In this document: positions 1 to 22,302 of the stretch, in pieces | How positions within the stretch are numbered: position 1 is the first letter of the stretch | Layout of the letters: each line of letters starts with the position of its first letter | UHGV virus genome: UHGV-1135478 | DNA: 22,302 nt | Direction: 5' to 3' (one strand) | From: a virus | The notes under the pieces: generated by a model | The model's database searches: none | What the model saw: only the letters and a program-made list of their open reading frames with translations | Told to the model about the DNA's origin: nothing | Made by a program: the position numbers and the translations under genes

Positions 1-1
1 T

Positions 2-436
2 CAGCAATATTCCCCTAAAGACGTTGTATGTAGCTGGAATGGTATTGCCATTGAAGGCTTTGCCCCAGACTCATTCTTGCGTCTACAGAGAACATCACCA
101 CTTGTGACACCAGTTGTTGGTGCAGGTGGTCAGGTTGCTCTGACAAGAAATGCAGACAAGACAGGTACTATTGAGATTGAGCTAATGCAGACTTCTCTCT
201 CTAACCAGATGCTTTCTGCAATTCAAGCTAAACAAGACAATATGGAACTTGAAGTAGATATCTCTTCTAACTTCGTAATCTACGACCCATCAGGCTCTGT
301 TCTGGCAACTGGTATTAATGCTTGGTTGCAGGAGTTGCCACAGATTGAACTTGGTCGTGACCAGAACTCTAAAACTTGGATTTTTGGTTGTGAGAAGCTA
401 GACTATACTTCTACAATTCCAGCGTCAAGTGTTTAA
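2..436 (+). CDS. Putative tail tube / major tail protein, 3' portion (5' end upstream of window)
   Basis: Frame of the 77..436 ORF is open back to the window edge (no stop in nt 2-76), stop TAA 434-436. Lies directly upstream of the chaperone pair and tape measure gene and is followed by a strong intrinsic terminator. Function is from synteny only. Confidence 0.4.
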   Translation, partial: QQYSPKDVVCSWNGIAIEGFAPDSFLRLQRTSPLVTPVVGAGGQVALTRNADKTGTIEIELMQTSLSNQMLSAIQAKQDNMELEVDISSNFVIYDPSGSVLATGINAWLQELPQIELGRDQNSKTWIFGCEKLDYTSTIPASSV

Positions 437-448
437 TAAATCCTATAA

Positions 449-480
449 GGGGGAGACTTTAAAAGGTCTTCCCCTTTTTT
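449..480 (+). terminator. Rho-independent terminator after putative tail tube gene
   Basis: GGGGGAGAC (449-457) pairs with GTCTTCCCC (466-474), 9 bp with one G-U and an 8-nt loop, followed by TTTTTTGTTTCTTTT. Confidence 0.65.
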
Positions 481-509
481 GTTTCTTTTAAAAGTATTAA
501 GGAATCACA

Positions 510-908
510 ATGAAAACAGAATTTAGAGTAATTAATGGTAAGAAAGTAAATATCGTTCTGCTTGGGGCAAGAGATGGTATTAAGATGTCTATGAAGTTGG
601 GTAAAATTGTTGTTCCAACCTTTGCACAGATGCTATCAAGTCTGACTGACAAGGATAAGAAGGAAGCTCCAATGGTTCCATTTAAAGAACTTGTTGAAGC
701 TTGTTTTGACAGAATTGAAGAGATTAACCTTGAAGAAATGGCAACTCTGTTATTTCAAGGGGCAACTGTTGATGACTTCCCACTTAATATTGATACGTAC
801 TTCCAAGCAAACTATGGTGAGTTCATTGATTACTTAGCATTTGCGCTGGAGGCAAACTTCGGAAGTTTTTTCGAAGCAAGCATTTTCAAAAGCCTAACTT
901 CTCAGTAA
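510..908 (+). CDS. Tail assembly chaperone (gpG-like)
   Basis: 132-aa ORF directly upstream of the tape measure gene; RBS AAGGA 7 nt before the ATG; slippery heptamer near its 3' end. Confidence 0.55.
   Translation: MKTEFRVINGKKVNIVLLGARDGIKMSMKLGKIVVPTFAQMLSSLTDKDKKEAPMVPFKELVEACFDRIEEINLEEMATLLFQGATVDDFPLNIDTYFQANYGEFIDYLAFALEANFGSFFEASIFKSLTSQ
866..872 (+). other. Candidate -1 programmed frameshift slippery site T_TTT_TTC
   Basis: Heptamer TTTTTTC sits in X_XXY_YYZ register in the 510..908 frame (aGT TTT TTC = S F F). The -1 frame is open from 830 to 1150 and contains the 911..1150 ORF. Confidence 0.5.
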
Positions 909-910
909 AC

Positions 911-1149
911 ATGGGCAACACTCTACAGACACCACTAACTGATGCTGCTGTAGAGGCAACCTATGAAGAAGCAGACGAGATGAAATTTGTGCTTGCTATT
1001 TATGGTATGGAAGGGTGTAAAGAAACACTTGACCAACTCTTTGCTATGACATTCTCTGATTTATTATCATTGAGACAATTTCTTGAAATTCAGAGGTCGT
1101 ATAAAGAGGAAATTGCTTACAACGAACTTAGAAGAGCAGGAAAAATGTA

Positions 1150-1150
<1 letters not shown>
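911..1150 (+). CDS. Tail assembly chaperone -1 frame extension (gpGT/T-like), probably made only as a frameshift fusion with 510..~871
   Basis: ORF is in the -1 frame relative to 510..908. No Shine-Dalgarno before ATG 911. Its stop overlaps the tape measure start (TAATG). Confidence 0.5.
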
Positions 1151-9166
<8,016 letters not shown>

Positions 9167-9168
9167 TA

Positions 9169-10335
9169 ATGGCAGTAGGTGAAATTCAAATTAGTGCCTT
9201 GCCTCAAGCAGCCTTACCAATTGACCTTAGTGATATCTTCCATCTTAAGCAGGGTATTGAGGATAAGAGATGTACTCTTGAGCAATTACTTGCTCCACAC
9301 TCAAGCCTAAGAAATAACCCTCACGGTGTTACTAAAACACAAATTGGTTTAGATAATGTTATCAATGCTCTTCAGTTAGTTGCTGCAAATAACTTATCAG
9401 ATGTTGCTAATGTCACTGAGGCAAGAGCAAATCTACAGATTATGTCTTCAGAAGAGGTTAATAGCCTTGTTCAACAGCATATTAATGATAAAAGTAACCC
9501 ACACAATACAACTAAGGCACAGGTTGGTTTGAGCAATGTCCAGAACTGGGTGACATCTAACCTTTATAATGAGGATGCAGATAAGTATGCTACAGCAAGA
9601 GCAGTAAATAACTTGTACAAGGCTGTTCAGGCTTCTTATCCAGTAGGTACTATCCATCTCTCTATGAATCCTGCAAACCCTTCTACATATTTAATTTGTG
9701 GAGGTACTTGGGAGTTAGTTTCAAGAGGAAGAGCACTTGTAGGTTATGATAGTGATTCTAGGCCAGTTGGTAGTAACTTTGGCTCAAGTAGTGTTAGCTT
9801 ATCTAGTAACAACCTACCATCACATAGCCATTCAATCTACCTAACTGGTGGTGGACACACTCATGGTGCTGCTATTACTATTGATGGCTTTGATTACGGC
9901 AATAAGAGCACAAACAGTTTCGATTATGGAACAAAGACCACTAATAGCACTGGTGCTCACACCCACTCAGTGAGTGGTTCAACAAATACCACAGGTAATC
10001 ACACACATACTGTAGGTGGTCGTTATGGTGGTGACTCTATCGGTGGTAAACATCGTGTTCAGGTCTCAGGGACTGAACAGGTTTCCAGTGTAGCTGGTGA
10101 CCACTCACACGCTATTAGCGGTTCAACAAATACCACAGGTAATCACCAACACACTGTTGCAATTGGTGCTCATACCCATACTGTTGCAATTGGTGCTCAT
10201 ACCCATAAAGGCACAGTAACTTTGCAGTCATCTGAGCATACTCACTCAGGTACTACAGGTACTACAGGTGCTGGTCAAGCATTTAGCATTGAACAACCAT
10301 CCTTTGTGGTTTATGTATGGCAAAGAACCGCTTAA
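9169..10335 (+). CDS. Tail fibre protein (tail-collar-like domain + His-x-His repeat C-terminus)
   Basis: 388 aa. N-terminal repeated motif NPHxxTKxQxGLxNV (twice). Collar-like segment …CGGTWELVSRGRALVG…LSSNNLPSHSHS…. C-terminus rich in HTH/HSH/HQH motifs (GAHTHSVSGSTNTTGNHTHTVGG…). RBS AGGAG. Confidence 0.8.
   Translation: MAVGEIQISALPQAALPIDLSDIFHLKQGIEDKRCTLEQLLAPHSSLRNNPHGVTKTQIGLDNVINALQLVAANNLSDVANVTEARANLQIMSSEEVNSLVQQHINDKSNPHNTTKAQVGLSNVQNWVTSNLYNEDADKYATARAVNNLYKAVQASYPVGTIHLSMNPANPSTYLICGGTWELVSRGRALVGYDSDSRPVGSNFGSSSVSLSSNNLPSHSHSIYLTGGGHTHGAAITIDGFDYGNKSTNSFDYGTKTTNSTGAHTHSVSGSTNTTGNHTHTVGGRYGGDSIGGKHRVQVSGTEQVSSVAGDHSHAISGSTNTTGNHQHTVAIGAHTHTVAIGAHTHKGTVTLQSSEHTHSGTTGTTGAGQAFSIEQPSFVVYVWQRTA
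9916..10089 (+). repeat. Direct repeat copy 1 (shared tail-fibre C-terminal module)
   Basis: Roughly 80% nt identity by eye to 12546-12719; identical runs ACTGGTGCTCACACCCACTCAGTGAGTGGTTC (9949-9980 = 12579-12610) and TATGGTGGTGACTCTATCGGTGGTAAAC. Confidence 0.8.
10153..10206 (+). repeat. Perfect in-frame tandem duplication, 2 x 27 nt (encodes TVAIGAHTH twice)
   Basis: ACTGTTGCAATTGGTGCTCATACCCAT occurs twice back-to-back with no mismatch (10153-10179 and 10180-10206). Confidence 0.85.
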
Positions 10336-10347
10336 AAATTCTTTTAC

Positions 10348-10370
10348 AGGGGGCTGTACAGCCCTCTTTC
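10348..10370 (+). terminator. Candidate rho-independent terminator between the two fibre genes
   Basis: AGGGGGCT (10348-10355) pairs with AGCCCTCT (10360-10367), 8 bp with one G-U and loop GTAC; short T tract follows. Confidence 0.45.
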
Positions 10371-10385
10371 TAGAGGACAAAAATA

Positions 10386-12905
10386 ATGGCAGATTACAAA
10401 TTGAGTGAATTAAACTCAATCGATACAATCCGTTCAGACGACCTTCTTCATGTCAGGGTTAAAAAGAGACCTGAAATGCTGGGTGATGAAGACCGTCGAA
10501 TGACCTATCAAGACTTCTTAGCATCTTTTAAGCTTGAAAGATTTGTTCAGATTGCTGGTAGTACTATGACTGGTGACTTAGGGATTGTTAAGTTACTTTA
10601 TGGTGGTAAGGCAGTCTTTGACCCTACAGGCTCTTCTGAGATTACTATGGGGGATATTTTAAAGACTTTTAAAATTAACGCAAATGGTCTTAAATTAACT
10701 ATTGCAGATGCTTCAAGGTCAGCAACTGTTTATCATACTCTGAATAAGCCAAGTCCTAATGAGCTTGGTATGAGAACTAATGAAGAGAATGACGCAAGAT
10801 ATGCAAGACTTGCTGTTACAAACACATTCTCTGGGACTCAGAACATTCAAGGTGATGTTAACTTACTTCGCCTTAGAAACCAAAATGCAAATAATGCACA
10901 ATATATTGAAGGTGTAGACCTAGATGGCTCGGCTAGATGGTTGGTTGGTATTAGCAAAAATGGTTCTGATGCAGTGCAGTTGTACAATAACAAATATGAC
11001 TCAGCTTTGACTATTGCAAGCAATATCTCTGTGAATAAGTCTCTAGCAATCACTGGTCAAGTACAACCTTCTGACTTCTCTAACTTAGATGCTAGATACT
11101 TTACTCAGACAGCAGCTAATCAGAGATTTGCACAGTTAGCTGTTAATAACACTTTTACAGGTGCTAATACTTTCACTAACCTTGTTGTTAAGAAGAATGC
11201 TAATGCTATTACTTTGCAGAATACTGATGCAGGTACAGCACTTTATATTCTTGGTAAGAAGTCTGATGGAACAAATAAATGGTATGTTGGTACAGATTCT
11301 GATGAGACACGTCTGAATATTTATAACTACATTACAGGTTCACAGGTTTCACTAGGTACTACTGTTGGTATTAATAAAACCTTGCAAATCAATGGTCAAG
11401 TTCAACCATCTGATTGGACTAACATTGACTCTAGATATATTCCGGCAGCAACATTAAGTACAATTGCAAGAACTAATACTCTCAATACATTTTCTGTACG
11501 ACAAGTTATCAACTCTGATGGTGAAGCTCTTGCGTTAAAAGCAAAAACTGAAACGACATTGTTCATTAGGGGGTGGGCTGCTGATGGGACAGCTAAGTGG
11601 TATGTTGGTAATGGTGATGCCGATAACAATAATAACTTAAGGCTGTTTAACTACAAAACAGGTAAAGTGCTTACCATTGGCTCAACATTCGAAATGAATG
11701 CAACTTTAGCAATCACTGGGCAGGTTCAACCTTCAGATTGGTCTAACATTGATGCGAGATACTACAACAAATCATCTGCTGATAACAGATATCTGAGAGT
11801 AAGAAGCACAGATTTCAATACTAGTGGTGCTGGTAAATGGGCTAAGATTGCAACTGTGAATATGCCACAAGGCGCATCAACAGCAGTGATTGAACTGTTT
11901 GGTGGGGCTGGATTTAACTTTGGCCTAATTGACCAAGCCTGTAAGACAGAAATTGTTCTTAGGACAGGGGATGGTAACCCAAAAGGCTTAAATGTTGTTG
12001 CATGGAAAAACTCACCGAATAGTGTTGTAAGTAGAATTGGGTATGTTAATACCTCTGGTGATAACTATGACATTTATTGCGCAGTTGGTAACTATCTAGC
12101 CGCTACAACAGCTAGGGTTCAGTCAACATCTAATGCAACAGTACAACTGTTTGAGGCTCCAGAGACATCTGACAACGCTCCATCTGGCTATGTTGATGGG
12201 ACAATTGCTCACTATTACACTAGTCTCTTGAAGCCAACACCTTCAGATATTGGTGCATATACTAAATCAGAAACTGACCAGAAGATTGCACAGGCAATTA
12301 GTGACTCTACAGACCTTAATAAAATCTATCCAGTAGGTATTGTAACGTGGTTTAACAGTAATGTTAACCCTAATACCGCACTTCCTGGATTAACTTGGAC
12401 GTACCTGAACAATGGTGTAGGTAGGACAATCAGGGTTGCAGCAGCTAATGGTTCAGATGTTGCTACAACTGGAGGCTCAGATTCTGTTACGTTAGCAGTT
12501 GGAAACTTACCTTCACACACTCATAGTTTCTCTGCGACAACCTCTAGCTTTGACTACGGTACTAAAACCACTAACACTACTGGTGCTCACACCCACTCAG
12601 TGAGTGGTTCTACTAACAACACTGGTGCTCATACACATACAGTTGGTGGTCATTATGGTGGTGACTCTATCGGTGGTAAACCTCGTGTTCAGGTATTTGG
12701 TACAGAACAGGTATCTAGCTCTGCTGGTGCTCACGCTCACACTGTATCTGGTACTGCTGCCTCTAACGGAAACCATGCTCACACTGTTGGTATTGGTGCT
12801 CACAGTCATACAGTTAGTGGTAACACTGGTGGTACAGGTTCTGGTTCAGCATTTAGTGTAACTAACCAGTTCTATAAGCTGATGGCTTGGGTAAGAACTG
12901 CTTAA
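10386..12905 (+). CDS. Long tail fibre protein (internal domain repeats; collar-like + His-x-His C-terminus)
   Basis: 839 aa; RBS AGAGGA. Three to four ~110-aa internal repeats, each ending …GQVQPSD(F/W)(S/T)N(L/I)D(A/S)RY. C-terminal ~190 aa homologous to fibre 1 (…GNLPSHTHS…GAHTHSVSGSTNNTGAHTHTVGGHYGGDSIGGK…). Confidence 0.85.
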   Translation: MADYKLSELNSIDTIRSDDLLHVRVKKRPEMLGDEDRRMTYQDFLASFKLERFVQIAGSTMTGDLGIVKLLYGGKAVFDPTGSSEITMGDILKTFKINANGLKLTIADASRSATVYHTLNKPSPNELGMRTNEENDARYARLAVTNTFSGTQNIQGDVNLLRLRNQNANNAQYIEGVDLDGSARWLVGISKNGSDAVQLYNNKYDSALTIASNISVNKSLAITGQVQPSDFSNLDARYFTQTAANQRFAQLAVNNTFTGANTFTNLVVKKNANAITLQNTDAGTALYILGKKSDGTNKWYVGTDSDETRLNIYNYITGSQVSLGTTVGINKTLQINGQVQPSDWTNIDSRYIPAATLSTIARTNTLNTFSVRQVINSDGEALALKAKTETTLFIRGWAADGTAKWYVGNGDADNNNNLRLFNYKTGKVLTIGSTFEMNATLAITGQVQPSDWSNIDARYYNKSSADNRYLRVRSTDFNTSGAGKWAKIATVNMPQGASTAVIELFGGAGFNFGLIDQACKTEIVLRTGDGNPKGLNVVAWKNSPNSVVSRIGYVNTSGDNYDIYCAVGNYLAATTARVQSTSNATVQLFEAPETSDNAPSGYVDGTIAHYYTSLLKPTPSDIGAYTKSETDQKIAQAISDSTDLNKIYPVGIVTWFNSNVNPNTALPGLTWTYLNNGVGRTIRVAAANGSDVATTGGSDSVTLAVGNLPSHTHSFSATTSSFDYGTKTTNTTGAHTHSVSGSTNNTGAHTHTVGGHYGGDSIGGKPRVQVFGTEQVSSSAGAHAHTVSGTAASNGNHAHTVGIGAHSHTVSGNTGGTGSGSAFSVTNQFYKLMAWVRTA
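10773..11795 (+). repeat. Tandem ~330-nt intragenic domain repeats in the long fibre gene
   Basis: GQVQPSD motif recurs at codons 224, 337 and 445 (nt ~11055, ~11394, ~11718) with flanking KWYVG / LAVxNTF motifs; copies are diverged at nt level. Confidence 0.6.
12546..12719 (+). repeat. Direct repeat copy 2 (shared tail-fibre C-terminal module)
   Basis: Counterpart of 9916-10089; see that entry. Confidence 0.8.
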
Positions 12906-12912
12906 TCCCTTA

Positions 12913-12941
12913 TTGACTGATTGTTAAGATGGTGTTAATAT
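12913..12941 (+). promoter_or_regulatory. Sigma70-like promoter (TTGACT-N17-TAATAT)
   Basis: -35 TTGACT at 12913-12918, 17-nt spacer, -10 TAATAT at 12936-12941; 8 nt after the long-fibre stop and ~44 nt before ATG 12985. Confidence 0.55.
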
Positions 12942-12966
12942 TCTTTATGGGTATTCTCACCATCTT
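12926..12966. repeat. Perfect 9-bp inverted repeat bracketing the promoter -10 and start region (operator-like)
   Basis: AAGATGGTG (12926-12934) and CACCATCTT (12958-12966), 23-nt spacer; no T tract follows, so not a canonical terminator. Confidence 0.5.
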
Positions 12967-12984
12967 GGCTGATGAGGTGATTAA

Positions 12985-13179
12985 ATGCCTACAATCCTAG
13001 CAATTCTCCTAAAAAATCTAGGTAGCTTCTTCTGGAAACTCATTTTATCCCTTCTAAGTGAATACATGATTGAGAAAGTGTTCTTTAAGCTTGCAAGATA
13101 CCTTGCGGGTAAGACAGACACACCTATTGATGATGAGTTCGTAGATAACTTAGAAAAAGCTTTTAAGGGGGAGAAATAA
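12985..13179 (+). CDS. Small membrane-associated protein (holin-like or exclusion-type; function unknown)
   Basis: 64 aa; hydrophobic N-terminal half (ILAILLKNLGSFFWKLILSLL) and charged C-terminus; RBS GAGGTG 5 nt before ATG. Confidence 0.5.
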   Translation: MPTILAILLKNLGSFFWKLILSLLSEYMIEKVFFKLARYLAGKTDTPIDDEFVDNLEKAFKGEK

Positions 13180-13545
13180 ATGAAGTGGCTAGAGGAAGCT
13201 TTTAAAAATAATATTGGTGCAATTGTTGTTGGTATTTTTAGTGTTATTGGGATGTATACCACGATGCAAGTTTCAAGTGGTAAGCAAGAAGTGTCTGTCA
13301 CAACAAAGTTACAGCAGCTAGATAATTATTCCAGAAGTAACTATTCAGCTATTCGTGATTTACAGTCTGACATGAGACTGATTCAGCTAGGGATGGAGAA
13401 CCAGAAAGTTCAGTTAGAGAATGTTAAGGGTGAAAACGCAAAACTTACCAGAACCCTTGATAAATTCTCTGACAGTGTAAATAATCTGGCTCAATCAGTA
13501 TCAGCCCTCCAAGCTATTACTGAGAAGAACACAAAAGAACACTGA
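13180..13545 (+). CDS. Membrane-anchored coiled-coil protein (i-spanin-like topology; function unknown)
   Basis: 121 aa; one N-terminal transmembrane segment (IGAIVVGIFSVIGMYTTM) then a heptad-like polar/charged region; RBS GGGGGAG; start overlaps preceding stop (TAAATG). Confidence 0.5.
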   Translation: MKWLEEAFKNNIGAIVVGIFSVIGMYTTMQVSSGKQEVSVTTKLQQLDNYSRSNYSAIRDLQSDMRLIQLGMENQKVQLENVKGENAKLTRTLDKFSDSVNNLAQSVSALQAITEKNTKEH

Positions 13546-13557
13546 AAATAAAATTTT

Positions 13558-13581
13558 AAGGCTCCTTTTTACGGGAGCCTT
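13558..13581. terminator. Bidirectional intrinsic terminator at the convergent junction
   Basis: AAGGCTCC (13558-13565) pairs with GGAGCCTT (13574-13581), loop TTTTTACG; T-rich 3' on the + strand and U-rich on the - strand; between stop 13545 (+) and stop 13588 (-). Confidence 0.65.
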
Positions 13582-13587
13582 TTTGTT

Positions 13588-14487
13588 TTACTTACCTACT
13601 GACAAAGGTGCTTCAATCTTCCCTGCGTGTTTGTAGTTGTTAATACCACCAATAAAATCACTCGCAGTAAGGTGTTTTAGGTCACTTAGCGTGTTAAGTG
13701 GTAGACCAATCTCAAAAGTTGGTGCATGGAACTCTTCATTATTCATCAATTCATAAACCTGCTTCATATGGTTCTGATAAATCTGAGTATCCCCAAAGAC
13801 ACCTATCAAGTATCGTGGAGTGTACCCAGTCATCTTGCAAAGTACTTCCAGAATAAAACCATAAGATGCAATGTTAAACGGAAGTCCTAAAAAGGTGTCT
13901 ACAGAACGTTGATACCATTGTAAGTCAACTTCACCCTCGTTAGTGATATAAATCTGAAACAGAACATGACAAGGTGCTAAAGCCATCGAGTTGGATGCAA
14001 TATCTGCTGCATTCCAAGCATTAACAAGCATGTAGCGGTCTGTGATATCACCTTTCATCTTCGTTACTAAGGTCTCTAACTGGTCTACAACACAACCATT
14101 ATGACCTTCAAAGTTTCTCCACTGAACCCCGTAGATTCTCCCACCTGCATCTTCTAACCAATCTTGTTCAGAAGAATAATTAGAGCTTAACCAGCGTTTA
14201 AAATCATCTGACCAGATAGTCCAGCGTTCTCCATCATTTTCACCCCAAGTACGGTAACGGAGTTCACCAAGTTTATTCTCACCGTTCAGGAACCATAAAG
14301 CTTCCCCAATAACTTGCCGTGTAAACACCTGTTTAGATGTTAAGAGTGGGAAACCAGTACGCATATCAAAACGAAATTGTGGTGGAGCGAATGCAGAGAT
14401 AACATCTCCAGTTCGTGCAGTACGCAGTTCACCAACGGATAAAACATGGTTCAGGATATTTTTGTAACTTGAATCTGCTTGTGACAT
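13588..14487 (-). CDS. thyA: Thymidylate synthase
   Basis: Active-site region …PCHVLFQIYI…QWYQRSVDTFLGLPFNIASYGFILEVLCKMTGY…GDTQIYQNHM… matches the ThyA signature. Start set to ATG 14485-14487 (MSQADSS…) just downstream of the DHFR stop, rather than the upstream alternative start in the ORF track. Confidence 0.9.
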   Translation of the reverse strand: MSQADSSYKNILNHVLSVGELRTARTGDVISAFAPPQFRFDMRTGFPLLTSKQVFTRQVIGEALWFLNGENKLGELRYRTWGENDGERWTIWSDDFKRWLSSNYSSEQDWLEDAGGRIYGVQWRNFEGHNGCVVDQLETLVTKMKGDITDRYMLVNAWNAADIASNSMALAPCHVLFQIYITNEGEVDLQWYQRSVDTFLGLPFNIASYGFILEVLCKMTGYTPRYLIGVFGDTQIYQNHMKQVYELMNNEEFHAPTFEIGLPLNTLSDLKHLTASDFIGGINNYKHAGKIEAPLSVGK

Positions 14488-14488
14488 A

Positions 14489-15034
14489 TCAAAAGTGTCC
14501 TTTTGCTTGTGGAACATAAATTTCAAAGGTTGCTTTACCATCTACTGATGGTTTTGACTGAATCTTAGCGAAAATTTGACGGTCATGCAACTTATCAAAG
14601 AAATTCTCAAAAGGCAGATGCACAGTTGCCTCTTCAGTCACTTCATGGAAAACTGTACGGAAGACTACATCAGCATACGGTAAAGCACTGACAAGAATAA
14701 CTGCACCACCAATTACGAAGACGTCTTCTTCAATATTACTATCAAGATACTTTAAAAATGCTCCAAAAGAATCTTGATGAGCCTTAGCAAACATAACATC
14801 ATCTTTGGTGAAGTCCATACCATAATAAGGCACAGAATTTGTTAAGATGAGGTTTGTACGTTCTGGTAAAGGTTTACTACCCAGAGTCTTAAAAGTTTCA
14901 TTACCCATGACTACTAAGTTGTCTTTAGTGAGTCTCTTAAACTCTTGCATATCCTGTTTATGTTGAGGCCACGGCATACCAGTTGGAGTACCAAACTCCC
15001 CATTTTCACCACTTGCAAAGATTAATTTAATCAT
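14489..15034 (-). CDS. folA: Dihydrofolate reductase
   Basis: 181 aa with DHFR hallmarks (MIKLIFASGENGEFG…GMPWP…VVMGNETFKTLG…VFVIGGAVI…); RBS AAGGA; immediately upstream of thyA as in T4 frd-td. Confidence 0.85.
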   Translation of the reverse strand: MIKLIFASGENGEFGTPTGMPWPQHKQDMQEFKRLTKDNLVVMGNETFKTLGSKPLPERTNLILTNSVPYYGMDFTKDDVMFAKAHQDSFGAFLKYLDSNIEEDVFVIGGAVILVSALPYADVVFRTVFHEVTEEATVHLPFENFFDKLHDRQIFAKIQSKPSVDGKATFEIYVPQAKGHF

Positions 15035-15291
15035 TTTGTAAATCCTTTCTTAATGAACCAGTTGATAACATTCTTCACAGCTTTATTGCTATGGTAGATT
15101 AAGTGCGGTGTGGGTTGGTATGAACCATAAGCCCAGAATGATAGCTGCTCACCACAACCAACACATGTCGTACTCTCTTCAGCTATATGACCATTAACAA
15201 TCATATGAACTTCACCTTGCAAGTCTGTACACCCACAATGTGGACATCGGATAGGTGTTCCATCAGACTCATAGCAGTGTTCAATTTTCAT
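15031..15291 (-). CDS. Small zinc-ribbon protein (hypothetical)
   Basis: 86 aa with CPHCGC…CVGCGE; RBS GAGGT; start overlaps upstream stop (TAAATG), stop overlaps DHFR start. Confidence 0.6.
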   Translation of the reverse strand: MKIEHCYESDGTPIRCPHCGCTDLQGEVHMIVNGHIAEESTTCVGCGEQLSFWAYGSYQPTPHLIYHSNKAVKNVINWFIKKGFTK

Positions 15292-15807
15292 TTACTTAAC
15301 CTCAAAAACTGGCTCAAGAACCAATATAAAGTCTACACAGTCATCTTCTTCATCCAGAATACCATCAAAGTTCTTAGGAACGAAGTCGAAGAGGCTCATA
15401 ACAAAACAGTCAGAAGTGACCCTGATAGTCCCTCCCATGTTCTCTACAGTTAACACTGTACGACTTTCTTTTACCTCCCTCAGAAGATTACTCACAAAGT
15501 CATCTAAGAAATACTTCATTAGTGACTTGAAACCTTTAGGGTAATCTGTACCAAAGTATGTTTCAATCTGTGGTACAAGCTTAACATTTATACTAGTCTT
15601 TGTTAAGAACGTTTTAGAGAACATACTATCAGGTAACTTACAAACAGTCTTTCCAGTACCTTCATGTTCAATCTCAACAAAACCAGCTTCGTCGCCACAT
15701 GTGACTATTTTAAAAGATGCTTCATTCTCATGCTGCGAAGCCATAAACTTTTTAAGCATCACTTTAAGGAAATCTGCATGAGCATCTTGTAAGTAGATAT
15801 CAATCAT
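15292..15807 (-). CDS. Hypothetical protein
   Basis: 171-aa ORF; RBS AGGTGA before ATG 15805-15807; coupled to neighbours. Confidence 0.6.
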   Translation of the reverse strand: MIDIYLQDAHADFLKVMLKKFMASQHENEASFKIVTCGDEAGFVEIEHEGTGKTVCKLPDSMFSKTFLTKTSINVKLVPQIETYFGTDYPKGFKSLMKYFLDDFVSNLLREVKESRTVLTVENMGGTIRVTSDCFVMSLFDFVPKNFDGILDEEDDCVDFILVLEPVFEVK

Positions 15808-15820
15808 AGTTAATCACCTA

Positions 15821-16180
15821 TTATGGGAACAGACACTTGATGTCATCGTTTTTAAAAACAAAACTTGTGTAGTTGTGACCATCAACATCCAGCCAAACAG
15901 CCTGAACATCTACACCATCAAGATTGTGGTAAAGCTCTTTGATGAAGTGGTCTTTCACAATCTGACTGCTAGTTGTTTCTAGCTTAATGTTTGAGATTGC
16001 TGAACCTACAGCCATATAACCCATGACACGTTTCTTCTCAGTATGCTTAATCTTACCATCTTTGTAAGCCATAATGAGATTGGAAAGAATCTTCACACCA
16101 TAATACTTCTCAAGGTGAGTAGGTACGCCATAAAAACCTAATGCGAAGTTTTCAAAGTGGATAATGTTTTCACGTTTCAT
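15821..16180 (-). CDS. Hypothetical protein
   Basis: 119-aa ORF in the co-directional early cluster; weak RBS. Confidence 0.5.
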   Translation of the reverse strand: MKRENIIHFENFALGFYGVPTHLEKYYGVKILSNLIMAYKDGKIKHTEKKRVMGYMAVGSAISNIKLETTSSQIVKDHFIKELYHNLDGVDVQAVWLDVDGHNYTSFVFKNDDIKCLFP

Positions 16181-16181
16181 A

Positions 16182-16481
16182 TTAATCTGCCAACCTTAAA
16201 TTGAAATTAACACCAAATTTTTCACACACTCCCAACATATACTCAAGGGAAACATTCCCAGTGAGGTGGATTATGTTGGATACACGAGCCTGAGAGATAC
16301 CGCAAATTTTAGCAACTTGTTCTTGAGAAAGACCTCTGGATTTAATCTCTCTCTTAAAACGATGTGCAACGAAGTCTCTCATTTCGTCTACATCCATTGG
16401 ACAAATATAACTCTCCATTTCAGCCTCTCTATCAGCCTCCCAATCATCTTGTGGGGCATAAGGGTCAAAAACATCATTCAT
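16182..16481 (-). CDS. Helix-turn-helix DNA-binding protein (XRE-like HTH at C-terminus; acidic N-terminus)
   Basis: HTH-like segment LSQEQVAKICGISQARVSNIIH. Start set to ATG 16479-16481 (MNDVFDPY…) with RBS GGAAGAAGAAAG, in preference to the upstream TTG of the ORF track. Confidence 0.6.
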   Translation of the reverse strand: MNDVFDPYAPQDDWEADREAEMESYICPMDVDEMRDFVAHRFKREIKSRGLSQEQVAKICGISQARVSNIIHLTGNVSLEYMLGVCEKFGVNFNLRLAD

Positions 16482-16686
16482 CTTTCTTCTTCCGTTTGCG
16501 TGAAGTGTCAATCAATGAATCTATGTTTGTAGCCCTAACCTTTTCACGTTCATCGTTAAGATAATCATCAAGAACCTTTTCAATCTGTGAATCATCTTGA
16601 CAGATAACTGTAAAGACTGTAAAGCCGTCTGTATCATCAATTATCTTACCATAACCGCTTCTGGGATGTAACTTTTTAAGAGCCAT
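16474..16686 (-). CDS. Small acidic protein (hypothetical)
   Basis: 70 aa, acidic core with a K/R-rich tail (…SRKRKKKDE); directly upstream of and overlapping the HTH gene. Confidence 0.5.
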   Translation of the reverse strand: MALKKLHPRSGYGKIIDDTDGFTVFTVICQDDSQIEKVLDDYLNDEREKVRATNIDSLIDTSRKRKKKDE

Positions 16687-16687
16687 A

Positions 16688-17071
16688 TCAAATACCTGTG
16701 CAGCTTCTGTTTTCTAAGAAATACTCAACACCATACATAGCTTTTTGCATCAAATCTTCTTTAAACTGGATACGATGGTTGCGCATAGCCTGTACATCAA
16801 TATCATCATGGTGCTTCTCTTTAATATTTGCAGATTGCAGGAAATACTCTCCAAGAACGCGATACTGATAGTCAGTTACCTTATCAGTCATCTCTGTTAA
16901 AGACTCTTCAGAGATTGGTTTCAGTAGCTCACCATTAGCTAGAGCAAGACCTTTAACAATCTGGCAAGTGTCTTCTGGAACACCTGATAAGTCCACATTT
17001 GGAAGTTCTGTTGCATTGACTGGTAAATTCATTGCCATAACCATTGCAGCAGCTAATAAAATCTTTTTCAT
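16688..17071 (-). CDS. Secreted/periplasmic protein with cleavable signal peptide (function unknown)
   Basis: N-terminus MKKILLAAAMVMAMNLPVNA then TELP…; two Cys in mature part; RBS GAGGT 5 nt before ATG; first gene downstream of the tandem promoters. Confidence 0.65.
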   Translation of the reverse strand: MKKILLAAAMVMAMNLPVNATELPNVDLSGVPEDTCQIVKGLALANGELLKPISEESLTEMTDKVTDYQYRVLGEYFLQSANIKEKHHDDIDVQAMRNHRIQFKEDLMQKAMYGVEYFLENRSCTGI

Positions 17072-17115
17072 AATGACCTCAAAGTTATATTAAATTTTGT
17101 ATTACATTGAGTATA

Positions 17116-17144
17116 AAAATAAGCTATAACACCTGACTTGTCAA
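17116..17144 (-). promoter_or_regulatory. Sigma70-like promoter P2 (TTGACA-N17-TATTTT)
   Basis: - strand -35 TTGACA at 17139-17144; -10 TATTTT at 17116-17121; ~45 nt upstream of ATG 17071. Confidence 0.45.
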
Positions 17145-17161
17145 CAGATTTTATAGCTTAT
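17119..17161. repeat. Perfect 11-bp inverted repeat centred on the P2 -35 (operator-like, or weak AU-rich terminator)
   Basis: ATAAGCTATAA (17119-17129) and TTATAGCTTAT (17151-17161), 21-nt spacer containing the -35 TTGACA; on the - strand RNA the hairpin is followed by UUUUUAUAC. Confidence 0.5.
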
Positions 17162-17318
17162 TTGGCAGATTTTTTATAAGGCTACTGCCATCCTTCCATA
17201 CCAGACTACGCCATGCCAGACCAGACTTCACATCACCTTACCGTGCAATACATCGCTTAAAACCCTCTTAGAAGACTCTTAAGTGATGCTGGTGAGTACC
17301 CGTTGGTTCATGCTGCTC

Positions 17319-17346
17319 AGTATACTCACCAAATTTTCTATGTCAA
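17319..17346 (-). promoter_or_regulatory. Sigma70-like promoter P1 (TTGACA-N16-TATACT)
   Basis: - strand -35 TTGACA at 17341-17346, 8 nt after the ligase stop; 16-nt spacer; -10 TATACT at 17319-17324. Confidence 0.55.
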
Positions 17347-17353
17347 CAACTTT

Positions 17354-18457
17354 TTATTCGTAATCTCGAATAACTAGCCCAACAGGGAACTGTAAAGACC
17401 CCTTACGAGTCATCTTCTGGAACTGAACCGTCAAAGGTTTCCCGATAAACTCTTCAGGATGCTCAGCAAGATACTGTTTCTTCTCATGAGTAGTTTTCCA
17501 TGAGACATCTACAAAGACGTTAGGAAGAGTCTCTACAACGAACTTGCCATGACCACGTTTATCGGTCTTTACACCAGTCACTTTAAACTCTTCAGTGTGC
17601 ATCTTCTTGTGCTTAATCAAGAAGTAGGAACGGTGACCACACTCGTAGAAAGATTCTTCAGAGATTGAGCGGTACATTGCACCTTCAAACTTAGCTTCAA
17701 CCCACTTATCATGAGCTTCATCAAACTCTTCCCAAGAATTTACACGACGAGACTTAACAGGAACAACTTTACAGCCGTCTCTAAAGTCATTCAATGGTGA
17801 AGTCTCAATAATATCTCTACGCTCAGGCCACGTCTTAGTACTGTCACAGATATCATACCAGTAAAACTTGAGTAGATGTCGGTCAGGATTGTCTTCATTT
17901 TTAATCATGGAGACAATATCTTCTAAGTCCAACCCATGAGCATAGATTTCACCATCAAATTCATCAACATCTTTATGGAGCCTCAACATTGCCATAATGT
18001 CAGGTATTAGCTCAGTAGGAATTTTATAAATAGTGTTCTCACGAGAATATGCTGTAAATACACTGCCAATACTTAAGTGTCTTGAAATTCTACAACGGAC
18101 ACCATCAAGTTTTGGTTGAGCATCAGCAGGGAACTTCAGATACTTTGCATGGCTAACCTTTGCAGCATCATGAGCAAGCTGTACACCTACCTTCTCAGTA
18201 TTCTGTGCAGACTCTTTTGTGTAAGCGTAACCTTTACGGTCTACTTGTTTCTTGTACTTAGCAGAAACTTCAAAGAGAGCTTGCTGTTCAGCGTTACGCT
18301 CATTCTTTTTACCGATGTTCTTAGGCTCTGCTGTGTACTCTTCAAACATCATCTTGCCATTTTCTTTACCGTAGGTTGTGATAACTTTGTCACCTACAGC
18401 AACGCATGACCAGACGTTGAAGGAACCATCTTTATTTTGTTTGTATAGGATTGTCAT
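17354..18457 (-). CDS. ATP-dependent DNA ligase
   Basis: Nucleotidyltransferase motifs: KLDGVRC (motif I), DGEIYAHG (III), EGAMYRS (IV), LIKHKK (V). Start set to ATG 18455-18457 (MTILYK…) with RBS GAGGT 6 nt upstream; the ORF-track start 18493 lacks an RBS but is possible. Confidence 0.85.
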   Translation of the reverse strand: MTILYKQNKDGSFNVWSCVAVGDKVITTYGKENGKMMFEEYTAEPKNIGKKNERNAEQQALFEVSAKYKKQVDRKGYAYTKESAQNTEKVGVQLAHDAAKVSHAKYLKFPADAQPKLDGVRCRISRHLSIGSVFTAYSRENTIYKIPTELIPDIMAMLRLHKDVDEFDGEIYAHGLDLEDIVSMIKNEDNPDRHLLKFYWYDICDSTKTWPERRDIIETSPLNDFRDGCKVVPVKSRRVNSWEEFDEAHDKWVEAKFEGAMYRSISEESFYECGHRSYFLIKHKKMHTEEFKVTGVKTDKRGHGKFVVETLPNVFVDVSWKTTHEKKQYLAEHPEEFIGKPLTVQFQKMTRKGSLQFPVGLVIRDYE

Positions 18458-18650
18458 TTTTAACCTCTGAGTGATACCAAGTATTGCAAGCATTACATGC
18501 GTAAAGCTCTAAGTCATTTTTATCTGGTTTATGGAAACAGTTTGACCCACAACGACACCGGAATAGCTTACCATCAACACGAAGAATGAATTTTTCAAGC
18601 TCACCATCTTCTGTAAGAACTGCGTTCTTAAATTTATCTTCTACAGTCAT
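18432..18650 (-). CDS. Small Cys-rich zinc-finger-like protein (hypothetical)
   Basis: 72 aa with CRCGSNC…CNAC; ATGA start/stop overlap with the upstream gene. Confidence 0.55.
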   Translation of the reverse strand: MTVEDKFKNAVLTEDGELEKFILRVDGKLFRCRCGSNCFHKPDKNDLELYACNACNTWYHSEVKNDNPIQTK

Positions 18651-18853
18651 TTTCTCTTACCACCAATCTCTACGTCGATAACTTGAACATCACCAGCAAC
18701 ATCAAACTTATGAATGATGCTTTCCACAGTGTAAGTCCAACCATCAATGCGAACCAGCTCACCTTCTCGTGGGACGATTGGATTACGTTGAGCTATGGTT
18801 GTAGTGGAGTGAACAACATCATAACGGTAGATATAGTTTACTAGGACTTCCAT
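18647..18853 (-). CDS. Hypothetical protein
   Basis: Start set to ATG 18851-18853 (MEVLVNYIYRYD…) with RBS GAGGT 7 nt upstream; the longer track ORF (to 18952) would overlap the lipoprotein gene by ~90 nt. Confidence 0.5.
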   Translation of the reverse strand: MEVLVNYIYRYDVVHSTTTIAQRNPIVPREGELVRIDGWTYTVESIIHKFDVAGDVQVIDVEIGGKRK

Positions 18854-18863
18854 CGTGAAAACC

Positions 18864-19121
18864 TCACTCAATAACCGTAGTATGTGATTGACCATTTTTG
18901 CCGTAGCTATAAGATGTTGTTGTTTGAGAGTTTGGACATCTGACAACAACAATATCCCTACTTATAGCGTCACCATTGAGTTTGTAGATTTTGCAGTCTT
19001 GCATCTCTGGAGGGAGGCTATAAGAGGCGTCTTTGTTTTCATAAGATGGGTTACAGCCAGCCAGAAAAATTACTCCAAGTGCAACCATTGCTTTCACACA
19101 ACTCTTAACCTTATTGTTCAC
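18864..19121 (-). CDS. Putative lipoprotein (lipobox LAGC); candidate superinfection-exclusion factor
   Basis: GTG start preceded by RBS GAGAGG; N-terminus VNNKVKSCVKAMVALGVIFLAGC has a signal peptide and lipobox Cys; mature part ~62 aa with 3 more Cys. Confidence 0.55.
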   Translation of the reverse strand: MNNKVKSCVKAMVALGVIFLAGCNPSYENKDASYSLPPEMQDCKIYKLNGDAISRDIVVVRCPNSQTTTSYSYGKNGQSHTTVIE

Positions 19122-19257
19122 GATAGTCTACCTCTCTGTATGTTTTTAAATAGTGAGTGATGAGTTCTGGTAATTCACTACGTTTAACGTTTGAACGAAG
19201 AAGTGTCCAGTCAAAACCTTTACCAACCCTTCCCCAGAGACTGTACATTTTCTTCAT
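19111..19257 (-). CDS. Small basic protein, 48 aa (not in ORF track)
   Basis: ATG 19255-19257 overlaps the upstream stop (ATGA) with RBS GGAG 7 nt upstream; translates MKKMYSLWGRVGKGFDWTLLRSNVKRSELPELITHYLKTYREVDYREQ; stop TAA 19111-19113 overlaps the lipoprotein start. Confidence 0.4.
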   Translation of the reverse strand: MKKMYSLWGRVGKGFDWTLLRSNVKRSELPELITHYLKTYREVDYREQ

Positions 19258-19472
19258 AGCAACTCCAGAATATCAATACGTTCACCTTTGAGTACTCCAG
19301 TACGGTCTCTTGCAATCTTACCATCAACAATAAGAATGTGCGCAGACTTTAAAGAGTCACCATTAAAACCTTTTACGAACTTACTAGGCATCACTACAAT
19401 GGACATCTCCTGAATCAACTCTGGAGTATAGCAATTGTCGTGAAGTTGCTGAATAACGTCTGCAAGTGTCAT
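19254..19472 (-). CDS. Hypothetical protein
   Basis: Start set to ATG 19470-19472 (MTLADVIQQ…), overlapping the upstream stop (ATGA); the ORF-track start 19487 is a TTG. Confidence 0.5.
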   Translation of the reverse strand: MTLADVIQQLHDNCYTPELIQEMSIVVMPSKFVKGFNGDSLKSAHILIVDGKIARDRTGVLKGERIDILELL

Positions 19473-19678
19473 TTTTGATGTCTCCAATACTCAATGTCAA
19501 TAAGTTCTTGTGCAATGCTTTTTAGATTACCTTTCAAGAAAACCTTCTCAGAACCTGAAAGAGATGAATTGTCAATTAACCTGTTCATTCTCTCAAACAA
19601 CTTCTGCTTACGGTTCTTGATAGTTTCCTTTGAAGCACCTTTCATCATTGCTGCATGGGTTCTTCCACGGTGGCTCAT
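19469..19678 (-). CDS. Hypothetical small basic protein
   Basis: 69 aa; strong RBS AGGAGG 5 nt before ATG 19676-19678. Confidence 0.6.
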   Translation of the reverse strand: MSHRGRTHAAMMKGASKETIKNRKQKLFERMNRLIDNSSLSGSEKVFLKGNLKSIAQELIDIEYWRHQK

Positions 19679-19704
19679 AAGCCCTCCTATACAAGATATA
19701 GTAT

Positions 19705-19733
19705 AAGGTACTCTTCCCTGAGCACCTTGTCAA
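19705..19733 (-). promoter_or_regulatory. Candidate promoter P3 (TTGACA-N17-TACCTT; weak -10)
   Basis: - strand -35 TTGACA at 19728-19733, overlapping the HNH stop; -10 TACCTT at 19705-19710; shares GTTGACAAG context with P2. Confidence 0.3.
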
Positions 19734-20266
19734 CTTAGTTTTGCAAACTCTCCGTGGAGTTTAATAGCAGCTTCACAGTAAGCTTTATGGGCTTCTTCAG
19801 GTGTGTCAAACATACCAAGATGATAGTTTTTACCTTGTAAACGTATCATTGCTCGAAACCTTTTATTTATCTTCTGTACACCTTTTGGCAACCCAGATTG
19901 GGACTTTCTTGACCGATTGCAAGAGTTTTGTGAAGCTGTACAAACCCTTAAATTCAAGTACCTATTGTCCCAACCGTCCCCATTCTTATGGTCAACCTGT
20001 AAGGTTTTATCAGGCAAATATCCATCCACATACAAGATAACTAAACGATTTGCTTGGTAACTCCTTCCATCAATCAGCAACTGAACTGACTTGTGTCCAT
20101 CAGTATTTGTTCTGTAGTTTCCAGCCCTCTTACCTCCAAATCTAGAGTTAAAATTTGCATTACCTTCTCTAAACTTCCAAGTAAAGACCCCTATTTCGGG
20201 GTCGTAGTCCAATAGCTCCTTAAGACGAATTTCTGTAATCATTTCAACACCATCAATGTACCTCAT
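19730..20266 (-). CDS. Free-standing HNH homing endonuclease with C-terminal AP2 DNA-binding domain
   Basis: HNH motif …LQVDHKNGDGWDNRYLNLRVCTASQN…; AP2-like segment …GVQKINKRFRAMIRLQGKNYHLGMFDTPEEAHKAYCEAAIKLHGEF…. Start set to ATG 20264-20266 (RBS AAGAG), overlapping the last 14 nt of the polymerase. Confidence 0.85.
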   Translation of the reverse strand: MRYIDGVEMITEIRLKELLDYDPEIGVFTWKFREGNANFNSRFGGKRAGNYRTNTDGHKSVQLLIDGRSYQANRLVILYVDGYLPDKTLQVDHKNGDGWDNRYLNLRVCTASQNSCNRSRKSQSGLPKGVQKINKRFRAMIRLQGKNYHLGMFDTPEEAHKAYCEAAIKLHGEFAKLS

Positions 20267-20809
20267 ACCAGCTCTTACCAACCTTACCTGTGCCAGTTAC
20301 AAGCGTCTCACTCTTCAAACCTAAATTCTTAGATGCCTGACCATACATCCAGTCAGTTATGGCTTTAACTTCTTGAGTCATACTTTCTGGGCATTCCCAA
20401 CTGTTCTCATCGTGGTATGCCAGCAAAAGTCTAGCACCAATTGCTGGTTTCCGTCCATTTAATTTTGTCAACCCTTCTTCACATGCTCTTCTACAAGCAA
20501 GGTTAATTGCCTCGTTCTGAATCTGACTTTCCGAACCCATGAGCAAATAATTCAATAACTTATGTGGAGATTTACACCACAACCAAGCTCCAGCAACCTT
20601 TACAAAACCCCCTTTAGAGATTGCAGCAGTCTTACCAAACACCTCTTCAAGTGCCTTTTTAGTTGCTTTGTAGTCAGCTTCCAAGTCATCTAGCAACTTC
20701 TTAATTTTAGGGAGGCGTACAAAGTAAGTTTGCTTAGTTAAAGCACCTTCTTCGGTTGTTGATGCTTTAATCGTCTTAGCAAACTTCTCATCACCTGCAC
20801 CGAACAATA
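20253..20809 (-). CDS. DNA polymerase, family A (T7 gp5 / Pol I type), exon 2 (C-terminal)
   Basis: Begins within motif B (…LFGAGDEKFAKT…, cf. T7 …FLYGAGDEKIG…); motif C YHDE; C-terminal …GKSWYEVH typical of family A. Confidence 0.85.
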
Positions 20810-21120
20810 CATCTGGTCAATACACTCGCAAGGTGTACCAGTTCTCTTATGAACTTCTCCGCATTTCTACGGAGTGTCGGACTATATCACGTAGTAGTAA
20901 TACTACCGTTGCACTTGGGAATGGTCATTAGCTTACCACCCTACTCTACTCAGTTCATACATTAAGTATGCTTTTCGATAGTCTCTGAACGTTTCTCTGT
21001 TAGGAATCTCTATAGTTATGTTATTTGCTTTAGGAGTCCTAACAGAGACTTCGCTGCTGATTACCATATCTTTACAGACTTAGGCTTCCAGCAATTCACA
21101 ACGTTTTACATGCGCCACTG
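20810..21120 (-). ncRNA. Group I self-splicing intron (311 nt, no ORF) in the DNA polymerase gene
   Basis: On the - strand: R element GTTCAGAGACTA (20979-20990) and S element GATATAGTCC (20879-20888) form the P7 core. Intron 5' region GCGCAT pairs with exon-1 end ATGCGT (P1, U-G at splice site). Intron ends in G. Stops in all frames. Confidence 0.8.
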
Positions 21121-22302
21121 ACGCATAAATGCCATTCTTAGCTTTCTTACGACCTTTGCTAATCTCATGAAGAAGATTCTCATCCTGAGTAGCTCGACAA
21201 GTCAAGATGTCCTGCTCATCGTTCAAGCTAAAGTAGATACTGTTCAGTGTATGTGCATCAGTCCCTGAATAGACAACGTACAGGTCATTCTCAGAGTCAT
21301 AGCGAAGGTACTTATCAATCTCTGGGTTGAGGTACTCATCAAAGTGTTTGCAGTAATAGCGTCCATCTTCTTGACGAATGAACTCAATCTCTTCTTTACC
21401 TTGTGTTACCGCTTTGGTGAAGTCTTTGTCACCCATAAAGTTACAAAGAAGAACTAGCTGGGCTGAGTTCATATCAACTGAAACAATGTTAGTCCCTTCT
21501 TCACAAGTCCACACCTCCCGCATAGGTGCTCCATAGACAGCAGCACCAGATGGTACGTTTACAATACCATATTGTGTCATACGCCCAGTTGAAGTACCAA
21601 ACACCATTGCACCAGCACTAAGGCGACCATCAGGACGAATCTGGTTCAACCAACCTTTTTCATCATCCTTTGAGTTCTCAATAGTTCTGCGTCTGTGCAT
21701 CAAAGTATAGTATTTAGCAATCTTCTGTCCAAGCTCACCTTCAATCGTATCATAAGATGATTCAGTAAGTTTTGGCGAAGTACGGATTAAGCAAGGCTCA
21801 AGCAAATCTGTGTACTTCTTCACAGACCAGTTATGCTCAATGTACTGGACACCTTCATGTTCAACATAACTCAAACCACACCGCTCAACCATTTCCTGCC
21901 ACTTAGGATGTTTTGTAATCATCTTTTTATTGTCTTTGAAACGACAAACTTTGACAGGACGACCATCTGAGTCTTTCTTGTAGTTCCAGTCATCTGGAAT
22001 CCAACCAACTGATTTCAAGTAGTCTTTAACAACTGCTACCTGAGTCATACGAGAAACTTCGAACTCAATTGGTGTATATGGTGCATCAATCAAACCTGTG
22101 TAGCGACTTGACTCAAGTTCAAAGTGGTTAACGACGTGGCTGTTATAGTACTTCACAGTTTTGACTGTTTTTACTGGTTTCCAGTCTTTGCATTTCTTAC
22201 CAATCTTTGCGTTCAACTCATTGCAAATTGCACGAGCATCCTTCATTGCTACAAAGCCTTCCTTGTACTCTTCACCAGTTACAGTGTTGGTTGGTGTATA
22301 GC
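21121..22302 (-). CDS. DNA polymerase, family A, exon 1 (N-terminal/middle part; 5' end beyond window)
   Basis: Frame open to window edge; contains motif-A-like …VSVDMNSAQLVLL… and the start of motif B …RKKAKNGIYA at the exon end. Predicted spliced junction …KNGIYA-LLFGAGDEK…. Confidence 0.85.

Follow-up and report, generated by a model that had tools for sequence, protein, structure and literature searches.

Two open reading frames (ORFs) lie close to the beginning of a 22,302-nt stretch of UHGV virus genome UHGV-1135478 (hereafter the window), at positions 510-908 (132 aa) and 911-1150 (79 aa), and the question raised by this locus is whether they encode two proteins or a single recoded gene. 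Judging from the sequence and its relatives, we consider it very likely that they constitute one gene of a Felix O1-like myophage, in which a -1 ribosomal frameshift would produce both a short G-type and a long GT-type tail assembly chaperone. All features are on the plus strand unless stated otherwise.

Gene context, predicted slip site, and existing annotation

The first 3.4 kb of the window matched 297 phage records, nearly all of them Felix O1-like (Felixounavirus and other Ounavirinae), with Salmonella phage Mushroom as the best match (99.1%); the window belongs to Felixounavirus. Between positions 510 and 1150, its DNA is identical to that of Mushroom. Directly 5' of the chaperone gene is the 3' part of the tail tube gene (2-436; PHROG 280 "virion structural protein," 2.8e-46; Pfam KPP10_Orf10, 29.9 bits), which is cut by the window start and which comes after the tail sheath gene in phages Mushroom, Meda, and Si3. 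Standard decoding of 510-908 yields a 132-aa G-type tail assembly (tape measure) chaperone (PHROG 1613, 5.6e-48; Pfam PF21822 Phage_TAC_15, 71.5 bits at a cut-off of 22), named "tape measure chaperone" in the Mushroom and Meda records. G thus falls in recognized tail assembly chaperone families (Phage_TAC_15; PHROGs 1613, 3840, and 1688), and the product of ORF 911-1150 (79 aa) matched PHROG 4963 "tail assembly chaperone" (2.8e-55). The tape measure protein gene (TMP; 1150-3378; PHROG 4036, 1533 bits; Pfam TMP_3, 62.5 bits) has its own ATG, which overlaps the T stop codon (TAATG), and is followed by Dit-like, hub, and baseplate genes. The order sheath-tube-chaperone-TMP is seen in annotated relatives, and the pair in the window sits between the tube gene and TMP; this layout matches a contractile-tail assembly module. 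The preliminary description of the locus had correctly placed the pair upstream of a tape measure gene, whereas its term "fibre module" has to be replaced by the tail tube/tape-measure assembly module of a contractile-tailed phage. A single-sequence AlphaFold2 model of G had a mean pLDDT of 43.5, too poor for structure searching, and a profile search of the PDB for a solved relative of G returned chance-level matches only.

Recomputed coordinates and frames place 911-1150 in the -1 frame of 510-908. This frame is open from position 830, the nearest upstream stop being TGA at 827-829, and it overlaps the first ORF by 79 nt with the G stop codon counted. Within the overlap, the slippery heptamer T_TTT_TTC (866-872) is in the X_XXY_YYZ register, with the zero-frame codons AGT (864-866), TTT (867-869), and TTC (870-872), and would allow tandem re-pairing of two tRNA-Phe. 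A -1 shift at this heptamer gives a predicted GT fusion of 213 aa, join(510..872,872..1150), with the junction ...ANFGSFF-RSKHFQKPNFSVN-MGNTLQ..., exactly as had been anticipated; the frames, the open interval, and the register were likewise confirmed. The C-terminal part of the fusion, the T segment (872-1150), comprises 92 codons and a stop in the -1 frame after the shift (RSKHFQKPNFSVN MGNTLQ...GKM), and the tryptic peptide HFQKPNFSVNMGNTLQTPLTDAAVEATYEEADEMK lies in this frame upstream of Met-911.

Potential slip sites of this kind are scarce in the window. In-register XXXYYYZ heptamers (Y = A or T) occur 17 times per 6,920 codon positions in its long ORFs, which corresponds to 0.064 expected in the 26-codon overlap. 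A long open -1 frame comes after the heptamer at 866-872 only (92 codons, as against 0-12 codons for the other 16), and the other three Phe-Phe pairs in the ORFs of the window are all encoded by TTC TTT, which is non-slippery. Heptamers U_UU.U_UU.Y form an efficient class of -1 shift sites in E. coli, with shifting above background even without stimulators (PMC4066793). The sole variation of the heptamer among relatives is C or T at its last position, and both variants are within this class.

The proposed mechanism is as follows. Most ribosomes would decode 510-908 and release the 132-aa G-type chaperone. A minority would slip by -1 on U_UUU_UUC (866-872), with the P-site and A-site tRNA-Phe re-pairing from UUU-UUC to UUU-UUU, resume at CGA (872-874) in the -1 frame, and stop at TAA 1148-1150. 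The slipped product would be the 213-aa GT-type fusion, which combines the common N-terminus with a T extension of 92 residues. By analogy with lambda G/GT and P2 E/E+E', G and GT would coat the tape measure protein encoded directly downstream, the T part would recruit the tube protein, and neither product would stay in the virion.

This frameshift is already known, having been annotated for exactly this sequence in both GenBank and RefSeq. The predicted 213-aa fusion is identical, residue for residue, to AJF40599.1 (GenBank) and YP_009600435.1 (RefSeq) of phage Mushroom; both accessions stand for the joined CDS CPT_Mushroom69, labeled "tape measure chaperone / tail assembly chaperone." Ten candidate fusions, one joined at the heptamer and nine at other -1 junctions across the overlap (last zero-frame codon ending at 863-905), were looked up as exact sequences; only the heptamer junction corresponded to a deposited protein. 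Two-piece joined CDSs are present in Mushroom, Meda (Meda_064, "Tape measure chaperone frameshift product"), and Mordin (gp121), whereas most other GenBank records have two separate CDSs. Publications on Moogle and Mijalis refer to the frameshift (PMC4319497, PMC5543628), and the Mushroom genome announcement makes no mention of it. In all five phages (Mushroom, Meda, Mordin, Moogle, and Mijalis), the same feature is annotated as a frameshift product, and it is an ordinary one in the window because it has already been annotated for the same sequence. These annotations are predictions, given without slip-site analysis, stimulator, or experimental support, and the Mushroom sequence at this locus is no different from ours. 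A literature search for experimental (proteomic or reporter) reports on this frameshift in Felix O1-like or rV5-like phages found none.

Another gene of the window is also split in GenBank. A group I intron (Rfam, 62.3 bits), which is unannotated, lies on the minus strand inside the gene of a family A DNA polymerase, and the intron-bearing gene is recorded as "DNA polymerase" and "DNA polymerase subunit." In a splice model built by hand, the excised intron measures 311 nt (21120..20810); its P1 is formed by AUGCGU/GCGCAU, a U.G pair marks the 5' splice site, and its last base is G. Its removal restores a single ORF with polymerase motif B, RKKAKNGIYALLFGAGDEK, and the spliced product scores 58.8 bits against Pfam DNA_pol_A, compared with 28.3 bits for exon 2 alone and no match for exon 1 alone. 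An HNH-AP2 endonuclease ORF is located downstream of exon 2.

Conservation of the predicted slip site and variability of the downstream start

A total of 58 related loci were compared, including 47 from IMG/VR, 8 GenBank representatives, Mushroom, and 2 Avunavirus-type phages, which together span the Ounavirinae, Vequintavirinae, Myoalterovirus, and metagenomic contigs. The representatives are Suspvirus (mistaenkt), the unclassified pEC-M719-6WT.1, Mooglevirus (Mordin), Hafnia phage Zyzzx, Kolesnikvirus (Erwinia phage phiEa104), and Alteromonas phage PT11-V22, as well as PBES02, A7_1, Av-05, and TH18 of the Vequintavirinae. All loci (58/58) have an in-register T_TTT_TTC or T_TTT_TTT where the Phe-Phe pair aligns, and in all of them (58/58) the -1 frame is open for 80-126 codons past the heptamer and ends from a few to approximately 80 nt from the TMP start. 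Identity to the G protein of the window drops to approximately 25% among these loci. Many of the 58 loci are close relatives, so these counts do not represent independent events. The 47 IMG/VR loci were fetched by a peptide pattern requiring FF and therefore test codon choice rather than FF retention, whereas the GenBank relatives and the two Avunavirus-type phages were collected by tblastn with no FF filter. In each of approximately 10 lineages, FF is preceded by AGT, TGT, or TCT, all with T in the third position, and TTT encodes the first Phe; the probability of a T-ending codon followed by TTT is approximately 0.41 per lineage under the codon usage of this phage.

The T frame is conserved as a protein from the shift site onward. 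The T segments of the window and phiEa104 are 51% identical over all 92 aa from the residue after the shift (E 3e-30), and a basic linker right after the shift recurs between subfamilies in the -1 frame (RSKHFQKP, HERRFRKP, and RQERFRDH), whereas the zero-frame peptide differs. BLASTP detected no similarity between the T segments of the Alteromonas phage and the window, which share a short KETL...L..MT motif recognized by eye only.

Nucleotide conservation in the G-T locus is highest at 863-891, a block made up of 3 nt, the heptamer, and the following 19 nt. Across six Ounavirinae representatives, 28 of its 29 positions are invariant, while their G-T regions are otherwise 34% invariant and the next longest invariant run is 5 nt. 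The G proteins of the Ounavirinae genera that share the invariant 873-891 are 40% identical, and FF is one of nine invariant protein columns of G. Both frames of the block encode a conserved peptide (SFFEASIFK and KFFRSKHFQK), and dual coding may for this reason be enough to account for its invariance.

The locus might alternatively encode two separate proteins, with the 79-aa T starting at ATG 911 by termination-reinitiation and with neither the heptamer nor the overlap having a recoding role, a reading that we regard as quite improbable. The T-frame ATG (911-913) does exist 2 nt past the G stop codon TAA (906-908), an ATG is found at or near this position in most Felixounavirus, Suspvirus, and Mooglevirus loci, and the two CDSs annotated in the majority of GenBank records fit such an arrangement. 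However, no Shine-Dalgarno core is present in the 20 nt preceding the ATG (AGCCTAACTTCTCAGTAAAC), in agreement with the earlier remark that it has no ribosome-binding site, and the ATG itself is not conserved. It is replaced by ATA in a 98%-identical Felixounavirus contig (L029), and its position varies between genera: the first T-frame ATG is at codon 17-18 in pEC-M719 and Mooglevirus (displaced by 4-5 codons), at codon 37 in Hafnia phage Zyzzx, and at codon 57 in Kolesnikvirus, where the earliest possible start in phiEa104 (ATG, GTG, or TTG) is the TTG at codon 55. In most of the distant clades, it is at codon 35-67, with the exception of contig L053 (codon 16). Most of the more distant relatives have no ATG until codon 37-67, yet their T frame is open and conserved from the heptamer; the downstream ORFs annotated in distant relatives (37-80 aa) are the part after the first internal ATG. 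Separate initiation also leaves unexplained the in-register heptamer in every locus and the conservation peak at the heptamer. The lack of a Shine-Dalgarno sequence together with the non-conserved start indicates that ATG 911 is probably not a required start. As far as the compared sequences tell, the downstream ORF's own start is dispensable in the family, and the conserved mechanism cannot rely on (re)initiation at ATG 911.

Candidate stimulators and the remaining alternatives

A Shine-Dalgarno-like GGAGG (848-852) is located 13 nt upstream of the heptamer and is a putative frameshift stimulator. Across 19,179 nt of interior coding sequence, the window has only 8 copies of GGAGG, which gives P of approximately 0.005 per 12-nt interval. 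Mooglevirus, pEC-M719, metagenomic contig L058, and Avunavirus share both this sequence and its 13-nt spacer, whereas the marine clade has AAGGAG or AGGGAG with an 11-nt spacer, formed by other codons (Lys/Arg-Glu vs. Leu-Glu-Ala). A Shine-Dalgarno-like element is absent upstream of the heptamer in Hafnia phage Zyzzx, Kolesnikvirus, PBES02, A7_1, and contig L055. By analogy with dnaX, GGAGG probably raises the shift frequency via pairing with the anti-Shine-Dalgarno of 16S rRNA.

The downstream stem-loop or pseudoknot for which the preliminary description had proposed a search did not emerge. The fold of 873-960 had z = -1.1 relative to shuffles, with 873-891 unpaired, and RNAalifold on eight Ounavirinae sequences gave a consensus structure of -1.07 kcal/mol with no covariation. 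The only solid downstream hairpin (921-955) starts 49 nt past the heptamer. A long-range pairing of 874-888 with 980-996, suggested by the fold of 840-1000 (z = -2.2), was rejected because Hafnia phage Zyzzx and phiEa104 retain its 5' arm unchanged but lack the 3' partner. The shift probably needs no downstream RNA structure.

We also considered 873-891 as a linear 3' element that would act on the ribosome as sequence and, together with the Shine-Dalgarno-like element at fixed upstream spacing, would form a structure-free frameshift cassette. This proposal is unlikely, although if true the element would represent a previously undescribed type of -1 stimulator in bacteria. The invariance of 873-891 is more simply accounted for by dual coding, with constraint on both reading frames, and the data here do not separate the two.

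Transcriptional slippage, by which RNA polymerase would add an extra U in the T6 run and create a subset of mRNAs with G and T in one frame, is in our judgment highly improbable. The heptamer contains a homopolymer run (T6 here and T7 in the marine clade), and a weak terminator-like hairpin (846-862) is followed by AAG and the T run; such hairpins can promote transcriptional slippage, as known from work on IS elements. Runs of 6-7 are, however, short for efficient slippage by bacterial RNA polymerase, which needs approximately 8-9 or more and is indifferent to register, whereas the run here is 6 T, never exceeds 7 in the 58 loci, and is always in exact X_XXY_YYZ register. The hairpin was also considered as a slippage or attenuator element and rejected: in other genera, including Hafnia phage Zyzzx and Kolesnikvirus (sequences read by eye), the possible stems are out of register, and for this reason it was taken as a by-product of the E-x-N-F codons. 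The Shine-Dalgarno-like element at dnaX-like spacing, in turn, fits a ribosomal mechanism. In E. coli, U7 and A7 runs are avoided in genes, possibly because of slippage (PMC4066793).

That no functional recoding takes place, the heptamer and overlap arising as side effects of a conserved Phe-Phe motif and tightly packed genes, has a negligible chance of being right: the invariant FF of G could cause part of the nucleotide conservation, but every lineage uses the codons xxT TTT TTY, all loci have at least 80 open codons in the -1 frame compared with at most 12 after the other in-register heptamers of the window, and the T-frame peptide is conserved straight from the shift site, so that a chance overlap is not credible on the comparative evidence.

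Relation to known frameshifts and implications

A programmed -1 frameshift in the G/GT-type class of tail chaperone genes has reportedly been described before (Xu, Hendrix & Duda 2004), and the assignment of the present locus to this class (P2 E/E+E') is supported by sequence comparison. The gene position, the overlapping -1 ORF, the in-register slip site, membership in the chaperone families, and an arrangement conserved despite divergence were all found here. The second ORF also appears to lack a functional start of its own, although termination-reinitiation at ATG 911 may still add some free 79-aa T in this phage. The predicted production of a G/GT-type fusion by -1 frameshifting, as initially put forward, is backed by the identity to a joined CDS, by the conservation in 58 of 58 loci, and by the chaperone families.

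A parallel is offered by P2 E/E+E', another myophage locus flanked by the tube and tape measure genes, where a -1 shift adds a longer product to the short one made from the same start. P2 shifts at TTTTTTG without a hairpin (PMC3091744). A T6-based heptamer and the lack of a downstream hairpin are thus common to both, whereas the last base is G in P2 and C or T here, the products differ in size (132 and 213 aa here vs. 91 and 142 aa in P2), and an upstream Shine-Dalgarno-like element is present here.

Lambda G/GT, reportedly studied by Levin et al. (1993) and by Xu, Hendrix & Duda (2004, 2013, and 2014), occupies the same gene position, and GT arises from infrequent -1 shifting close to the end of G. 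Lambda is a siphophage with the slip site G_GGA_AAG. Its protein family differs from the one found here (Pfam Phage_TAC_15). In lambda, the tape measure is coated and the tube protein is recruited by these products (PMC5009743), and the same roles are presumed here.

The upstream element resembles that of E. coli dnaX, which has a Shine-Dalgarno-like sequence 10-14 nt upstream of the heptamer, compared with GGAGG and a 13-nt spacer here. The dnaX sequence is AGGGAG, a strong downstream hairpin is required in addition, and the shifted product is the shorter one. Some relatives of this phage carry AGGGAG, dnaX's own sequence. In contrast to dnaX, no hairpin is predicted here and the shifted product is longer; thus, of the elements of a dnaX-type site, the upstream Shine-Dalgarno-like sequence (6-17 nt from the heptamer) is present, whereas a stable hairpin or pseudoknot 5-9 nt downstream is not.

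A G/GT-type frameshift is a textbook trait of long-tailed phages, and the present case has little import beyond correct annotation. Many records of related phages, from most Felixounavirus genomes as well as from Kolesnikvirus, Vequintavirinae, and Myoalterovirus, contain two ORFs or a truncated 37-80-aa downstream ORF with no joined CDS, and the conserved T_TTT_TTY site would allow their uniform correction. With the Shine-Dalgarno-like element in some clades only and T_TTT_TTC or T_TTT_TTT in all, the family is a natural series on how such elements tune -1 frameshifting without downstream structure.

Start of the short ORF downstream of the chaperone gene

In most annotations, the 79-aa ORF that follows the gene of the 132-aa tail assembly chaperone G (510-908) starts at an ATG (911-913) that is replaced by ATA in a natural variant, the 98%-identical Felixounavirus locus L029 (IMGVR_UViG_3300045988_004167). 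More distant records, from Kolesnikvirus, Myoalterovirus, and Vequintavirinae, contain a post-chaperone ORF of 37-80 aa, begun at an internal ATG and named either 'hypothetical protein' or chaperone (in each locus's own coordinates, L007 1331-1444, L008 1325-1444, L009 1343-1525, L011 1331-1510, L060 1338-1553, and L061 1311-1553). In the same loci, the -1 frame has no stop and is conserved all the way from the T_TTT_TTY site, which precedes the annotated ORF by 50-70 codons, and none of these records has a joined CDS.

The naming of the chaperone also varies between records, some of which (SUT_S820, SUT_S920, and VpaE1_ev035) apply 'head closure protein' to the chaperone or to the 79-aa ORF, a name that is inconsistent with the family and position of the chaperone. 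The 90%-identity cluster of the G protein includes WP_252560994.1, deposited as a Staphylococcus hyicus protein on a 47.6-kb contig, which is most likely phage contamination of the S. hyicus assembly.

Conservation around the slippery heptamer

By far the longest conserved run of the G-T region is formed by the heptamer and the 19 nt 3' of it (863-891), where 28 of 29 nt are invariant in six representatives of several Ounavirinae genera, even though the G proteins of these six share only 40-81% identity with that of the window. This invariance may be explained by dual coding, or else by a possible cis-acting role of the block. A weak hairpin with a terminator-like score is located at 846-862 (6 pairs, two of them G-U) and is followed by AAG and a T6 run. 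Since its register is not preserved in other genera, the hairpin is probably a by-product of Glu-x-Asn-Phe codons.

Signals flanking the chaperone region

A strong intrinsic terminator (447-486, plus strand; a 13-bp stem with 6 GC pairs, then TTTTGTTTCT) is situated between the tail tube and chaperone genes, and the annotations of phages Meda and Mordin list it as a terminator. It probably lowers the transcript levels of the chaperone and tape measure genes relative to those of the sheath and tube genes. At the other end of the region, the T-frame stop overlaps the tape measure start as TAATG (1148-1152), with AGGA 9 nt upstream; therefore, tape measure translation may both start independently and be coupled to translation of the GT fusion.

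Group I intron and endonuclease at the DNA polymerase locus

The family A DNA polymerase gene is split within motif B by a group I intron (20810-21120, minus strand; Rfam RF00028, 62.3 bits, match 20857-21161). Once these 311 nt are taken out, a single uninterrupted polymerase ORF (...RKKAKNGIYALLFGAGDEKF...) is regained, and the Pfam DNA_pol_A match, under the cut-off before intron removal, reaches 58.8 bits. The identical record of Salmonella phage Mushroom lists 'DNA polymerase' and 'DNA polymerase subunit' as two CDSs and leaves the intron unannotated; our literature search found no description of this polymerase intron. Polymerase exon 2 is directly followed by a homing endonuclease ORF with HNH and AP2 domains (19730-20281, minus strand), which overlaps the end of the exon at 20253-20281. 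Free-standing and outside the intron, this HNH-AP2 endonuclease may serve the polymerase intron as its mobility partner or else be an independent invader.

Follow-up and report, generated by a model that had tools for sequence, protein, structure and literature searches.

Sequence signatures of recurrent gene conversion between the short and long tail fibre genes of Felix O1-type phages

The tail fibre locus and its direct repeat

The DNA analysed here is a stretch of 22 302 nt from the viral genome UHGV-1135478 (the window), of which positions 9169–12905 hold two tail fibre genes. Over these positions, identity with Salmonella phage SPT-1 is 99.4 % and with phage Mushroom 98.7 %, and the sequence identifies the window as a baseplate and fibre module from a Felixounavirus, a myovirus of the Felix O1 type. 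Phages of this type are in use for Salmonella typing, biocontrol and therapy. The genes and the repeat that they share are as follows.

9169..10335, + strand: short tail fibre gene STF, 388 aa (ORF and translation; equivalent of Felix O1 ORF76 and Bas63 gp26)
10386..12905, + strand: long tail fibre gene LTF, 839 aa (ORF and translation; equivalent of Felix O1 ORF77 and Bas63 gp27)
9916..10113, + strand: repeat copy 1, the putative conversion tract, STF aa 250–315 (SFDYGTK...AGDHSH; repeat search, register scan)
12546..12743, + strand: repeat copy 2, LTF aa 721–786 (repeat search, register scan)

The STF orthologues in Mushroom and Felix O1 carry the annotation ‘tail fiber protein’, and the two wedge proteins encoded upstream of STF, of 489 and 285 aa, correspond to Bas63 gp23 and gp24 in synteny and size. 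LTF contains three Pfam gp37_trimer matches (E=4.9e-64) and a Phage_fiber match, and its orthologue in Felix O1, gp77, has been detected in virions by mass spectrometry (PMC3185647). On the 3′ side of the long-fibre gene, annotated relatives carry small hypothetical ORFs and a holin gene. A promoter and terminator scan of positions 9000–13700 found nothing exceeding shuffled expectation except a bidirectional hairpin at 13558–13581, and the PhageMaP essentiality paper on Bas63 makes no statement about the fibre genes.

A repeat search placed 9916–10113 and 12546–12743 in a single direct-repeat family of 198 nt, 81 % identical, gapless and spaced 2630 nt apart, which agrees with an earlier note on this DNA that had described a direct repeat of the fibre C-termini at a spacing of about 2.6 kb. 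Of the two identical runs reported there, the 32 nt run (9949–9980) was recovered exactly by a register scan, whereas the second measures 29 nt (10023–10051) and not 28. Beyond about 9900–10185, identity in the repeat register drops to 10–35 %, which is chance level. A permutation test on polymorphic sites gave p=0.03, uncorrected, for the identical runs of the window alone.

Homology between the two fibres extends well past the repeat. In the pairwise protein alignment that the note had proposed, STF residues 157–339 match LTF residues 648–810 with 99/185 identities (54 %, E=6e-49, BLASTP), and in a MAFFT alignment the homology continues as far as the C-terminal ends, ...WQRTA in STF and ...WVRTA in LTF. 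All of the tip motifs quoted in the note are present, and the significance of its proposed homology of the receptor-binding C-termini, as judged from the protein sequences, is overwhelming. Tip length, counted over the homologous part, is about 232 aa in the short fibre versus 192 aa in the long fibre, the short fibre having a 21 aa insert ahead of the repeat and about 20 additional residues behind it. Each repeat copy starts at codon position 1 of its own gene, so that an in-register crossover would yield an in-frame fusion.

Tip architecture and head types

Both fibre tips align with the tip of the phage T4 long tail fibre protein gp37, and the corresponding features are placed as follows.

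9637..10332, + strand: predicted STF receptor-binding tip, aa 157–388, with collar, His-x-His needle and head (phmmer versus PDB 2XGF, Pfam Gp10_C)
10012..10086, + strand: STF head-coding segment, aa 282–306 VGGRYGGDSIGGKHRVQVSGTEQVS, presumed receptor contact surface (alignment with T4 gp37)
12327..12902, + strand: predicted LTF receptor-binding tip, aa 648–839, with collar, His-x-His needle and head (phmmer versus 2XGF, alignment with the STF tip)
12642..12716, + strand: LTF head-coding segment, aa 753–777 VGGHYGGDSIGGKPRVQVFGTEQVS (same basis as the STF head)

Searched with phmmer against PDB 2XGF, which comprises T4 gp37 residues 785–1026, STF aa 146–359 matched chain residues 18–227 (E=9.6e-25) and LTF aa 708–818 matched chain residues 104–218 (E=5.1e-13). 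The STF collar scores 63.5 bits against Pfam Gp10_C (cut-off 27) and also matches T4 gp10 structures at 6e-8; the LTF collar, at only 23.6 bits, fails to reach this cut-off, yet it can be aligned with its STF counterpart (YPVG...NLPSH[ST]HS). Nine His-x-His motifs in STF (aa 219–357) and six in LTF (aa 711–806) flank the head on both sides and align with those of gp37. The sequences thus assign both tips to the T4 gp37 type of collar, His-x-His needle and head, and the structures of T4 and Bas63 suggest that the His-x-His motifs would bind metal and that the fold would be trimeric, with a six-stranded needle, here as well. The presence of a gp37-like tip on both fibres is already known: the resemblance of both Felix O1 fibres to the gp37 C-terminus was described in 2010 (PMC3185647), and the 2025 cryo-EM work on Bas63 resolved a collar, a needle and a head in each of its fibres (PMC12609058).

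At the protein level, the repeat spans the final two His-x-His motifs of the descending strand, then the complete head and one His-x-His motif, the first, of the ascending strand. The STF head aligns with T4 gp37 residues of about 932–959, between H929/H931 and the next His-x-His motif; as gp37 residues 929–959 form the LPS/OmpC contact surface of T4 (PMC6957217), the heads of STF and LTF are presumed, by analogy, to contact the receptor. Among 42 Felixounavirus STFs the head is the least conserved segment, and over 42 STF and 42 LTF tips the collar and His-x-His strands flanking the hypervariable head are at least 80–90 % conserved. The two heads of the window differ, for example, at K-H/P-R and by S/F at VQV-x-G, and in several phages the heads of the short and the long fibre differ at 3–6 residues.

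The phage collection and IMG/VR together yielded more than 40 orthologous loci. The two tips are present as paralogues in every Felixounavirus examined, and the head types found number at least eight, unrelated to each other. Among 29 IMG/VR relatives, both fibres carry one head type only in the Felix O1 clade; Felixounaviruses outside it, mostly from E. coli or Shigella, have unrelated heads on their two fibres, and the E. coli phages L007 and L009 carry a T4-like head on the long fibre. Of 86 phage records with the head peptide, 80 are named Salmonella. This association with Salmonella hosts, together with the variability of the head, is what speaks here for a role in receptor contact. A literature search for experimental host-range-switched recombinants of Felixounavirus found none.

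Sequence exchange between the two fibre genes

Fixed and shared differences between the short and long copies, and the tracts over which they are identical, were compared across 16 genomes of the Felix O1 clade. In the 198 nt core there were no fixed short-versus-long differences and 41 shared polymorphisms; 29 of these occupy third codon positions, and 13 fall in codons that encode one and the same residue throughout. Over the adjoining 87 nt, for which register and genomes are the same, 22 differences were fixed and eight polymorphisms shared, and the boundary is marked by the following feature, which diverges from its LTF counterpart with pS 0.76 and dN 0.32.

10114..10200, + strand: STF ascending needle strand directly 3′ of the repeat, not homogenized (homologous to LTF 12744–12830; 22 fixed differences)

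Runs of identity between the short and long copies range from 18 to 189 nt across the 16 genomes. The longest, in BPS17L1, leaves every synonymous site identical over 189 nt; UAB_Phi87 and UAB_69 have tracts of 113 nt, Felix O1 51 nt and the window 32 nt. A permutation test gave p≤0.005 in 8/16 genomes and 0.0052 in a ninth (SeKF_63). A patch of 11 substitutions in the long fibre (12713–12737) separates the window from Mushroom, and at all 11 sites the Mushroom allele is that of the short-fibre copy. A gene-conversion signature is therefore present in the core, and the sequences indicate that the core undergoes recurrent ectopic gene conversion between the two fibre genes in the Felix O1 clade. 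Short/long identity is only slightly higher within genomes (0.841) than between them (0.826, p=0.011), an excess at which intragenomic conversion is inseparable from exchange during co-infection; either strictly intragenomic conversion or exchange between co-infecting phages may be responsible. No relevant report of gene conversion in Felixounavirus was recovered by a search of the literature.

We also considered whether the homogenized tracts could be short-read artefacts, and rejected this explanation. The Felix O1 record AF320576, presumably Sanger-sequenced because it was deposited before short-read sequencing, has the 51 nt tract at 88 % identity, and isolates from three countries share the BPS17L1-type sequence.

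The earlier note had proposed a recent exchange of a module made up of collar plus His-x-His region, with breakpoints near 9949–9980 and 12579–12610. Movement of sequence between the tips is borne out by the clade-wide comparison, but its recency in the window is not: the window core has a pS of 0.51 overall and 0.65 in its 5′ half, and its copies are among the least homogenized of the 16 genomes. Most of the 81 % identity in the window reflects conserved amino acids (dN 0.09). The unit of exchange is also smaller than supposed, as only the 198 nt needle and head piece moves; the collars of the two fibres share about 35 % protein identity with saturated synonymous sites (dS 0.83), and the pS of 0.33 between the two heads is the lowest among all tip segments. 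Breakpoints scatter through the core and are not fixed at the two proposed positions.

Interpretation and comparison with known systems

The explanation that we favour, and hold to be quite probable, is that the two gp37-type tips are old paralogues whose head segment has been repeatedly homogenized by ectopic gene conversion, with a receptor that is likely to be common to both. Each tip would end a trimeric fibre, with a collar, a metal-held His-x-His β-needle and a head at which the chain reverses. In the Felix O1 clade, which infects Salmonella, homologous recombination, within one genome or between co-infecting relatives, would homogenize the 198 nt segment in patches, and the tracts would be limited on the 5′ side by the 21-codon indel and on the 3′ side by diverged sequence. 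As a consequence, both fibres would recognize one receptor, and a shared head type makes this likely, with the 3–6 head residues that differ between the fibres of several phages speaking against it. The known receptor of Felix O1 is the GlcNAc branch of the Salmonella LPS outer core, and by analogy this would be the receptor in question.

An ancient duplication followed by purifying selection only, with protein constraint keeping the repeat similar and no transfer of DNA, would fit the window taken by itself, where dN is low relative to pS across the core, the SFDYGTKT stretch that opens the repeat differs at each third base and the test on identical runs gives only p=0.03. Constraint of this kind does not account for a core without fixed differences and with 41 shared polymorphisms, many of them synonymous, or for the perfect tracts of BPS17L1 and UAB_Phi87; furthermore, the unrelated heads on the two fibres outside the clade indicate that constraint does not force similarity, and we regard this account as highly improbable. 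Each fibre might instead have gained the same head cassette separately from outside donors (other Felixounaviruses, P2-like or T4-like phages), a reading under which recombination would take place in the conserved His-x-His arms with no short-to-long transfer. The same head does occur in the fibre of P2-like Salmonella phage STYP1 and in gp37 of T4-like PTE-Eco15, and head types reassort freely among genomes: L016, for instance, joins the STF head of L013 to the LTF head of L008. The long-fibre core of NBSal004 is 92 % identical to the short-fibre core of L005. The outside copies reach only about 78 % DNA identity over the head, while the within-genome tracts are 100 % identical over 51–189 nt and end exactly where the paralogues lose register, and the Mushroom patch equals that phage's own short-fibre copy; separate gains are accordingly rated as rather improbable.

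A further question is whether the repeat causes real deletions. The earlier note predicted fusion of the short-fibre N-terminus to the long-fibre tip, and such fusions or deletions are present in three GenBank records (Meda, vB_Si_35FD and SWJM-02), which could be natural variants from which the long fibre has gone and in which a short::long fusion remains. Meda has one in-frame fusion gene of 368 aa in which the switch from short to long spans exactly the 189 nt perfect repeat of a BPS17L1-like parent, a good recombination substrate; vB_Si_35FD has a single fusion gene of 400 aa, and SWJM-02 is without the long-fibre body. Against this, the Meda genome was a SPAdes contig closed by PCR (PMC6486253) with primers at window positions 9752 and 12761–12781, flanking the repeat, which implies that the contig ends inside or beside it; were the junction truly single-copy, such a coincidence would have a chance of roughly 0.5 %. 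The junction of vB_Si_35FD bears a perfect 96 nt tandem duplication, both ends of the linear SWJM-02 record fall within the head-coding repeat, with 15 nt overlap, and a contiguous fusion is found in only 2/232 records. The records of SUT_S820 and SUT_S920 likewise begin at core position 2. On these features the three records are most likely misassemblies, natural deletion being unlikely. The repeat breaks short-read assemblies, and at least three ‘complete’ GenBank genomes are without a long-fibre gene exactly here, a gap that can misdirect genome comparisons and the selection of phages for therapy.

Beyond homogenization of old paralogues, it is conceivable, as a tentative extension, that the tips form a linked pair kept at or reset to one head by conversion, with adaptive variants copied across, dual display aiding the unusually broad Salmonella host range of Felix O1 and the repeat occasionally yielding viable short-fibre-only phages. 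Should the two fibres indeed have one head in common and exchange sequence, work on host-range engineering and on resistance must deal with their tips jointly, as a coupled pair. The locus is an ordinary, textbook case of modular tail-fibre evolution with no new mechanism; the extent of the core, its recurrent conversion and its assembly-breaking effect are a modest evolutionary and practical addition.

The collar, His-x-His needle and head layout common to both window tips is that of the T4 gp37 tip (PDB 2XGF; Bartual et al. 2010, as cited in PMC12609058), and the repeat aligns with gp37 residues of about 899–966, including the 929–959 receptor-contact head. Unlike in T4, the tip sits on a single-protein fibre and not on a four-protein gp34–37 fibre, its head sequence is unrelated to the T4 head, two paralogous copies are present in the genome and, by annotation of relatives, no gp38-type adhesin gene lies 3′ of the long-fibre gene.

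Closer relatives are the short and long fibres of the Felixounavirus/Mooglevirus phages Bas63 (JohannRWettstein; gp26 and gp27) and Sf14 (gp52 and gp53), known from cryo-EM (PMC12609058; PMC11821841). Their orthologous fibre genes follow the wedge proteins in the same order, both fibres are reported to terminate in a gp37-like tip of collar, needle and head that has 6–7 HxH motifs, compared with nine in the short fibre of the window, and high tip variability was noted. The Felix O1 clade, including the window, differs in having the same head type on both fibres, where the E. coli and Shigella-type relatives analysed here have unrelated ones; the Bas63 and Sf14 papers contain no report of a common head on both fibres and describe no exchange between the two tips (PMC12609058; PMC11821841).

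As at the fibre locus of T-even phages, conserved arms flank a hypervariable specificity segment (42 genomes here) and one cassette recurs on phage backbones that are unrelated (STYP1, PTE-Eco15). The conserved motifs of T4 gp37 are known as ‘His boxes’. In T-even phages, adhesin specificity is swapped when short conserved motifs recombine (Tetart et al. 1998), and host range widens when a small gp37 domain is duplicated (Tetart et al. 1996), both as cited in PMC3157838. The recombination partners differ: in T-even phages they are alleles in different phages, whereas here they are paralogues 2.6 kb apart in one genome, which makes their exchange a case of concerted evolution.

The two fibre genes and their tips

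The 22.3-kb window comprises the module for tail, baseplate and fibres, and some of the early region, of a myovirus of the Felix O1 type (Ounavirinae, Felixounavirus). Its gene order and product sizes (successively a tape measure of 742 aa, a hub of 325 aa, wedge proteins of 489 and 285 aa, a 100-aa protein, and fibres of 388 and 839 aa) agree with the annotated records of Mushroom and Felix O1, and the layout also agrees with the cryo-EM assignment of Bas63 (wedge 2 of 489 aa, wedge 1 of 285 aa, LTF platform, STF gp26 and LTF gp27). The fibre genes were therefore named as follows.

Fibre genes of the window (basis: order and sizes as in Mushroom, Felix O1 and Bas63)
9169-10335, rightward, short tail fibre (STF) gene
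10386-12905, rightward, long tail fibre (LTF) gene

Salmonella phages SPT-1 and SBA-1781 were 99.4% identical to the window across 9169-12905, the GEC_vB phages 99.3% and Mushroom 98.7%. The region is also matched at 88% identity in records named for non-enterobacterial hosts, GU169904.1 'Staphylococcus phage SA1' and two 'Campylobacter' records; these entries with a Felixounavirus fibre region probably reflect contamination or mislabelling. The late (fibre) genes run rightward and the thymidylate synthase gene runs leftward; a hairpin in the interval between them (13558-13581) is GC-rich, has T-runs on each strand and is a likely bidirectional terminator.

Judging from sequence matches, the C-termini of both fibres are T4 gp37-type receptor-binding tips. 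The crystal-structure sequence 2XGF was matched by STF aa 146-359 (E=9.6e-25) and LTF aa 708-818 (E=5.1e-13), with the His-x-His (HxH) motifs, nine in STF and six in LTF, lining up in both alignments, and the STF collar matched T4 gp10 structures and Pfam Gp10_C. STF residues 282-306 and LTF residues 753-777 (VGG[RH]YGGDSIGGK.RVQV.GTEQVS) align opposite T4 gp37 residues about 932-959. In T4 gp37, this is the head, the stretch separating H929/H931 from the next HxH, and LPS and OmpC bind to its surface (PMC6957217). This tip architecture on both fibres is already published: Felix O1 gp76 and gp77 were each reported to resemble the T4 gp37 C-terminus (Whichard et al. 2010, PMC3185647), cryo-EM of Bas63 revealed a collar, needle and head on both fibres (PMC12609058), and Sf14 has two fibres with gp37-like and gp10-like elements (PMC11821841).

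The direct repeat and exchange between the tips

The earlier note described the two fibre C-termini as homologous and as sharing a direct repeat, and both features proved to be real. A repeat search identified a gapless direct repeat of 198 nt (9916-10113 in STF and 12546-12743 in LTF), with 81% identity and a spacing of 2630 nt. A register scan placed identical runs of 32 nt at 9949-9980 and 29 nt at 10023-10051, and found chance-level identity beyond about 9900-10185. The two products share 54% identity across 185 aa (BLASTP, E=6e-49), and their MAFFT alignment reaches both C-termini. The 5′ edge of the repeat is sharp because a 21-codon insert in STF puts the paralogues out of register upstream of 9916. 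Each copy starts at codon position 1 of its own gene, so an in-register crossover would stay in frame, and the head alignment to T4 gp37 implies that the repeat codes for the complete head together with two descending HxH motifs before it and the first ascending HxH after it.

Other repeats are present in both genes. The LTF shaft contains three diverged direct repeats (11032-11127, 11371-11466 and 11695-11790; 60-72% identity, period about 330 nt), corresponding to three Pfam gp37_trimer units. Within STF, 9950-10013 and 10094-10157 form a 64-nt repeat (81%) in which the ascending strand GDHSHAISGSTNTTGNHQHTV copies the descending GAHTHSVSGSTNTTGNHTHTV, and a 27-nt tandem unit (10150-10176 and 10177-10203, 96%) encodes HTHTVAIGA twice; these internal repeats are additional short homologies inside the needle.

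Exchange was analysed in 16 genomes with a Felix O1-type head in both fibres. The 198-nt core held 41 shared polymorphisms and no fixed STF-versus-LTF differences, and the adjacent 87 nt, homologous and in register, held 22 fixed differences. Third codon positions accounted for 29 of the 41 shared sites, and 13 fell in codons whose amino acid never varied, so protein-level convergence does not account for them. The longest identical STF/LTF tract was 189 nt in BPS17L1 (98.5% identity over the core), 113 nt in UAB_Phi87 and UAB_69, 59 nt in BPS15Q2, 51 nt in Felix O1 and 32 nt in the window. A GENECONV-like permutation gave p<=0.005 in half of the genomes (8/16) and 0.0052 in a ninth. LTF-type patches were visible in STF copies of the variable-site table, and STF-type patches in LTF copies; the LTF core of NBSal004 was 92% identical to an STF core from a different lineage.

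When both fibre genes (3737 nt) were compared between the window and Mushroom, all 50 differences fell inside 12022-12785, clustered in the LTF tip. Thirty-three map to the collar or immediately upstream of it (12291-12563) and resemble an allelic swap. A further 11, at 12713-12737, each make the Mushroom LTF equal to the STF allele, and this stretch is a fresh ectopic patch between phages that are 98.7% identical.

The suggestion that the exchange was recent holds for the clade, and for the LTF tip in the close relatives of the window, but fails for the bulk of the window's own repeat, because its copies are among the least homogenised of the 16 genomes (81% identity, run test p=0.03) and pS, the synonymous difference, is 0.51 for the core as a whole (0.65 for its 5′ half, 0.33 for the head; nonsynonymous difference 0.09). 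STF/LTF identity was only slightly higher within genomes (0.841) than between genomes (0.826, p=0.011), and conversion strictly within one genome is no more plausible than exchange between co-infecting phages.

Head types among relatives

We compared Felixounavirus loci from IMG/VR (29) and GenBank (14). Profiles of 42 STF and 42 LTF tips showed a hypervariable head flanked by conserved arms, the upstream arm comprising the collar, SFDYGTK and first HxH, and the downstream arm running from HTV.IGAH.H to the C-terminus. At least eight unrelated head types were reassorted among the compared genomes. Each genome outside the Felix O1 clade carried unrelated heads in STF and LTF; only within the clade (the window, Mushroom, Felix O1, Si3, UAB_Phi87, BPS17L1 and others) did both fibres carry the same head type. 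The BPS17W1 group (locus L021) has the Felix O1-type head in STF only. Two E. coli Felixounavirus loci (L007 and L009) have an LTF head nearly matching the T4 gp37 head, HSHYIEAWNGTG.GG.KMSSYA.SYR.GGSNTNAAGNHSH, and an unrelated head on their short fibres.

Of the 86 phage records that contain the head peptide, 80 are named as Salmonella phages; in contrast, the whole fibre region was matched by 118 Escherichia and 80 Salmonella records. We infer that both heads bind the known Felix O1 receptor, the GlcNAc branch of the Salmonella LPS outer core. The Felix O1-type head NNTGAHTHTVGGRYGGDSIGGKQRVQVSGTNQVSSSAGAHAHTV also occurs in two other phages, the P2-like STYP1 of Salmonella Typhi (Peduovirus; L095, 956-2773), in its fibre, and the T4-like Escherichia phage PTE-Eco15 (L096, 870-3773), in gp37, with about 78% nucleotide identity over the head and a T4-type collar on each. 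The head cassette is thus mobile across phage families.

Fusion records and the origin of the shared tip

Recombination at the repeat had been predicted to fuse the short-fibre N-terminus to the long-fibre tip. Three 'complete genomes' in GenBank, Meda, vB_Si_35FD and SWJM-02, do lack the LTF body, with the junction or record ends exactly in the 198-nt repeat, but each has features pointing to misassembly. Meda (MH586731; L086, 3254-4360) has one 368-aa fibre gene followed directly by small downstream ORFs; compared with BPS17L1, it is purely STF-type before the repeat, identical across the 189-nt perfect repeat and purely LTF-type after it. The two published primers used to close its SPAdes contig map to window positions 9752 and 12761-12781, so the contig ends sat at the repeat. 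A two-fibre genome would yield about 3 kb with these primers, and the 400-bp junction is the product expected from collapse of the repeat or from template switching in the PCR. SWJM-02 (OQ594353; L097/L098) is a linear record of 84,679 bp; one of its ends falls within the STF head, the other within the LTF head, and the two overlap by 15 nt in repeat register. vB_Si_35FD (MZ327261; L094, 3501-4703) carries just one fusion gene, of 400 aa, whose junction bears a perfect tandem duplication of 96 nt. Contiguous fusions were found in only 2 of the 232 matching records. All three are most likely assembly or finishing artefacts of the repeat, and we consider it improbable that even one is a genuine deletion. 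The linear records of SUT_S820 and SUT_S920 start at core position 2, and that of pSJ21 within 171 nt of the core, suggesting that this repeat is a frequent site of contig breaks.

In the best-supported model, the gp37-type tips of STF and LTF are old paralogues, one head type is common to both tips in the Salmonella-infecting clade, and recurrent ectopic gene conversion acts on the 198-nt needle and head segment. What is added to a known architecture is modest: a signature of conversion, a shared head that is Salmonella-specific and a hazard for genome assembly. The nearest known parallel is the adhesin swapping of T-even phages, in which conserved motifs recombine (Tetart 1998 and 1996, as cited in PMC3157838), with the difference that the exchange proposed here is between paralogues in one genome.

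Follow-up and report, generated by a model that had tools for sequence, protein, structure and literature searches.

An Old Pair of His-x-His Rungs in the Short Tail Fibre of a Felix O1-like Phage, Probably Homogenised at Silent Sites in Recent Time

What does a perfect tandem repeat inside a fibre gene record: the gain of a structural unit, or the rewriting of a unit that was already there? This question is raised by the 22,302-nt stretch of virus genome UHGV-1135478 analysed here (hereafter, the window), in which ACTGTTGCAATTGGTGCTCATACCCAT stands at 10153–10179 and again at 10180–10206, head to tail and with 0 mismatches. Tandem Repeats Finder places the repeat at 10153–10207 (period 27, 2.0 copies, 100% matches, score 110) and ranks it as the top-scoring tandem repeat of the 22.3-kb window; the chance expectation for a perfect 27-nt tandem in 22.3 kb is about 1e-12. 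The repeat, as a sequence-only reading of this DNA had described it, is confirmed as real and non-random. It lies in frame within the ORF at 9169–10335 (+) and encodes TVAIGAHTH twice (aa 329–337 and 338–346). The same reading took it for a very recent duplication, or else for a repeat of unstable copy number, which would change the number of rungs in a short fibre. The account favoured here, in which we place considerable confidence, keeps the recent event and replaces the duplication with the homogenisation of two or three silent sites: the rungs would be an old pair, in which the 3′ end of unit 1 was recently overwritten from unit 2 and the copy number is held by strand pairing. The gene, its needle region and the two units are as follows.

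9169..10335, plus strand: short tail fibre gene of a Felix O1-like phage, 388 aa (from the ORF, its identity with the phage Mushroom gene and a match to 2XGF)
9823..10245, plus strand: needle and head region, with nine HxH motifs (from motif positions in the translation)
10153..10179, plus strand: unit 1, TVAIGAHTH, aa 329–337, a putative returning-strand rung (H335-x-H337), counterpart of T4 gp37 H989/H991
10180..10206, plus strand: unit 2, TVAIGAHTH, aa 338–346, a putative returning-strand rung (H344-x-H346), counterpart of T4 gp37 H998/H1000

The identity of the two units at silent sites is not explained by protein constraint, since identical coding has a probability of only ~6e-4 if both units are to read TVAIGAHTH with the codon usage of the structural genes of the window. 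A natural control is offered by a relative (L031) that carries TVAIGAHSH twice: its units are protein-identical, yet differ at 8 of 27 nt, which supports the expectation that silent sites of such units normally diverge. Within the window, comparison of the other His-x-His units shows that they have diverged, and the sequence-only reading was right to see in the identical silent sites a sign of a recent sequence event. Besides unit 1, GCTCATACCCAT occurs in the window at unit 2 alone. The window ORF list contains no minus-strand ORF of at least 60 aa across the repeat, and a promoter and terminator scan around the short fibre gene gave nothing exceeding the shuffled expectation.

The gene itself is 100% identical to a CDS annotated as "tail fiber protein" in Salmonella phage Mushroom (Felixounavirus) and is 94.6–99% identical in dozens of Felix O1-like Salmonella phages; unverified drafts aside, the Salmonella-clade genes are all 1167 nt long. 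It comes after the baseplate wedge genes and ahead of the long fibre, in the order Baseplate_J-like (6535–8004), 8007–8864, 8864–9166, short fibre (9169–10335) and long fibre (10386–12905), and has orthologs in 29 IMG/VR Felix-like contigs. An N-terminal baseplate-binding part is followed by a T4 gp37-type tip consisting of a collar, an HxH needle, a head and a returning needle strand, with a Pfam Gp10_C match at aa 154–270. The whole window is most similar to GEC_vB_NS7 (98.1% identical). The identity of the fibre gene suggested that the window might be Mushroom, which is ruled out by a whole-window identity of 97.6%; positions ~9001–12000 are identical in the two and the adjoining blocks are 3–15% different. 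The window is thus a mosaic relative to Mushroom, and recombination is therefore active in these phages. The cryo-EM study of the Felixounavirus Bas63 found that the genus has one short and one long fibre, in agreement with the "short fibre" label of the sequence-only reading (PMC12609058). Both Bas63 fibres end in a T4 gp37-like tip with a collar, a six-stranded HxH needle and a chain-reversing head, and metal coordination on the axis was proposed for them (PMC12609058).

A phmmer search against the PDB aligned aa 146–359 of the short fibre with residues 18–227 of chain 2xgf_A (E 9.6e-25). [quoted passage not shown] (2010). The two TVAIGAHTH units align with T4 gp37 983–991 (SVGIGAHTH) and 992–1000 (TVAIGSHGH), where the T4 residue numbers are taken from the 2XGF alignment and anchored on H929/H931 (PMC6957217). 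Four outgoing HxH motifs (aa 219, 230, 264 and 278) are followed by a 34-residue head gap and five returning motifs (aa 312, 326, 335, 344 and 357). The resulting spacing is 11, 34, 14, (34, head), 14, 9, 9, 13, compared with 32, 14, (37, head), 14, 9, 9 in T4 gp37; the returning-strand spacing of 14, 9, 9 is the same in both. In total, the short fibre has nine HxH motifs, the long-fibre paralog six, T4 gp37 seven and the Bas63-type ortholog seven. Against the Pfam family PF03335 (Phage_fiber, phage tail fibre repeat), the C-terminal fragment of the short fibre scores 13.7 bits, with AIGAHTHTVAIG as its best stretch, short of the 20-bit gathering threshold; the corresponding scores are 21.3 bits for the unit of the long-fibre paralog and 26.8 bits for those of T4 gp37, both of which pass. 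On alignment and motif spacing together, the short fibre can be assigned to the T4 gp37-type tips.

In T4 gp37, seven irons are held by the HxH histidines, with three chains contributing to each motif, and alanine at H929 or H931 abolishes plaque formation (PMC6957217). By homology, the two units would be adjacent nine-residue rungs of the type x-V-x-I-G-x-H-x-H on the returning strand of a six-stranded needle. At each TVAIGAHTH rung, the His-x-His of three chains would bind one metal ion on the fibre axis (iron in T4), and the metal would rivet the needle together. The likeness to T4 extends to the collar-needle-head plan, the chain that doubles back, the pattern of HxH spacing and the pair itself: T4 gp37 has the same adjacent nine-residue units, preceded by two outgoing xDxGTK units (TDLGTK and FDYGTK). 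Several differences stand beside it. T4 gp37 forms the distal half of a long fibre, whereas the protein of the window is a short, 388-aa fibre attached to the baseplate; the nine HxH motifs of the latter exceed the seven of the former by one at each collar-proximal end. The head sequences differ, as do the C-termini (…VYVWQRTA in the window fibre, …NIAFNYIVRLA in the recovered T4 gp37-like relatives), and the T4 units have diverged (GAH versus GSH), whereas those of the window are identical.

If the second unit were new, relatives would be expected to carry one. Alignment of the 29 IMG/VR orthologs and of 11 further GenBank orthologs places both units at the same codons throughout; every ortholog aligned has at least two, and three or four occur in certain lineages. 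Each Salmonella-clade genome examined has the pair at codons 329–346 of a 388-aa protein. Judged by codon position across these alignments, the pair is ancient and orthologous throughout the family. For a check of copy number, a 91-nt query spanning the repeat was compared with GenBank phages, and all 54 of the 54 full-length matches were ungapped, that is, with two copies each; no one-unit or three-unit variant occurs among these records. The identical 91 nt were present in 15 records of independent isolates, in addition to the distinct genome studied here; these records represent 13 named phages, whose countries of origin include the USA, Georgia and Russia. Unverified drafts of odd length (1133–1161 nt) yielded no copy variants either. 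All are ungapped over the repeat, so their length differences lie elsewhere in the gene, and inspection of the sequences of GE_vB_B1 and GE_vB_B3 found the repeat region intact. The two-copy number is fixed as far as public genomes show. The suggestion of an unstable copy number therefore finds no backing in these records, and comparison with related phages places the second copy in all relatives compared, with no copy variants among near-identical genomes. Nor has the number of rungs changed, as had been supposed, for the nine HxH motifs are the same in number as in every two-unit ortholog.

Across the family, the unit number does vary, from 1 to 6, always alongside a partner unit on the other strand. 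The corresponding features within the window are the presumed outgoing partners of units 1 and 2 and the single returning unit of the paralog.

9886..9945, plus strand: two outgoing 10-residue units, GFDYGNKSTN and SFDYGTKTTN (from 1:1 co-variation with the returning units)
12783..12809, plus strand: TVGIGAHSH, the one homologous unit of the long-tail-fibre paralog, ORF 10386–12905, 839 aa (from the Pfam PF03335 match)

The two outgoing units of the short fibre differ at 10 of 30 nt and are thus not homogenised. They are of the type x-F-D-Y-G-x-K-x-T-x, and all architectures compared have as many of them as they have returning x-V-x-I-G-x-H-x-H units. The long-fibre paralog, which has six HxH motifs, is 1:1, with a single returning unit and a single outgoing FDYGTK unit. 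The short fibre is 2:2, as are T4 gp37 and many prophage side-tail fibres; L018, L026, L030 and L031 are 3:3, and L024 and L025 are 4:4. A wider test used the best 150 of the 323 matches obtained when 1.84 billion cluster representatives were searched. Under strict patterns, outgoing and returning counts agreed in 122 of the 150; the 28 exceptions comprised 14 fragments or frameshifted sequences, otherwise mostly pattern misses, and one ambiguous case (P0130). A measure independent of these patterns compares the outgoing HxH-to-HxH gap with n, the number of returning links of exactly nine residues. The gap follows ~12–14 + 10n and fits 115 of 119 diverse representatives: it is 22–24 residues at n = 1 (5/5), 32–34 at n = 2 (81/82), 41–42 at n = 3 (21/24), 52–54 at n = 4 (4/4), 62–65 at n = 5 (3/3) and 73 at n = 6 (1/1). 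As read from these counts, the needle lengthens and shortens in matched out-and-back modules, from 1:1 to 6:6.

Such co-variation in number suggests that the FDYGxK units physically contact the returning rungs. Each returning rung would then need a 10-residue outgoing FDYGxK unit, and the copy number would stay at two in a fibre that has two of these. Adding or removing 27 nt on one side only would put the strands out of register and would presumably be unfit, which may be why a slippage-prone repeat is found without copy variants.

The short fibre of Bas63 (gp26) is an ortholog in the same gene position and likewise ends in a gp37-like tip whose needle carries HxH motifs (PMC12609058). Among the IMG/VR loci, L018 comes closest to the Bas63 gene: it is 98.4% identical to that gene at the nucleotide level and encodes a protein with ~75% aa identity to that of the window. 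The Bas63-type fibre has seven HxH motifs, 3:3 units and no outgoing HxH beyond aa 230, compared with nine motifs and 2:2 units in the window fibre. The count of seven obtained here for the Bas63-type ortholog equals the published number.

With an old pair and a constant copy number, what calls for explanation is the identity of the two units, and here the variation among close relatives is informative. In the Salmonella Felix O1 clade, unit 2 is invariant, and unit 1 equals unit 2 over the first 20 nt in every member. The last 9 nt of unit 1 occur as three silent haplotypes with the same peptide. The first, h0 (CAT ACC CAT), matches unit 2 and is carried by the window, Mushroom, SBA-1781, GEC_vB_B1, VSe11 and others; the second, h1, reads CAC ACG CAT; and the third, h2, reads CAC ACA CAC and is that of Felix O1. 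Close relatives differ from h0 at 2–3 silent sites, all at the 3′ end of unit 1, and in more distant orthologs the units within a gene differ at 5–13 of 27 nt. The perfect state occurs in no sequence that shares less than 98% identity with the window. As all three haplotypes encode one peptide, homogenisation would have been without effect on the protein.

For the direction of change, a neighbour-joining distance tree of 17 (recombining) sequences was built with the repeat removed, L004 as the outgroup and 500 bootstraps. The most divergent members of the Salmonella clade are h1; genomes with h0 fall well inside the tree, close to its tips. In the 500 bootstraps, the Fitch root state was h1 in 348, h1 or h2 in 148 and h2 alone in 2, and it included h0 in 2. 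The perfect state is thus derived in 498 of 500 bootstraps, within the bounds of a simple distance tree of recombining sequences. Monophyly of the perfect-repeat taxa was recovered in 85 of 500, which is too weak to establish a single origin of the perfect repeat, and recombination could blur the polarity.

The substitutions themselves are clustered. The window and Felix O1 differ at 13 positions in 1113 nt outside the repeat and at 3 positions within 9 nt of unit 1, and all three of the latter change to the base of unit 2. The probability of such clustering is ~2e-4, before any factor for the matching bases, a value computed after the pattern had been seen. A search of the window for a donor of h0 or h2 other than unit 2 found none. 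The sites concerned delimit the tract that would have been copied.

10173..10179, plus strand: putative converted tract at its minimal extent; it takes in unit 1 silent sites 21, 24 and 27 (10173, 10176 and 10179; from haplotype comparison)

A derived state that matches the neighbouring unit at clustered sites, a donor within the genome and flanking identity, the features by which gene conversion is recognised, are all found at this locus. We infer that unit 2 was copied onto unit 1 by gene conversion. The overwriting of the 3′ end of unit 1 by unit 2 would have taken place in a crown group of Salmonella Felix O1-like phages to which this genome belongs. Its likely route is out-of-register pairing of the units over the 20 nt they had in common, with subsequent repair or template switching. 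Two or three silent sites would have changed at once, leaving a perfect 54-nt tandem and an unaltered protein.

An earlier round of the same process is likely. Unit 2 has the ancestral G-S-H in T4 and in the E. coli-phage orthologs and changed in the Salmonella clade to G-A-H, as in unit 1, which suggests an older homogenisation on the stem of that clade. Over the family at large, units within a genome resemble each other more than units of different genomes do (5.94 versus 7.49 differences, permutation P ~1e-4, in a test that ignores phylogeny and is confounded by shared ancestry), and at silent sites in the E. coli-phage clade P is 0.03–0.10. These values are only suggestive of recurrent, family-wide conversion.

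Four other histories would leave the same perfect pair, and a fifth would deny that the pair exists. The one that comes closest to overwriting from unit 2, though we regard it as unlikely, is a cycle of loss and regain, in which one unit is dropped by unequal crossing-over, or by slippage across the 20 nt in common, and a second event restores two. The substrate for slippage is there, as the 20-nt identity occurs in all clade members, and the final product equals the one observed, a product that sequence alone cannot separate from that of conversion. By reasoning, however, slippage in the 5′ 20 nt yields a single unit or the order unit 1–unit 1–unit 2, and never unit 2–unit 2 in one step. Two rare events would be needed, through an intermediate with unmatched strands that the pairing rule suggests is unfit, and the 54 records hold no one-unit or three-unit variant that might represent such an intermediate.

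Slightly less probable still is a perfect repeat that was ancestral in the Salmonella clade, left by the older homogenisation, with h1 and h2 as later point mutations in unit 1. The clade-wide identity of the first 20 nt and the change of GSH to GAH in unit 2 do suggest an older event on the stem. An ancestral perfect state is contradicted, however, by the distribution of haplotypes: the most divergent clade members are all h1, the perfect state is limited to the sequences nearest the window, and h0 reaches the Fitch root in just the 2 of 500 bootstraps given above. The same two-site change would also have had to occur several times over.

It is very improbable that independent silent point mutations, or selection on codons, made unit 1 equal to unit 2. 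Two or three substitutions would suffice, but all of them would have to fall within 9 nt and take the unit-2 base against a background divergence of 1.2–1.9%, for which P is ~1e-3 to 7e-6. As for codon selection, ACC is rare among the Thr codons here (10%) and is hence not favoured.

Just as improbable is the fresh duplication first proposed, namely slippage on a single TVAIGAHTH that added a rung. In its favour is the identity of all 27 nt, silent sites included. Against it, every ortholog and T4 gp37 have both units at the same codons, the two units of the closest relatives differ at just 2–3 sites, and the rung count of nine is that of the orthologs. The two outgoing partners, diverged at 10 of 30 nt, also speak against a recent co-duplication. 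Of that proposal, the recent event stands and the duplication does not. Finally, an assembly artefact concealing a single copy, which the sequence-only reading had named as its own refutation, is hardly credible: short perfect tandems are occasionally mis-assembled, but 15 records produced independently of one another, besides this distinct genome, have the same 91 nt, the 54-nt repeat is shorter than any sequencing read, and a single copy would break both the universal out:back pairing and the 388-aa length common to the relatives.

Overwriting of unit 1 from unit 2 remains the best-supported account, and it has parallels in known systems. In T-even phages, homologous exchange reportedly takes place at short conserved coding motifs of the fibre tips, and small internal duplications are reportedly found in host-range mutants of T4 gp37, both according to Tetart et al. 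(in work dated 1996 and 1998). Two later papers cite the work of Tetart et al. on fibre adhesins (PMC3157838; PMC6669636). Unlike T-even adhesin exchange, the event proposed here would be non-reciprocal and silent, would act between neighbouring units, and would leave copy number and protein unchanged. The locus also resembles the concerted evolution of tandem coding repeats, in that a derived, neighbour-identical state appears at clustered silent sites beside flanking identity that permits mispairing. It differs in that only two units are involved, the informative tract is at least 7 nt and at most ~27 nt, and recurrence across the family is weakly supported.

In kind, nothing at this locus departs from what is already known: the gene had been annotated as a tail fibre before, and its two units belong to the His-x-His rungs known from gp37-like needles. 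The perfect identity amounts to a silent haplotype within a small clade and matters little as a finding. It has modest value as a clean natural case, from a virulent phage, in which adjacent coding repeats were homogenised over a very short tract. It is doubtful in the extreme, to our judgement, that the homogenised 54-nt tandem acts as a slippage hot spot that yields low-frequency one- or three-rung fibres, sometimes rescued by changes in the outgoing units. If it did, the hot spot would be a contingency-type source of variants in needle length and host range, and raw material for the diversity from 1:1 to 6:6. The 2XGF structure may already imply the pairing rule, which was not found spelled out in the accessible literature. 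The rule, likewise of modest value, predicts the length changes that gp37-like needles would tolerate and is useful for the engineering of fibre tips and for judging indels in fibre genes.

Identity between adjacent histidine rungs can be maintained at the level of the protein, as illustrated by L031 (IMGVR_UViG_2883854425_000001), a fibre locus from a distant relative in which the fibre gene starts at 1501. Its two adjacent TVAIGAHSH units are protein-identical, yet they differ at 8 of 27 nucleotides, including those of the serine codons (AGC versus TCA). The locus serves as a natural control showing that selection keeps rungs identical without nucleotide identity.

Among the gp37-like tip proteins of the representative library (the 150 best of 323 matches), some distant tips (P0107, P0121, and P0146) carry five or six out-and-back modules, each pairing an outgoing 10-residue unit with a returning 9-residue HxH rung. 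In tips of this type, the outgoing units are degenerate (e.g., TNLGSP and HDYGTI) and the 10-residue period is kept. The tip of P0130, in which two outgoing HxH motifs have been lost, is ambiguous.

Further repeats and a palindrome lie in and between the two fibre genes, both of which are on the plus strand:

10247-10269, short fibre gene: small perfect tandem, 2.6 copies of CAGGTACTA, encoding GTTGTTG
10341-10359, between the short and long fibre genes: GC-rich palindrome GGGCTGTACAGCCC, then TCTTTCT
12570-12650, long fibre gene: 42-nt tandem, 1.9 copies, 79% matches

The CAGGTACTA repeat is a second perfect tandem in the short fibre gene, located 40 nt 3' of the 27-nt tandem; at this position, relatives have GTTGATG or GNTNSVG. 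The long-fibre tandem comprises two outgoing 14-residue HxH units, TNTTGAHTHSVSGS and TNNTGAHTHTVGG, and is an older, diverged repeat within the same needle. The palindrome looks like a small putative terminator or stem-loop; a consensus scan made no call at 10341-10359.

In Bas63 (JohannRWettstein), the short-fibre ortholog is a 382-aa protein (GenBank MZ501086.1, 19499-20647) that the record labels "long tail fiber protein". The cryo-EM study, by contrast, assigns two distinct fibres to the genus, a short one of 430 angstroms (gp26) and a long one (gp27) (PMC12609058); the label is probably an annotation mismatch.

Compared along its whole length (1-22302) with Salmonella phage Mushroom, the window is a recombinational mosaic, with identical blocks at 1-1500, ~9001-12000, and 18501-20925 and differences of 3-15% in the remaining blocks. 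An insertion/deletion difference adjoins the DNA ligase gene: just 43 nt of the window (17203-17245) stand in place of ~1.45 kb of Mushroom sequence carrying two hypothetical-protein CDSs (Mushroom46 and Mushroom47). Within the long fibre, the N-terminal two-thirds belong, together with the short fibre, to the ~9001-12000 block, whereas the receptor-binding tip (12001-12905) contains 48 mismatches, a distribution suggesting that this tip was exchanged separately from its shaft.

What the first reader, a model, noticed from the sequence alone, without database searches (positions are those of the whole stretch)
9800..10335. Dense His-x-His arrays at both fibre tips suggest a metal-binding needle
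Both fibre C-termini carry many regularly spaced H-T-H / H-S-H / H-Q-H / H-A-H motifs in Gly/Ser/Thr-rich repeats (the same in 12500-12905). The T4 long tail fibre tip (gp37) uses stacked His-x-His motifs to coordinate iron ions along a trimeric needle. The preceding segment with GxW…RGR…LPSHxHS resembles the phage tail-collar domain from memory. Receptor binding may therefore depend on metal-stabilised trimer tips.
Basis: partly seen in the sequence, partly recalled or inferred. Interest (0 to 1): 0.4.

Follow-up and report, generated by a model that had tools for sequence, protein, structure and literature searches.

The report
Metal-binding needle tips on Felix O1 fibres
Both tail-fibre genes of this Felix O1-type Salmonella phage end in a clear relative of the phage T4 gp37 receptor-binding tip, whose paired histidines hold metal ions along a three-chain needle; this is real but was already described for this phage genus.

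Summary
The short fibre (9169-10335, 388 aa) has 9 His-x-His motifs (window 9823-10245). The long fibre (10386-12905, 839 aa) has 6 (12516-12809). No shuffle out of 20,000 reached either count.

Both C-termini are sequence homologues of the T4 gp37 tip (PDB 2XGF): phmmer E 1e-24 and 5e-13, hhalign 99.8%. All seven iron-binding HxH of T4 align with HxH in the short fibre, and six of seven in the long fibre. In 37 orthologues the His pairs are almost invariant, the middle residue varies, and the head between the two needle strands is hypervariable.

One detail was wrong. Pfam Collar PF07484 is not hit; the sister collar family PF21939 (Gp10_C) is.

The window is a Felixounavirus, 98% identical to phages SBA-1781, SPT-1 and Mushroom. 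The Bas63 cryo-EM paper (PMC12609058, 2025) already describes collar, HxH needle and head on both fibres. The Felix O1 genome paper (2010) noted the gp37 similarity. So the finding is already known. Metal binding remains inferred.

Side findings: Felix O1-type short fibres have 9 sites against 7 in T4 and Bas63. In most Salmonella Felix O1-clade genomes sampled (5 of 6), both fibres carry nearly the same head.

The parts
9169..10335 (+). Short tail fibre gene (STF, 388 aa). It is the orthologue of Bas63 gp26 and of Felix O1 ORF180 ('putative tail fiber protein GP37').
   Evidence: ORF list and translation. PHROG 2097 tail fiber, E 4e-138. The tip is 100% identical to phage Mushroom, 97.9% to Felix O1 and 60% to Bas63. 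Synteny with Bas63 and Felix O1.
9604..9822 (+). STF collar domain (aa 146-218), including YPVGT, GGTWELVSRGR and NNLPS.
   Evidence: Pfam PF21939 Gp10_C, E 1e-18. PDB T4 gp10 C-terminal domain, E 6e-8, and alignment to the 2XGF collar. hhalign.
9823..10008 (+). STF descending needle strand (aa 219-280) with four HxH (219, 230, 264, 278) and two FDYGxK units. HxH 230 lies in a 21-residue insertion relative to the LTF (13 residues relative to T4).
   Evidence: alignments with T4 gp37 883-931. His invariance in 37 orthologues.
10009..10101 (+). STF head (aa 281-311, TVGGRYGGDSIGGKHRVQVSGTEQVSSVAGD). This is the turn of the chain and the presumed receptor-contacting tip.
   Evidence: It aligns with the head region of T4 gp37 (about 932-965). 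It is hypervariable among orthologues, with mean column entropy 3.05 bits against 0.7-0.8 in the collar.
10102..10245 (+). STF ascending needle strand (aa 312-359) with five HxH (312, 326, 335, 344, 357). HxH 357 has no counterpart in T4.
   Evidence: Pfam PF03335 Phage_fiber repeat, 22.3 bits against a cut-off of 20.
10246..10335 (+). STF C-terminal segment (aa 360-388, ...GQAFSIEQPSFVVYVWQRTA) followed by the stop codon. It aligns with the C-terminus of T4 gp37 and, by analogy, returns to the collar.
   Evidence: Alignments. Strongly conserved, entropy 0.69. The return to the collar is inferred from the T4 and Bas63 descriptions.
10386..12905 (+). Long tail fibre gene (LTF, 839 aa). It is the orthologue of Bas63 gp27 and Felix O1 gp77.
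   Evidence: PHROG 4277 tail fiber, full length, E 0. Pfam PF20744 gp37_trimer x3, E 5e-64, and PF03335.
10860..11790 (+). LTF shaft with three gp37_trimer-type repeat units. The borders are approximate.
   Evidence: Pfam PF20744 in 3 stretches, best at aa 159-247. Direct DNA repeat family D3 at 11032, 11371 and 11695.
12318..12515 (+). LTF collar domain (aa 645-710).
   Evidence: Pfam PF21939 Gp10_C, E 4e-6, 28.2 bits against a cut-off of 27. 54% identity to the STF tip overall.
12516..12638 (+). LTF descending needle strand (aa 711-751) with three HxH (711, 735, 749).
12639..12731 (+). LTF head (aa 752-782, TVGGHYGGDSIGGKPRVQVFGTEQVSSSAGA). It is 26/31 identical to the STF head.
   Evidence: The 198-nt DNA repeat 9916-10113 / 12546-12743 is 81% identical.
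12732..12809 (+). LTF ascending needle strand (aa 783-808) with three HxH (783, 797, 806). The counterpart of T4's seventh site (H998/H1000) is absent.
   Evidence: PF03335 Phage_fiber, E 4e-13.
8864..9166 (+). 100-aa protein upstream of the fibres. It is the probable long-fibre platform (Bas63 gp25 equivalent, T4 gp9-like).
   Evidence: Same length and position as bas63_0025. Role taken from PMC12609058. PHROG 4141, unknown function. Assigned by synteny only.
6054..6062 (+). HTH motif (aa 188-190) at the tip of the central baseplate spike (gene 5493-6116). This is a third trimeric HxH site in the same virion.
   Evidence: Translation shows NEHTHHYYW. Bas63 spike H188/H190 is described as a likely iron site (PMC12609058). 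Sf14 H194/H196 (PMC11821841).

Best explanation
Both fibre genes of this Felix O1-type myophage end in a T4 gp37-type receptor-binding tip.

The proposed anatomy is as follows. Three chains form a collar. Each chain then runs down a thin six-stranded needle, turns in a small variable head, and runs back up to the collar. At each HxH, the two histidines of each of the three chains point to the trimer axis, and six imidazoles hold one metal ion. In T4 that ion is Fe2+.

The predicted load is 9 metal ions per short fibre and 6 per long fibre. The ions act as internal rivets. They fix the register of the intertwined chains and stiffen the needle so that the head can be presented to the LPS receptor. 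They are not themselves the receptor-binding surface.

Shown here: homology, column-by-column correspondence of the HxH with T4's iron sites, invariance of the His pairs, and hypervariability of the head. Inferred: the trimeric hairpin topology, metal occupancy, the identity of the metal, and the dependence of adsorption on it.
For: - Homology to PDB 2XGF: STF E 9.6e-25; LTF E 5e-13; hhalign of the orthologue profile against T4 gp37 785-1026 gives 99.8%, E 8.5e-30, 211 aligned columns.
- HxH correspondence: 7/7 T4 HxH align with STF HxH and 6/7 with LTF HxH, with the same 14-[head]-14-9-9 spacing.
- Conservation in 37 orthologues: the His at 219/221, 230/232, 326/328 and 344/346 are 37/37, and most others are at least 33/34. 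The middle residue varies (S, T, N, A, K, R, D, E, Q, Y, I, V, G). The head is hypervariable.
- Pfam: PF21939 collar and PF03335 fibre repeat in both tips.
- Literature on T4: seven Fe along the gp37 needle; Ala substitution of H929 or H931 abolishes plaque formation (PMC6957217).
- Literature on this genus: Bas63 cryo-EM shows both Felixounavirus fibres as trimers with collar, six-stranded HxH needle and head (PMC12609058).
- My HxH counts for Bas63 (STF 7; LTF 6 with HHxH at 692-695) reproduce that paper.
Against: - No metal has been measured for any Felixounavirus fibre. The Bas63 fibre density was too poor for side chains.
- The AF2 monomer model was of low confidence (mean pLDDT 57.7, needle below 50). 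Foldseek found nothing at E<=0.001.
- The two extra STF sites (230, 357) have no solved precedent.
- The number of sites is not fixed in the family. STF has 9 or 7; LTF has 6, 4 or 7. Individual sites are therefore dispensable.
- In the 37-sequence alignment the H264/H266 column holds His in only 26-28 sequences. The Bas63-type STFs have FDYG repeats there instead.
- PF07484 (Collar) is not matched.
Confidence: 0.85

Rival explanations
1. The fold is the same, but the bound metal is not iron. It could be zinc, as in the T4 short fibre gp12, or nickel, or a mixture depending on availability.
For: Sequence cannot tell metals apart. That the HxH site of T4 gp12 holds Zn is my own recollection and was not checked here. 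The collar here matches the gp10/gp12-type family PF21939 rather than PF07484.
Against: The closest solved homologue (2XGF) has Fe at all seven aligned sites (PMC6957217; PMC12609058). Octahedral coordination by six His is typical of Fe2+ in the related spikes.
Confidence: 0.25
2. The HxH repeats are only a beta-strand repeat signature of this fibre class (PF03335). They would be kept for packing or hydrogen bonding in the needle core, without metal occupancy in these two proteins.
For: The number of motifs varies between orthologues (9/7 and 6/4/7). One site is replaced by non-His residues in some STFs. No metal data exist for this genus.
Against: Both His of a pair are conserved together while the middle residue is free. 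That pattern is expected for a chelating pair, not for packing. The aligned T4 sites are all occupied, and H929/H931 are essential.
Confidence: 0.07
3. The metal or the histidines take a direct part in host recognition. One version is the 'Ferrojan horse' idea, in which fibre iron is recognised by siderophore receptors. Another is that they act as a pH or redox switch that releases the fibre.
For: The idea is discussed in the literature for HxH fibres (PMC11705849). The His content of the tips is about 10%.
Against: Felix O1-type phages are reported to use LPS, not protein receptors (PMC8594841; PMC8300805). In T4 the receptor-contacting residues lie on the head surface, and the iron-binding histidines are described as a folding and structure motif. 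Here the variable, presumably specificity-determining part is the head, not the HxH.
Confidence: 0.03

Closest known systems
T4 gp37 long-tail-fibre receptor-binding tip (PDB 2XGF; residues 785-1026)
   Same: The order is collar, descending needle, head, ascending needle and C-terminus. Seven of seven (STF) or six of seven (LTF) iron-binding HxH fall in the same alignment columns. The FDYGTK and IGAHTHTV units are shared, and the spacing is the same.
   Different: - The STF adds two HxH (aa 230 and 357), both next to the collar. The LTF lacks T4's seventh.
- The collar matches Pfam PF21939 rather than PF07484.
- Each tip sits on a single-protein fibre attached to a simple Mu/P2-like baseplate, and it occurs on two different fibres of one virion.
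- No gp38 homologue is found in the window (tblastn, no hit at E<=10).
Bas63 (Escherichia phage JohannRWettstein) STF gp26 and LTF gp27, Felixounavirus cryo-EM model (PMC12609058)
   Same: These are orthologous genes in the same order: wedge 2 (489 aa), wedge 1 (285 aa), a 100-aa platform, STF, LTF. The paper describes the same collar, HxH needle and head architecture for both fibres. The LTF has 6 HxH in both phages.
   Different: - The STF tip is only 60% identical.
- The Bas63 STF has 7 HxH. The two on the distal descending strand are replaced by FDYG repeats. The window's STF has 9.
- The Bas63 STF and LTF heads are unrelated (6% identity), whereas the window's are 84% identical.
T4 gp10 C-terminal domain (PDB 2FKK, 5HX2) and the gp12 collar class
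   Same: The collar part of both tips (YPxGT...NP.NP.TY...G.W) matches this family: PF21939 at E 1e-18, and PDB gp10 at E 6e-8.
   Different: gp10 has no HxH needle after the collar. The match ends at about STF aa 228.
Lambda side tail fibre Stf (orf-314) and E. coli prophage fibres with PF07484 + PF03335 + PF03406
   Same: The needle repeat region is shared, with 38-57% identity over STF tip residues 96-213. Prophage homologues appear at E 1e-30 to 1e-23.
   Different: They carry the PF07484 collar and a PF03406 C-terminal repeat, and sit on lambdoid or P2-type fibres.

Membership tests
T4 gp37-type receptor-binding tip (collar-needle-head) | Significant sequence similarity to the solved tip (2XGF) across collar, needle and head | tested here: met
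   phmmer E 9.6e-25 for the STF and 5e-13 for the LTF. hhalign 99.8%, E 8.5e-30.
T4 gp37-type receptor-binding tip (collar-needle-head) | HxH motifs at the positions of the seven iron-coordinating pairs of gp37 (883, 915, 929, 966, 980, 989, 998) | tested here: met
   The STF has 7/7 plus 2 extra. The LTF has 6/7, lacking 998.
T4 gp37-type receptor-binding tip (collar-needle-head) | The His pairs are under stronger constraint than their surroundings, and the head is variable | tested here: met
   In 37 orthologues the His are invariant or nearly so, the middle residue has entropy 1.0-2.7 bits, and the head has 3.05 bits.
T4 gp37-type receptor-binding tip (collar-needle-head) | Homotrimer with the chain reversing at the head to give a six-stranded needle | not testable with these tools
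   Only monomer AF2 was available. The model had pLDDT 57.7 and was uninformative. The topology is described for the orthologous Bas63 fibres from medium-resolution cryo-EM and AlphaFold models.
T4 gp37-type receptor-binding tip (collar-needle-head) | Bound Fe2+ at each HxH layer | not testable with these tools
   This needs metal analysis or a high-resolution structure. No data exist for any Felixounavirus.
T4 gp37-type receptor-binding tip (collar-needle-head) | Dependence on a dedicated chaperone (T4 gp38, gp57A) | tested here: inconclusive
   T4 gp38 gives no tblastn hit in the window at E<=10. The two small ORFs downstream of the LTF are membrane or coiled-coil proteins of unknown PHROG function. 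The window covers only 22 kb of a genome of about 87 kb, and gp57A was not tested.
Pfam PF07484 Phage Tail Collar Domain | Match to the PF07484 profile at or above its gathering score (24 bits) | tested here: not met
   Neither tip hits it even at E<=10, while the T4 gp37 tip scores 44.8 bits in the same run. More distant homologues of the STF tip do carry PF07484.
Pfam PF21939 Gp10_C (baseplate gp10 C-terminal / collar) | Match at or above the gathering score (27 bits) | tested here: met
   The STF tip scores 69.1 bits. The LTF tip scores 28.2 bits, only marginally above the cut-off.
Pfam PF03335 Phage tail fibre repeat (14-residue HxH unit) | Match at or above the gathering score (20 bits), in multiple copies | tested here: met
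   The LTF tip scores 48.5 bits with 6 stretches. The STF tip scores 22.3 bits with 4 stretches.
Genus Felixounavirus (Ounavirinae) | Nucleotide identity and synteny with Felix O1-type genomes | tested here: met
   Window 6000-14000 is 98% identical over 100% of its length to Salmonella phages SBA-1781, SPT-1 and FM4b, and 97.5% to Mushroom. The gene order is identical to Mushroom, Felix O1 and Bas63.

The most novel reading that the evidence does not exclude
In the Salmonella-infecting Felix O1 clade, the short and long fibres carry almost the same distal needle and head module. The heads are 26/31 identical in the window, and 81-100% identical within the genomes of Felix O1 and three related contigs. 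One close relative (L024) and all E. coli relatives have unrelated heads on their two fibres.

If the head is the receptor-contacting part, as in T4, these phages present one specificity at two different reaches from the baseplate. That would be twelve equivalent binders for the conserved LPS core. It could contribute to Felix O1's famously broad Salmonella range.

The module is kept alike mostly by purifying selection. Of 66 codons, 21 differ synonymously and 10 non-synonymously. In some genomes there are signs of local exchange between the two genes.

Separately, the 9-site STF would make this one of the most metal-loaded fibre needles described. The tally is 6x9 + 6x6 + 1, about 91 ions per virion, assuming six fibres of each kind as in Bas63.
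Probability: 0.4. Interest if true: 0.35.

Novelty: already known. Interest (0 to 1): 0.15.

Why it matters
For the finding as given, the value is confirmation. The HxH arrays are a genuine, homologous copy of the T4 iron-needle design on both fibres of a therapeutically and diagnostically used phage group. Fibre engineering should treat the His pairs as untouchable scaffold and the roughly 30-residue head as the swappable specificity element.

The data also show that needle length changes in modular steps: 4, 6, 7 or 9 sites. Heads move between fibre genes and even between T4-like and Felix O1-like phages. That is practical information for designing chimeric receptor-binding proteins. None of this changes current understanding of how such tips work.

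Tried and rejected
1. AF2 monomer model of the full STF with a 37-sequence alignment. Mean pLDDT was 57.7, pTM 0.24, and the needle and head were below 50. This is expected for an obligate intertwined trimer.
2. Foldseek of that model against the PDB. There was no match at E<=0.001. The weak top hits were T4-type gp10. I discarded this as evidence either way.
3. It was not hit even at E<=10, so the collar is filed under PF21939 instead.
4. A search for a gp38-like chaperone next to the fibres. T4 gp38 gave no tblastn hit in the window. The 64-aa and 121-aa ORFs downstream (12985-13179 and 13180-13545) each have an N-terminal hydrophobic helix. The larger one has a coiled coil and only 'unknown function' PHROGs. 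I read them as membrane or lysis-type proteins rather than chaperones, without proof.
5. Recent gene conversion as the explanation for the shared STF/LTF head. I rejected it as the main cause. The shared 198-nt segment is only 76-91% identical at DNA level, with mostly synonymous differences. STF segments cluster with the STFs of other phages rather than with their own LTF. Local exchange in some genomes (L007) is not excluded.
6. The Bartual 2010 PNAS paper on 2XGF is not in the library. The T4 facts were taken from PMC6957217 and PMC12609058.

Full report
**What the window is.**
The 22.3-kb window is part of a Felixounavirus (Felix O1-like myophage) genome. Window 6000-14000 is 98% identical over its full length to Salmonella phages SBA-1781, SPT-1 and FM4b, and 97.5% to Mushroom. 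The gene order is the same as in the annotated Mushroom, Felix O1 and Bas63 records: tape measure, hub, spike, wedge proteins, two fibre genes, then thymidylate synthase on the other strand.

The two fibre genes are 9169-10335 (388 aa, called STF here) and 10386-12905 (839 aa, LTF).

**The observation.**
The STF has nine HxH motifs between aa 219 and 359 (window 9823-10245). The LTF has six between aa 711 and 808 (window 12516-12809).

Residue shuffles of each tip give on average 1.9 and 1.1 HxH. They never reached the observed numbers in 20,000 trials. The tips are rich in Thr, Gly, Ser and His.

The spacing is regular and mirrors T4 gp37: 14 residues, a gap of about 34 across the head, then 14, 9, 9. 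The LTF has only LPSHTHS.

**What it is.**
The C-terminal 240 residues of the STF are a direct sequence homologue of the crystallised T4 gp37 receptor-binding tip.
- phmmer against PDB sequences gives 2XGF at E 9.6e-25 for the STF (aa 146-359) and 5e-13 for the LTF (aa 708-818).
- A profile of 37 STF orthologues aligns with T4 gp37 785-1026 at hhalign probability 99.8% (E 8.5e-30). The alignment runs through collar, descending needle, head, ascending needle and C-terminus.
- In MAFFT and hhalign alignments the seven T4 HxH (883, 915, 929, 966, 980, 989, 998) fall on STF HxH 219, 264, 278, 312, 326, 335 and 344.
- The first six T4 sites fall on LTF HxH 711, 735, 749, 783, 797 and 806.

The STF has two further HxH (230 and 357). 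Both sit in insertions next to the collar, one on each strand. That is what a needle lengthened at its collar end would look like (inference). The LTF lacks the counterpart of T4's seventh site and has a shorter descending strand.

Pfam places the collar of both tips in PF21939 (Gp10_C) and the needle in PF03335 (Phage_fiber repeat). More distant homologues of the STF tip in E. coli prophages do carry PF07484. The two collar families therefore sit on otherwise homologous tips.

**Constraint.**
Among 37 STF orthologues (41-90% identical to the window's STF), the His at 219/221, 230/232, 326/328 and 344/346 are invariant. Those at 278/280, 312/314, 335/337 and 357/359 are nearly so. The middle residue takes up to eight different amino acids.

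The segment between the last descending and first ascending HxH, the head, is by far the most variable part. Its mean column entropy is 3.05 bits, against 0.7-0.8 in the collar and C-terminus.

This is the pattern expected if the paired histidines are a structural chelating scaffold and the head is the specificity element. The exception is the pair at 264/266. It is replaced by non-His residues in Bas63-type STFs, which have FDYG repeats there instead.

**Mechanism.**
The facts about T4 come from the literature. Seven iron ions are coordinated along the gp37 needle by the HxH histidines of the three chains. Alanine substitution of H929 or H931 abolishes plaque formation. Receptor-contacting residues line the head (PMC6957217; PMC12609058).

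By homology, I conclude that each fibre here is a trimer whose tip is a metal-riveted needle, with nine sites in the STF and six in the LTF. The metal fixes chain register and stiffness, and the head binds LPS. Felix O1-type phages are reported to use LPS rather than protein receptors.

Homology, site correspondence and constraint are shown. Trimer topology, metal occupancy, metal identity and the effect on adsorption are inferred.

**What could not be tested.**
The only structure tool available predicts monomers. The STF model had mean pLDDT 57.7, with the needle below 50. Its Foldseek search against the PDB gave nothing at E<=0.001, only weak gp10 hits. This is uninformative rather than negative, because the tip is an obligate intertwined trimer.

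**Prior knowledge.**
- The Felix O1 genome paper (2010) already reported that gp76 and gp77 resemble T4 gp37 at their C-termini (PMC3185647). The GenBank record calls both 'putative tail fiber protein GP37'.
[quoted passage not shown] It counts seven di-His motifs in the STF and six in the LTF (PMC12609058). My counts on the Bas63 sequences reproduce these numbers, including the HHxH at 692-695.
- HxH fibres as iron binders are also discussed for other phages (PMC11705849).

The finding is therefore already known for this genus. The window only adds another member.

**Additional points from this analysis.**
1. Nine HxH, not seven, is the common state of Felixounavirus STFs: 25 of 30 loci, and 51 of the 120 best database homologues. 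LTFs have 6 (23 loci), 4 (6 loci) or 7 (1 locus). Needle length therefore changes in modular steps.
2. In the window the STF and LTF share a 198-nt segment at 81% DNA identity (9916-10113 against 12546-12743). It covers the distal needle and the head, and the heads are 26/31 identical.
   - The same holds within Felix O1 (94%) and three related contigs (81-100%).
   - It does not hold in Bas63 or any of the E. coli-type relatives (27% or less), nor in one close Salmonella relative, L024.
   - The differences are mostly synonymous (21 against 10 of 66 codons). STF segments cluster with the STFs of other phages. This points to an old shared module kept by selection rather than recent conversion.
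   - If the head binds the receptor as in T4, both fibres of these phages see the same epitope.
3. Two E. coli-type contigs (L010, L012) carry on their LTF a head almost identical to that of T4 gp37 itself. This indicates head exchange between T4-like and Felix O1-like phages.
4. The central spike (5493-6116) also ends in an HTH motif at aa 188-190. It matches the proposed iron site H188/H190 of the Bas63 spike.

**Chaperones.**
T4 gp38 has no tblastn match in the window. The two small ORFs after the LTF look like membrane or coiled-coil proteins of unknown function. The Sf14 paper likewise notes single-protein fibres and finds no homologues of the Mu fibre chaperones (gp50, gp51) in the related Ounavirinae phage Sf14 (PMC11821841). 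How these tips fold without a gp38 equivalent is open, but the window covers only a quarter of the genome.

**Verdict.**
The feature is an ordinary, already described member of the gp37-type fibre tips. Interest is low. The shared head on both fibres of the Salmonella clade is the only point that may merit follow-up.

Noticed in passing
window 9916-10113 and 12546-12743 (STF aa 250-315, LTF aa 721-786): The distal needle and head of the short and long fibres are nearly the same: 81% DNA identity, and heads 26/31 identical. The same holds within Felix O1 and three related Salmonella-type contigs (81-100%). It does not hold in Bas63, the E. coli-type relatives (27% or less) or L024. The differences are mostly synonymous. 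This suggests both fibres target the same receptor epitope in this clade. I saw no mention of it in the papers I read.
   Followed up: partly
L010 and L012 (IMG/VR Felixounavirus contigs), LTF head: Their LTF head ([34 protein letters not shown]) is almost identical to the T4 gp37 head ([34 protein letters not shown]). This implies exchange of head modules between T4-like and Felix O1-like phages.
   Followed up: no
window 6054-6062 (spike gene 5493-6116, aa 188-190): The central baseplate spike ends in NEHTHHYYW. This HxH matches the proposed iron site H188/H190 of the Bas63 spike, so the virion has three different trimeric HxH elements.
   Followed up: partly
window 9316-9366 and 9496-9546 (STF aa 50-66 and 110-126): There are two copies of the motif NPHxxTKxQ[IV]GLxNVxN in the STF shaft. 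H52 and H112 are (nearly) invariant among orthologues. It may be a shaft repeat shared with other fibre proteins. It was not analysed.
   Followed up: no
window 12985-13179 and 13180-13545: Two small ORFs (64 and 121 aa) lie directly after the long fibre gene. Each has an N-terminal hydrophobic helix, and the larger has a long coiled coil. Both fall in PHROGs of unknown function. One gene of this stretch is annotated 'holin' in some relatives; which one was not checked. They could be lysis or spanin-like proteins and are not obviously fibre chaperones.
   Followed up: partly
L009, L021, L023, L027, L031 (IMG/VR contigs), LTF tips: A group of Felixounavirus LTFs has only 4 HxH and a much larger head of about 67 residues (NRGTMEITGSFGYFRSD...). 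This may be a different kind of receptor-binding head on the same needle scaffold.
   Followed up: no

Follow-up and report, generated by a model that had tools for sequence, protein, structure and literature searches.

Three tandem domains of the T7 gp17 pyramid type in the predicted shaft of a Felixounavirus long tail fibre

Cryo-EM studies of phages Bas63 and Sf14, published in 2025, describe a long tail fibre composed of a baseplate-binding domain, repeated beta domains with helix-turn linkers, and a gp37-like tip, the trimeric fibres being reported on the basis of AlphaFold trimers docked into cryo-EM density. The authors of the Bas63 study refer to the repeated units as 'beta-helix repeat domains', report a visual similarity to the T4 gp34 rod, and count five of them. 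In the Sf14 study, domains like the pyramid domain of T7 gp17 were noted in gp53. T7 gp17 itself has one pyramid copy, located directly before the tip domain.

The window that we analysed, a stretch of 22,302 nucleotides from the virus genome UHGV-1135478, carries the equivalent of Bas63 gp27, Sf14 gp53 and Mushroom gp058 (Table 1). The tail fibre genes of Salmonella phage SPT-1 and of Mushroom are 99.5% and 98.1% identical to the window gene at the nucleotide level, respectively, and the window fibre and the SPT-1 protein share 100% identity over their first 480 amino acids. The gene is syntenic with Mushroom FDH40_gp058, gene order matches that of Mushroom, L001 and L002, and, as in Ounavirinae, the long fibre gene sits downstream of the short fibre gene and upstream of a thymidylate synthase/DHFR block. 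Homology to the Ounavirinae long tail fibre group (the orthologues of Bas63 gp27 and Sf14 gp53) extends over the full length, and the position of the gene is conserved. The product of this open reading frame is a Felixounavirus long tail fibre, and the phage is Felix-O1-like. The short tail fibre has a C-terminal needle in common with the long fibre and is without pyramid repeats (no match to PF20744); in the Bas63 paper the repeats are described as the main difference between long and short fibres. Note that the window fibre belongs to a class of homologues of 839-840 amino acids that is less common than the class of about 780 amino acids, and that the two classes differ in the domain that follows the repeats, where the middle domain of the window fibre replaces the T7-tip-like PF12604 domain of the shorter class.

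Table 1. Features of the long tail fibre gene and its neighbour (positions in the window; amino acids numbered within the long fibre).
Feature	Residues	Position	Strand	Basis or remark
Short tail fibre gene	388 aa	9169..10335	+	phrog_2097, PF21939
Long tail fibre gene	839 aa	10386..12905	+	phrog_4277 tail fibre E=0, aa 1-839
N-terminal region, baseplate-binding and first domain	1-129	10386..10772	+	no repeat copy
Repeat unit 1, PF20744 pyramid-type	130-238	10773..11099	+	HMM domain 130-238, 173.9 bits
Junction 1, LAITGQVQPSDFSNLDARYFTQTAANQRFAQ	220-250	11043..11135	+	conserved linker with short helices (AF2)
Repeat unit 2	239-351	11100..11438	+	HMM domain 239-351, 173.2 bits
Junction 2, LQINGQVQPSDWTNIDSRYIPAATLSTIAR	333-362	11382..11471	+	
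Repeat unit 3	352-459	11439..11762	+	HMM domain 355-459, 174.8 bits
Junction 3, LAITGQVQPSDWSNIDARYYNKSSADNRYL	441-470	11706..11795	+	
Middle beta-rich domain	471-610	11796..12215	+	phrog_21552, 3299, 22609, 11029, 6722; no repeat copy
C-terminal collar, HxH needle and tip (T4 gp37-like receptor-binding)		12216..12905	+	2XGF, PF03335, PF21939

The original prediction held that residues 130-470 (10773-11795) comprise three to four tandem repeats of about 110 amino acids. The motifs on which it drew, LAVxNTF, (K/R)W(Y/L)VG and L(A/Q)I(T/N)GQVQPSD(F/W)xN(I/L)DxRY, do recur, with spacings of 113 and 108 amino acids, and GQVQPSD is found at residues 224, 337 and 445 as claimed (nucleotides 11055, 11394 and 11718 of the window, in the reading frame 10386-12905). 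A comparison of the protein with itself by blastp returned the identity match alone, and self-similarity was instead assessed segment by segment with Smith-Waterman alignments against shuffled sequences. Scores between the three units were 185-204, compared with 30-33 +/- 5-7 for the shuffles, none of which (0/300) reached them; the periodicity is thus significant (z = 26-29), and the repeat HMM recovers three domains of about 174 bits each. It could be argued that chance, or the composition of a Gly/Asn/Thr-rich fibre sequence, produced the periodicity; in favour of this there is only the compositional bias that fibre proteins show in general. We give this explanation practically no credence in view of the z scores, the three HMM domains, the three Pfam stretches (E=4.9e-64) and the conservation of unit positions across more than 150 homologues; a compositional origin is refuted by the shuffle scores, the repeat HMM and the Pfam stretches.

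The suggested fourth copy did not stand. A search of the protein with an HMM of the three copies, all filters off, found exactly three, and with hhalign neither the N-terminal 129 amino acids nor the 200 amino acids after the repeats matched a profile of 254 repeat units significantly (probability 0.2-8%). Smith-Waterman alignments, moreover, revealed no resemblance between the units and the remaining parts of the protein (z < 2.3). A looser form of the junction motif is present five times (aa 121, 227, 340, 448 and 616), and this is probably what suggested a fourth copy. At the DNA level, Tandem Repeats Finder detected no array across the repeats, and the copies were still recognisable in the 96-nt junction region alone (60-72% identity; repeat search, family D1), which argues that the duplication was not recent.

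The units belong to a known domain family. PF20744 (gp37_trimer) matches the window protein in three stretches with 212.8 bits against a gathering cut-off of 21.7, the best stretch (aa 159-247) spanning profile positions 2-93 of 95, and the same family covers residues 371-464 of T7 gp17 (E=1.6e-40), the structurally defined type member (residues 371-447). A profile of the three repeats matched the T7 gp17 chains 4A0U, 4A0T and 7BOZ with E=7e-4 to 1.3e-3; a PDB match of this kind, made from three sequences (E about 1e-3), is marginal by itself. The HMM of 254 units matched T7 gp17 at residues 368-440 with E=2.7e-12. In an AF2 monomer model of aa 120-470 (pLDDT 76.5 overall, with cores around 90), each of units 1, 2 and 3 has five beta strands, and the linkers contain short helices. 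When this model was used as a Foldseek query, the top four PDB matches were 4A0U/4A0T with a probability of 1.00 and an rmsd of 1.9-2.6 A over 64-68 columns (the best being 1.9 A over 66 columns at 26% identity). Sequence profile and predicted fold therefore agree in identifying each unit as a PF20744 domain, that is, as a pyramid domain of the T7 gp17 type. Note that the Pfam name gp37_trimer is misleading, in that T4 gp37 is without the domain and the structural type is that of T7 gp17. (A search of the literature under PF20744 yielded no papers.) The window fibre differs from T7 gp17 in that three copies are arranged in tandem, in mid-fibre and in a myovirus, with conserved junctions of about 40 amino acids between them, and identity to T7 is only about 26%.

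We considered whether the units are instead shaft repeats of the T4 gp34 type, i.e. mixed alpha-beta fibrous or triple beta-helix segments rather than T7 pyramid domains. Fig. 4F of the Bas63 paper sets the N-terminal region of the long fibre beside the gp34 rod (PDB 5NXH), the chains 4UXG, 5NXH and 5NXF are in the Foldseek top 13, and in the junctions a short helix is preceded by a P-S/T motif, as in the repeats of gp34 and gp12 (Granell et al.). However, these Foldseek matches to the gp34 rod, which extend over about 271 columns, are weak (E 0.09-0.2, probability 0.30-0.38) with an rmsd of about 17 A, and gp34 repeats are about 33-47 amino acids long and of a different sequence family (Granell et al. 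2017), as opposed to about 110 amino acids here. Furthermore, PF20744 has no match in T4 gp34 or gp37, on both of which the repeat HMMs fail as well (best domain E 0.06-1; at least 0.6 for gp34), whereas T7 gp17 matches by Pfam, profile and fold. We therefore regard gp34-type repeats as an unlikely description of the units. The gp34 families PF21446 and PF21560 were not among the Pfam matches of the window protein, and homology of the repeats to T4 gp34 or gp37 was rejected at the sequence level by Pfam and the repeat HMMs. The likeness to the T4 long fibre lies elsewhere: both have a trimeric shaft made from duplicated modules and an HxH iron-needle tip, and fibres of both types are retracted along the sheath, but the T4 fibre consists of four proteins and the window fibre of a single chain.

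Among relatives, the number of units is nearly constant. Three units were found at the same positions in all of the closest database homologues (120/120) and in all IMG/VR loci (29/29), and coverage of the three-unit stretch was 80% or more in 249 of 252 phage records; the Bas63 paper, from AlphaFold 3 models, comes to the same conclusion on repeat number for the genus. The idea that copy number may differ between relatives thus held only weakly, all sequenced relatives that were checked having three, and an exhaustive search of 1.84 billion representatives finding two syntenic, Ounavirinae-like metagenomic phages whose fibres of 1015 aa and 931 aa contain five and four units, respectively. 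The units within each of these arrays (contigs SRR22802239_169 and ERZ28599557 scaffold_93) are at most 65% identical to one another, which argues against a collapse or expansion artefact of assembly. Variation in copy number is therefore real but rare; these natural variants indicate that the shaft tolerates extension, and it is reasonable to suppose that copy number sets fibre length. Units at the same position are 57-69% identical across phages, compared with 36-44% for units at different positions, and within the window protein the units are 37-43% identical (units 2 and 3 being 37% and 43% identical to unit 1, respectively). This divergence, together with the grouping by position, marks the triplication as ancient, as judged from sequence.

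These findings support the original prediction of a long tail fibre whose shaft was formed by tandem duplication of a whole domain; the shaft lies between the N-terminal baseplate-binding part and a T4-gp37-like tip. Very probably, residues 130-459 of the homotrimeric Felixounavirus long fibre are three PF20744 modules that build the shaft in tandem and that trace back to an ancient triplication. [quoted passage not shown] Three such blocks, each presumably contributing trimeric packing, rigidity and length, would together form a stiff shaft that keeps the receptor-binding needle, which resembles that of T4 gp37, at a distance from the baseplate-binding domain at the N-terminus. The published count for Bas63 is five units, as opposed to the three homologous units of our sequence-based count; the N-terminal and middle domains probably account for the remaining two. 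The three-pyramid architecture has already been catalogued and published, so that the finding is correct but ordinary and leaves the current understanding of tail fibres unchanged. What is gained is annotation, in that a 'tail fibers protein' can be resolved precisely into a domain that binds the baseplate, three pyramid domains of the T7 type, a middle domain and a needle like that of gp37.

The shaft region is unevenly conserved. Pairwise identity among homologues is 0.45-0.66 in the cores, compared with 0.82-0.96 in the junctions and 0.95 in the N-terminus (mean of 56 homologues); identity in junction 1 is 0.89-0.96, compared with 0.49-0.66 in the neighbouring cores. Cores this unusually variable are not obviously required of a purely structural spacer. 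The ratio dN/dS is about 0.6 in the cores, 0.17-0.35 in the junctions and 0.09 in the N-terminus, values that are only indicative because saturation leaves 235-287 of 406 pairs unusable in the cores. Core dS is about 1.2 or saturated, compared with 0.5, which implies different histories. In two homologues (P0120 and P0098) the unit-3 core is 85-90% identical to the unit-1 cores of other phages, with the position-3 linker kept, and in the five-unit fibre, unit 4 shares 72% identity with Felixounavirus unit-1 cores. Between conserved junctions, the beta cores act as cassettes that can be exchanged; some phages have a unit-1 core at position 3. The junctions mark natural splice points, at which shaft units could be swapped or added in phage engineering.

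One reading of this pattern is that the units are more than spacers, the variable cores being functional surfaces, such as a secondary or lateral host-binding site or a site that touches the tail sheath when the fibre is retracted, that are diverse through selection and through cassette exchange at the junctions. The low identity and the higher dN/dS of the cores relative to the junctions would fit such a reading, as would the unit-1-like cores at other positions; in addition, host recognition or evasion of a defence system is given as a possible reason for variability by the Bas63 authors, who also see fibres touching the sheath D2 domains. However, dN/dS does not reach 1, and saturation affects many pairs, so that positive selection is not supported; a stable trimeric block whose solvent-exposed strands are under relaxed constraint would show the same pattern; and the binding surface is putative, receptor binding in this fibre type being attributed to the C-terminal tip. 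We consider functional surfaces of this kind possible, if on the improbable side.

Distal fibre genes of T-even phages recombine between conserved motifs. Short conserved motifs there flank variable, exchanged segments as they do in the window fibre, the exchange concerning adhesin tips in the T-even phages and paralogous positions of a tandem shaft array here. The cores might constitute a pool of interchangeable cassettes, with the junction motifs acting both as connectors and as recombination sites and with core diversity reflecting function beyond spacing, a proposal that we put forward as speculative and rather doubtful. Exchange in register would replace a core, as with the unit-1 core at position 3 in phage D1-2-like fibres, and exchange out of register would add units, giving rise to the four- and five-unit fibres of the two uncultured relatives; lateral host contact, sheath docking and evasion of defence systems would be candidate functions of the cores. 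If this were the case, composition and length of the shaft would be an evolvable host-range trait in Ounavirinae.

Outside the shaft, the baseplate-binding role given in Table 1 for the N-terminal region is taken from the Bas63 cryo-EM paper. The full-length AF2 monomer model was poor (pLDDT 50.5), and the middle domain is beta-rich in AF2 with pLDDT 55-76; a search with aa 460-640 found no PDB sequence relative for it. [quoted passage not shown]

The window represents the tail-baseplate module of a Felix-O1-like myovirus (Ounavirinae, Felixounavirus). Its 839-aa fibre ORF shares 99.5% DNA identity with the gene that encodes the "tail fibers protein" in Salmonella phage SPT-1, and 98.1% with the counterpart in phage Mushroom, whose order of surrounding genes the window also has. 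Following the naming in the Bas63 cryo-EM paper, the short tail fibre is the 388-aa product and the long tail fibre the 839-aa one. (Note that the tail assembly chaperone of Mushroom, upstream of the tape measure gene, is annotated as a CDS joined from two pieces, which implies a programmed frameshift; the layout at the start of the window matches it.)

Features of the window and of two metagenomic relatives
Feature	Location	Remarks
Tail and baseplate genes		Order in window: tail assembly chaperone, tape measure, hub, spike, wedge proteins, 388-aa fibre, 839-aa fibre
Layout like two-piece chaperone of Mushroom	510-908 and downstream to about 1150	
Short fibre gene	9169-10335	
Long fibre ORF	10386-12905 (+)	
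Repeat region	10773-11795	Long-fibre residues 130-470
Middle domain	11796-12215	aa 471-610
Needle repeats	12571-12827	Four copies of a ~42-nt unit
Thymidylate synthase and DHFR	After 839-aa fibre gene	Opposite strand
Five-unit long fibre	L001:10001-13048	Uncultured Ounavirinae-like phage, Logan SRR22802239
Four-unit long fibre	L002:9911-12706	Uncultured Ounavirinae-like phage, ENA ERZ28599557

The original prediction held that three to four diverged tandem domains, arising by duplication, form the shaft of the long fibre. GQVQPSD does lie at residues 224, 337 and 445; the remaining motifs on which the prediction drew also recur, at 113- and 108-residue spacing. Smith-Waterman scores between the three units (aa 130-238, 239-351 and 352-459; 37-43% identity) were 185-204, compared with about 30 ± 5-7 for shuffles (z = 26-29), and the remaining segments of the long fibre showed no resemblance to a unit. 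Moreover, an HMM built from the three copies and run with filters off found three domains, each scoring about 174 bits, and no further copy. When the 129 N-terminal residues and the 200 residues that follow the repeats were compared with a 254-unit profile by profile-profile alignment, neither gave a significant match. Thus, the count is three, and the possible fourth copy falls away. The impression of an extra copy probably arose because a looser junction motif, KP(S/T)P..(L/I)G..T..E.D.(R/K)(Y/I)A, occurs five times (aa 121, 227, 340, 448 and 616). Domain duplication as the origin of the repeats was correct; since DNA-level similarity among the copies is limited to the 96-nt junction (60-72% identity), and Tandem Repeats Finder detected no array in the repeat region, the duplication is old.

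Pfam assigns PF20744 ("gp37_trimer") to three stretches of the long fibre at 212.8 bits (cut-off 21.7). On the T7 fibre protein gp17 this family covers residues 371-464 (E=1.6e-40), the pyramid domain, whose structure is given by PDB 4A0T/4A0U; with the three window units alone as the profile, chains of these entries were matched at E=7e-4, and the 254-unit HMM matched gp17 368-440 at E=2.7e-12. Neither PF20744 nor the repeat HMMs matched T4 gp37 or gp34. Modelled as a monomer in AlphaFold2 (pLDDT 76.5, cores around 90), aa 120-470 are predicted to have five beta strands in each unit and short helices at the junctions. The four best PDB matches of this model by Foldseek were chains of T7 gp17, with 26% identity, probability 1.00 and an rmsd of 1.9 Å over 66 columns; T4 gp34 chains matched at E about 0.1 and rmsd about 17 Å. 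Pyramid-like domains of the T7 gp17 type were also noted independently, in the orthologous gp53, by the authors of the Sf14 paper. Note that PF12604 ("gp37_C") maps to gp17 residues 466-542; the Pfam names of both families are misleading, as both domains map to T7 gp17. The feature itself is already known: PF20744 is catalogued, the window protein is identical to a deposited one, and two structural papers of 2025 describe the fibre architecture. The variants with four and five units and the apparent cross-position core swaps described below are minor additions.

The window long fibre agrees with the published description, in which a baseplate-binding domain is followed by repeated beta domains joined by helix-turn linkers and by a gp37-like tip. 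Pfam found no PF20744 in the short fibre, and the Bas63 paper identifies the repeats as the main difference between the long fibre and the 430-Å short fibre. The three units probably form three successive trimeric pyramid blocks with helix-turn junctions between them, which jointly would act as a stiff shaft keeping the receptor-binding needle distant from the baseplate. How the trimer packs, how stiff it is and how much length each unit adds are inferences that go beyond the monomer predictions (the full-length monomer model was poor, at pLDDT 50.5). The published "five" domains are probably the three units plus two others, at the N-terminus and in the middle (aa 471-610), whose fold may or may not be that of the units. 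The long-fibre C-terminus matches PDB 2XGF (E=5e-13); its needle and collar (PF21939, PF03335) are common to both fibres, and the needle repeats encode (T/N)xGxHxHxV, an HxH motif. At 839-840 aa, the window long fibre belongs to a minority class, the majority being ~780 aa. Its middle domain is a beta-rich module unlike the PF12604 (T7 gp17 tip-like) domain of the ~780-aa class; matches to it come from several uncharacterised PHROG fibre families, and it had no sequence relative in the PDB.

Each of the 120 closest database homologues (779-840 aa) has three units, which begin at about aa 130, 239 and 355, and the length differences lie only downstream of the repeats. Three units were likewise present at 29 of 29 IMG/VR loci found by the conserved N-terminus, and of 252 phage records, drawn from Felixounavirus, Mooglevirus, Suspvirus and Shigella Sf phages, 249 covered at least 80% of the three-unit stretch in one place. 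AlphaFold 3 models of every Felixounavirus long fibre led the Bas63 authors to the same view. (Two records attributed to unrelated hosts, GU169904, Staphylococcus phage SA1, and MG065668, Campylobacter phage A126, also carry Felixounavirus long-fibre sequence at 66-88% identity; one is flagged UNVERIFIED_ORG, and both are probably contaminated or chimeric entries.) An exhaustive HMM search of 1.84 billion representatives recovered two proteins with more, of 1015 aa (five units) and 901 aa (four units), both counts confirmed by Pfam. The genes occupy the long-fibre position on syntenic contigs of 77 and 87 kb, whose baseplate proteins are 62-84% (five-unit phage) and 57-79% (four-unit phage) identical to those of the window; the four-unit gene call starts 30 codons too late, the real ORF being 931 aa with units from residue 131. 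Among the other representatives, more than 100, most of them of T7-gp17-like size, carry one unit and about 20 carry two. Variation in copy number is thus real in the wider family but rare in the Felix-O1-like lineage, and the suggestion that relatives may differ is only marginally right.

The Bas63 authors noted variability in the repeats and left its cause open. Across phages, units at the same position are 57-69% identical, compared with 36-44% for different positions, so the triplication is older than the phages compared. In homologues P0120 (Salmonella phage D1-2) and P0098, though, the unit-3 core shares 85-90% identity with the unit-1 core of other phages (homologues P0027, P0088 and P0059), despite retention of the position-3 linker. 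Unit 4 of the five-unit fibre shares 72% identity with unit-1 cores of Felixounavirus, and the identity between its units 3 and 5 is 65%. Pairwise identity is 0.82-0.96 in junctions and 0.45-0.66 in cores. Synonymous divergence is about 1.2 or saturated in cores compared with 0.5 in the N-terminus, and dN/dS about 0.6 compared with 0.09. The unit-1-like cores at other positions, together with conserved junctions and variable cores, suggest that cores have been swapped between conserved junctions, including across paralogous positions. Mosaicism of this kind is familiar in tail fibre genes generally.

Follow-up and report, generated by a model that had tools for sequence, protein, structure and literature searches.

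A conserved gene pair after the distal tail fibre gene of Felix O1-type phages, with a likely role in host lysis

What is the function of the two small genes that lie between the long tail fibre gene and the convergent thymidylate synthase gene in phages of the Felix O1 type? The question is raised here by a 22,302-nucleotide stretch of DNA from the virus genome UHGV-1135478, referred to below as the window. The window is 100% identical to Salmonella phage ST11 over the 1.5 kb tested and about 98% identical to Felix O1, in which the two genes correspond to ORF78 (Felix01p146), coding for a protein of 64 residues, and ORF79 (Felix01p148), coding for a protein of 121 residues. Felix O1 is used in diagnostics and biocontrol, and annotators disagree over the holin, which is taken to be the ORF79 product in Moogle and Michonne and a DUF7338 protein in Mushroom, and is missing from the annotation of Meda.

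A preliminary description of the locus had proposed a self-contained, moron-like membrane cassette with a promoter, an operator-like palindrome and a terminator of its own, encoding a holin/i-spanin pair or exclusion proteins. We consider it fairly probable that the pair forms a conserved transcription unit, the last in the structural gene block of the Ounavirinae, and that it serves host lysis. The evidence consists of family membership, synteny, predicted folds, conservation of a promoter and the knockdown phenotype of an orthologue. The pair itself is ordinary, conserved and largely known, most of it being already in the literature, and the regulatory part, a positionally conserved promoter with an RNA fold, is possibly new.

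Layout and conservation of the unit

The promoter, the palindrome, the two open reading frames and the bidirectional terminator of the preliminary description were all located (Table 1). The terminator, a hairpin flanked by T-runs, is identical in sequence to the published terminators t79/t80 of Felix O1 (PMC3185647, Table 2) and closes the whole rightward late operon. The stop codon TAA of the 64-residue protein gene (13177-13179) abuts the ATG of the 121-residue protein gene at 13180, suggesting that the translation of the two genes is coupled. In Bas63 and SUSP1 the orthologous genes overlap by 4 nt.

Table 1. Coordinates of the features of the unit and its flanks in the window
Feature	Position	Strand	Remarks
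Tail fibre ORF	10386-12905		stop codon TAA 12903-12905
Outer stem, 5' strand (predicted)	12903-12915	+	fibre stop UAA plus UCCCUUAUUG
Extended -10 sigma-70-type promoter (predicted)	12913-12941	+	start predicted near 12947-12949
Inner hairpin (predicted)	12923-12969	+	holds the 9-bp repeat; overlaps the -10 element and the predicted start
Outer stem, 3' strand (predicted)	12970-12983	+	carries the Shine-Dalgarno sequence GAGG (12974-12977) of the 64-residue protein gene
64-residue protein gene	12985-13179	+	assigned to the PM2 P18 / gp l family by homology; three helices predicted
Ribosome-binding site GGGGAG of the 121-residue protein gene	13168-13173	+	within the 3' end of the 64-residue protein gene
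121-residue protein gene	13180-13545	+	PHROG 4038; one membrane helix, then one long helix (predicted)
Bidirectional intrinsic terminator	13558-13590 (hairpin 13558-13581)	both	T-runs on each strand
Thymidylate synthase (td) gene	13588-14541	-	convergent; terminator common to both units

The presence of a promoter-like site and of a terminator had led to the unit being read as a moron, that is, a recently acquired self-contained accessory cassette. Such an origin is extremely improbable. The pair occupies the same place in all the Ounavirinae lineages that were examined (255 records found by DNA similarity, and distant lineages by protein similarity), among them Felixounavirus, Mooglevirus, Kolesnikvirus, the Suspvirus-type SUSP1 and two further metagenomic lineages. 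The terminator is the end of the entire operon and is shared with the td gene. The base composition is ordinary, with a G+C content of 0.365 against a flanking range of 0.365-0.445, and the phage is virulent. The pair belongs to the conserved core of Felix O1-type phages and is not a foreign insert.

The promoter and the RNA fold before the first gene

The promoter has a -35 element TTGACT (12913-12918), a 17-nt spacer and a -10 element TAATAT (12936-12941) that is extended by TG at 12933-12934 (TGT 12933-12935), and agrees with nine of the 12 consensus positions. A plain match of this quality does not exceed chance, with 8 sites against 5.9 expected in a scan of 2.6 kb and 62 against 52.6 over 20 kb. 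The stricter pattern TTGAC[AT]-N13-15-TGnTAnnnT, searched on both strands, occurs only once in the whole window. Four diverged lineages have this pattern at 9-12 nt past the first nucleotide of the preceding stop codon. The position of an extended -10 promoter is conserved in four of the five lineages, with spacers that differ between them. The pattern was found in 21 of 23 distinct upstream regions of viral contigs. The near-consensus promoter noticed earlier, a predicted element, thus gains comparative support from its conserved position. For a lysis gene, a sigma-70 promoter that is active early would be unusual.

The perfect 9-bp inverted repeat, formed by AAGATGGTG (12926-12934) and CACCATCTT (12958-12966), is present as previously described and extends to 15 nt with 87% complementarity. 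It is situated in an inner hairpin with an apical stem of 12937-12943 and 12949-12955. This hairpin is not followed by a U-run and is therefore not an intrinsic terminator in this lineage. In the minimum-free-energy fold the two strands of an outer stem enclose the hairpin. One strand includes the fibre stop codon and the anti-Shine-Dalgarno sequence CCUU (12908-12911), and the other carries the ribosome-binding site of the 64-residue protein gene. The RNA from 12906 to 12990 has a folding energy of -29.2 kcal/mol, which is well beyond chance (z = -5.1), as no sequence among 200 shuffles folds as well. The z-scores in four lineages are -5.1, -5.2, -3.5 to -3.7 and -6.05. The same pairing between stop codon and ribosome-binding site is predicted in Moogle, phiEa21-4 and the metagenomic lineages L023 and L054, and the ribosome-binding site is predicted to be paired in all five lineages examined. 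The inner hairpins of different lineages cannot be aligned with one another.

As modelled, the palindrome is part of a conserved RNA fold in which the ribosome-binding site of the 64-residue protein gene is paired with the sequence that follows the fibre stop codon. The proposed reading as an operator does not agree with the comparison of lineages, because the repeat is wholly replaced in Kolesnikvirus and in other lineages while the fold and the pairing persist. There is no second palindromic copy within the window. The half-site AAGATGGTG is somewhat over-represented (16 matches with at most one mismatch against 6.3 expected) but does not form a palindrome a second time.

The promoter lies within the predicted masking fold, and hence only an RNA initiated locally would lack the mask. 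The predicted probability that the Shine-Dalgarno sequence is unpaired is 0.00 in the read-through RNA and 0.36 in the promoter-initiated RNA, and the predicted accessibility is higher in the promoter-initiated RNA in all four lineages tested. It counts against such control that, by prediction, the promoter-initiated RNA of the window still has a masked start codon (unpaired probability 0.01) and a ribosome-binding site that is only partly open. The arrangement is, by prediction, that of a hairpin masking a ribosome-binding site with a promoter inside it. In fibre transcripts that read through, the sequence after the stop codon would pair with the ribosome-binding site and silence translation of the 64-residue protein, and RNAs from the internal host-type extended -10 promoter would be without this strand. 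The outer stem would also be opened by a ribosome that terminates at the end of the fibre gene, and the transcripts of both genes would end at the bidirectional terminator. If true, this would be a tidy example of dosage control of a lysis gene.

The two proteins and their possible role in lysis

The 64-residue protein matches PHROG 402 with E = 4.8e-22, as does PM2 gp l with E = 8e-14, and the domain PF26925 (Phage_PM2_Gpl) is precomputed on proteins that are 89-98% identical to it. A direct hhalign comparison of the family profile with PM2 gp l gave a probability of 92.7% and E = 4e-7 over 43 aligned columns. By homology, the protein belongs to the PM2 P18 / gp l family and is not a recognised holin. 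This is in agreement with an earlier study that named P18 homologues in Felix O1 and RB49 in 2007 (PMC1950889). P17 of PM2 has been described as a holin, and P18 is reported to be needed for disruption of the outer membrane (PMC9502842, PMC6356626).

Members of the family are 51-85 residues long. The 64-residue protein is predicted to be all-helical, with helices at residues 2-23, 26-43 and 47-63 (pLDDT 82), and lacks a signal peptide and a lipobox. Residues 3-21 have a Kyte-Doolittle value of 1.56, near the transmembrane threshold, and include two conserved lysines, so that the earlier wording "hydrophobic/amphipathic" is apt. PM2 gp l itself is reportedly without a transmembrane domain. The nine lysines and arginines balance nine acidic residues, leaving no net charge, and the C-terminal third is acidic. 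A viral fold search with the model matched only uncharacterised family members, and a defence-system library gave no match.

The position of the family in other phages varies. It directly follows Phage_lysozyme endolysins in the lineages L015/16, L019, L022 and L007, a Peptidase_M15_4 endolysin in L017/18 and an Amidase_3 endolysin in L021. RB49 has it between gp37 and the T holin. In 7-11, LAh_6 and Ss1 the P18-like gene is surrounded by tail genes, and no lysis gene is visible nearby. Hundreds of phage lineages carry the family, in many cases as the sole small hydrophobic protein beside an endolysin, and nearly everywhere it is still labelled "hypothetical". Membership of this family and the adjacency to endolysins elsewhere support the general guess of the preliminary description that the pair functions in lysis.

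Results of a published knockdown study are available for SUSP1. The orthologue of the 64-residue protein gene, agp027, was scored "Fit" (2.27; 0.00069), and its knockdown with a single guide left the titre near normal and made the plaques about tenfold smaller. Such plaques are compatible with a role in outer-membrane disruption but are not specific to it. The orthologue of the 121-residue protein gene, agp028, was "Not Fit" (0.20; 0.60), as were the spanins and both fibre genes, and the DUF7338 protein agp134, whose counterpart is called "holin" in Mushroom, was "Semi-Fit". As the fibre genes did not score, effects linked to the fibres went undetected in this screen.

The small plaques at near-normal titre would also fit a partial assembly defect, and it is quite unlikely, though conceivable, that the 64-residue protein helps to fold or attach the fibre encoded upstream. 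Its gene comes immediately after that of the distal fibre in all Ounavirinae and in RB49, there taking the place that belongs to gp38 in T4; the gene is located within tail modules in the three phages named above; and the neighbours agp023 and agp024 in SUSP1 were also "Fit". However, the family adjoins three unrelated types of endolysin without a fibre gene beside it, and PM2, in which the family was defined through lysis mutants, is tailless. The protein was also not detected in Felix O1 virions, and the fibre genes of SUSP1 were themselves "Not Fit".

The 121-residue protein has a hydrophobic segment at residues 11-30 with a Kyte-Doolittle value of 1.62, near the transmembrane threshold. 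A short N-terminus precedes a membrane helix at about residues 12-29 (nt 13213-13266), which lies within a predicted helix at 2-31 and is followed by one uninterrupted predicted helix of about 85 residues (36-120) and a charged C-terminus, TEKNTKEH. Of the topology proposed earlier, the single N-terminal membrane segment and the long helix stand, and the coiled coil is only probable. The protein is probably situated in the inner membrane with its N-terminus inside and its C-terminus outside, the N-in orientation being suggested by the RRK-rich N-terminus of a relative, P0250. The long helix would then be periplasmic and probably forms a coiled coil.

This family (PHROG 4038) is always directly 3' of the 64-residue protein gene in the Ounavirinae. 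It appears to be confined to this phage group, because a whole-library search returned only three real clusters. Many records label the protein "putative holin", and the "Holin" names in UniRef are propagated annotation. The protein is small, with one predicted transmembrane helix and a charged C-terminus, as a holin would be. However, no Pfam holin family matched, neither PM2 P17 nor the T holin of RB49 showed similarity to it, and a match to the "holin" PHROG 1296 was weak (E = 0.006) and seen among orthologues only for phiEa21-4. Its naming as a holin is a matter of annotation only. Both the t gene of T4 and the holin gene of T5 scored in the study in which agp028 did not, which leans against a holin role, although the screen has false negatives. 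A PDB sequence search returned only generic coiled coils and a weak match to haemolysin E (E about 0.006) that was deemed compositional, and a PDB fold search matched nothing. The defence-system library gave one weak partial match, to DruC (E = 0.0043, 13.6 bits), and neither protein had a meaningful match in the defence and NCBI family libraries.

Could the pair be an early membrane pair for superinfection exclusion or for protecting the envelope of the infected cell? The conserved host-type promoter would suit this, as would the dispensability of the 121-residue orthologue in single infection, which is usual for exclusion genes. In Felix O1, RT-PCR signals were maximal at 5 min for ORF79, 25 min for ORF78 and 60 min for the fibre ORFs 76 and 77, an order that also speaks for the expression model given above. 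However, the early ORF79 signal is crude, and the timing is unreliable because the same table places capsid genes at 5 min. The small plaques on agp027 knockdown are unlike the effect of an exclusion gene, the P18 homology and the adjacency to endolysins point to lysis, and the defence libraries offered nothing of substance. We regard exclusion as very unlikely.

The preliminary description had proposed a holin/i-spanin pair, and in this form or with the 121-residue protein as a second holin component the proposal seems unlikely to us. Several observations favour it. The 121-residue protein has the predicted architecture of an i-spanin, an N-in/C-out inner-membrane protein with a helical periplasmic domain. 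In the L019, L021 and L022 cassettes the endolysins have no hydrophobic stretch in their first 50 residues and the P18-like protein is the only hydrophobic one among the translated neighbours, and agp027 was "Fit", as was the T5 holin. Against it, P18 has been assigned to the outer membrane (PMC9502842, PMC6356626), and the hydrophobic stretch of the 64-residue protein has a value of only 1.56 and contains its two conserved lysines. The 121-residue protein shows no homology to Rz-like families, T or P17 (hhalign against the Felix-type i-spanin gave a probability of 0.1%), and neither protein of the pair contains a cysteine. A genuine Rz-like spanin pair, with an i-spanin of PHROG 1152, lies near rIIB in related genomes (PMC6139136).

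As the preliminary description had noted, neither an endolysin gene nor an o-spanin gene adjoins the pair. The endolysin gene is tens of kb distant in related genomes, and the only lysis-like neighbour of the 64-residue protein gene in the window is the 121-residue protein gene under its putative holin annotation. No ATG-started lipobox ORF was found in any frame. A lipobox-like ORF in an alternative frame (LVQLLLVFLVLLGC..., 13214-13321, TTG/GTG starts) was considered as an embedded Rz1-style o-spanin and rejected, since stop codons interrupt it in both Bas63 and Moogle, and phiEa21-4 and L023 lack it. Its lack of conservation suggests that it is a by-product of the T-rich codons of the membrane helix.

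We thus favour a role in lysis other than that of a holin/i-spanin pair. By analogy with PM2, the 64-residue protein would reach the envelope after the inner membrane and the cell wall have been breached and would help to break the outer membrane. The 121-residue protein would be either the holin or, somewhat more likely, a dispensable membrane-anchored partner or regulator of the 64-residue protein. Several points weigh against the lysis explanation, among them that no endolysin adjoins the pair, that agp028 was "Not Fit" and the DUF7338 protein agp134 "Semi-Fit", that P18-like genes occur in tail modules, and that the promoter is of an early-active type.

Given the Rz-like spanin pair that phages of the Felix O1 type possess elsewhere in the genome, an additional outer-membrane factor looks redundant. 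The effect of agp027 knockdown, set against the "Not Fit" spanins, is stronger than expected of a mere accessory factor. Since the P18-like gene of SUSP1 matters and its spanins do not, and since PM2, PaP3, P-SSM2, P-SSM4 and S-PM2, which are five of the P18 carriers named (PMC1950889), figure in Kongari's list of phages without a recognisable spanin, the P18-type protein and its coiled-coil neighbour might be the main device for breaching the envelope and not a back-up for the spanins. This is doubtful, but such a device would be a lysis effector of wide distribution that needs neither spanins nor lipoproteins, with its translation set by the start of the transcript. The link to P18 and the small plaques of SUSP1 in any case provide a testable candidate for spanin-free breakage of the outer membrane.

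Comparison with known systems

The closest comparison is with P17 and P18 of PM2 (Krupovic et al. 2007). The 64-residue protein is a sequence homologue of P18, the gene closes the late structural operon in both phages, and in both its neighbour (P17 in PM2, the 121-residue protein here) is a small protein with an N-terminal membrane helix and a C-terminal amphipathic helix. However, the gene order is reversed, and the 121-residue protein is more than twice as long as P17 and has no detectable homology to it. The tailed-phage homologues of P18 have an additional N-terminal helix, hydrophobic and about 15 residues long, as well as a strict T-x-T-x-x-D-D motif, which PM2 lacks. Felix O1-type phages encode an endolysin and spanins, whereas PM2 is among the phages listed as having no recognisable spanin.

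In RB49 (Krischvirus), the P18-family gene similarly follows the distal fibre gene and precedes the gene for an N-in/C-out protein with a single membrane helix. The partner there is a true Phage_holin_T (E = 4.5e-61) unrelated to the 121-residue protein, which has a long helix instead of a globular periplasmic domain.

The 121-residue protein resembles the i-spanins of the two-component systems (lambda Rz/Rz1 and the Felix O1 family "JH2"; Kongari et al. 2018) in size and architecture, and the breakage of the outer membrane, the role proposed here for the unit, is the spanin step. Unlike in these systems, there is no conserved lipoprotein partner, no Rz-like homology and no periplasmic cysteine, and the helix is predicted to be uninterrupted and not divided into two coiled-coil segments with a linker.

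The phiKT gp28 "disruptin" is said to be a cationic amphipathic peptide that replaces spanins. Like it, the 64-residue protein is a small cytoplasmic amphipathic helical protein without a signal sequence, for which a last-step action on the outer membrane is proposed. It differs in having no net charge and an acidic C-terminal third, and no sequence relation was found in the comparison made.

The predicted RNA fold has its counterpart in the e, soc and 49 genes of T4, in which the ribosome-binding site is hidden in a hairpin of the RNA initiated upstream and a promoter lies inside the hairpin. Here, too, a promoter would be situated within a fold that masks the ribosome-binding site with its 5' strand. 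The internal promoters of T4 are late and the masked RNA is early, whereas the promoter proposed here is of the host sigma-70 type and the mask would act on the late transcript of the fibre gene. The strand that would mask the site here, unlike that in T4, includes the upstream stop codon, so that the termination of a ribosome could open the stem.

Position and conservation of the gene pair

The 1.5 kb around the cassette has the same sequence in Salmonella phages ST11, FG1m and FM4b (100% identity); its identity to Felix O1 is 97.9%. The region matches 255 phage records, nearly all of them from Felixounavirus and its relatives. Gene 1 (64 residues) and gene 2 (121 residues) correspond to ORF78 (Felix01p146) and ORF79 (Felix01p148) of Felix O1, and have equivalents in Bas63 (genes 28/29), Mushroom (57/56), Moogle (55/54), phiEa21-4 (gp73/gp74) and SUSP1 (agp027/agp028). 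Both small ORFs, and every other feature that the preliminary description had listed for the cassette, were found where it had placed them.

Features of the cassette, its surroundings and related loci (window coordinates unless another sequence is named)
Feature	Position	Strand	Remarks
Fibre stop codon	12903-12905		
Promoter, -35 element	12913-12918		TTGACT; 17-nt spacer
Promoter, -10 element	12936-12941		TAATAT; preceded by TG
Inverted repeat	12926-12934 and 12958-12966		9 bp; extends to 15 nt
Outer RNA stem (predicted)	12903-12915 with 12970-12983		covers Shine-Dalgarno GAGG
Gene 1	12985-13179	+	
Gene 2	13180-13545	+	
ORF within gene 2	13214-13321	+	35 codons; TTG/GTG starts
Terminator	13558-13581		bidirectional
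Thymidylate synthase, longest ORF	13588-14541	-	317 aa
Dihydrofolate reductase ORF	14489-15034		
Sigma-70-type match	17346-17319	-	TTGACA-N16-TATACT (11/12)
Sigma-70-type match	17144-17116	-	TTGACA-N17-TATTTT
Terminator-like hairpin, phiEa21-4 (L011)	3225-3255		upstream of P18-like gene
Terminator-like hairpin, contig L023	3939-3971		upstream of P18-like gene
Terminator-like hairpin, contig L054	about 1232-1262		upstream of P18-like gene
DUF7338 gene 87, Mushroom (L004)	16949-17506		labelled holin

Two tail-fibre genes lie upstream of the pair, and thymidylate synthase and dihydrofolate reductase lie downstream on the opposite strand. The pair follows the last fibre or structural gene and precedes the convergent td gene in Felixounavirus, Mooglevirus, Kolesnikvirus and SUSP1. 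This slot is also retained in two further diverged metagenomic contigs, L023, whose first protein is 57% identical to that of the window, and L054, whose second protein is 24% identical. The base composition of the cassette is unremarkable. The terminator, listed earlier as t79/t80 by Whichard et al. (PMC3185647), just ends the whole rightward operon, which comprises genes 41-79 in Felix O1 according to the same authors. The pair had been likened to a moron with its own promoter and terminator; its constant slot across the Ounavirinae lineages examined, ordinary composition and operon-end terminator make this highly improbable.

The thymidylate synthase ORF, in its longest form, overlaps the dihydrofolate reductase ORF at the end of the latter. 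In Felix O1, Mushroom and Bas63 a shorter, 299-aa product with a start further downstream is annotated, so the start codon varies among records. Felix O1-type sequence at 95-97% identity was also encountered in records bearing the name Campylobacter phage A126 and in assemblies assigned to Staphylococcus hyicus and Phocaeicola plebeius. One Staphylococcus-labelled phage record was a further match, and an 87-kb record named "Listeria phage LPML1" has a P18-like gene of 50% identity. These records are probably mislabelled or contaminated.

Gene 1 and the P18 family

The gene 1 protein matches PHROG 402, the family of the PM2 lysis factor P18 (gp l), with E = 4.8e-22, and proteins 89-98% identical to it carry precomputed matches to Pfam family PF26925, named Phage_PM2_Gpl. 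ORF l of PM2 itself (51 aa) matches PHROG 402 with E = 8e-14 and a profile of eight diverse family members with a probability of 92.7% (E = 4e-7). P18 homologues in PaP3, Felix O1, RB49 and three cyanophages have been described (Krupovic and Bamford 2007, PMC1950889). At least 210 clusters of 61-85 aa make up the family, with the conserved pattern E..(M/L)I...FF.........T.T..DD. Three helices are predicted for the gene 1 protein (mean pLDDT 82); structure and fold searches found no solved structure or functional name for any relative.

The cassette is probably a lysis module in which a P18-type protein is the effector. Among the independent arguments that the family acts in lysis, its adjacency to endolysin genes is the strongest. 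A family member adjoins or closely follows an endolysin gene in contigs of about 36-43 kb, mostly metagenomic, and in what seems to be a prophage on a chromosomal contig of Shewanella baltica. The endolysins concerned belong to three unrelated types (Phage_lysozyme, Peptidase_M15_4 and Amidase_3). In RB49 the gene lies between the distal fibre gene and a true T holin. Family members also lie among the tail genes of phages 7-11, LAh_6 and Ss1, and a function in fibre assembly is therefore kept as a rival, albeit an unlikely one. Neither protein of the pair has been detected in virions.

In the published CRISPRi-ART screen of SUSP1, the gene 1 orthologue agp027 was among 19 "Fit" genes (2.27; 0.00069). 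A single guide against it lowered the titre only from 1-2e10 to 5e9, but in the rows covered plaque areas shrank from about 350-1260 to about 52-112 units. A block on agp027 may also make translation of agp028, which it overlaps, less efficient. Gene agp028, orthologous to gene 2, was itself "Not Fit" (0.20), as were both spanin genes, agp086 and agp087. The two fibre genes were scored "Not Fit" as well, showing that false negatives occur in this screen. RT-PCR maxima in Felix O1 were at 5 min for ORF79, 25 min for ORF78 and 60 min for fibre ORFs 76 and 77; this timing is given little weight because capsid genes also appeared at 5 min.

As a lysis effector, the P18-type protein would work at the envelope when infection ends, and the analogy with PM2 points to the outer membrane as its target. 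The helical, membrane-anchored product of gene 2 would be its coupled partner, either a holin or a dispensable helper. An exclusion function, also proposed for the pair, appears very unlikely.

Of the seven phages credited in 2007 with P18 or a homologue, five (PM2, PaP3, P-SSM2, P-SSM4 and S-PM2) are on the 2018 list of phages in which no spanin was recognisable, Felix O1 and RB49 being the exceptions. This overlap fits P18 as an alternative outer-membrane disruptor.

Architecture and possible roles of gene 2

The gene 2 protein has one uncharged hydrophobic segment (residues 11-30) and is predicted to form a helix at residues 2-31, a short break and a continuous helix at 36-120 (mean pLDDT 71). 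Its relatives form just three real clusters among 1.84 billion representative proteins, so the family is confined to this phage group. All three share this architecture and the C-terminal motif L(D/E)K(F/L)(S/T)(D/E)S(V/I)N.L. The protein has no Pfam family and no detectable similarity to PM2 P17, T holin or the Felix-type i-spanin.

Whichard et al. included gp79 among five holin candidates by topology alone. The gene is named "putative holin" in Moogle and Michonne, and "Holin" has propagated in UniRef. In Mushroom the same annotation centre picked another gene, described as T4-like, which belongs to DUF7338 (PF24027) and not to Phage_holin_T; its SUSP1 orthologue, agp134, was "Semi-Fit". The authors of the Meda genome identified no holin. 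Should the cassette be a lysis module, a holin function for gene 2 is possible but doubtful.

Near rIIB, Felix O1-type phages carry overlapped genes for an Rz-like spanin pair. No conserved lipoprotein ORF was found within or beside gene 2, and its product contains no cysteines; it is therefore not a spanin subunit as usually defined. An arrangement with gene 1 as the holin and a spanin-like gene 2 is rather unlikely.

An alternative-frame ORF inside gene 2 encodes LVQLLLVFLVLLGC..., with a lipobox-like signal followed by three cysteines, and resembles an embedded o-spanin in miniature. The window and Felix O1 both have this ORF; in Bas63 and Moogle stop codons interrupt it, and phiEa21-4 and L023 lack it. 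It was rejected as a conserved o-spanin.

The predicted promoter and RNA fold over the ribosome-binding site

The 9/12 promoter match means little on its own, since the promoter scan found such matches to be common in this A+T-rich DNA. The pattern TTGAC[AT]-N13-15-TGnTAnnnT occurs once in the 22.3-kb window, and recurs 9-12 nt past the first base of the upstream stop codon in Bas63, Moogle, phiEa21-4 (TTGACA...TGCTACCTT) and L023 (TTGACA...TGTTAAATT), with differing spacers. There are just eight matches in the 326 kb searched, three of which are the window, phiEa21-4 and L023 sites, and the pattern is found in 21 of 23 distinct upstream regions from viral contigs. It is absent from the fifth lineage, L054. 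The predicted promoter thus gains support from its conserved position in four of the five lineages examined.

Two strong sigma-70-type matches with a perfect TTGACA lie on the minus strand, in the gap between ORFs 17354-18493 and 16688-17071. This gap is the largest between genes of the leftward operon (replication and nucleotide metabolism), and the two matches are likely early promoters. The 9-mer AAGATGGTG, with at most one mismatch, has 16 copies on both strands of the window against 6.3 expected, a number reached in 0 of 100 shuffles. The copies are single except for the pair at 12926/12958, and most are inside coding regions; codon or peptide bias may lie behind the excess.

The hairpin is far beyond chance (z = -5.1), and the RNA from stop to start is predicted to fold with -32.7 kcal/mol. 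The same outer pairing is predicted in Moogle, phiEa21-4, L023 and L054, and the pair beside its invariant CC:GG core varies by lineage (C:G, A:U or G:U). The inner hairpin is wholly different in sequence in phiEa21-4, L023 and L054, being G+C-rich and followed by a U-run, as in a terminator. The palindrome, at first described as operator-like, is better read as RNA. In phiEa21-4 and L023 the hairpin is downstream of the promoter-like site, and the odd order of promoter, terminator and gene suggests attenuation.

The predicted probability that the Shine-Dalgarno sequence is unpaired in four lineages is 0.00, 0.03, 0.06 and 0.39 in read-through RNA and 0.36, 0.44, 0.93 and 0.56 in promoter-started RNA. 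The masking strand includes the fibre stop codon, so a terminating ribosome could also open the mask. The short RNA of the window lineage is still predicted to pair its start codon, and gene 1 output may thus be low either way; low output would fit a membrane protein that is potentially lethal.

Publications or database records already contain the genes, the terminator, the homology of the Felix O1 protein to P18 and gp79 as a holin candidate; the finding is therefore known in substance. No description was found of the conserved promoter inside an RBS-masking fold, or of the link between the P18 family, the small plaques of SUSP1 and the spanin-less list; both are leads rather than results.

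In phage T4, the ribosome-binding sites of genes e, soc and 49 are each hidden in a hairpin that also contains a promoter, and only the RNA started at that promoter can be translated. The cassette resembles these genes in that its predicted promoter would lie inside the fold that hides its ribosome-binding site.

Follow-up and report, generated by a model that had tools for sequence, protein, structure and literature searches.

The Region Between the DNA Ligase Gene and ORF87

We have analysed a window of 22,302 nucleotides (virus genome UHGV-1135478, one strand, 5' to 3', with positions counted from its first letter). It belongs to a Felixounavirus, 100% identical to the Salmonella phages Si3 and SPT-1 over a 1.3-kb query and ca. 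96% identical to Felix O1, and we refer to it below as Si3. The locus of interest is a 282-nt gap that runs from the DNA ligase gene to the homolog of Felix O1 ORF87, with all of its features on the minus strand (Table 1). The ORF87 homolog is a protein of 127 aa (phrog_4332) with an N-terminus that resembles a signal peptide. In public records the region is either unannotated or mis-annotated as a small protein, and P1 and the repeats are both missing from the features listed in the genome paper on Felix O1. No transcriptome papers were found for Felixounavirus.

Across the relatives (23 IMG/VR loci plus several GenBank records) the gap is a mosaic hot spot that occurs in three forms. The first, that of Si3, measures 270-290 nt and holds one repeat tract; the second measures 420-605 nt and holds two; the third extends to 1.7-2.1 kb and contains two genes (ca. 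195 and ca. 146 aa) with two to three tracts upstream and two to three downstream. The two-gene insert is present in about half of the Si3 relatives, with 2-5 tracts around it. The unit repeated in these relatives consists of a stem-loop, followed by 13-20 GGYNN pentamers and then by a structured, conserved tail.

Table 1. Features of the ligase to ORF87 region of the window, from upstream to downstream on the minus strand (direction of reading in parentheses).
Feature	Coordinates	Strand	Remarks
ATP-dependent DNA ligase gene	17354..18493	(-)	left border of the VIPR site
Predicted promoter P1, sigma-70-type, TTGACA-16-TATACT	17319..17346 (17346-17319)	(-)	11/12 consensus matches
8-bp inverted repeat, GGTGAGTA-N24-TACTCACC	17291..17330	(-)	spans the P1 -10 box and start site
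Leader stem-loop (hairpin A), CAUCACUUAAGAG...AAGCGAUG	17251..17288	(-)	folds at -16.3 kcal/mol
vrRNA repeat tract (guide), 11 pentamers in perfect 5-nt register	17198..17252 (17252-17198)	(-)	G2 and Y3 in 11/11
vrRNA 3' tail, H-type pseudoknot, ca. 40 nt	17158..17197 (17197-17158)	(-)	covariation
AU-rich terminator-like hairpin, 19-nt arms, 9-nt loop, then U-run	17112..17163	(-)	closes the vrRNA/VIPR unit
Predicted promoter P2, TTGACA-17-TATTTT, -35 box within the hairpin loop	17116..17144 (17144-17116)	(-)	10/12 consensus matches
Felix O1 ORF87 homolog, downstream gene	16688..17071	(-)	right border of the VIPR site; outside the RNA

An earlier note on this DNA had read the gap as a long leader between two tandem promoters, and both promoters are indeed recovered. 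P1, with a predicted start site near 17311-17313, is nearly invariant in 12 relatives that lack the vipr gene discussed below (the -10 box is TATGCT in Felix O1 and phiWec172, and the -35 box is TTAACA in SP4), and its sequence is identical to that found ahead of vrRNA1 in the experimentally studied SUSP1 locus. P2 is invariant in the relatives and also identical in SUSP1, where it follows the last vrRNA; it probably serves ORF87 and the genes downstream. Promoter-like matches in the region are not above chance (4 found vs. 4.2 expected), and the two calls rest on this near-invariance across relatives and on the identity with the SUSP1 locus.

The 8-bp inverted repeat over the P1 -10 box, which the same note had placed as a hairpin in the leader, exists in the DNA (GGTGAGTA at 17330-17323 and TACTCACC at 17298-17291, minus strand). 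Its 5' arm overlaps the -10 box and thus lies upstream of any start site, so that the hairpin cannot form in P1 transcripts, of which only the 3' arm is part. Neither arm varies among the relatives or in SUSP1, and covariation is therefore absent; the repeat may be an operator acting at the DNA level. The stem-loop further downstream, hairpin A, is one copy of a direct repeat that is found before several vrRNAs in loci L014, L018 and L019 and in SUSP1.

At the other end of the gap, the palindrome followed by a U-run that had been proposed as an attenuator is a strong hairpin (arms at 17163-17145 and 17135-17117, -17.8 kcal/mol, z = -4.6), and P2 does lie inside it. This hairpin is nearly invariant, with one arm position varying in 2 of 12 relatives, and is identical in SUSP1. 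A simple terminator scan gave no call on it, probably because its loop is longer than 8 nt.

A Guide-Like Repeat Tract and a Pseudoknotted Tail

Between hairpin A and the tail lies a tract of pentamers that reads, on the minus strand, TGTAT TGCAC GGTAA GGTGA TGTGA AGTCT GGTCT GGCAT GGCGT AGTCT GGTAT. Counting the unit that precedes it, there are 12 consecutive in-phase xGY pentamers (17257-17198), compared to six at most in 200 shuffles, and no second such tract is found in the window or in the 84-kb Si3 genome. With 11-12 xGY units the tract falls, its register unbroken, within the published SUSP1-clade range of 9-16 tandem units. Read as a guide, its variable dinucleotides give the code AT AC AA GA GA CT CT AT GT CT, followed by a constant last unit.

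The first position of the units is the least regular. The full GGY is seen in six of the 11, and five of the ten guide units have T or A at position 1 (TGT, TGC, AGT); by our own count, 4 of the 10 units in the last SUSP1 vrRNA are likewise non-GG. Position 1 is G in 61% of the units in solitary arrays vs. 76% in arrays from vipr-positive loci (24% non-G). As a gauge of decay the frequency of G at this position is confounded, bona fide vrRNAs also carrying TGT and AGT units.

When the 12 vipr-less phages are aligned, the flanks are ca. 98-100% identical and the tract is hypervariable. The indels in it are only of 5, 10 or 15 nt, and a G is invariant in every fifth column, i.e., GGY is conserved and NN hypervariable, as is characteristic of a vrRNA. 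The three copies of CCAGAC to which the earlier note had drawn attention are there on the plus strand (17201-17206, 17216-17221 and 17221-17226). As a motif they dissolve: CCAGAC is no more frequent in the window than expected (8 found vs. 8.6), and it clusters here as the complement of GGTCT units in a tract of 5-nt periodicity, three (GGYNN)n units of the guide having been read on the wrong strand. The statement that the leader holds no ORF of more than ca. 10 codons stands for ATG starts and fails for a GTG-initiated ORF of 26 codons, which the 5-nt indels of the relatives destroy. We also considered a small protein, as an SD-like UAAGAGGG is followed by an ATG that opens 6 codons in Si3 and 18-21 in some relatives; we rejected it, the start codon and frame being unconserved and shifted by the 5-nt indels.

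The tail that follows the tract folds as an H-type pseudoknot, in which AAGG (17195-17192) pairs with CCUU (17181-17178) in stem S1 and GGCAG (17189-17185) with CUGCC (17168-17164) in stem S2. The tails of the relatives are of four sequence types, all of which fit this one fold. Over 15 tail variants 93.9% of the cells are paired, with compensatory changes at 9 of the 11 pairs, whereas slid controls are paired at 28-38%. The Si3 tail is identical in sequence to that of the last SUSP1 vrRNA, and SUSP1-clade tails have been described as pseudoknotted too. G-U wobbles in the stems, together with strand-specific compensatory changes, indicate that the functional molecule is an RNA read from the minus strand.

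These data bear on two more conventional readings. One is an element acting at the DNA level, such as an R-loop-prone origin, a cluster of primase sites or iterons bound by a protein. The tract has a short tandem period, its non-template strand is markedly richer in G than in C, and a strong promoter lies upstream of it, all of which would suit such an element. The wobbles and strand-specific changes point instead to RNA, nothing supports an origin function, and the tract is associated with a RAMP protein that binds RNA and has been solved in complex with such an RNA (see below); we regard this reading as the least probable of all. The other is an ordinary 5' leader or attenuator of ORF87 and the genes downstream, with the palindrome attenuating and the repeats binding a protein or being processed. 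Tandem promoters with a strong terminator-like hairpin between them are certainly present, and read-through into ORF87 is possible. Such a leader leaves unexplained the 5-nt GGY periodicity and the hypervariable NN between conserved flanks, as well as the covarying pseudoknot and the homology to sequenced SUSP1 vrRNAs, and P2 already serves the downstream genes. It is hardly more credible than the DNA element. Among the possibilities raised by the earlier note, a small RNA is thus the one that holds, as a self-contained non-coding RNA gene equipped with promoter and terminator; the mRNA leader or attenuator does not.

Identification as a VIPR Guide RNA

The region gave nothing at the gathering threshold in Rfam (the sole match with E<10, Plastid-psbA, is spurious at 20.7 vs. 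54.3 bits), and no tRNA or tmRNA was found in it by ARAGORN. A blind search of IMG/VR with the pattern (GGTNN)5GGT was far more informative. It returned many unrelated viral contigs with clusters of degenerate tracts, and in some 28 of these unrelated loci the stretch retrieved also codes for a homolog of the 195-aa protein from the two-gene insert of the Si3 relatives; in the examples inspected the homolog gene ends just upstream of the tracts. This protein family has no Pfam domain. A 40-member profile of it matches PDB 36pp, "SUSP1 Vipr protein", with E = 9e-80, and the protein of the Felix-like relatives, which is not encoded in the window, is 98% identical to that structure. The tracts are therefore vrRNAs of VIPR systems. 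The simple (GGTNN)n pattern search has proved, besides, an efficient finder of VIPR loci.

VIPR was described in 2026 as a phage-borne system of RNA-guided silencing, older than CRISPR, with minimal loci composed of vipr, vap and flanking vrRNAs (bioRxiv 10.64898/2026.04.26.720920, 10.64898/2026.04.26.720927). According to these preprints a vrRNA consists of 9-16 YNNGG repeats followed by a tail of ca. 40 nt that in the SUSP1 clade contains a pseudoknot. Vipr protomers assemble, one per repeat, into a helical filament in which the GGY is sequestered, while the NN dinucleotides pair with double-stranded DNA, skipping one base per unit (xNN); binding of the Vipr-vrRNA complex silences transcription. 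Residues H17 and D177 of Vipr make contact with G1, and in the assays of the preprints silencing is lost when the GGY motifs are perturbed, which makes the five guide units of Si3 with T or A in that place a weak point of our reading. In nature vrRNAs are aimed at competing mobile elements, frequently at sites within coding sequence, where the skipped base falls on the wobble position; the targets of the SUSP1 clade are mostly a satellite, and some vrRNAs of the P. fulva clade target other VIPR systems (first VIPR preprint). SUSP1 vrRNAs of ca. 100 nt have been sequenced and co-purify with Vipr; it is established for these orthologs that they are expressed, bind Vipr, follow the 1-nt-skip rule and silence transcription (VIPR preprints).

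The Vipr of the relatives has the expected RAMP-like features, for which we checked the RRM core, the G-loop, the thumb and residues H17, R138, D177, W178 and R179. Among 40 homologs R138 and R179 never vary and H17 hardly does, and the AlphaFold model has a pLDDT of 94.7. Several candidates were dropped once Vipr had been identified: a TRAP-like ring protein with a 5-nt footprint per subunit (correct in so far as one protomer does take up 5 nt), a G-quadruplex or R-loop origin, T7-type primase sites, Chi-like hotspots, a CsrA or CCA-end sponge and an RfaH ops-like site.

The SUSP1 locus shares P1, the inverted repeat and the leader stem-loop with Si3 upstream of its vrRNA1, and the tail, the terminator and P2 after its last vrRNA. 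A locus with these same flanking parts argues that the Si3 element is itself a vrRNA gene, which we consider nearly certain. As judged from its anatomy and homology, the minus-strand stretch 17346-17112 is a solitary vrRNA gene of a type II, SUSP1-clade VIPR. Its expression as an RNA of ca. 100 nt is inferred from the promoter and tail that it shares with SUSP1. P1 would transcribe, in this order, a short leader with its stem-loop, about 11 GGYNN units, the pseudoknotted tail of ca. 40 nt and the terminator hairpin, and P2, inside that hairpin, would restart transcription for the genes downstream.

A vrRNA Without Its Effector Genes

Neither vipr nor vap was found in the window or in the whole Si3 genome by tblastn or with the family HMM, which detects the vipr of phage dune at 2e-82. 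vrRNAs are described as lying in intergenic regions that flank vipr and vap; the Si3 element flanks neither, at a site syntenic with the VIPR locus of the relatives. We have therefore classed it as an orphan variant and not as a complete VIPR system, and since both genes are missing this vrRNA cannot act alone.

How it came about is suggested by the arrangement itself. In Si3, P1 and the leader are fused to the ortholog of the last vrRNA, and by BLAST positions 78-306 of the query are contiguous upstream of ORF87 in vipr-positive loci. Most likely vipr and vap were deleted by recombination between repeated leader stem-loops, hairpin A being the probable site.

Compared to the vrRNAs of the SUSP1 clade, that of Si3 shares the site (ligase to ORF87 homolog), P1 and leader, tail, terminator and P2. 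It also shares the GGY/NN tract with hypervariable NN, the pseudoknotted tail, and a target read with a 1-nt skip at wobble positions. It differs in that vipr and vap are absent genome-wide, in that there is one vrRNA instead of about four, and in that its guide specifies vipr itself and not a satellite or prophage. The preprint had delimited the clade through BLASTp searches with Vipr, which places vipr-less phages outside its survey. The text of the first VIPR preprint makes no mention of Felix, of orphan, standalone or solo vrRNAs or of anti-VIPR. VIPR itself is thus known; what is new here is a solitary vrRNA in vipr-less phages, directed at vipr.

The Guide Specifies vipr

In the published query format (ten variable NN dinucleotides with a 1-nt skip) the guide reads nATnACnAAnGAnGAnCTnCTnATnGTnCT. 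Its best match in ca. 1.2 Mb of compared sequence lies inside the vipr gene of the vipr-positive relatives, at the site AATCACCAAAGAGGAACTTCTGATGGTTCT, over the codons I-T-K-E-E-L-L-M-V-L, and the skipped bases are the third (wobble) positions of these codons. In the complete genome of phage dune (88.5 kb) the vipr site matches at 20/20 positions, the next-best position of the genome reaching 15/20 and the best of 200 order-shuffled guides 17/20. The match needs the 1-nt skip: skips of 0 and 2 return to background, and a skip of 3 finds only the self-match of the array.

Larger collections give the same picture. IMG/VR contains four exact occurrences of the guide pattern, all on vipr-positive Felix-like contigs (4/4). 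Among the GTDB genomes (596 Gb) there is a single match, in a Vallitaleaceae MAG without Vipr, which by our own estimate is about the number expected by chance. Against its own genome the Si3 guide reaches 15/22 at best, inside the shuffled range, i.e., there is no self-target. Natural VIPR targets are recognized by an NN match of at least 80% with a 1-nt skip and no self-target, and the match to the vipr of the relatives is 100% (20/20). Along similar lines, a guide variant in Seyj1-1 with CT changed to TT fits perfectly a vipr allele with the synonymous change CTG to TTG. On these matches, vipr is very probably the cognate target of the Si3 guide. A perfect gapped match to vipr is one more feature for which an ordinary leader would give no reason.

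Other Solitary Guides and Their Targets

The same tendency is seen in other solitary guides. The orphan guide of EC6/JN01 matches vipr at nt 40 (16/16, minus strand, with the skip at the wobble position), and that of ULIM9 at nt 361 (20/22), with all eight of its exact IMG/VR matches on vipr-positive contigs (8/8). The guide of L011/FSL SP-010 matches at nt 99, marginally (15/18). In each of the three the best match genome-wide is in vipr, each at another site. Three of the seven solitary types (SP4, OPT-SAL01 and radambza) have no significant match to vipr. Taking an NN match of at least 85% to the vipr-vap cassette as threshold, in a sample of 12 vipr-less sequences and about 15 vipr alleles, six of 10 solitary arrays pass, and none do among those from vipr-less loci with two arrays (0/10) or from vipr-positive loci (0/45).

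As for where these targets reside, SUSP1-type vipr is carried by 118 phage records, compared to some 112 GenBank records that are vipr-less, and no copy was found among 5,426 complete E. coli genomes. A host-resident SUSP1-type vipr was for this reason rejected as the target, and in these collections the targets appear to be rival lytic phages and not elements of the host. We also looked for targeting in the opposite direction. None of the 61 arrays from vipr-positive or two-array loci match the Si3 or dune genome at 85% or more, which gives no sign that the VIPR of the rivals attacks Felix O1-type phages, makes the benefit to a vipr-less phage doubtful and counts against the reading that we prefer (see below).

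The alternative to be weighed most seriously is an inert relic. The element would be the leftover of a VIPR locus in which an ancestral self-targeting or autoregulatory guide had rendered VIPR of no use and allowed its loss, and the RNA would now be idle, with P1 and the terminator simply left in place. In CRISPR, self-targeting spacers accompany degraded cas loci, where the guide matches genes of its own system and the effector genes have been lost; there self-targeting is lethal autoimmunity that selects for the loss of cas genes. VIPR represses transcription, so that, unlike in CRISPR, self-targeting would merely switch the system off. The absence of vipr and vap fits a relic, and so does the architecture, which is the remnant expected from recombination at the leader stem-loops, so that this reading explains the deletion. 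The lower frequency of G at position 1 in solitary units could be taken as decay, and the phages are so alike overall that their conserved flanks say little on selection. What a relic does not account for is that three or four different solitary guides match different sites of vipr, and that one variant, that of Seyj1-1, tracks the allele of its target. The 20 guide positions are intact alongside five non-G positions at G1, when uniform decay predicts otherwise, and the 5-nt register and G2/Y3 are kept in 12/12 vipr-less phages. Besides, self-targeting arrays are absent from our vipr-positive loci (0/45) and none are reported in the VIPR preprint, so that the relic would need a configuration that is not seen, and would need it in every ancestor. 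We consider it unlikely, though well ahead of the leader and DNA-level readings.

A Guide RNA Turned Against Its Own System?

The reading that we prefer is that the orphan guide acts through the Vipr of a competitor. In a mixed infection, guide RNA made abundantly from the near-consensus P1 would load onto the Vipr of the rival phage. The loaded Vipr would be directed onto the rival's own vipr-vap-vrRNA operon and repress it, and Vipr would be titrated away from the rival's own guides; in both ways the rival's VIPR would be shut down. The likely role of the guide would be to turn the Vipr of a co-infecting rival against its own gene. The account as a whole, i.e., a solitary SUSP1-clade vrRNA, with a code that matches vipr, acting via the rival's Vipr, seems to us quite probable. 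That the orphan vrRNA functions as an anti-VIPR in trans is a narrower proposal, to which the sequence data would give an even chance at best. More tentative still, and somewhat short of even, is the generalization that solitary vrRNAs are RNA anti-VIPRs driven by a strong early promoter, which have evolved repeatedly against different sites of vipr and track its alleles.

A close parallel exists in phage-encoded sgRNAs (vsgRNAs), which sequester Cas9 and redirect it so that it shuts off the promoter of its own gene, as has been demonstrated experimentally (bioRxiv 10.64898/2026.06.01.729453). Both are virus-borne guides without an effector gene, and for both the sequestration and redirection of the opponent's effector is the action shown or proposed. 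The effector is Cas9 there and Vipr here, the target is the host cas9 promoter there and the coding sequence of a rival phage here, and the mechanism in Si3 is deduced from sequence only.

Looser analogues are the Racrs and the mini-CRISPR arrays of viruses. Racrs are guide-less repeat mimics that act as decoys, and mini-arrays use the host Cas against competing viruses. The vrRNA of Si3 differs from both in that the effector would come from the competing virus and the target is the gene of the effector itself. What Racrs (RNA anti-CRISPRs, PMC10651486) and virus-borne mini-CRISPR arrays (PMC6858448) share with it is that they stand alone in the genomes of viruses, as guide-like RNAs or mini-arrays, rely on the effectors of others and act in virus-virus or anti-defence conflicts.

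Felix O1, a classical phage of typing and biocontrol, and many of its relatives thus carry a VIPR guide without the protein. If our interpretation is true, this would be the first described counter-measure to VIPR, and an instance of lytic phages within a single genus fighting each other with guide RNAs. Should these guides work in trans, they would represent a natural anti-VIPR mechanism and a ready test system for conflict among closely related lytic phages, and they would bear on the mixing of Felix O1-type phages in therapeutic or biocontrol cocktails.

Annotation of VIPR components and related arrays

In the public records that we inspected, both vipr, the gene for the protein partner of the vrRNA, and its companion vap are labelled "hypothetical protein". 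The vrRNA itself fares differently from record to record: the tract of phage ULIM9 is mis-annotated as a CDS for a 35-aa "hypothetical protein", and that of phage dune is entered only as a "repeat_region". Coordinates of all features are collected in the table below.

Directly after a Vipr homolog in an unrelated virus (locus L063) there are at least 12 vrRNA-like units in tandem, each made of 7-15 GGTNN pentamers followed by a constant GGAATGGTTTAATGAATTTAATTT. Compared with the SUSP1 clade (type II VIPR), this array is much longer; its tail is different and much shorter. Loci L051, L049, L059, L072, L078, L123 and L131 look like L063.

Features considered in Si3 and in the loci compared
Feature	Position	Strand	Details
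8-bp inverted repeat	window 17291-17330		surrounds P1 -10 box and start site
48-codon ORF	first 147 nt past the ligase gene		L008, L012, L017, L019, L020
Group I intron	window 20857-21161	-	Rfam RF00028, 62.3 bits, E = 7.5e-14
198-nt direct repeats, 81% identical	window 9916-10210 and 12546-12813		two adjacent tail-fibre genes
"RNA-binding protein" gene (annotation)	Si3 genome 573-1988		outside the window
vrRNA tract, ULIM9	L148 314-421		
vrRNA tract, dune	L002 2544-2595		
vrRNA-like array	L063 (IMG/VR contig 3300025122_000199) 2180-3400		

Other insertions and repeats

Some relatives carry an extra ORF of 48 codons between the ligase gene and P1, the vrRNA promoter. Its product is a very hydrophobic peptide (MLSIIILFALVIFVLSYITSKLLDTSFAMGVLFTIFCFVTHIAIRTFL). 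The hot spot that holds the VIPR site has thus taken up this small insertion as well.

Elsewhere in the window, a group I intron is flanked by both DNA polymerase gene fragments of the Si3 annotation, with an HNH endonuclease gene annotated farther downstream. The tail-fibre direct repeats contain sub-repeats coding for His-rich motifs of the G-x-H-x-H type and appear to be the counterparts of those described in genes 76 and 77 in the Felix O1 genome paper. Outside the window, the annotated "RNA-binding protein" gene of Si3, whose counterpart in dune is annotated as a vWFA protein, adjoins a tRNA cluster with several "tRNA-OTHER" pseudo-tRNAs, and is unrelated to the VIPR site.

The P1 promoter

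The inverted repeat at P1, described in the earlier note as a hairpin, has arms that do not change in any relative or in SUSP1. It cannot fold in the P1 RNA and therefore could be a DNA operator regulating the VIPR promoter. The promoter boxes themselves do vary, the -10 box being TATGCT in Felix O1 and phiWec172 versus TATACT in the window, and the -35 box of SP4 being TTAACA, so that expression of the orphan guide may differ between vipr-less phages.

Follow-up and report, generated by a model that had tools for sequence, protein, structure and literature searches.

The split polymerase gene and its intron

The window, the whole stretch of 22,302 nt that was analyzed, comes from Salmonella phage Mushroom (Felixounavirus), and all features of the locus lie on its minus strand. 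The 3' part of exon 1 of a family A DNA polymerase gene occupies 21121..22302, as identified with Pfam DNA_pol_A and by alignments to the uninterrupted polymerase of Alf5 and to T3 gene 5, and its N-terminus lies beyond the window end. Exon 1 stops at 21121 (...ATTTATGCGT), terminating ...AAGAATGGCATTTATGCGT within polymerase motif B (R-KK-AK-NG-IYA|LLFGAGDEK), and the gene resumes with exon 2 at 20809..20253 (TATTGTTCGG...), which comprises 184 codons, motif C (HDE) included, and a TGA stop codon (20255-20253). In many Ounavirinae genomes the polymerase is mis-annotated as two genes, and several of the genomes with a mis-annotated polymerase are candidates for therapy or biocontrol.

The 311 nt between the exons (20810..21120) constitute a group I intron without an endonuclease ORF, scoring 62.3 bits with the Rfam RF00028 covariance model, whose gathering score is 50. 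In P1, GCGCAT of the intron pairs with exon AUGCGU; the 5' splice site follows a U that is paired with G, and the terminal base of the intron is G. The insert is precisely absent, with the frame restored, from Alf5 and 160 other records, and Alf5 and T3 align across the junction. Intron-less relatives join at ...AATGGTATCTATGCAC|TGCTGTTCGGTGCAGG..., the uninterrupted site reading ...AAGAATGGTATCTATGCACTGCTGTTCGGTGCAGGTGATGAG..., and this is exactly the splice junction that had been proposed from the letters of the window alone. The viability of the many isolates that carry the intron suggests that the 311-nt form is self-splicing. The Felix O1 genome paper lists six HNH genes and reports no introns, and our literature search returned no paper on a Felixounavirus polymerase intron and none mentioning "F-TslI."

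Alignment with the introns of PC79-13 and Si3 identifies the Mushroom intron as a 491-nt deletion derivative of an ORF-containing intron of about 802 nt. This longer form, found in some 41-42 related records, carries in its P6 loop a 160-aa ORF of the endonuclease VII type (Pfam Endonuclease_7, 1.5e-19). In the ORF-containing introns, the 491 nt missing from Mushroom are flanked by a pair of imperfect direct repeats, GACTCCTAA and GACTACCTAA; alignments to these introns place the deletion scar in the P6 loop (...GACTCCTAA|GCAAATAA...) at approximately 21018..21036, and the final codons of the lost ORF, AGC AAA TAA, persist as a residue in the Mushroom intron. The ORF-less intron exists in two deletion forms, one of 311 nt (about 10 records) and one of 268 nt (about 42 checked). 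The haplotypes being recombinant, the 19 variable columns of the intron core did not distinguish between an ancestral 268-nt form and one made by a second deletion.

The HNH-AP2 gene and its slot

The gene that follows exon 2 encodes gp038, a free-standing HNH-AP2 endonuclease (19730..20266), delimited through profiles, alignments, and dN/dS. Its ORF ends at 19730 and has possible starts at 20281 (TTG), 20266 (ATG), and 20242 (ATG), so that even in its longest form (19730..20281) it lies outside the intron, as the sequence-only reading had stated. That reading also described an overlap of about 14 nt with the polymerase, which holds for the ATG at 20266, the GenBank start, but not for the ATG at 20242 (MITEIRLKELL..., 170 aa), which lies 10 nt past the polymerase stop. 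The former is missing in 6 of 12 type A carriers, where the polymerase codon is TTG and not TAT. Since ATG 20242 is common to all type A carriers, the conserved start of the gene, judged by comparison of alleles, probably does not overlap the polymerase.

Within the ORF, Pfam, alignment to I-HmuI (1U3E), and invariant columns define an HNH_3 catalytic core of the His-Me finger class (VDHKNGDGWDNRYLNLRVCTASQN) at 19922..20056. The match to Pfam HNH_3 (PF13392) has an E value of 7e-12 and 45.2 bits, above the cut-off of 24.8, and the ORF matches PHROG 99, "HNH endonuclease," at 8.5e-60. I-HmuI itself is found with an E value of 0.0016 using the single sequence and 5.9e-9 using the family profile. 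The AP2-type DNA-binding domain (19751..19873; Pfam, family profile, and cassette comparison) is less apparent in the Mushroom sequence taken singly (E 1e-5, 26.2 bits, under the Pfam AP2 cut-off of 33.3), but sister alleles B and C exceed that cut-off at 38.1 and 48.1 bits, and a four-allele family profile confirms the domain against the plant AP2 structures WRI1 (3.2e-11), ERF096 (2.8e-6), and AtERF1 (4.5e-5). With the RF00028 match of the intron, these searches bear out the earlier description of a free-standing HNH-AP2 gene next to an endonuclease-less intron. Free-standing phage endonucleases in which an HNH or HNN core is joined to AP2 have been described before (Magnani et al. 2004; Xp10, OP1, and Xop411, PMC2248197).

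Homing endonuclease genes often degenerate after fixation, as the HNN-AP2 genes illustrate (PMC2248197), and the weak single-sequence AP2 match could be read as a sign that the Mushroom ORF is likewise a decaying or inactive relic. We consider this very improbable: no disrupted ORF turned up among the 31 slot endonuclease genes taken from the loci compared, and residues D84, H85, N93, N97-L98-R99, and N109, the catalytic ones among them, are invariant in cassette types A-D. Among type A alleles dN/dS is 0.04-0.12 at dS of 0.28-1.6, and the AP2 domain is recovered with the family profile. The ORF thus looks like an active free-standing homing endonuclease, with an I-HmuI-like HNH core, an N-terminal DNA-binding region, and a C-terminal AP2 domain, whose nuclease activity is predicted from these features. 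The literature search found no published data on Felixounavirus endonucleases.

The Mushroom gene represents the type A cassette of a slot lying between the polymerase stop codon and the promoter-like element of the next gene. We scored this slot as filled where the promoter element directly adjoins an AP2 tail (156 of 258 Ounavirinae records) and as empty where the promoter stands alone (102/258). It holds at least four allelic cassettes (A-D) with 42-55% amino-acid identity to each other, which share a left border, formed by the final ~18 nt of the polymerase gene, and a right border, formed by the final 72 nt of the AP2 domain followed by TTGACA. In Mushroom these 72 nt lie at 19733-19804, and they are 93-100% identical in every slot endonuclease, whatever its type. 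In the empty slot only 6 nt (TTAGTA) separate the polymerase stop from the TTGACA element (...CACTAA-TTAGTA-TTGACAAGG); written as a substrate the sequence is ...TGGCTTGAAGTACACTAATTAGTATTGACAAGGTGCTC..., and a further form of it is ...GGTAAAAGCTGGCTTGAAGTACACTAATTAGTATTGACAAGGTGCTCATGG.... Felix O1, which is without the intron, has a type D cassette, and type A extends beyond the genus to KPS64 (Mooglevirus) and EP1 (Suspvirus), both intron-less.

A and C cassettes occur on 100% identical exon 2 sequences (HMD-P8/LNA1 vs L27), and the exon 2 next to the B cassette of EC106 is of a kind otherwise characteristic of empty slots, so the exchange junctions lie at the polymerase stop, in the final 18 nt of the gene. 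With their shared borders, the four cassettes may compete for the slot. The A and B cassettes go together with a divergent block of about 300 nt at the polymerase 3' end; the polymerase 3' haplotype was considered as a marker of endonuclease presence and rejected, since the same haplotype is found with and without a cassette. The polymerase-endonuclease locus is a recombination hot spot, and this distorts phylogenies.

The cassette 5' ends also contain a hairpin, GACCCC-N6-GGGGTC followed by TTTACTT (20186..20203), embedded in the endonuclease codons for Y-D-P-E-x-G-V. Its stem codons are invariant across the four cassette types, although they are rare ones, and this nucleotide-level conservation suggests that the hairpin may throttle cassette expression. 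It alone stands out in folding of the polymerase-endonuclease junction RNA (20150-20290), which as a whole is no stabler than shuffled sequences (z -0.4). At the other end of the gene, the TGA stop (19732-19730) overlaps the TTGACA box of a conserved intergenic element, TTGACAAGGTGCTCAGGGAAGAGTACCTTATACTATATCTTGTATAGGAGG (19679..19733), a putative promoter and ribosome-binding site for gp039 (19469..19678; 69 aa, PHROG 5180, function unassigned), whose presence varies among relatives. In a sigma-70 consensus scan, this conserved TTGACA element did not register as a full promoter. A terminator scan gave 1 site vs 0.9 expected, which is uninformative by itself.

Intron and endonuclease among the relatives

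A free-standing endonuclease 541-565 nt from the 3' splice site of an ORF-less intron, the distance depending on the start codon, is the layout of collaborative homing, in which a free-standing endonuclease and an ORF-less intron have one common target (T3/PhiI; PMC3984707, PMC2790892, PMC10448857). In its strict form this would mean that the HNH-AP2 enzyme cuts the intron-less allele at the insertion site and that the intron protects its carrier and is co-copied, as the sequence-only reading had proposed for Mushroom. The placement of the HNH gene behind a T7-like polymerase follows the T3/PhiI pattern (PMC3984707, PMC10448857), a slot endonuclease accompanies every ORF-less intron checked, and transfers of the same 311-nt intron between exon 2 haplotypes have left breakpoints within ~50-250 nt of the insertion site. 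Cutting at the insertion site could account for these breakpoints, but so, equally well, could conversions centered on the slot that later replaced the 3' half of the gene. The intron's own co-conversion tract, as seen between Mushroom and Alf5, reaches no more than ~10 nt on the upstream side and ~100 nt on the downstream side.

The distribution of the endonuclease among relatives makes strict collaborative homing improbable. The intron is present in 97 of 258 records and the slot endonuclease in 156, about 84 of which are intron-less. The Mushroom allele itself, at 97.8-98% nucleotide identity, occurs in at least 13 phages with an uninterrupted polymerase, including Alf5, LMP25/33/34, ekra, adrianh, JK55, NRG857CP1, and GE_vB_7A. 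If the enzyme cut at the insertion site, these phages would be expected to have an altered site, but that of Alf5 lies in 137 nt identical to an endonuclease-less, intron-less locus (L013) and shows 0 mismatches within +/-30 nt to four endonuclease-less genomes, which argues against cleavage there, the defining feature of collaborative homing. With this comparison as a proxy for protection, neither an intron nor a site polymorphism shields the intron-less carriers of the Mushroom allele. The unchanged site does not strictly exclude nicking, since some HNH intron endonucleases nick the allele of their own genome too; I-HmuI reportedly does so (work attributed to Goodrich-Blair and Shub, 1996). 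Two further observations weigh against the pairing: the exchange junctions of the cassettes lie at the polymerase stop codon and not at the insertion site, and the intron, which is not primitively ORF-less, derives from a carrier of its own endonuclease VII-type homing gene. Relatives in which the endonuclease occurs with no link to the intron were what the sequence-only reading had itself named as evidence against collaborative homing.

It might then be supposed that intron and endonuclease have no functional link at all. The intron would be neutral and immobile and its co-occurrence with the endonuclease a matter of shared ancestry and linkage, and the endonuclease would be kept by its own homing cycles or by flanking-marker exclusion between competing cassettes, as for I-HmuI/I-HmuII. 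Every combination of intron state and cassette type is found among the relatives, as expected if the two recombine freely. Genomes with the exon 2 haplotype of the 268-nt intron all carry an endonuclease, whether or not the intron is there, and four allelic cassettes with shared borders are under strongly purifying selection. The ORF-less introns nevertheless show a marked bias. A slot endonuclease (A, B, or C) accompanies ~52 of the 52 checked individually, a set that leaves aside ~5 of ~45 records with the 268-nt form and whose counts ignore kinship, as two independent ORF losses and about six configurations underlie them. By comparison, a slot endonuclease is found with ~16 of 42 ORF-containing introns and is missing for ~26, a frequency of ~38% that is to be set against ~52% in intron-less genomes. 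The bias is seen with three cassette types and on no fewer than three exon 2 backgrounds, and an active enzyme should cause some co-conversion over a distance of 557 nt (PMC2790892). We therefore regard the absence of any link as rather unlikely, although the association rests on only two ORF-loss events. GEC_vB_BS, at first sight an ORF-less intron without the endonuclease, was rejected as a counterexample: a deletion of ~980 nt joins its exon 2 (+32) to an AP2 tail, and the genome thus comes from an endonuclease-positive one.

Proposed endonuclease turnover and hitch-hiking

The explanation we favor as probable, drawn from the population patterns, is that a slot homing endonuclease and a separate, decayed intron came together through endonuclease turnover and are linked at most by hitch-hiking. 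Transcription and translation of the endonuclease gene would continue from the end of the polymerase message, and the gene product would nick or cut in the slot or close to it wherever a genome leaves the slot empty or has another cassette there. Repair off an endonuclease-carrying genome would then copy the cassette along with flanking polymerase sequence of variable length. The intron, for its part, reached motif B carrying an endonuclease VII-type homing gene of its own, which the Mushroom lineage lost through the 491-nt deletion between short direct repeats. It is a separate element 557 nt upstream of the slot, would now be a splicing-competent passenger, and would not be mobilized by cleavage at its own insertion site. 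Because it is within co-conversion range of the slot endonuclease, it could at most hitch-hike with it, in the manner of the "trans homing" of T4 MobE and I-TevIII. If intron and slot endonuclease have had these separate histories, the collaborative-homing look of the locus would have arisen by endonuclease turnover. Population patterns are what point to the slot as the target of the endonuclease, and both this and hitch-hiking of the intron are deduced from genomes.

The locus belongs to known kinds of element, a free-standing HNH-AP2 endonuclease and a group I intron, and comparison with characterized systems helps to place it. For T3 and PhiI, collaborative homing reportedly involves gene 5 and the gene 5.3 HNH endonuclease (attributed to Bonocora and Shub, 2009). 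The T3-like arrangement of the earlier reading stands as synteny: the family A polymerases are homologous, both with a C-terminal W-x-E-x-H, and in both phages an HNH gene begins ~10 nt past the polymerase stop. It does not extend to ancestry of the endonuclease. T3 gp5.3 has 101 aa and no AP2 domain, and it was rejected as a homolog of the slot endonuclease, its match being a marginal one to the HNH core (hhalign probability 28%); the synteny therefore does not reflect shared endonuclease ancestry. T3 is said to be protected by insertion-site differences, whereas intron-less carriers among the Ounavirinae have an unaltered site, and the Mushroom intron descends from one with its own endonuclease gene, a further difference from the T3/PhiI system.

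The closest match to the proposed mechanism, by analogy, is trans homing by T4 MobE, which acts on the nrdB intron of the defunct I-TevIII with co-conversion reaching up to 2 kb (Wilson and Edgell 2009, PMC2790892). There, too, a free-standing HNH endonuclease sits beside an intron whose endonuclease function has been lost; the target, which for Mushroom is deduced, is not the insertion site, and the intron lies within co-conversion distance, the non-autonomous Mushroom intron being 557 nt from its free-standing endonuclease and within the <2 kb criterion (PMC2790892). The two differ in host gene (nrdB, not polA), in that MobE is without AP2, and in the intron ORF, truncated but present in T4 and cleanly deleted in Mushroom. 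Dependence on the endonuclease was established by crosses in T4 and is read from distribution in the Ounavirinae.

I-HmuI of the Bacillus phages SPO1/SP82 (1U3E) shares with the slot enzyme a homologous HNH core and a preceding DNA-binding region, and I-HmuI and I-HmuII likewise reside in a phage family A polymerase gene. Since I-HmuI is a nickase, the slot endonuclease likely makes a nick and not a double-strand break. I-HmuI differs in being intron-encoded, with a C-terminal helix-turn-helix where the Mushroom enzyme, outside the intron, has AP2. The HNN-AP2 genes of Xanthomonas phages are scattered and lack conserved flanks, whereas the Ounavirinae alleles share one precisely bounded slot. 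As to the ORF lost from the Mushroom intron, F-CphI of cyanophage S-PM2 establishes that enzymes with the endonuclease VII motif can be homing endonucleases (PMC6083498); F-CphI is of the same type but is free-standing and targets the intron site, whereas the Ounavirinae gene is intronic.

Endonuclease turnover was put forward as an alternative origin of loci that resemble collaborative homing (Barth et al. 2023, PMC10448857). The proposal concerned the ICP1 terminase intron and a T5orf172 endonuclease and had no intermediate series to draw on (PMC10448857), whereas among the Ounavirinae all predicted stages are found, namely the ORF-containing intron alone, the same intron with a slot endonuclease, and the ORF-less intron with a slot endonuclease. 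Turnover with MobE-like hitch-hiking fits the pattern of ORF-less introns and slot endonucleases, and a looser trans-homing link or endonuclease turnover remains plausible, given that ORF-less introns were never seen without a slot endonuclease. We can go further only tentatively: it is possible that the Ounavirinae keep the whole turnover pathway as living genomes, from an intron with its own gene, through arrival of a slot cassette 557 nt off, to purging of the intronic gene, after which the ORF-less intron would persist only where a slot endonuclease drags it along, a trans homing at the level of the population.

The origin of composite mobile introns and of collaborative-like loci has been argued from few cases (T3/PhiI, S-PM2, T4 nrdB, and ICP1). 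The Ounavirinae offer some 258 sequenced, culturable genomes with every combination of intron and cassette, in which turnover and hitch-hiking, as opposed to targeting of the insertion site, are directly testable.

Split polymerase and intron

The region from 19600 to 22302 matches Salmonella phage Mushroom (KP143762 / NC_041923; Ounavirinae, Felixounavirus) at 100% identity and has counterparts of 70-99% identity in 258 records from related phages; every feature of the polymerase-intron-endonuclease locus lies on the minus strand. The locus is also present, at 88-98% identity, in MG065664 and MG065668, named 'Campylobacter phage A132/A126', records whose host label or sample purity looks doubtful. 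Exon 1 of the polymerase gene ends at 21121 and exon 2 runs from 20809 to 20253; the 311-nt insert between them scores 62.3 bits against the Rfam group I intron model (gathering score 50). The junction proposed from sequence alone, ATTTATGCGT joined to TATTGTTCGG, matches the exact point of continuity in intron-less relatives and sits in polymerase motif B, where it aligns with T3 gene 5. GenBank and RefSeq annotate no intron in Mushroom (L001) and give its polymerase (20810-22302) as two separate CDS, gp036 and gp037, one of which runs into the intron while the other begins at an internal ATG.

An intron occupies the motif B site in 97 of the 258 records. A version of about 802 nt, found in PC79-13, Si3 and about 40 other records, contains a 160-aa ORF within the P6 loop (Pfam Endonuclease_7 at 1.5e-19). 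The Mushroom intron is without 491 nt that the longer version holds between the imperfect direct repeats GACTCCTAA and GACTACCTAA, and it still retains the final codons and stop of the lost ORF; by this comparison, it is a decayed mobile intron. A 44-aa ORF inside it (20933-21067) that crosses the deletion scar, and that carries a hypothetical-protein annotation in relatives (warpig_10, EC106), is probably spurious. Another ORF-less form, 268 nt long and found in about 45 records, has a short CCTCTTAAGAGG hairpin at P6. With 20810-21120 as query, the intron core also hits phage records from Staphylococcus (22), Bacillus (2), Erwinia (1) and uncultured phages (4) at 60-90% identity, so related introns are in circulation among unrelated phage groups.

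Endonuclease cassettes downstream of the polymerase

Across 31 IMG/VR loci and 18 GenBank loci, the slot between the polymerase stop and a conserved promoter-like TTGACAAGGTGCTC... element is either empty apart from 6 nt (TTAGTA) or filled by one of four HNH-AP2 genes: type A (the Mushroom allele), B (Si3 type), C (L27 type) or D (Felix O1 type, Felix O1 ORF218). The last 72 nt are 93-100% identical across the four types, whose stop codon falls within the TTGACA box, and a query joining AP2 tail and promoter element is covered completely in 156 of the 258 records and by just half in the other 102. Directly after the slot lies gp039 (19469-19678), which encodes a 69-aa protein of unknown function (PHROG 5180) and varies in presence between relatives; many genomes have a promoter-like element that leads straight into the homologue of the gene after gp039 (MTLSDVIQQLH...).

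The identification of the Mushroom slot gene (ORF 20281..19730, minus strand) as HNH-AP2 was borne out by Pfam HNH_3 (E 7e-12, over cut-off), by PHROG 99 'HNH endonuclease' (8.5e-60) and by catalytic positions (D-H, N, N-L-R + N) that are invariant in an alignment of type A with the three other types; Pfam AP2 falls under cut-off (E 1e-5). The overlap of about 14 nt with the polymerase, also proposed earlier, holds only for a start at ATG 20266, which is missing in half of type A carriers, and is lost if translation begins at ATG 20242, 10 nt past the polymerase stop and common to all of them. The upstream in-frame ATG (20264-20266; polymerase codons TGG TAT GAG) occurs in 6/6 intron-containing type A loci examined and is absent (TGG TTG GAA) in 6/6 intron-less ones; this co-occurrence may reflect linkage or have functional meaning. 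Among type A alleles, dN/dS is 0.04-0.12 at dS 0.28 to 1.6, values which indicate that the protein is maintained rather than decaying.

A hairpin, GACCCC-N6-GGGGTC followed by TTTACTT (20186-20203, minus strand), lies in the codons for D-P-x-x-G-V at the endonuclease N-terminus and has a counterpart at this position in every slot endonuclease gene (e.g., L004, the Si3 locus, L029 and L040). Its stem codons GAC CCC / GGG GTC are present in 31/31 genes of types A-D, with the loop and neighbouring Tyr codon variable; in the Mushroom polymerase gene, CCC serves for 0/32 Pro and GGG for 5/64 Gly. The stem looks like a target of nucleotide-level selection, and the hairpin may restrict expression of the endonuclease as an attenuator or terminator, or may serve as a recombination element.

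Proposed partnership of intron and endonuclease

The sequence-only reading proposed collaborative homing and a comparison of intron and endonuclease presence across relatives, and that comparison goes against it: all combinations of intron state and cassette occur. The 311-nt intron accompanies type A (Mushroom, NS7, Tf, warpig, garuso), B (EC106, NJ12) or C (S19cd); the 268-nt intron accompanies A (HMD-P8, LNA1), B or C; the intron of about 802 nt accompanies A (PC79-13), B (Si3) or an empty slot (BPS15Q2, FSL SP-010 and many others); and intron-less genomes carry A, B, C, D or an empty slot. Type A is found at 98% identity in Alf5, LMP25/33/34, ekra, adrianh, JK55, NRG857CP1 and GE_vB_7A, and in more distant copies in Mooglevirus KPS64 and Suspvirus EP1, all with an uninterrupted polymerase. 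On these comparisons, the placement of the slot endonuclease is independent of the intron. A and C cassettes occur on 100% identical exon 2 sequences, and the B cassette on an exon 2 of the kind usual in empty-slot phages, the switch falling within the final 18 nt of the polymerase gene; these exchange junctions point away from the intron insertion site.

Collaborative homing means that a free-standing enzyme cuts alleles lacking the intron at the site where the intron inserts (PMC3984707, PMC2790892, PMC10448857), and intron-less carriers of the endonuclease would therefore need a protected site. None was found in Alf5, compared with four genomes, or in type B carriers. The Alf5 site equals that of L013, an endonuclease-less, intron-less locus, over 88 nt on its left and 49 nt on its right, and has zero mismatches within +/-30 nt against four endonuclease-less, intron-less genomes; intron-less type B carriers share the same insertion-site sequence. 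With type A in intron-less phages, the site unprotected and exchanges located away from it, the strict form of collaborative homing is not supported by the sequences compared. Certain HNH nickases also act on their own allele, however, and an unaltered insertion site is therefore not strict proof against nicking there. Two intron-less IMG/VR loci with type C (L015 and L019; around locus positions 3487-3500) have a hybrid insertion site, TATGCGT joined to TGCTG or TACTG. On its 5' side stands the allele that otherwise occurs only beside the intron, and on its 3' side the intron-less allele; this may be a trace left by intron loss or by partial co-conversion.

Scored from record spans of composite queries, a slot endonuclease is present in all ORF-less intron records checked (about 10 with the 311-nt and about 42 with the 268-nt form). 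It is also present in about 16 records with ORF-containing introns (absent in about 26) and, by subtraction, in about 84 intron-less genomes (absent in about 76). The counts are not phylogenetically independent, with only two ORF-loss events and about six configurations behind them. Because of this, and because the exon 2 haplotype of the 268-nt intron is endonuclease-positive even when intron-less, the link is only suggestive, although the pattern is what trans homing or endonuclease turnover would produce. Salmonella phage GEC_vB_BS (L044, MW006475; locus 3811-3910), the single apparent case of an ORF-less intron without endonuclease, was rejected as an exception: after its 311-nt intron, exon 2 jumps after 32 nt into a retained AP2 tail. 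This deletion of about 980 nt, in a 'complete genome' record, takes out polymerase motif C and reflects either faulty assembly or a defective variant. Mushroom and Si3 are 100% identical over about 1100 nt of exon 1 and switch abruptly, about 400 nt upstream of the intron, to 20-24% divergence extending through exon 2; HMD-P8 and LNA1 break at the same -400 position, which appears to be a recurrent recombination boundary.

Relation to known systems

Phages are known to encode a class of HNH/HNN-AP2 endonucleases (PMC2248197). In T3, an HNH gene lies 10 nt past the homologous polymerase gene, the layout seen in Mushroom, but its product, gp5.3, has no AP2 domain and is not a close relative of the slot endonuclease. 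The closest mechanistic analogue is T4 MobE/I-TevIII, in which MobE acts with a defunct I-TevIII intron in trans homing (PMC2790892), and the closest evolutionary model is the endonuclease turnover hypothesis of Barth et al. (PMC10448857). A literature search found no paper describing the Felixounavirus intron or slot; the published Felix O1 genome is described without introns, in agreement with the intron-less state of Felix O1 itself. The slot endonuclease and the ORF-less intron are real and the gene identification is correct, and the comparative series of intron and cassette states adds moderate interest to the locus.

Follow-up and report, generated by a model that had tools for sequence, protein, structure and literature searches.

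The family A DNA polymerase gene in the window (the whole 22,302-nt stretch of viral DNA analyzed here) is interrupted within catalytic motif B by what is very probably (at about 93%) an ORF-deleted group I intron, which would be spliced out to leave one polymerase of 899 aa. The 2.1 kb round the intron are 100% identical to Salmonella phage Mushroom (KP143762; Ounavirinae, Felixounavirus), and, judged by its sequence and fold, the Mushroom element is an unremarkable representative of a known phage family of group I introns. The polymerase is coded on the minus strand, with its first ~960 nt outside the window edge, and its reading frame breaks between 20807 and 21080, as the sequence-only reading had noted, with ORFs at 21080..22246(-) and 20253..20807(-) on either side of the gap. 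That reading had taken the gap for a group I intron splitting motif B, a proposal that ORF-bearing and shorter variants at the same site and compensatory changes across six lineages now support, and to which we add that the ORF-less state is most likely secondary and that the element belongs to an already partly documented family.

The group I intron model that had been suggested as a check (RF00028, Rfam) matched over its full length (1-253) with 62.3 bits (gathering score, 50; E 7.5e-14). No other Rfam family scored above gathering in the 22.3 kb, and a permissive sub-threshold Rfam scan together with a tRNA scan gave nothing else credible in the rest of the window. The Rfam boundaries (20857..21161) were dropped because the model draws P1 and P2 into the upstream exon; since P1 is misplaced in this way, the true ends were taken from intron-less homologues. 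A spliced 600-nt query matched many Felixounavirus genomes in one piece (600/600 nt), with identity of up to 94.8% (heid), and the junction region of heid (...TATGCACTGCTGTTCGGT...) could be set directly against that of spliced Mushroom (...TATGCGT/TATTGTTCGGT...; a slash within a sequence marks the insertion site here and below). Both encode Y-A-L-L-F-G across the junction, and moving the boundaries by one base gives A-V-L in place of A-L-L. Taken together, the collinearity with heid, the U before the 5′ splice site and the 3′ G define an intron of 311 nt that begins with CAGTGGCGCATG and ends with ...CCAGATG (Table 1). The intron has stops in all six frames, and its longest ATG-initiated sense ORF (44 aa) has no Pfam match, in keeping with the earlier remark that it is closed in every frame and devoid of an endonuclease ORF; an intron-encoded homing endonuclease is present in relatives only. 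The MFE z-score of the intron is -3.3, and free-energy folding recovers most helices.

Exon 1 ends with ...ATTTATGCGT and exon 2 begins with TATTGTTCGG, and removal of the intron yields ...KNGIYALLFGAGDEK..., with the spliced DNA junction TATGCGT/TATTGTTC, the predicted junction peptide NGIYALLFGAGDEK and the spliced protein ...GRKKAKNGIYALLFGAGDEKFAK... and ...GIYALLFGAGDEK..., in which the PF00476 match (Pfam) spans the junction. The insertion falls within the K-x-x-x-Y-G/A-F/L codons of motif B (O-helix) and separates the first base of the Leu codon behind ...K-N-G-I-Y-A from the other two. Against T7 gp5 (TRDNAKTFIYGFLYGAGDEKIGQ) the spliced product aligns without a gap (GRKKAKNGIYA/LLFGAGDEKFAK vs TRDNAKTFIYG/FLYGAGDEKIGQ), which bears out the residue-for-residue correspondence seen from the letters and places the insertion at T7 G527/F528, in motif B and in phase 1. 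Read through without splicing, the exon-1 polypeptide would end in ...IYASVAHVKRCELLEA; exon-1 translation of unspliced RNA crosses the internal guide and the P3 and P4 strands before it reaches a stop, and this translation of 13 codons into the intron could compete with RNA folding.

Table 1 Coordinates of the intron, its predicted helices and the neighboring features in the window
Feature	Position	Strand	Basis or remark
Polymerase exon 1	21121..22302	-	Sequence and ORFs; GenBank CDS start at 25365, beyond the window
Polymerase exon 2, including stop codon	20253..20809	-	ORF and spliced frame
Predicted group I intron, ORF-less, 311 nt	20810..21120	-	RF00028, 62.3 bits; ends from intron-less heid, U before 5′ splice site, 3′ G
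L1/P10 strand CAGUG; internal guide GCGCAU	21120..21116; 21115..21110	-	Pair list
P3 5′; P4; P5; P6 5′	21103..21097; 21093..21088 with 21060..21055; 21084..21064; 21054..21053	-	Region 21053..21103
In-frame TAA stop	21080..21082	-	13 codons past exon 1, inside P5; ends translation of unspliced RNA
P6a, 12-bp stem	20994..21048 (loop 21036..21006)	-	Alignment with the 802-nt intron of JH2
P6 3′ strand GU, J6/7, P7 5′ strand GACUA (R element GTTCAGAGACTA)	20979..20990	-	Sequence, Rfam, pair list
P7.1; P7.2 (region 20917..20970)	20970..20956; 20941..20917	-	Folding, pair list
P3 3′; P8; J8/7 and P7 3′ strand UAGUC; S element GATATAGTCC (region 20879..20913)	20913..20907; 20906..20891; UAGUC 20884..20880; S element 20888..20879	-	
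P9 (GAAA loop); P9.1; P9.2; 3′ tail; G20810 (region 20810..20874)	20874..20857; 20855..20840; 20839..20819; tail to 20810	-	
Free-standing HNH_3 + AP2 homing-endonuclease gene	19730..20266 (region 19730-20281)	-	PF13392 and PF00847; GenBank 'HNH homing endonuclease'; overlaps polymerase stop

A full P1-P10 fold, going beyond the P1-P9 folding that had been proposed as a check, could be written out, and its pairing is kept in 14 Felixounavirus introns. P1 consists of the last six nucleotides of exon 1 (AUGCGU; ATGCGT at 21126..21121) and the guide GCGCAU, with U21121·G21115 at the 5′ splice site, while P10 joins CAGUG over 5 bp to the first five nucleotides of exon 2 (UAUUG, 20809..20805), and the last intron nucleotide is G20810. 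Guide, U·G pair and terminal G are thus where the sequence-only reading had put them, and its R-like and S-like elements pair as P7 (GACUA with UAGUC). The core elements P and Q (P4) and R and S (P7) read AAUUGCUGGAAGCC, AAUCAGCAGC, GUUCAGAGACUA and GAUAUAGUCC, the P3-P8 helices all pair, including the P3/P7 pseudoknot, the P5 loop is GUAA and P2 is absent. Peripheral hairpins of the P7.1/P7.2 kind are typical of subgroup IA; here P7.1 is formed by CAUAC with GUAUG and P7.2 by GGGUGGU... with ACCA..CCC, and GAGUAGAGUA stands just before P7.2. Such an arrangement, with P7.1 and P7.2 between P7 and the 3′ strand of P3 and GUA before P7.2, is that of subgroup IA2 as quoted in PMC3428280, and the IA2 polymerase introns of PhiI, W31 and Pf-WMP3 are described there with P7.1, P7.2 and an ORF in P6a, and without P2.

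Two further details of the fold were observed. The sequence G/UAUUG is repeated 13 nt upstream of the 3′ splice site, in the 3′ strand of P9.2 (GUGUAUUGACCAGAUG/UAUUG; window 20817-20822 vs 20805-20810 on the minus strand); the duplicate is invariant in 14/14 Felixounavirus introns and represents a potential cryptic 3′ splice site, use of which would lengthen the message by 13 nt and put exon 2 out of frame. The P5 tetraloop (equivalent to 21075-21072) is GUAA, GGAA, GAGA or UAAA in near-identical Felixounavirus ribozymes, and the GAAA of L9 is invariant.

Conservation of the pairing was then assessed within and beyond the genus. Among the 14 Felixounavirus introns, 99.6% of the cells in the table of pairs are paired (P1 and P10, 100%), compared with 27-48% in controls in which the partners were slid. 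Because these sequences are so close, most pairs are invariant and within-genus covariation is thin, amounting to two compensatory changes (U-A to C-G in P8, and one at the foot of the P6a stem) plus six one-sided changes that preserve pairing. Five distant homologues, from Klebsiella phage Kpp-61, a Pakpunavirus, a Berlin-like Yersinia phage, Pectobacterium phage Jarilo, and coliphage Bas94, brought the comparison to six lineages, all of which have the helix order in common and an invariant P7, with many double substitutions in P3, P4, P9, P6a, P7.1, P7.2, and P8 (helices in the five other lineages were assigned by hand, then checked and tabulated by script). By analogy with established group I chemistry, we infer that the pre-mRNA would fold with the exon AUGCGU paired to the guide, exogenous guanosine held in P7 would attack 3′ of U21121, the terminal G20810 would move into the G site, and P10 would position exon 2 for exon ligation, a single 899-aa polymerase then being made from the ligated exons.

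Within motif B, introns of this family occupy three sites that lie 5-6 nt apart within 11 nt, namely TT/T of T7 F524 (Yersinia and Jarilo, 11 nt upstream of the Mushroom site), T/AT of Y526 (Bas94) and T/TT of F528 (Mushroom, Kpp-61, and Pakpunavirus), each with a matching internal guide, and their hosts comprise Autographiviridae, Pakpunavirus, Felixounavirus, and a 70-kb coliphage. Kpp-61 (Autographiviridae) and the Pakpunavirus phages PhL_UNISO_PA-DSM_ph0034 and JHP share codon position and phase with Mushroom (T/TT of the T7 F528 equivalent), and Kpp-61 in addition has the same P1 (AUGCGU with GCGCAU) and J1/3 (GUAAAA); unlike Mushroom, these introns keep the endonuclease ORF, and they carry compensatory changes in P3, P4, P8, P9, and the peripheral helices. 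A joined polymerase CDS is annotated in Bas94 alone, the Yersinia record is unannotated, and the Jarilo, Kpp-61, and two Pakpunavirus records give two polymerase genes, with no intron annotated in the latter two groups. The related introns with Endo VII-type ORFs that were compared with window 20810-21120 lie at L045:2817-3496, L047:1399-2075, L049:1359-2064, L048:1394-2064, and L046:2848-3556 of our locus set.

Previous reports cover part of this family. Group I polymerase introns are known from PhiI and W31 (Bonocora & Shub 2004), the Yersinia phages Berlin, YpP-G, and Yepe2, and Pseudomonas phage LUZ24 (as listed in PMC6083498); like Mushroom, this group has a family A polymerase as host gene, an IA2-type fold without P2 and identical P9.1 and P7, and it carries in P6a a related Endo VII-type ORF (51% identity between the JH2 and Yersinia ORFs). 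The listing of Endo VII-motif ('DHHRN family') proteins in Fang et al. 2018 (Mob DNA; PMC6083498) places those of Berlin, YpP-G, and LUZ24 in a polymerase-gene group I intron and gives those of JH2, EC6, and FSL SP-010 as intron-encoded, so that, by this listing, an ORF-bearing Felixounavirus intron is already on record, in passing; the listing itself gives no structure, boundaries or ORF-less variants. The JH2/EC6/FSL SP-010 intron agrees with that of Mushroom in gene, insertion site and flanks (ATGCGT/TATTG), with a ribozyme 97-100% identical, and differs in the presence of a 491-bp segment with a 160-aa endonuclease gene. For another Felixounavirus a published paper mentions 'two introns' among ncRNAs, without detail, and no paper was found in which the ORF-less element of Mushroom is recognized as an intron, its structure worked out, or the three forms treated below set side by side.

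Other polymerase introns sit elsewhere in the gene. In E. coli Pol I numbering, PMC3428280 gives site 674 for SPO1, SP82, Bastille, and Pf-WMP3, 676 for phiL7, and 881 for PhiI and W31, the last of which does not match the site that we mapped in Berlin-like phages. SPO1, SP82, Bastille, phage K, and Pf-WMP3 resemble Mushroom in that their family A polymerase genes carry IA2 introns at a strongly conserved motif, some with an HNH-type ORF in P6a and without P2 (PMC3428280), but they are inserted at 674 (...SSNP/NLQNIP) and their endonuclease is of the I-HmuI-type HNH kind. The polymerase introns of phage K were rejected as same-site introns, of which the first interrupts the exonuclease domain and the second sits at ...SSNP/ (674-type), with motif B intact; neither was detected by Rfam at E<=0.01. 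Unannotated sequence that breaks the endolysin of Staphylococcus phage 6ec (L037, around 2400-4500) into several pieces is ~80% identical to the 5′ core (P3-P4-P5) of the Mushroom intron, and a stretch directly behind the RNAP2-like gene of the N4-like Erwinia phage MIF8 (L038, around 2466-2747) matches this core as well; both probably represent additional group I introns that have escaped annotation. Together with BLAST matches in a crAss-like phage and Bacillus SP-15, they were set aside as other introns in other genes (endolysin, RNAP2, capsid).

Having placed the element in its family, we explored its distribution in Felixounavirus, where it occurs at an identical site in three length forms (802, 311, and 268 nt) and is absent from ~150 of 258 matching genomes, among them Felix O1 (PMC3185647). 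The 802-nt form encodes within P6a a 160-aa Endonuclease_7 protein (PF02945, E 1e-19), and the eight ORF-bearing introns that were extracted measure 780-811 nt; P6a is the ORF site in the JH2, Kpp-61, Pakpunavirus, Yersinia, Jarilo, and Bas94 introns, and the Endo VII-motif ORF is missing from Mushroom where sister introns keep it. The 311-nt form was found in Mushroom, GEC_vB_NS7, Tf, garuso, warpig, EC106, NJ12, S19cd, and others, and the 268-nt form in ~53 records. Coexistence of full, ORF-damaged and ORF-less versions of an intron at one site is what the homing-cycle model leads one to expect. A comparable population of full, damaged and ORF-less introns is that of the Streptococcus thermophilus phage lysin intron, for which three deletion forms are cited (Foley et al. 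2000, as summarized in PMC11878797), and the T4 nrdB intron with its defunct I-TevIII (PMC2790892) offers a comparable series from full to ORF-less, both cases lying in other host genes and involving other endonuclease families. VpaE1_ev108 (LR597658) and VpaE1_ev035 (LR699048) are contiguous across the site, unlike VpaE1 (KM657822), so the polymerase allele was seemingly replaced, or the intron lost, in those 'ev' lines. Felixounavirus polymerase and intron sequence is also held by records MG065668 (Campylobacter phage A126) and GU169904 (Staphylococcus phage SA1), which are probably mislabelled or chimeric.

The intron and its host gene appear to have had different histories. Ribozyme parts are 96-100% identical where the adjacent exons are 76-87% identical, and exon 1 of Mushroom is nearest (95.5%) to intron-less phages; taken together, these two observations point to separate histories, as would be expected for a homing element, with the discordance applying to the intron family and not necessarily to the ORF-less copy. 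Every intron-bearing allele reads ATGCGT/TATTG, and most intron-less alleles read ATGCAC/TGCTG (...TATGCACTGCTGTTC... for the intron-less site vs ...TATGCGTTATTGTTC... for the spliced type), so that the two types differ by four synonymous changes, all no farther than six bases from the site. These flank differences fit both the need of P1 for a U and co-conversion during homing. A scan of IMG/VR with the spliced protein gave 31 loci, mostly intron-less Felixounavirus-like genomes that added little diversity. Two IMG/VR copies of phiSUSP1/2-like phages (L015 and L018) have the intron-less alleles TATGCGTTGCTG and TATGCGTTACTG, with the intron-type GCGT directly 5′ of the empty site, a state compatible with precise intron loss or with partial co-conversion.

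The splitting of the gene has been described before in other terms, and a reading without splicing has to be weighed. In the GenBank record of Mushroom, which lacks any intron annotation, the CDS of the 'DNA polymerase' runs on into the gap and that of a 'DNA polymerase subunit' begins at an internal TTG; the 2015 genome announcement left unexplained a polymerase made up of two genes 383 bp apart without an endonuclease ORF (PMC4392139), and polymerase genes are truncated or split, with the intron unannotated, in every record inspected (~100 Felixounavirus genomes). If this description were literal, two polypeptides would form the active enzyme round a spacer that is a decayed, non-splicing intron relic, and phage 'genes in pieces' that still function are indeed known (T4-type nrd is cited in the announcement, PMC4392139). 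Yet the break falls inside the O-helix, and translation of the second gene as annotated would begin only at a TTG 38 codons past the junction, so that LLFGAGDEK..., conserved from T7 to Mushroom, would be omitted from it. No promoter or terminator signal, nor any promoter-like site, was found inside the intron. All catalytic-core elements are intact, the substitutions in stems keep pairing, and the ribozyme is conserved far above the exons, which would be unexpected for a relic. The break in the O-helix, the lost residues, the silent spacer and the excess conservation together make the two-polypeptide reading highly improbable, and we retain splicing of a group I intron as the preferred one.

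How the intron came to lack an ORF, and whether it still moves, also admit of more than one answer. Since ORF-less forms are the commoner (~64 records vs ~41 with an ORF) and endonuclease invasion of existing introns is an accepted pathway (PMC3984707), the 311-nt or 268-nt form might be ancestral, with the Endo VII-type gene entering later and no ORF loss in Mushroom. The P6a loop of Mushroom, however, retains the 3′ end of the ORF, with its last codons and stop (...AGC AAA TAA; remnant ...CTAAAGCAAATAA), and in the alignment the JH2 intron amounts to that of Mushroom with a further 491 bp, the deletion joining GACTCCTAAA, just 5′ of the ORF ribosome-binding site, to GCAAATAA... (last codons and stop), with ends within an imperfect 15-nt repeat (GACTCCTAAAaCAAA and GACTATCTAAGCAAAT). 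An intermediate is provided by the 780-nt intron of VpaE1, with a truncated ORF that matches over the C-terminal 80 aa, and the homologous introns of the five other phage lineages all have the ORF in P6a. We consider the insertion-later scenario unlikely for the 311-nt form; the deletion argument is weaker for the 268-nt form, which is possibly ancestral. On parsimony, then, the 491-bp difference, the retained ORF end and the VpaE1 intermediate suggest secondary loss, and the Mushroom form is probably a deletion derivative of the 802-nt form. As for mobility, the free-standing HNH-AP2 gene lies ~540 bp from the insertion site, and its product might keep the ORF-less intron mobile in trans by cutting intron-less alleles, with co-conversion, a form of collaborative homing described in review (PMC3984707). 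In Klebsiella phage Kpp-61, too, an HNH gene directly follows the intron-split polymerase. A further analogy counted in favor is T3 gene 5.3, beside the polymerase gene, which is said to cut T7 gene 5 at the phage PhiI intron site. Against this, endonucleases at least 90% identical to that of Mushroom adjoin intron-less polymerase genes (L007, L010, and L036), and such hosts would cut themselves if the target were the empty intron site. Across 40 loci the slot is either empty or filled by diverse HNH-AP2 genes (40-94% identity), independent of intron state; given this lack of correlation the tie to the intron was dropped, and collaborative homing with the HNH-AP2 gene, attractive by analogy, is unsupported and in our view distinctly improbable. 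The slot itself seems to be a hot spot of its own, at which endonuclease genes turn over.

With the preferred reading of an intron that has lost its ORF, self-driven homing would have been lost as well, leaving vertical inheritance as a possible mode of persistence, and spread may occur by recombination or with an endonuclease supplied in trans during co-infection; the presence of the intron would leave the Mushroom allele without an intact intron-less target site. We tentatively hypothesize, while holding it to be rather doubtful, that Mushroom-type ORF-less copies in Felixounavirus shield the essential polymerase from the endonuclease of co-infecting relatives, with the family moving between neighboring sites of one target by reverse splicing or by imprecise endonuclease-triggered insertion. 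Overall, the intron would resolve the puzzle of the two-gene polymerase published in 2015 for an element absent from the annotation of the Felixounavirus records inspected, and as several such phages already serve, or have been suggested, as agents of biocontrol and therapy, correct gene models for their replicative polymerase matter. Conceptually the finding brings nothing new; what it offers is a natural series at one site, comprising intron-less alleles, an intact ORF, a truncated ORF, and two ORF-less lengths, on which the homing cycle and co-conversion could be studied in coliphages and Salmonella phages that are easy to cross.
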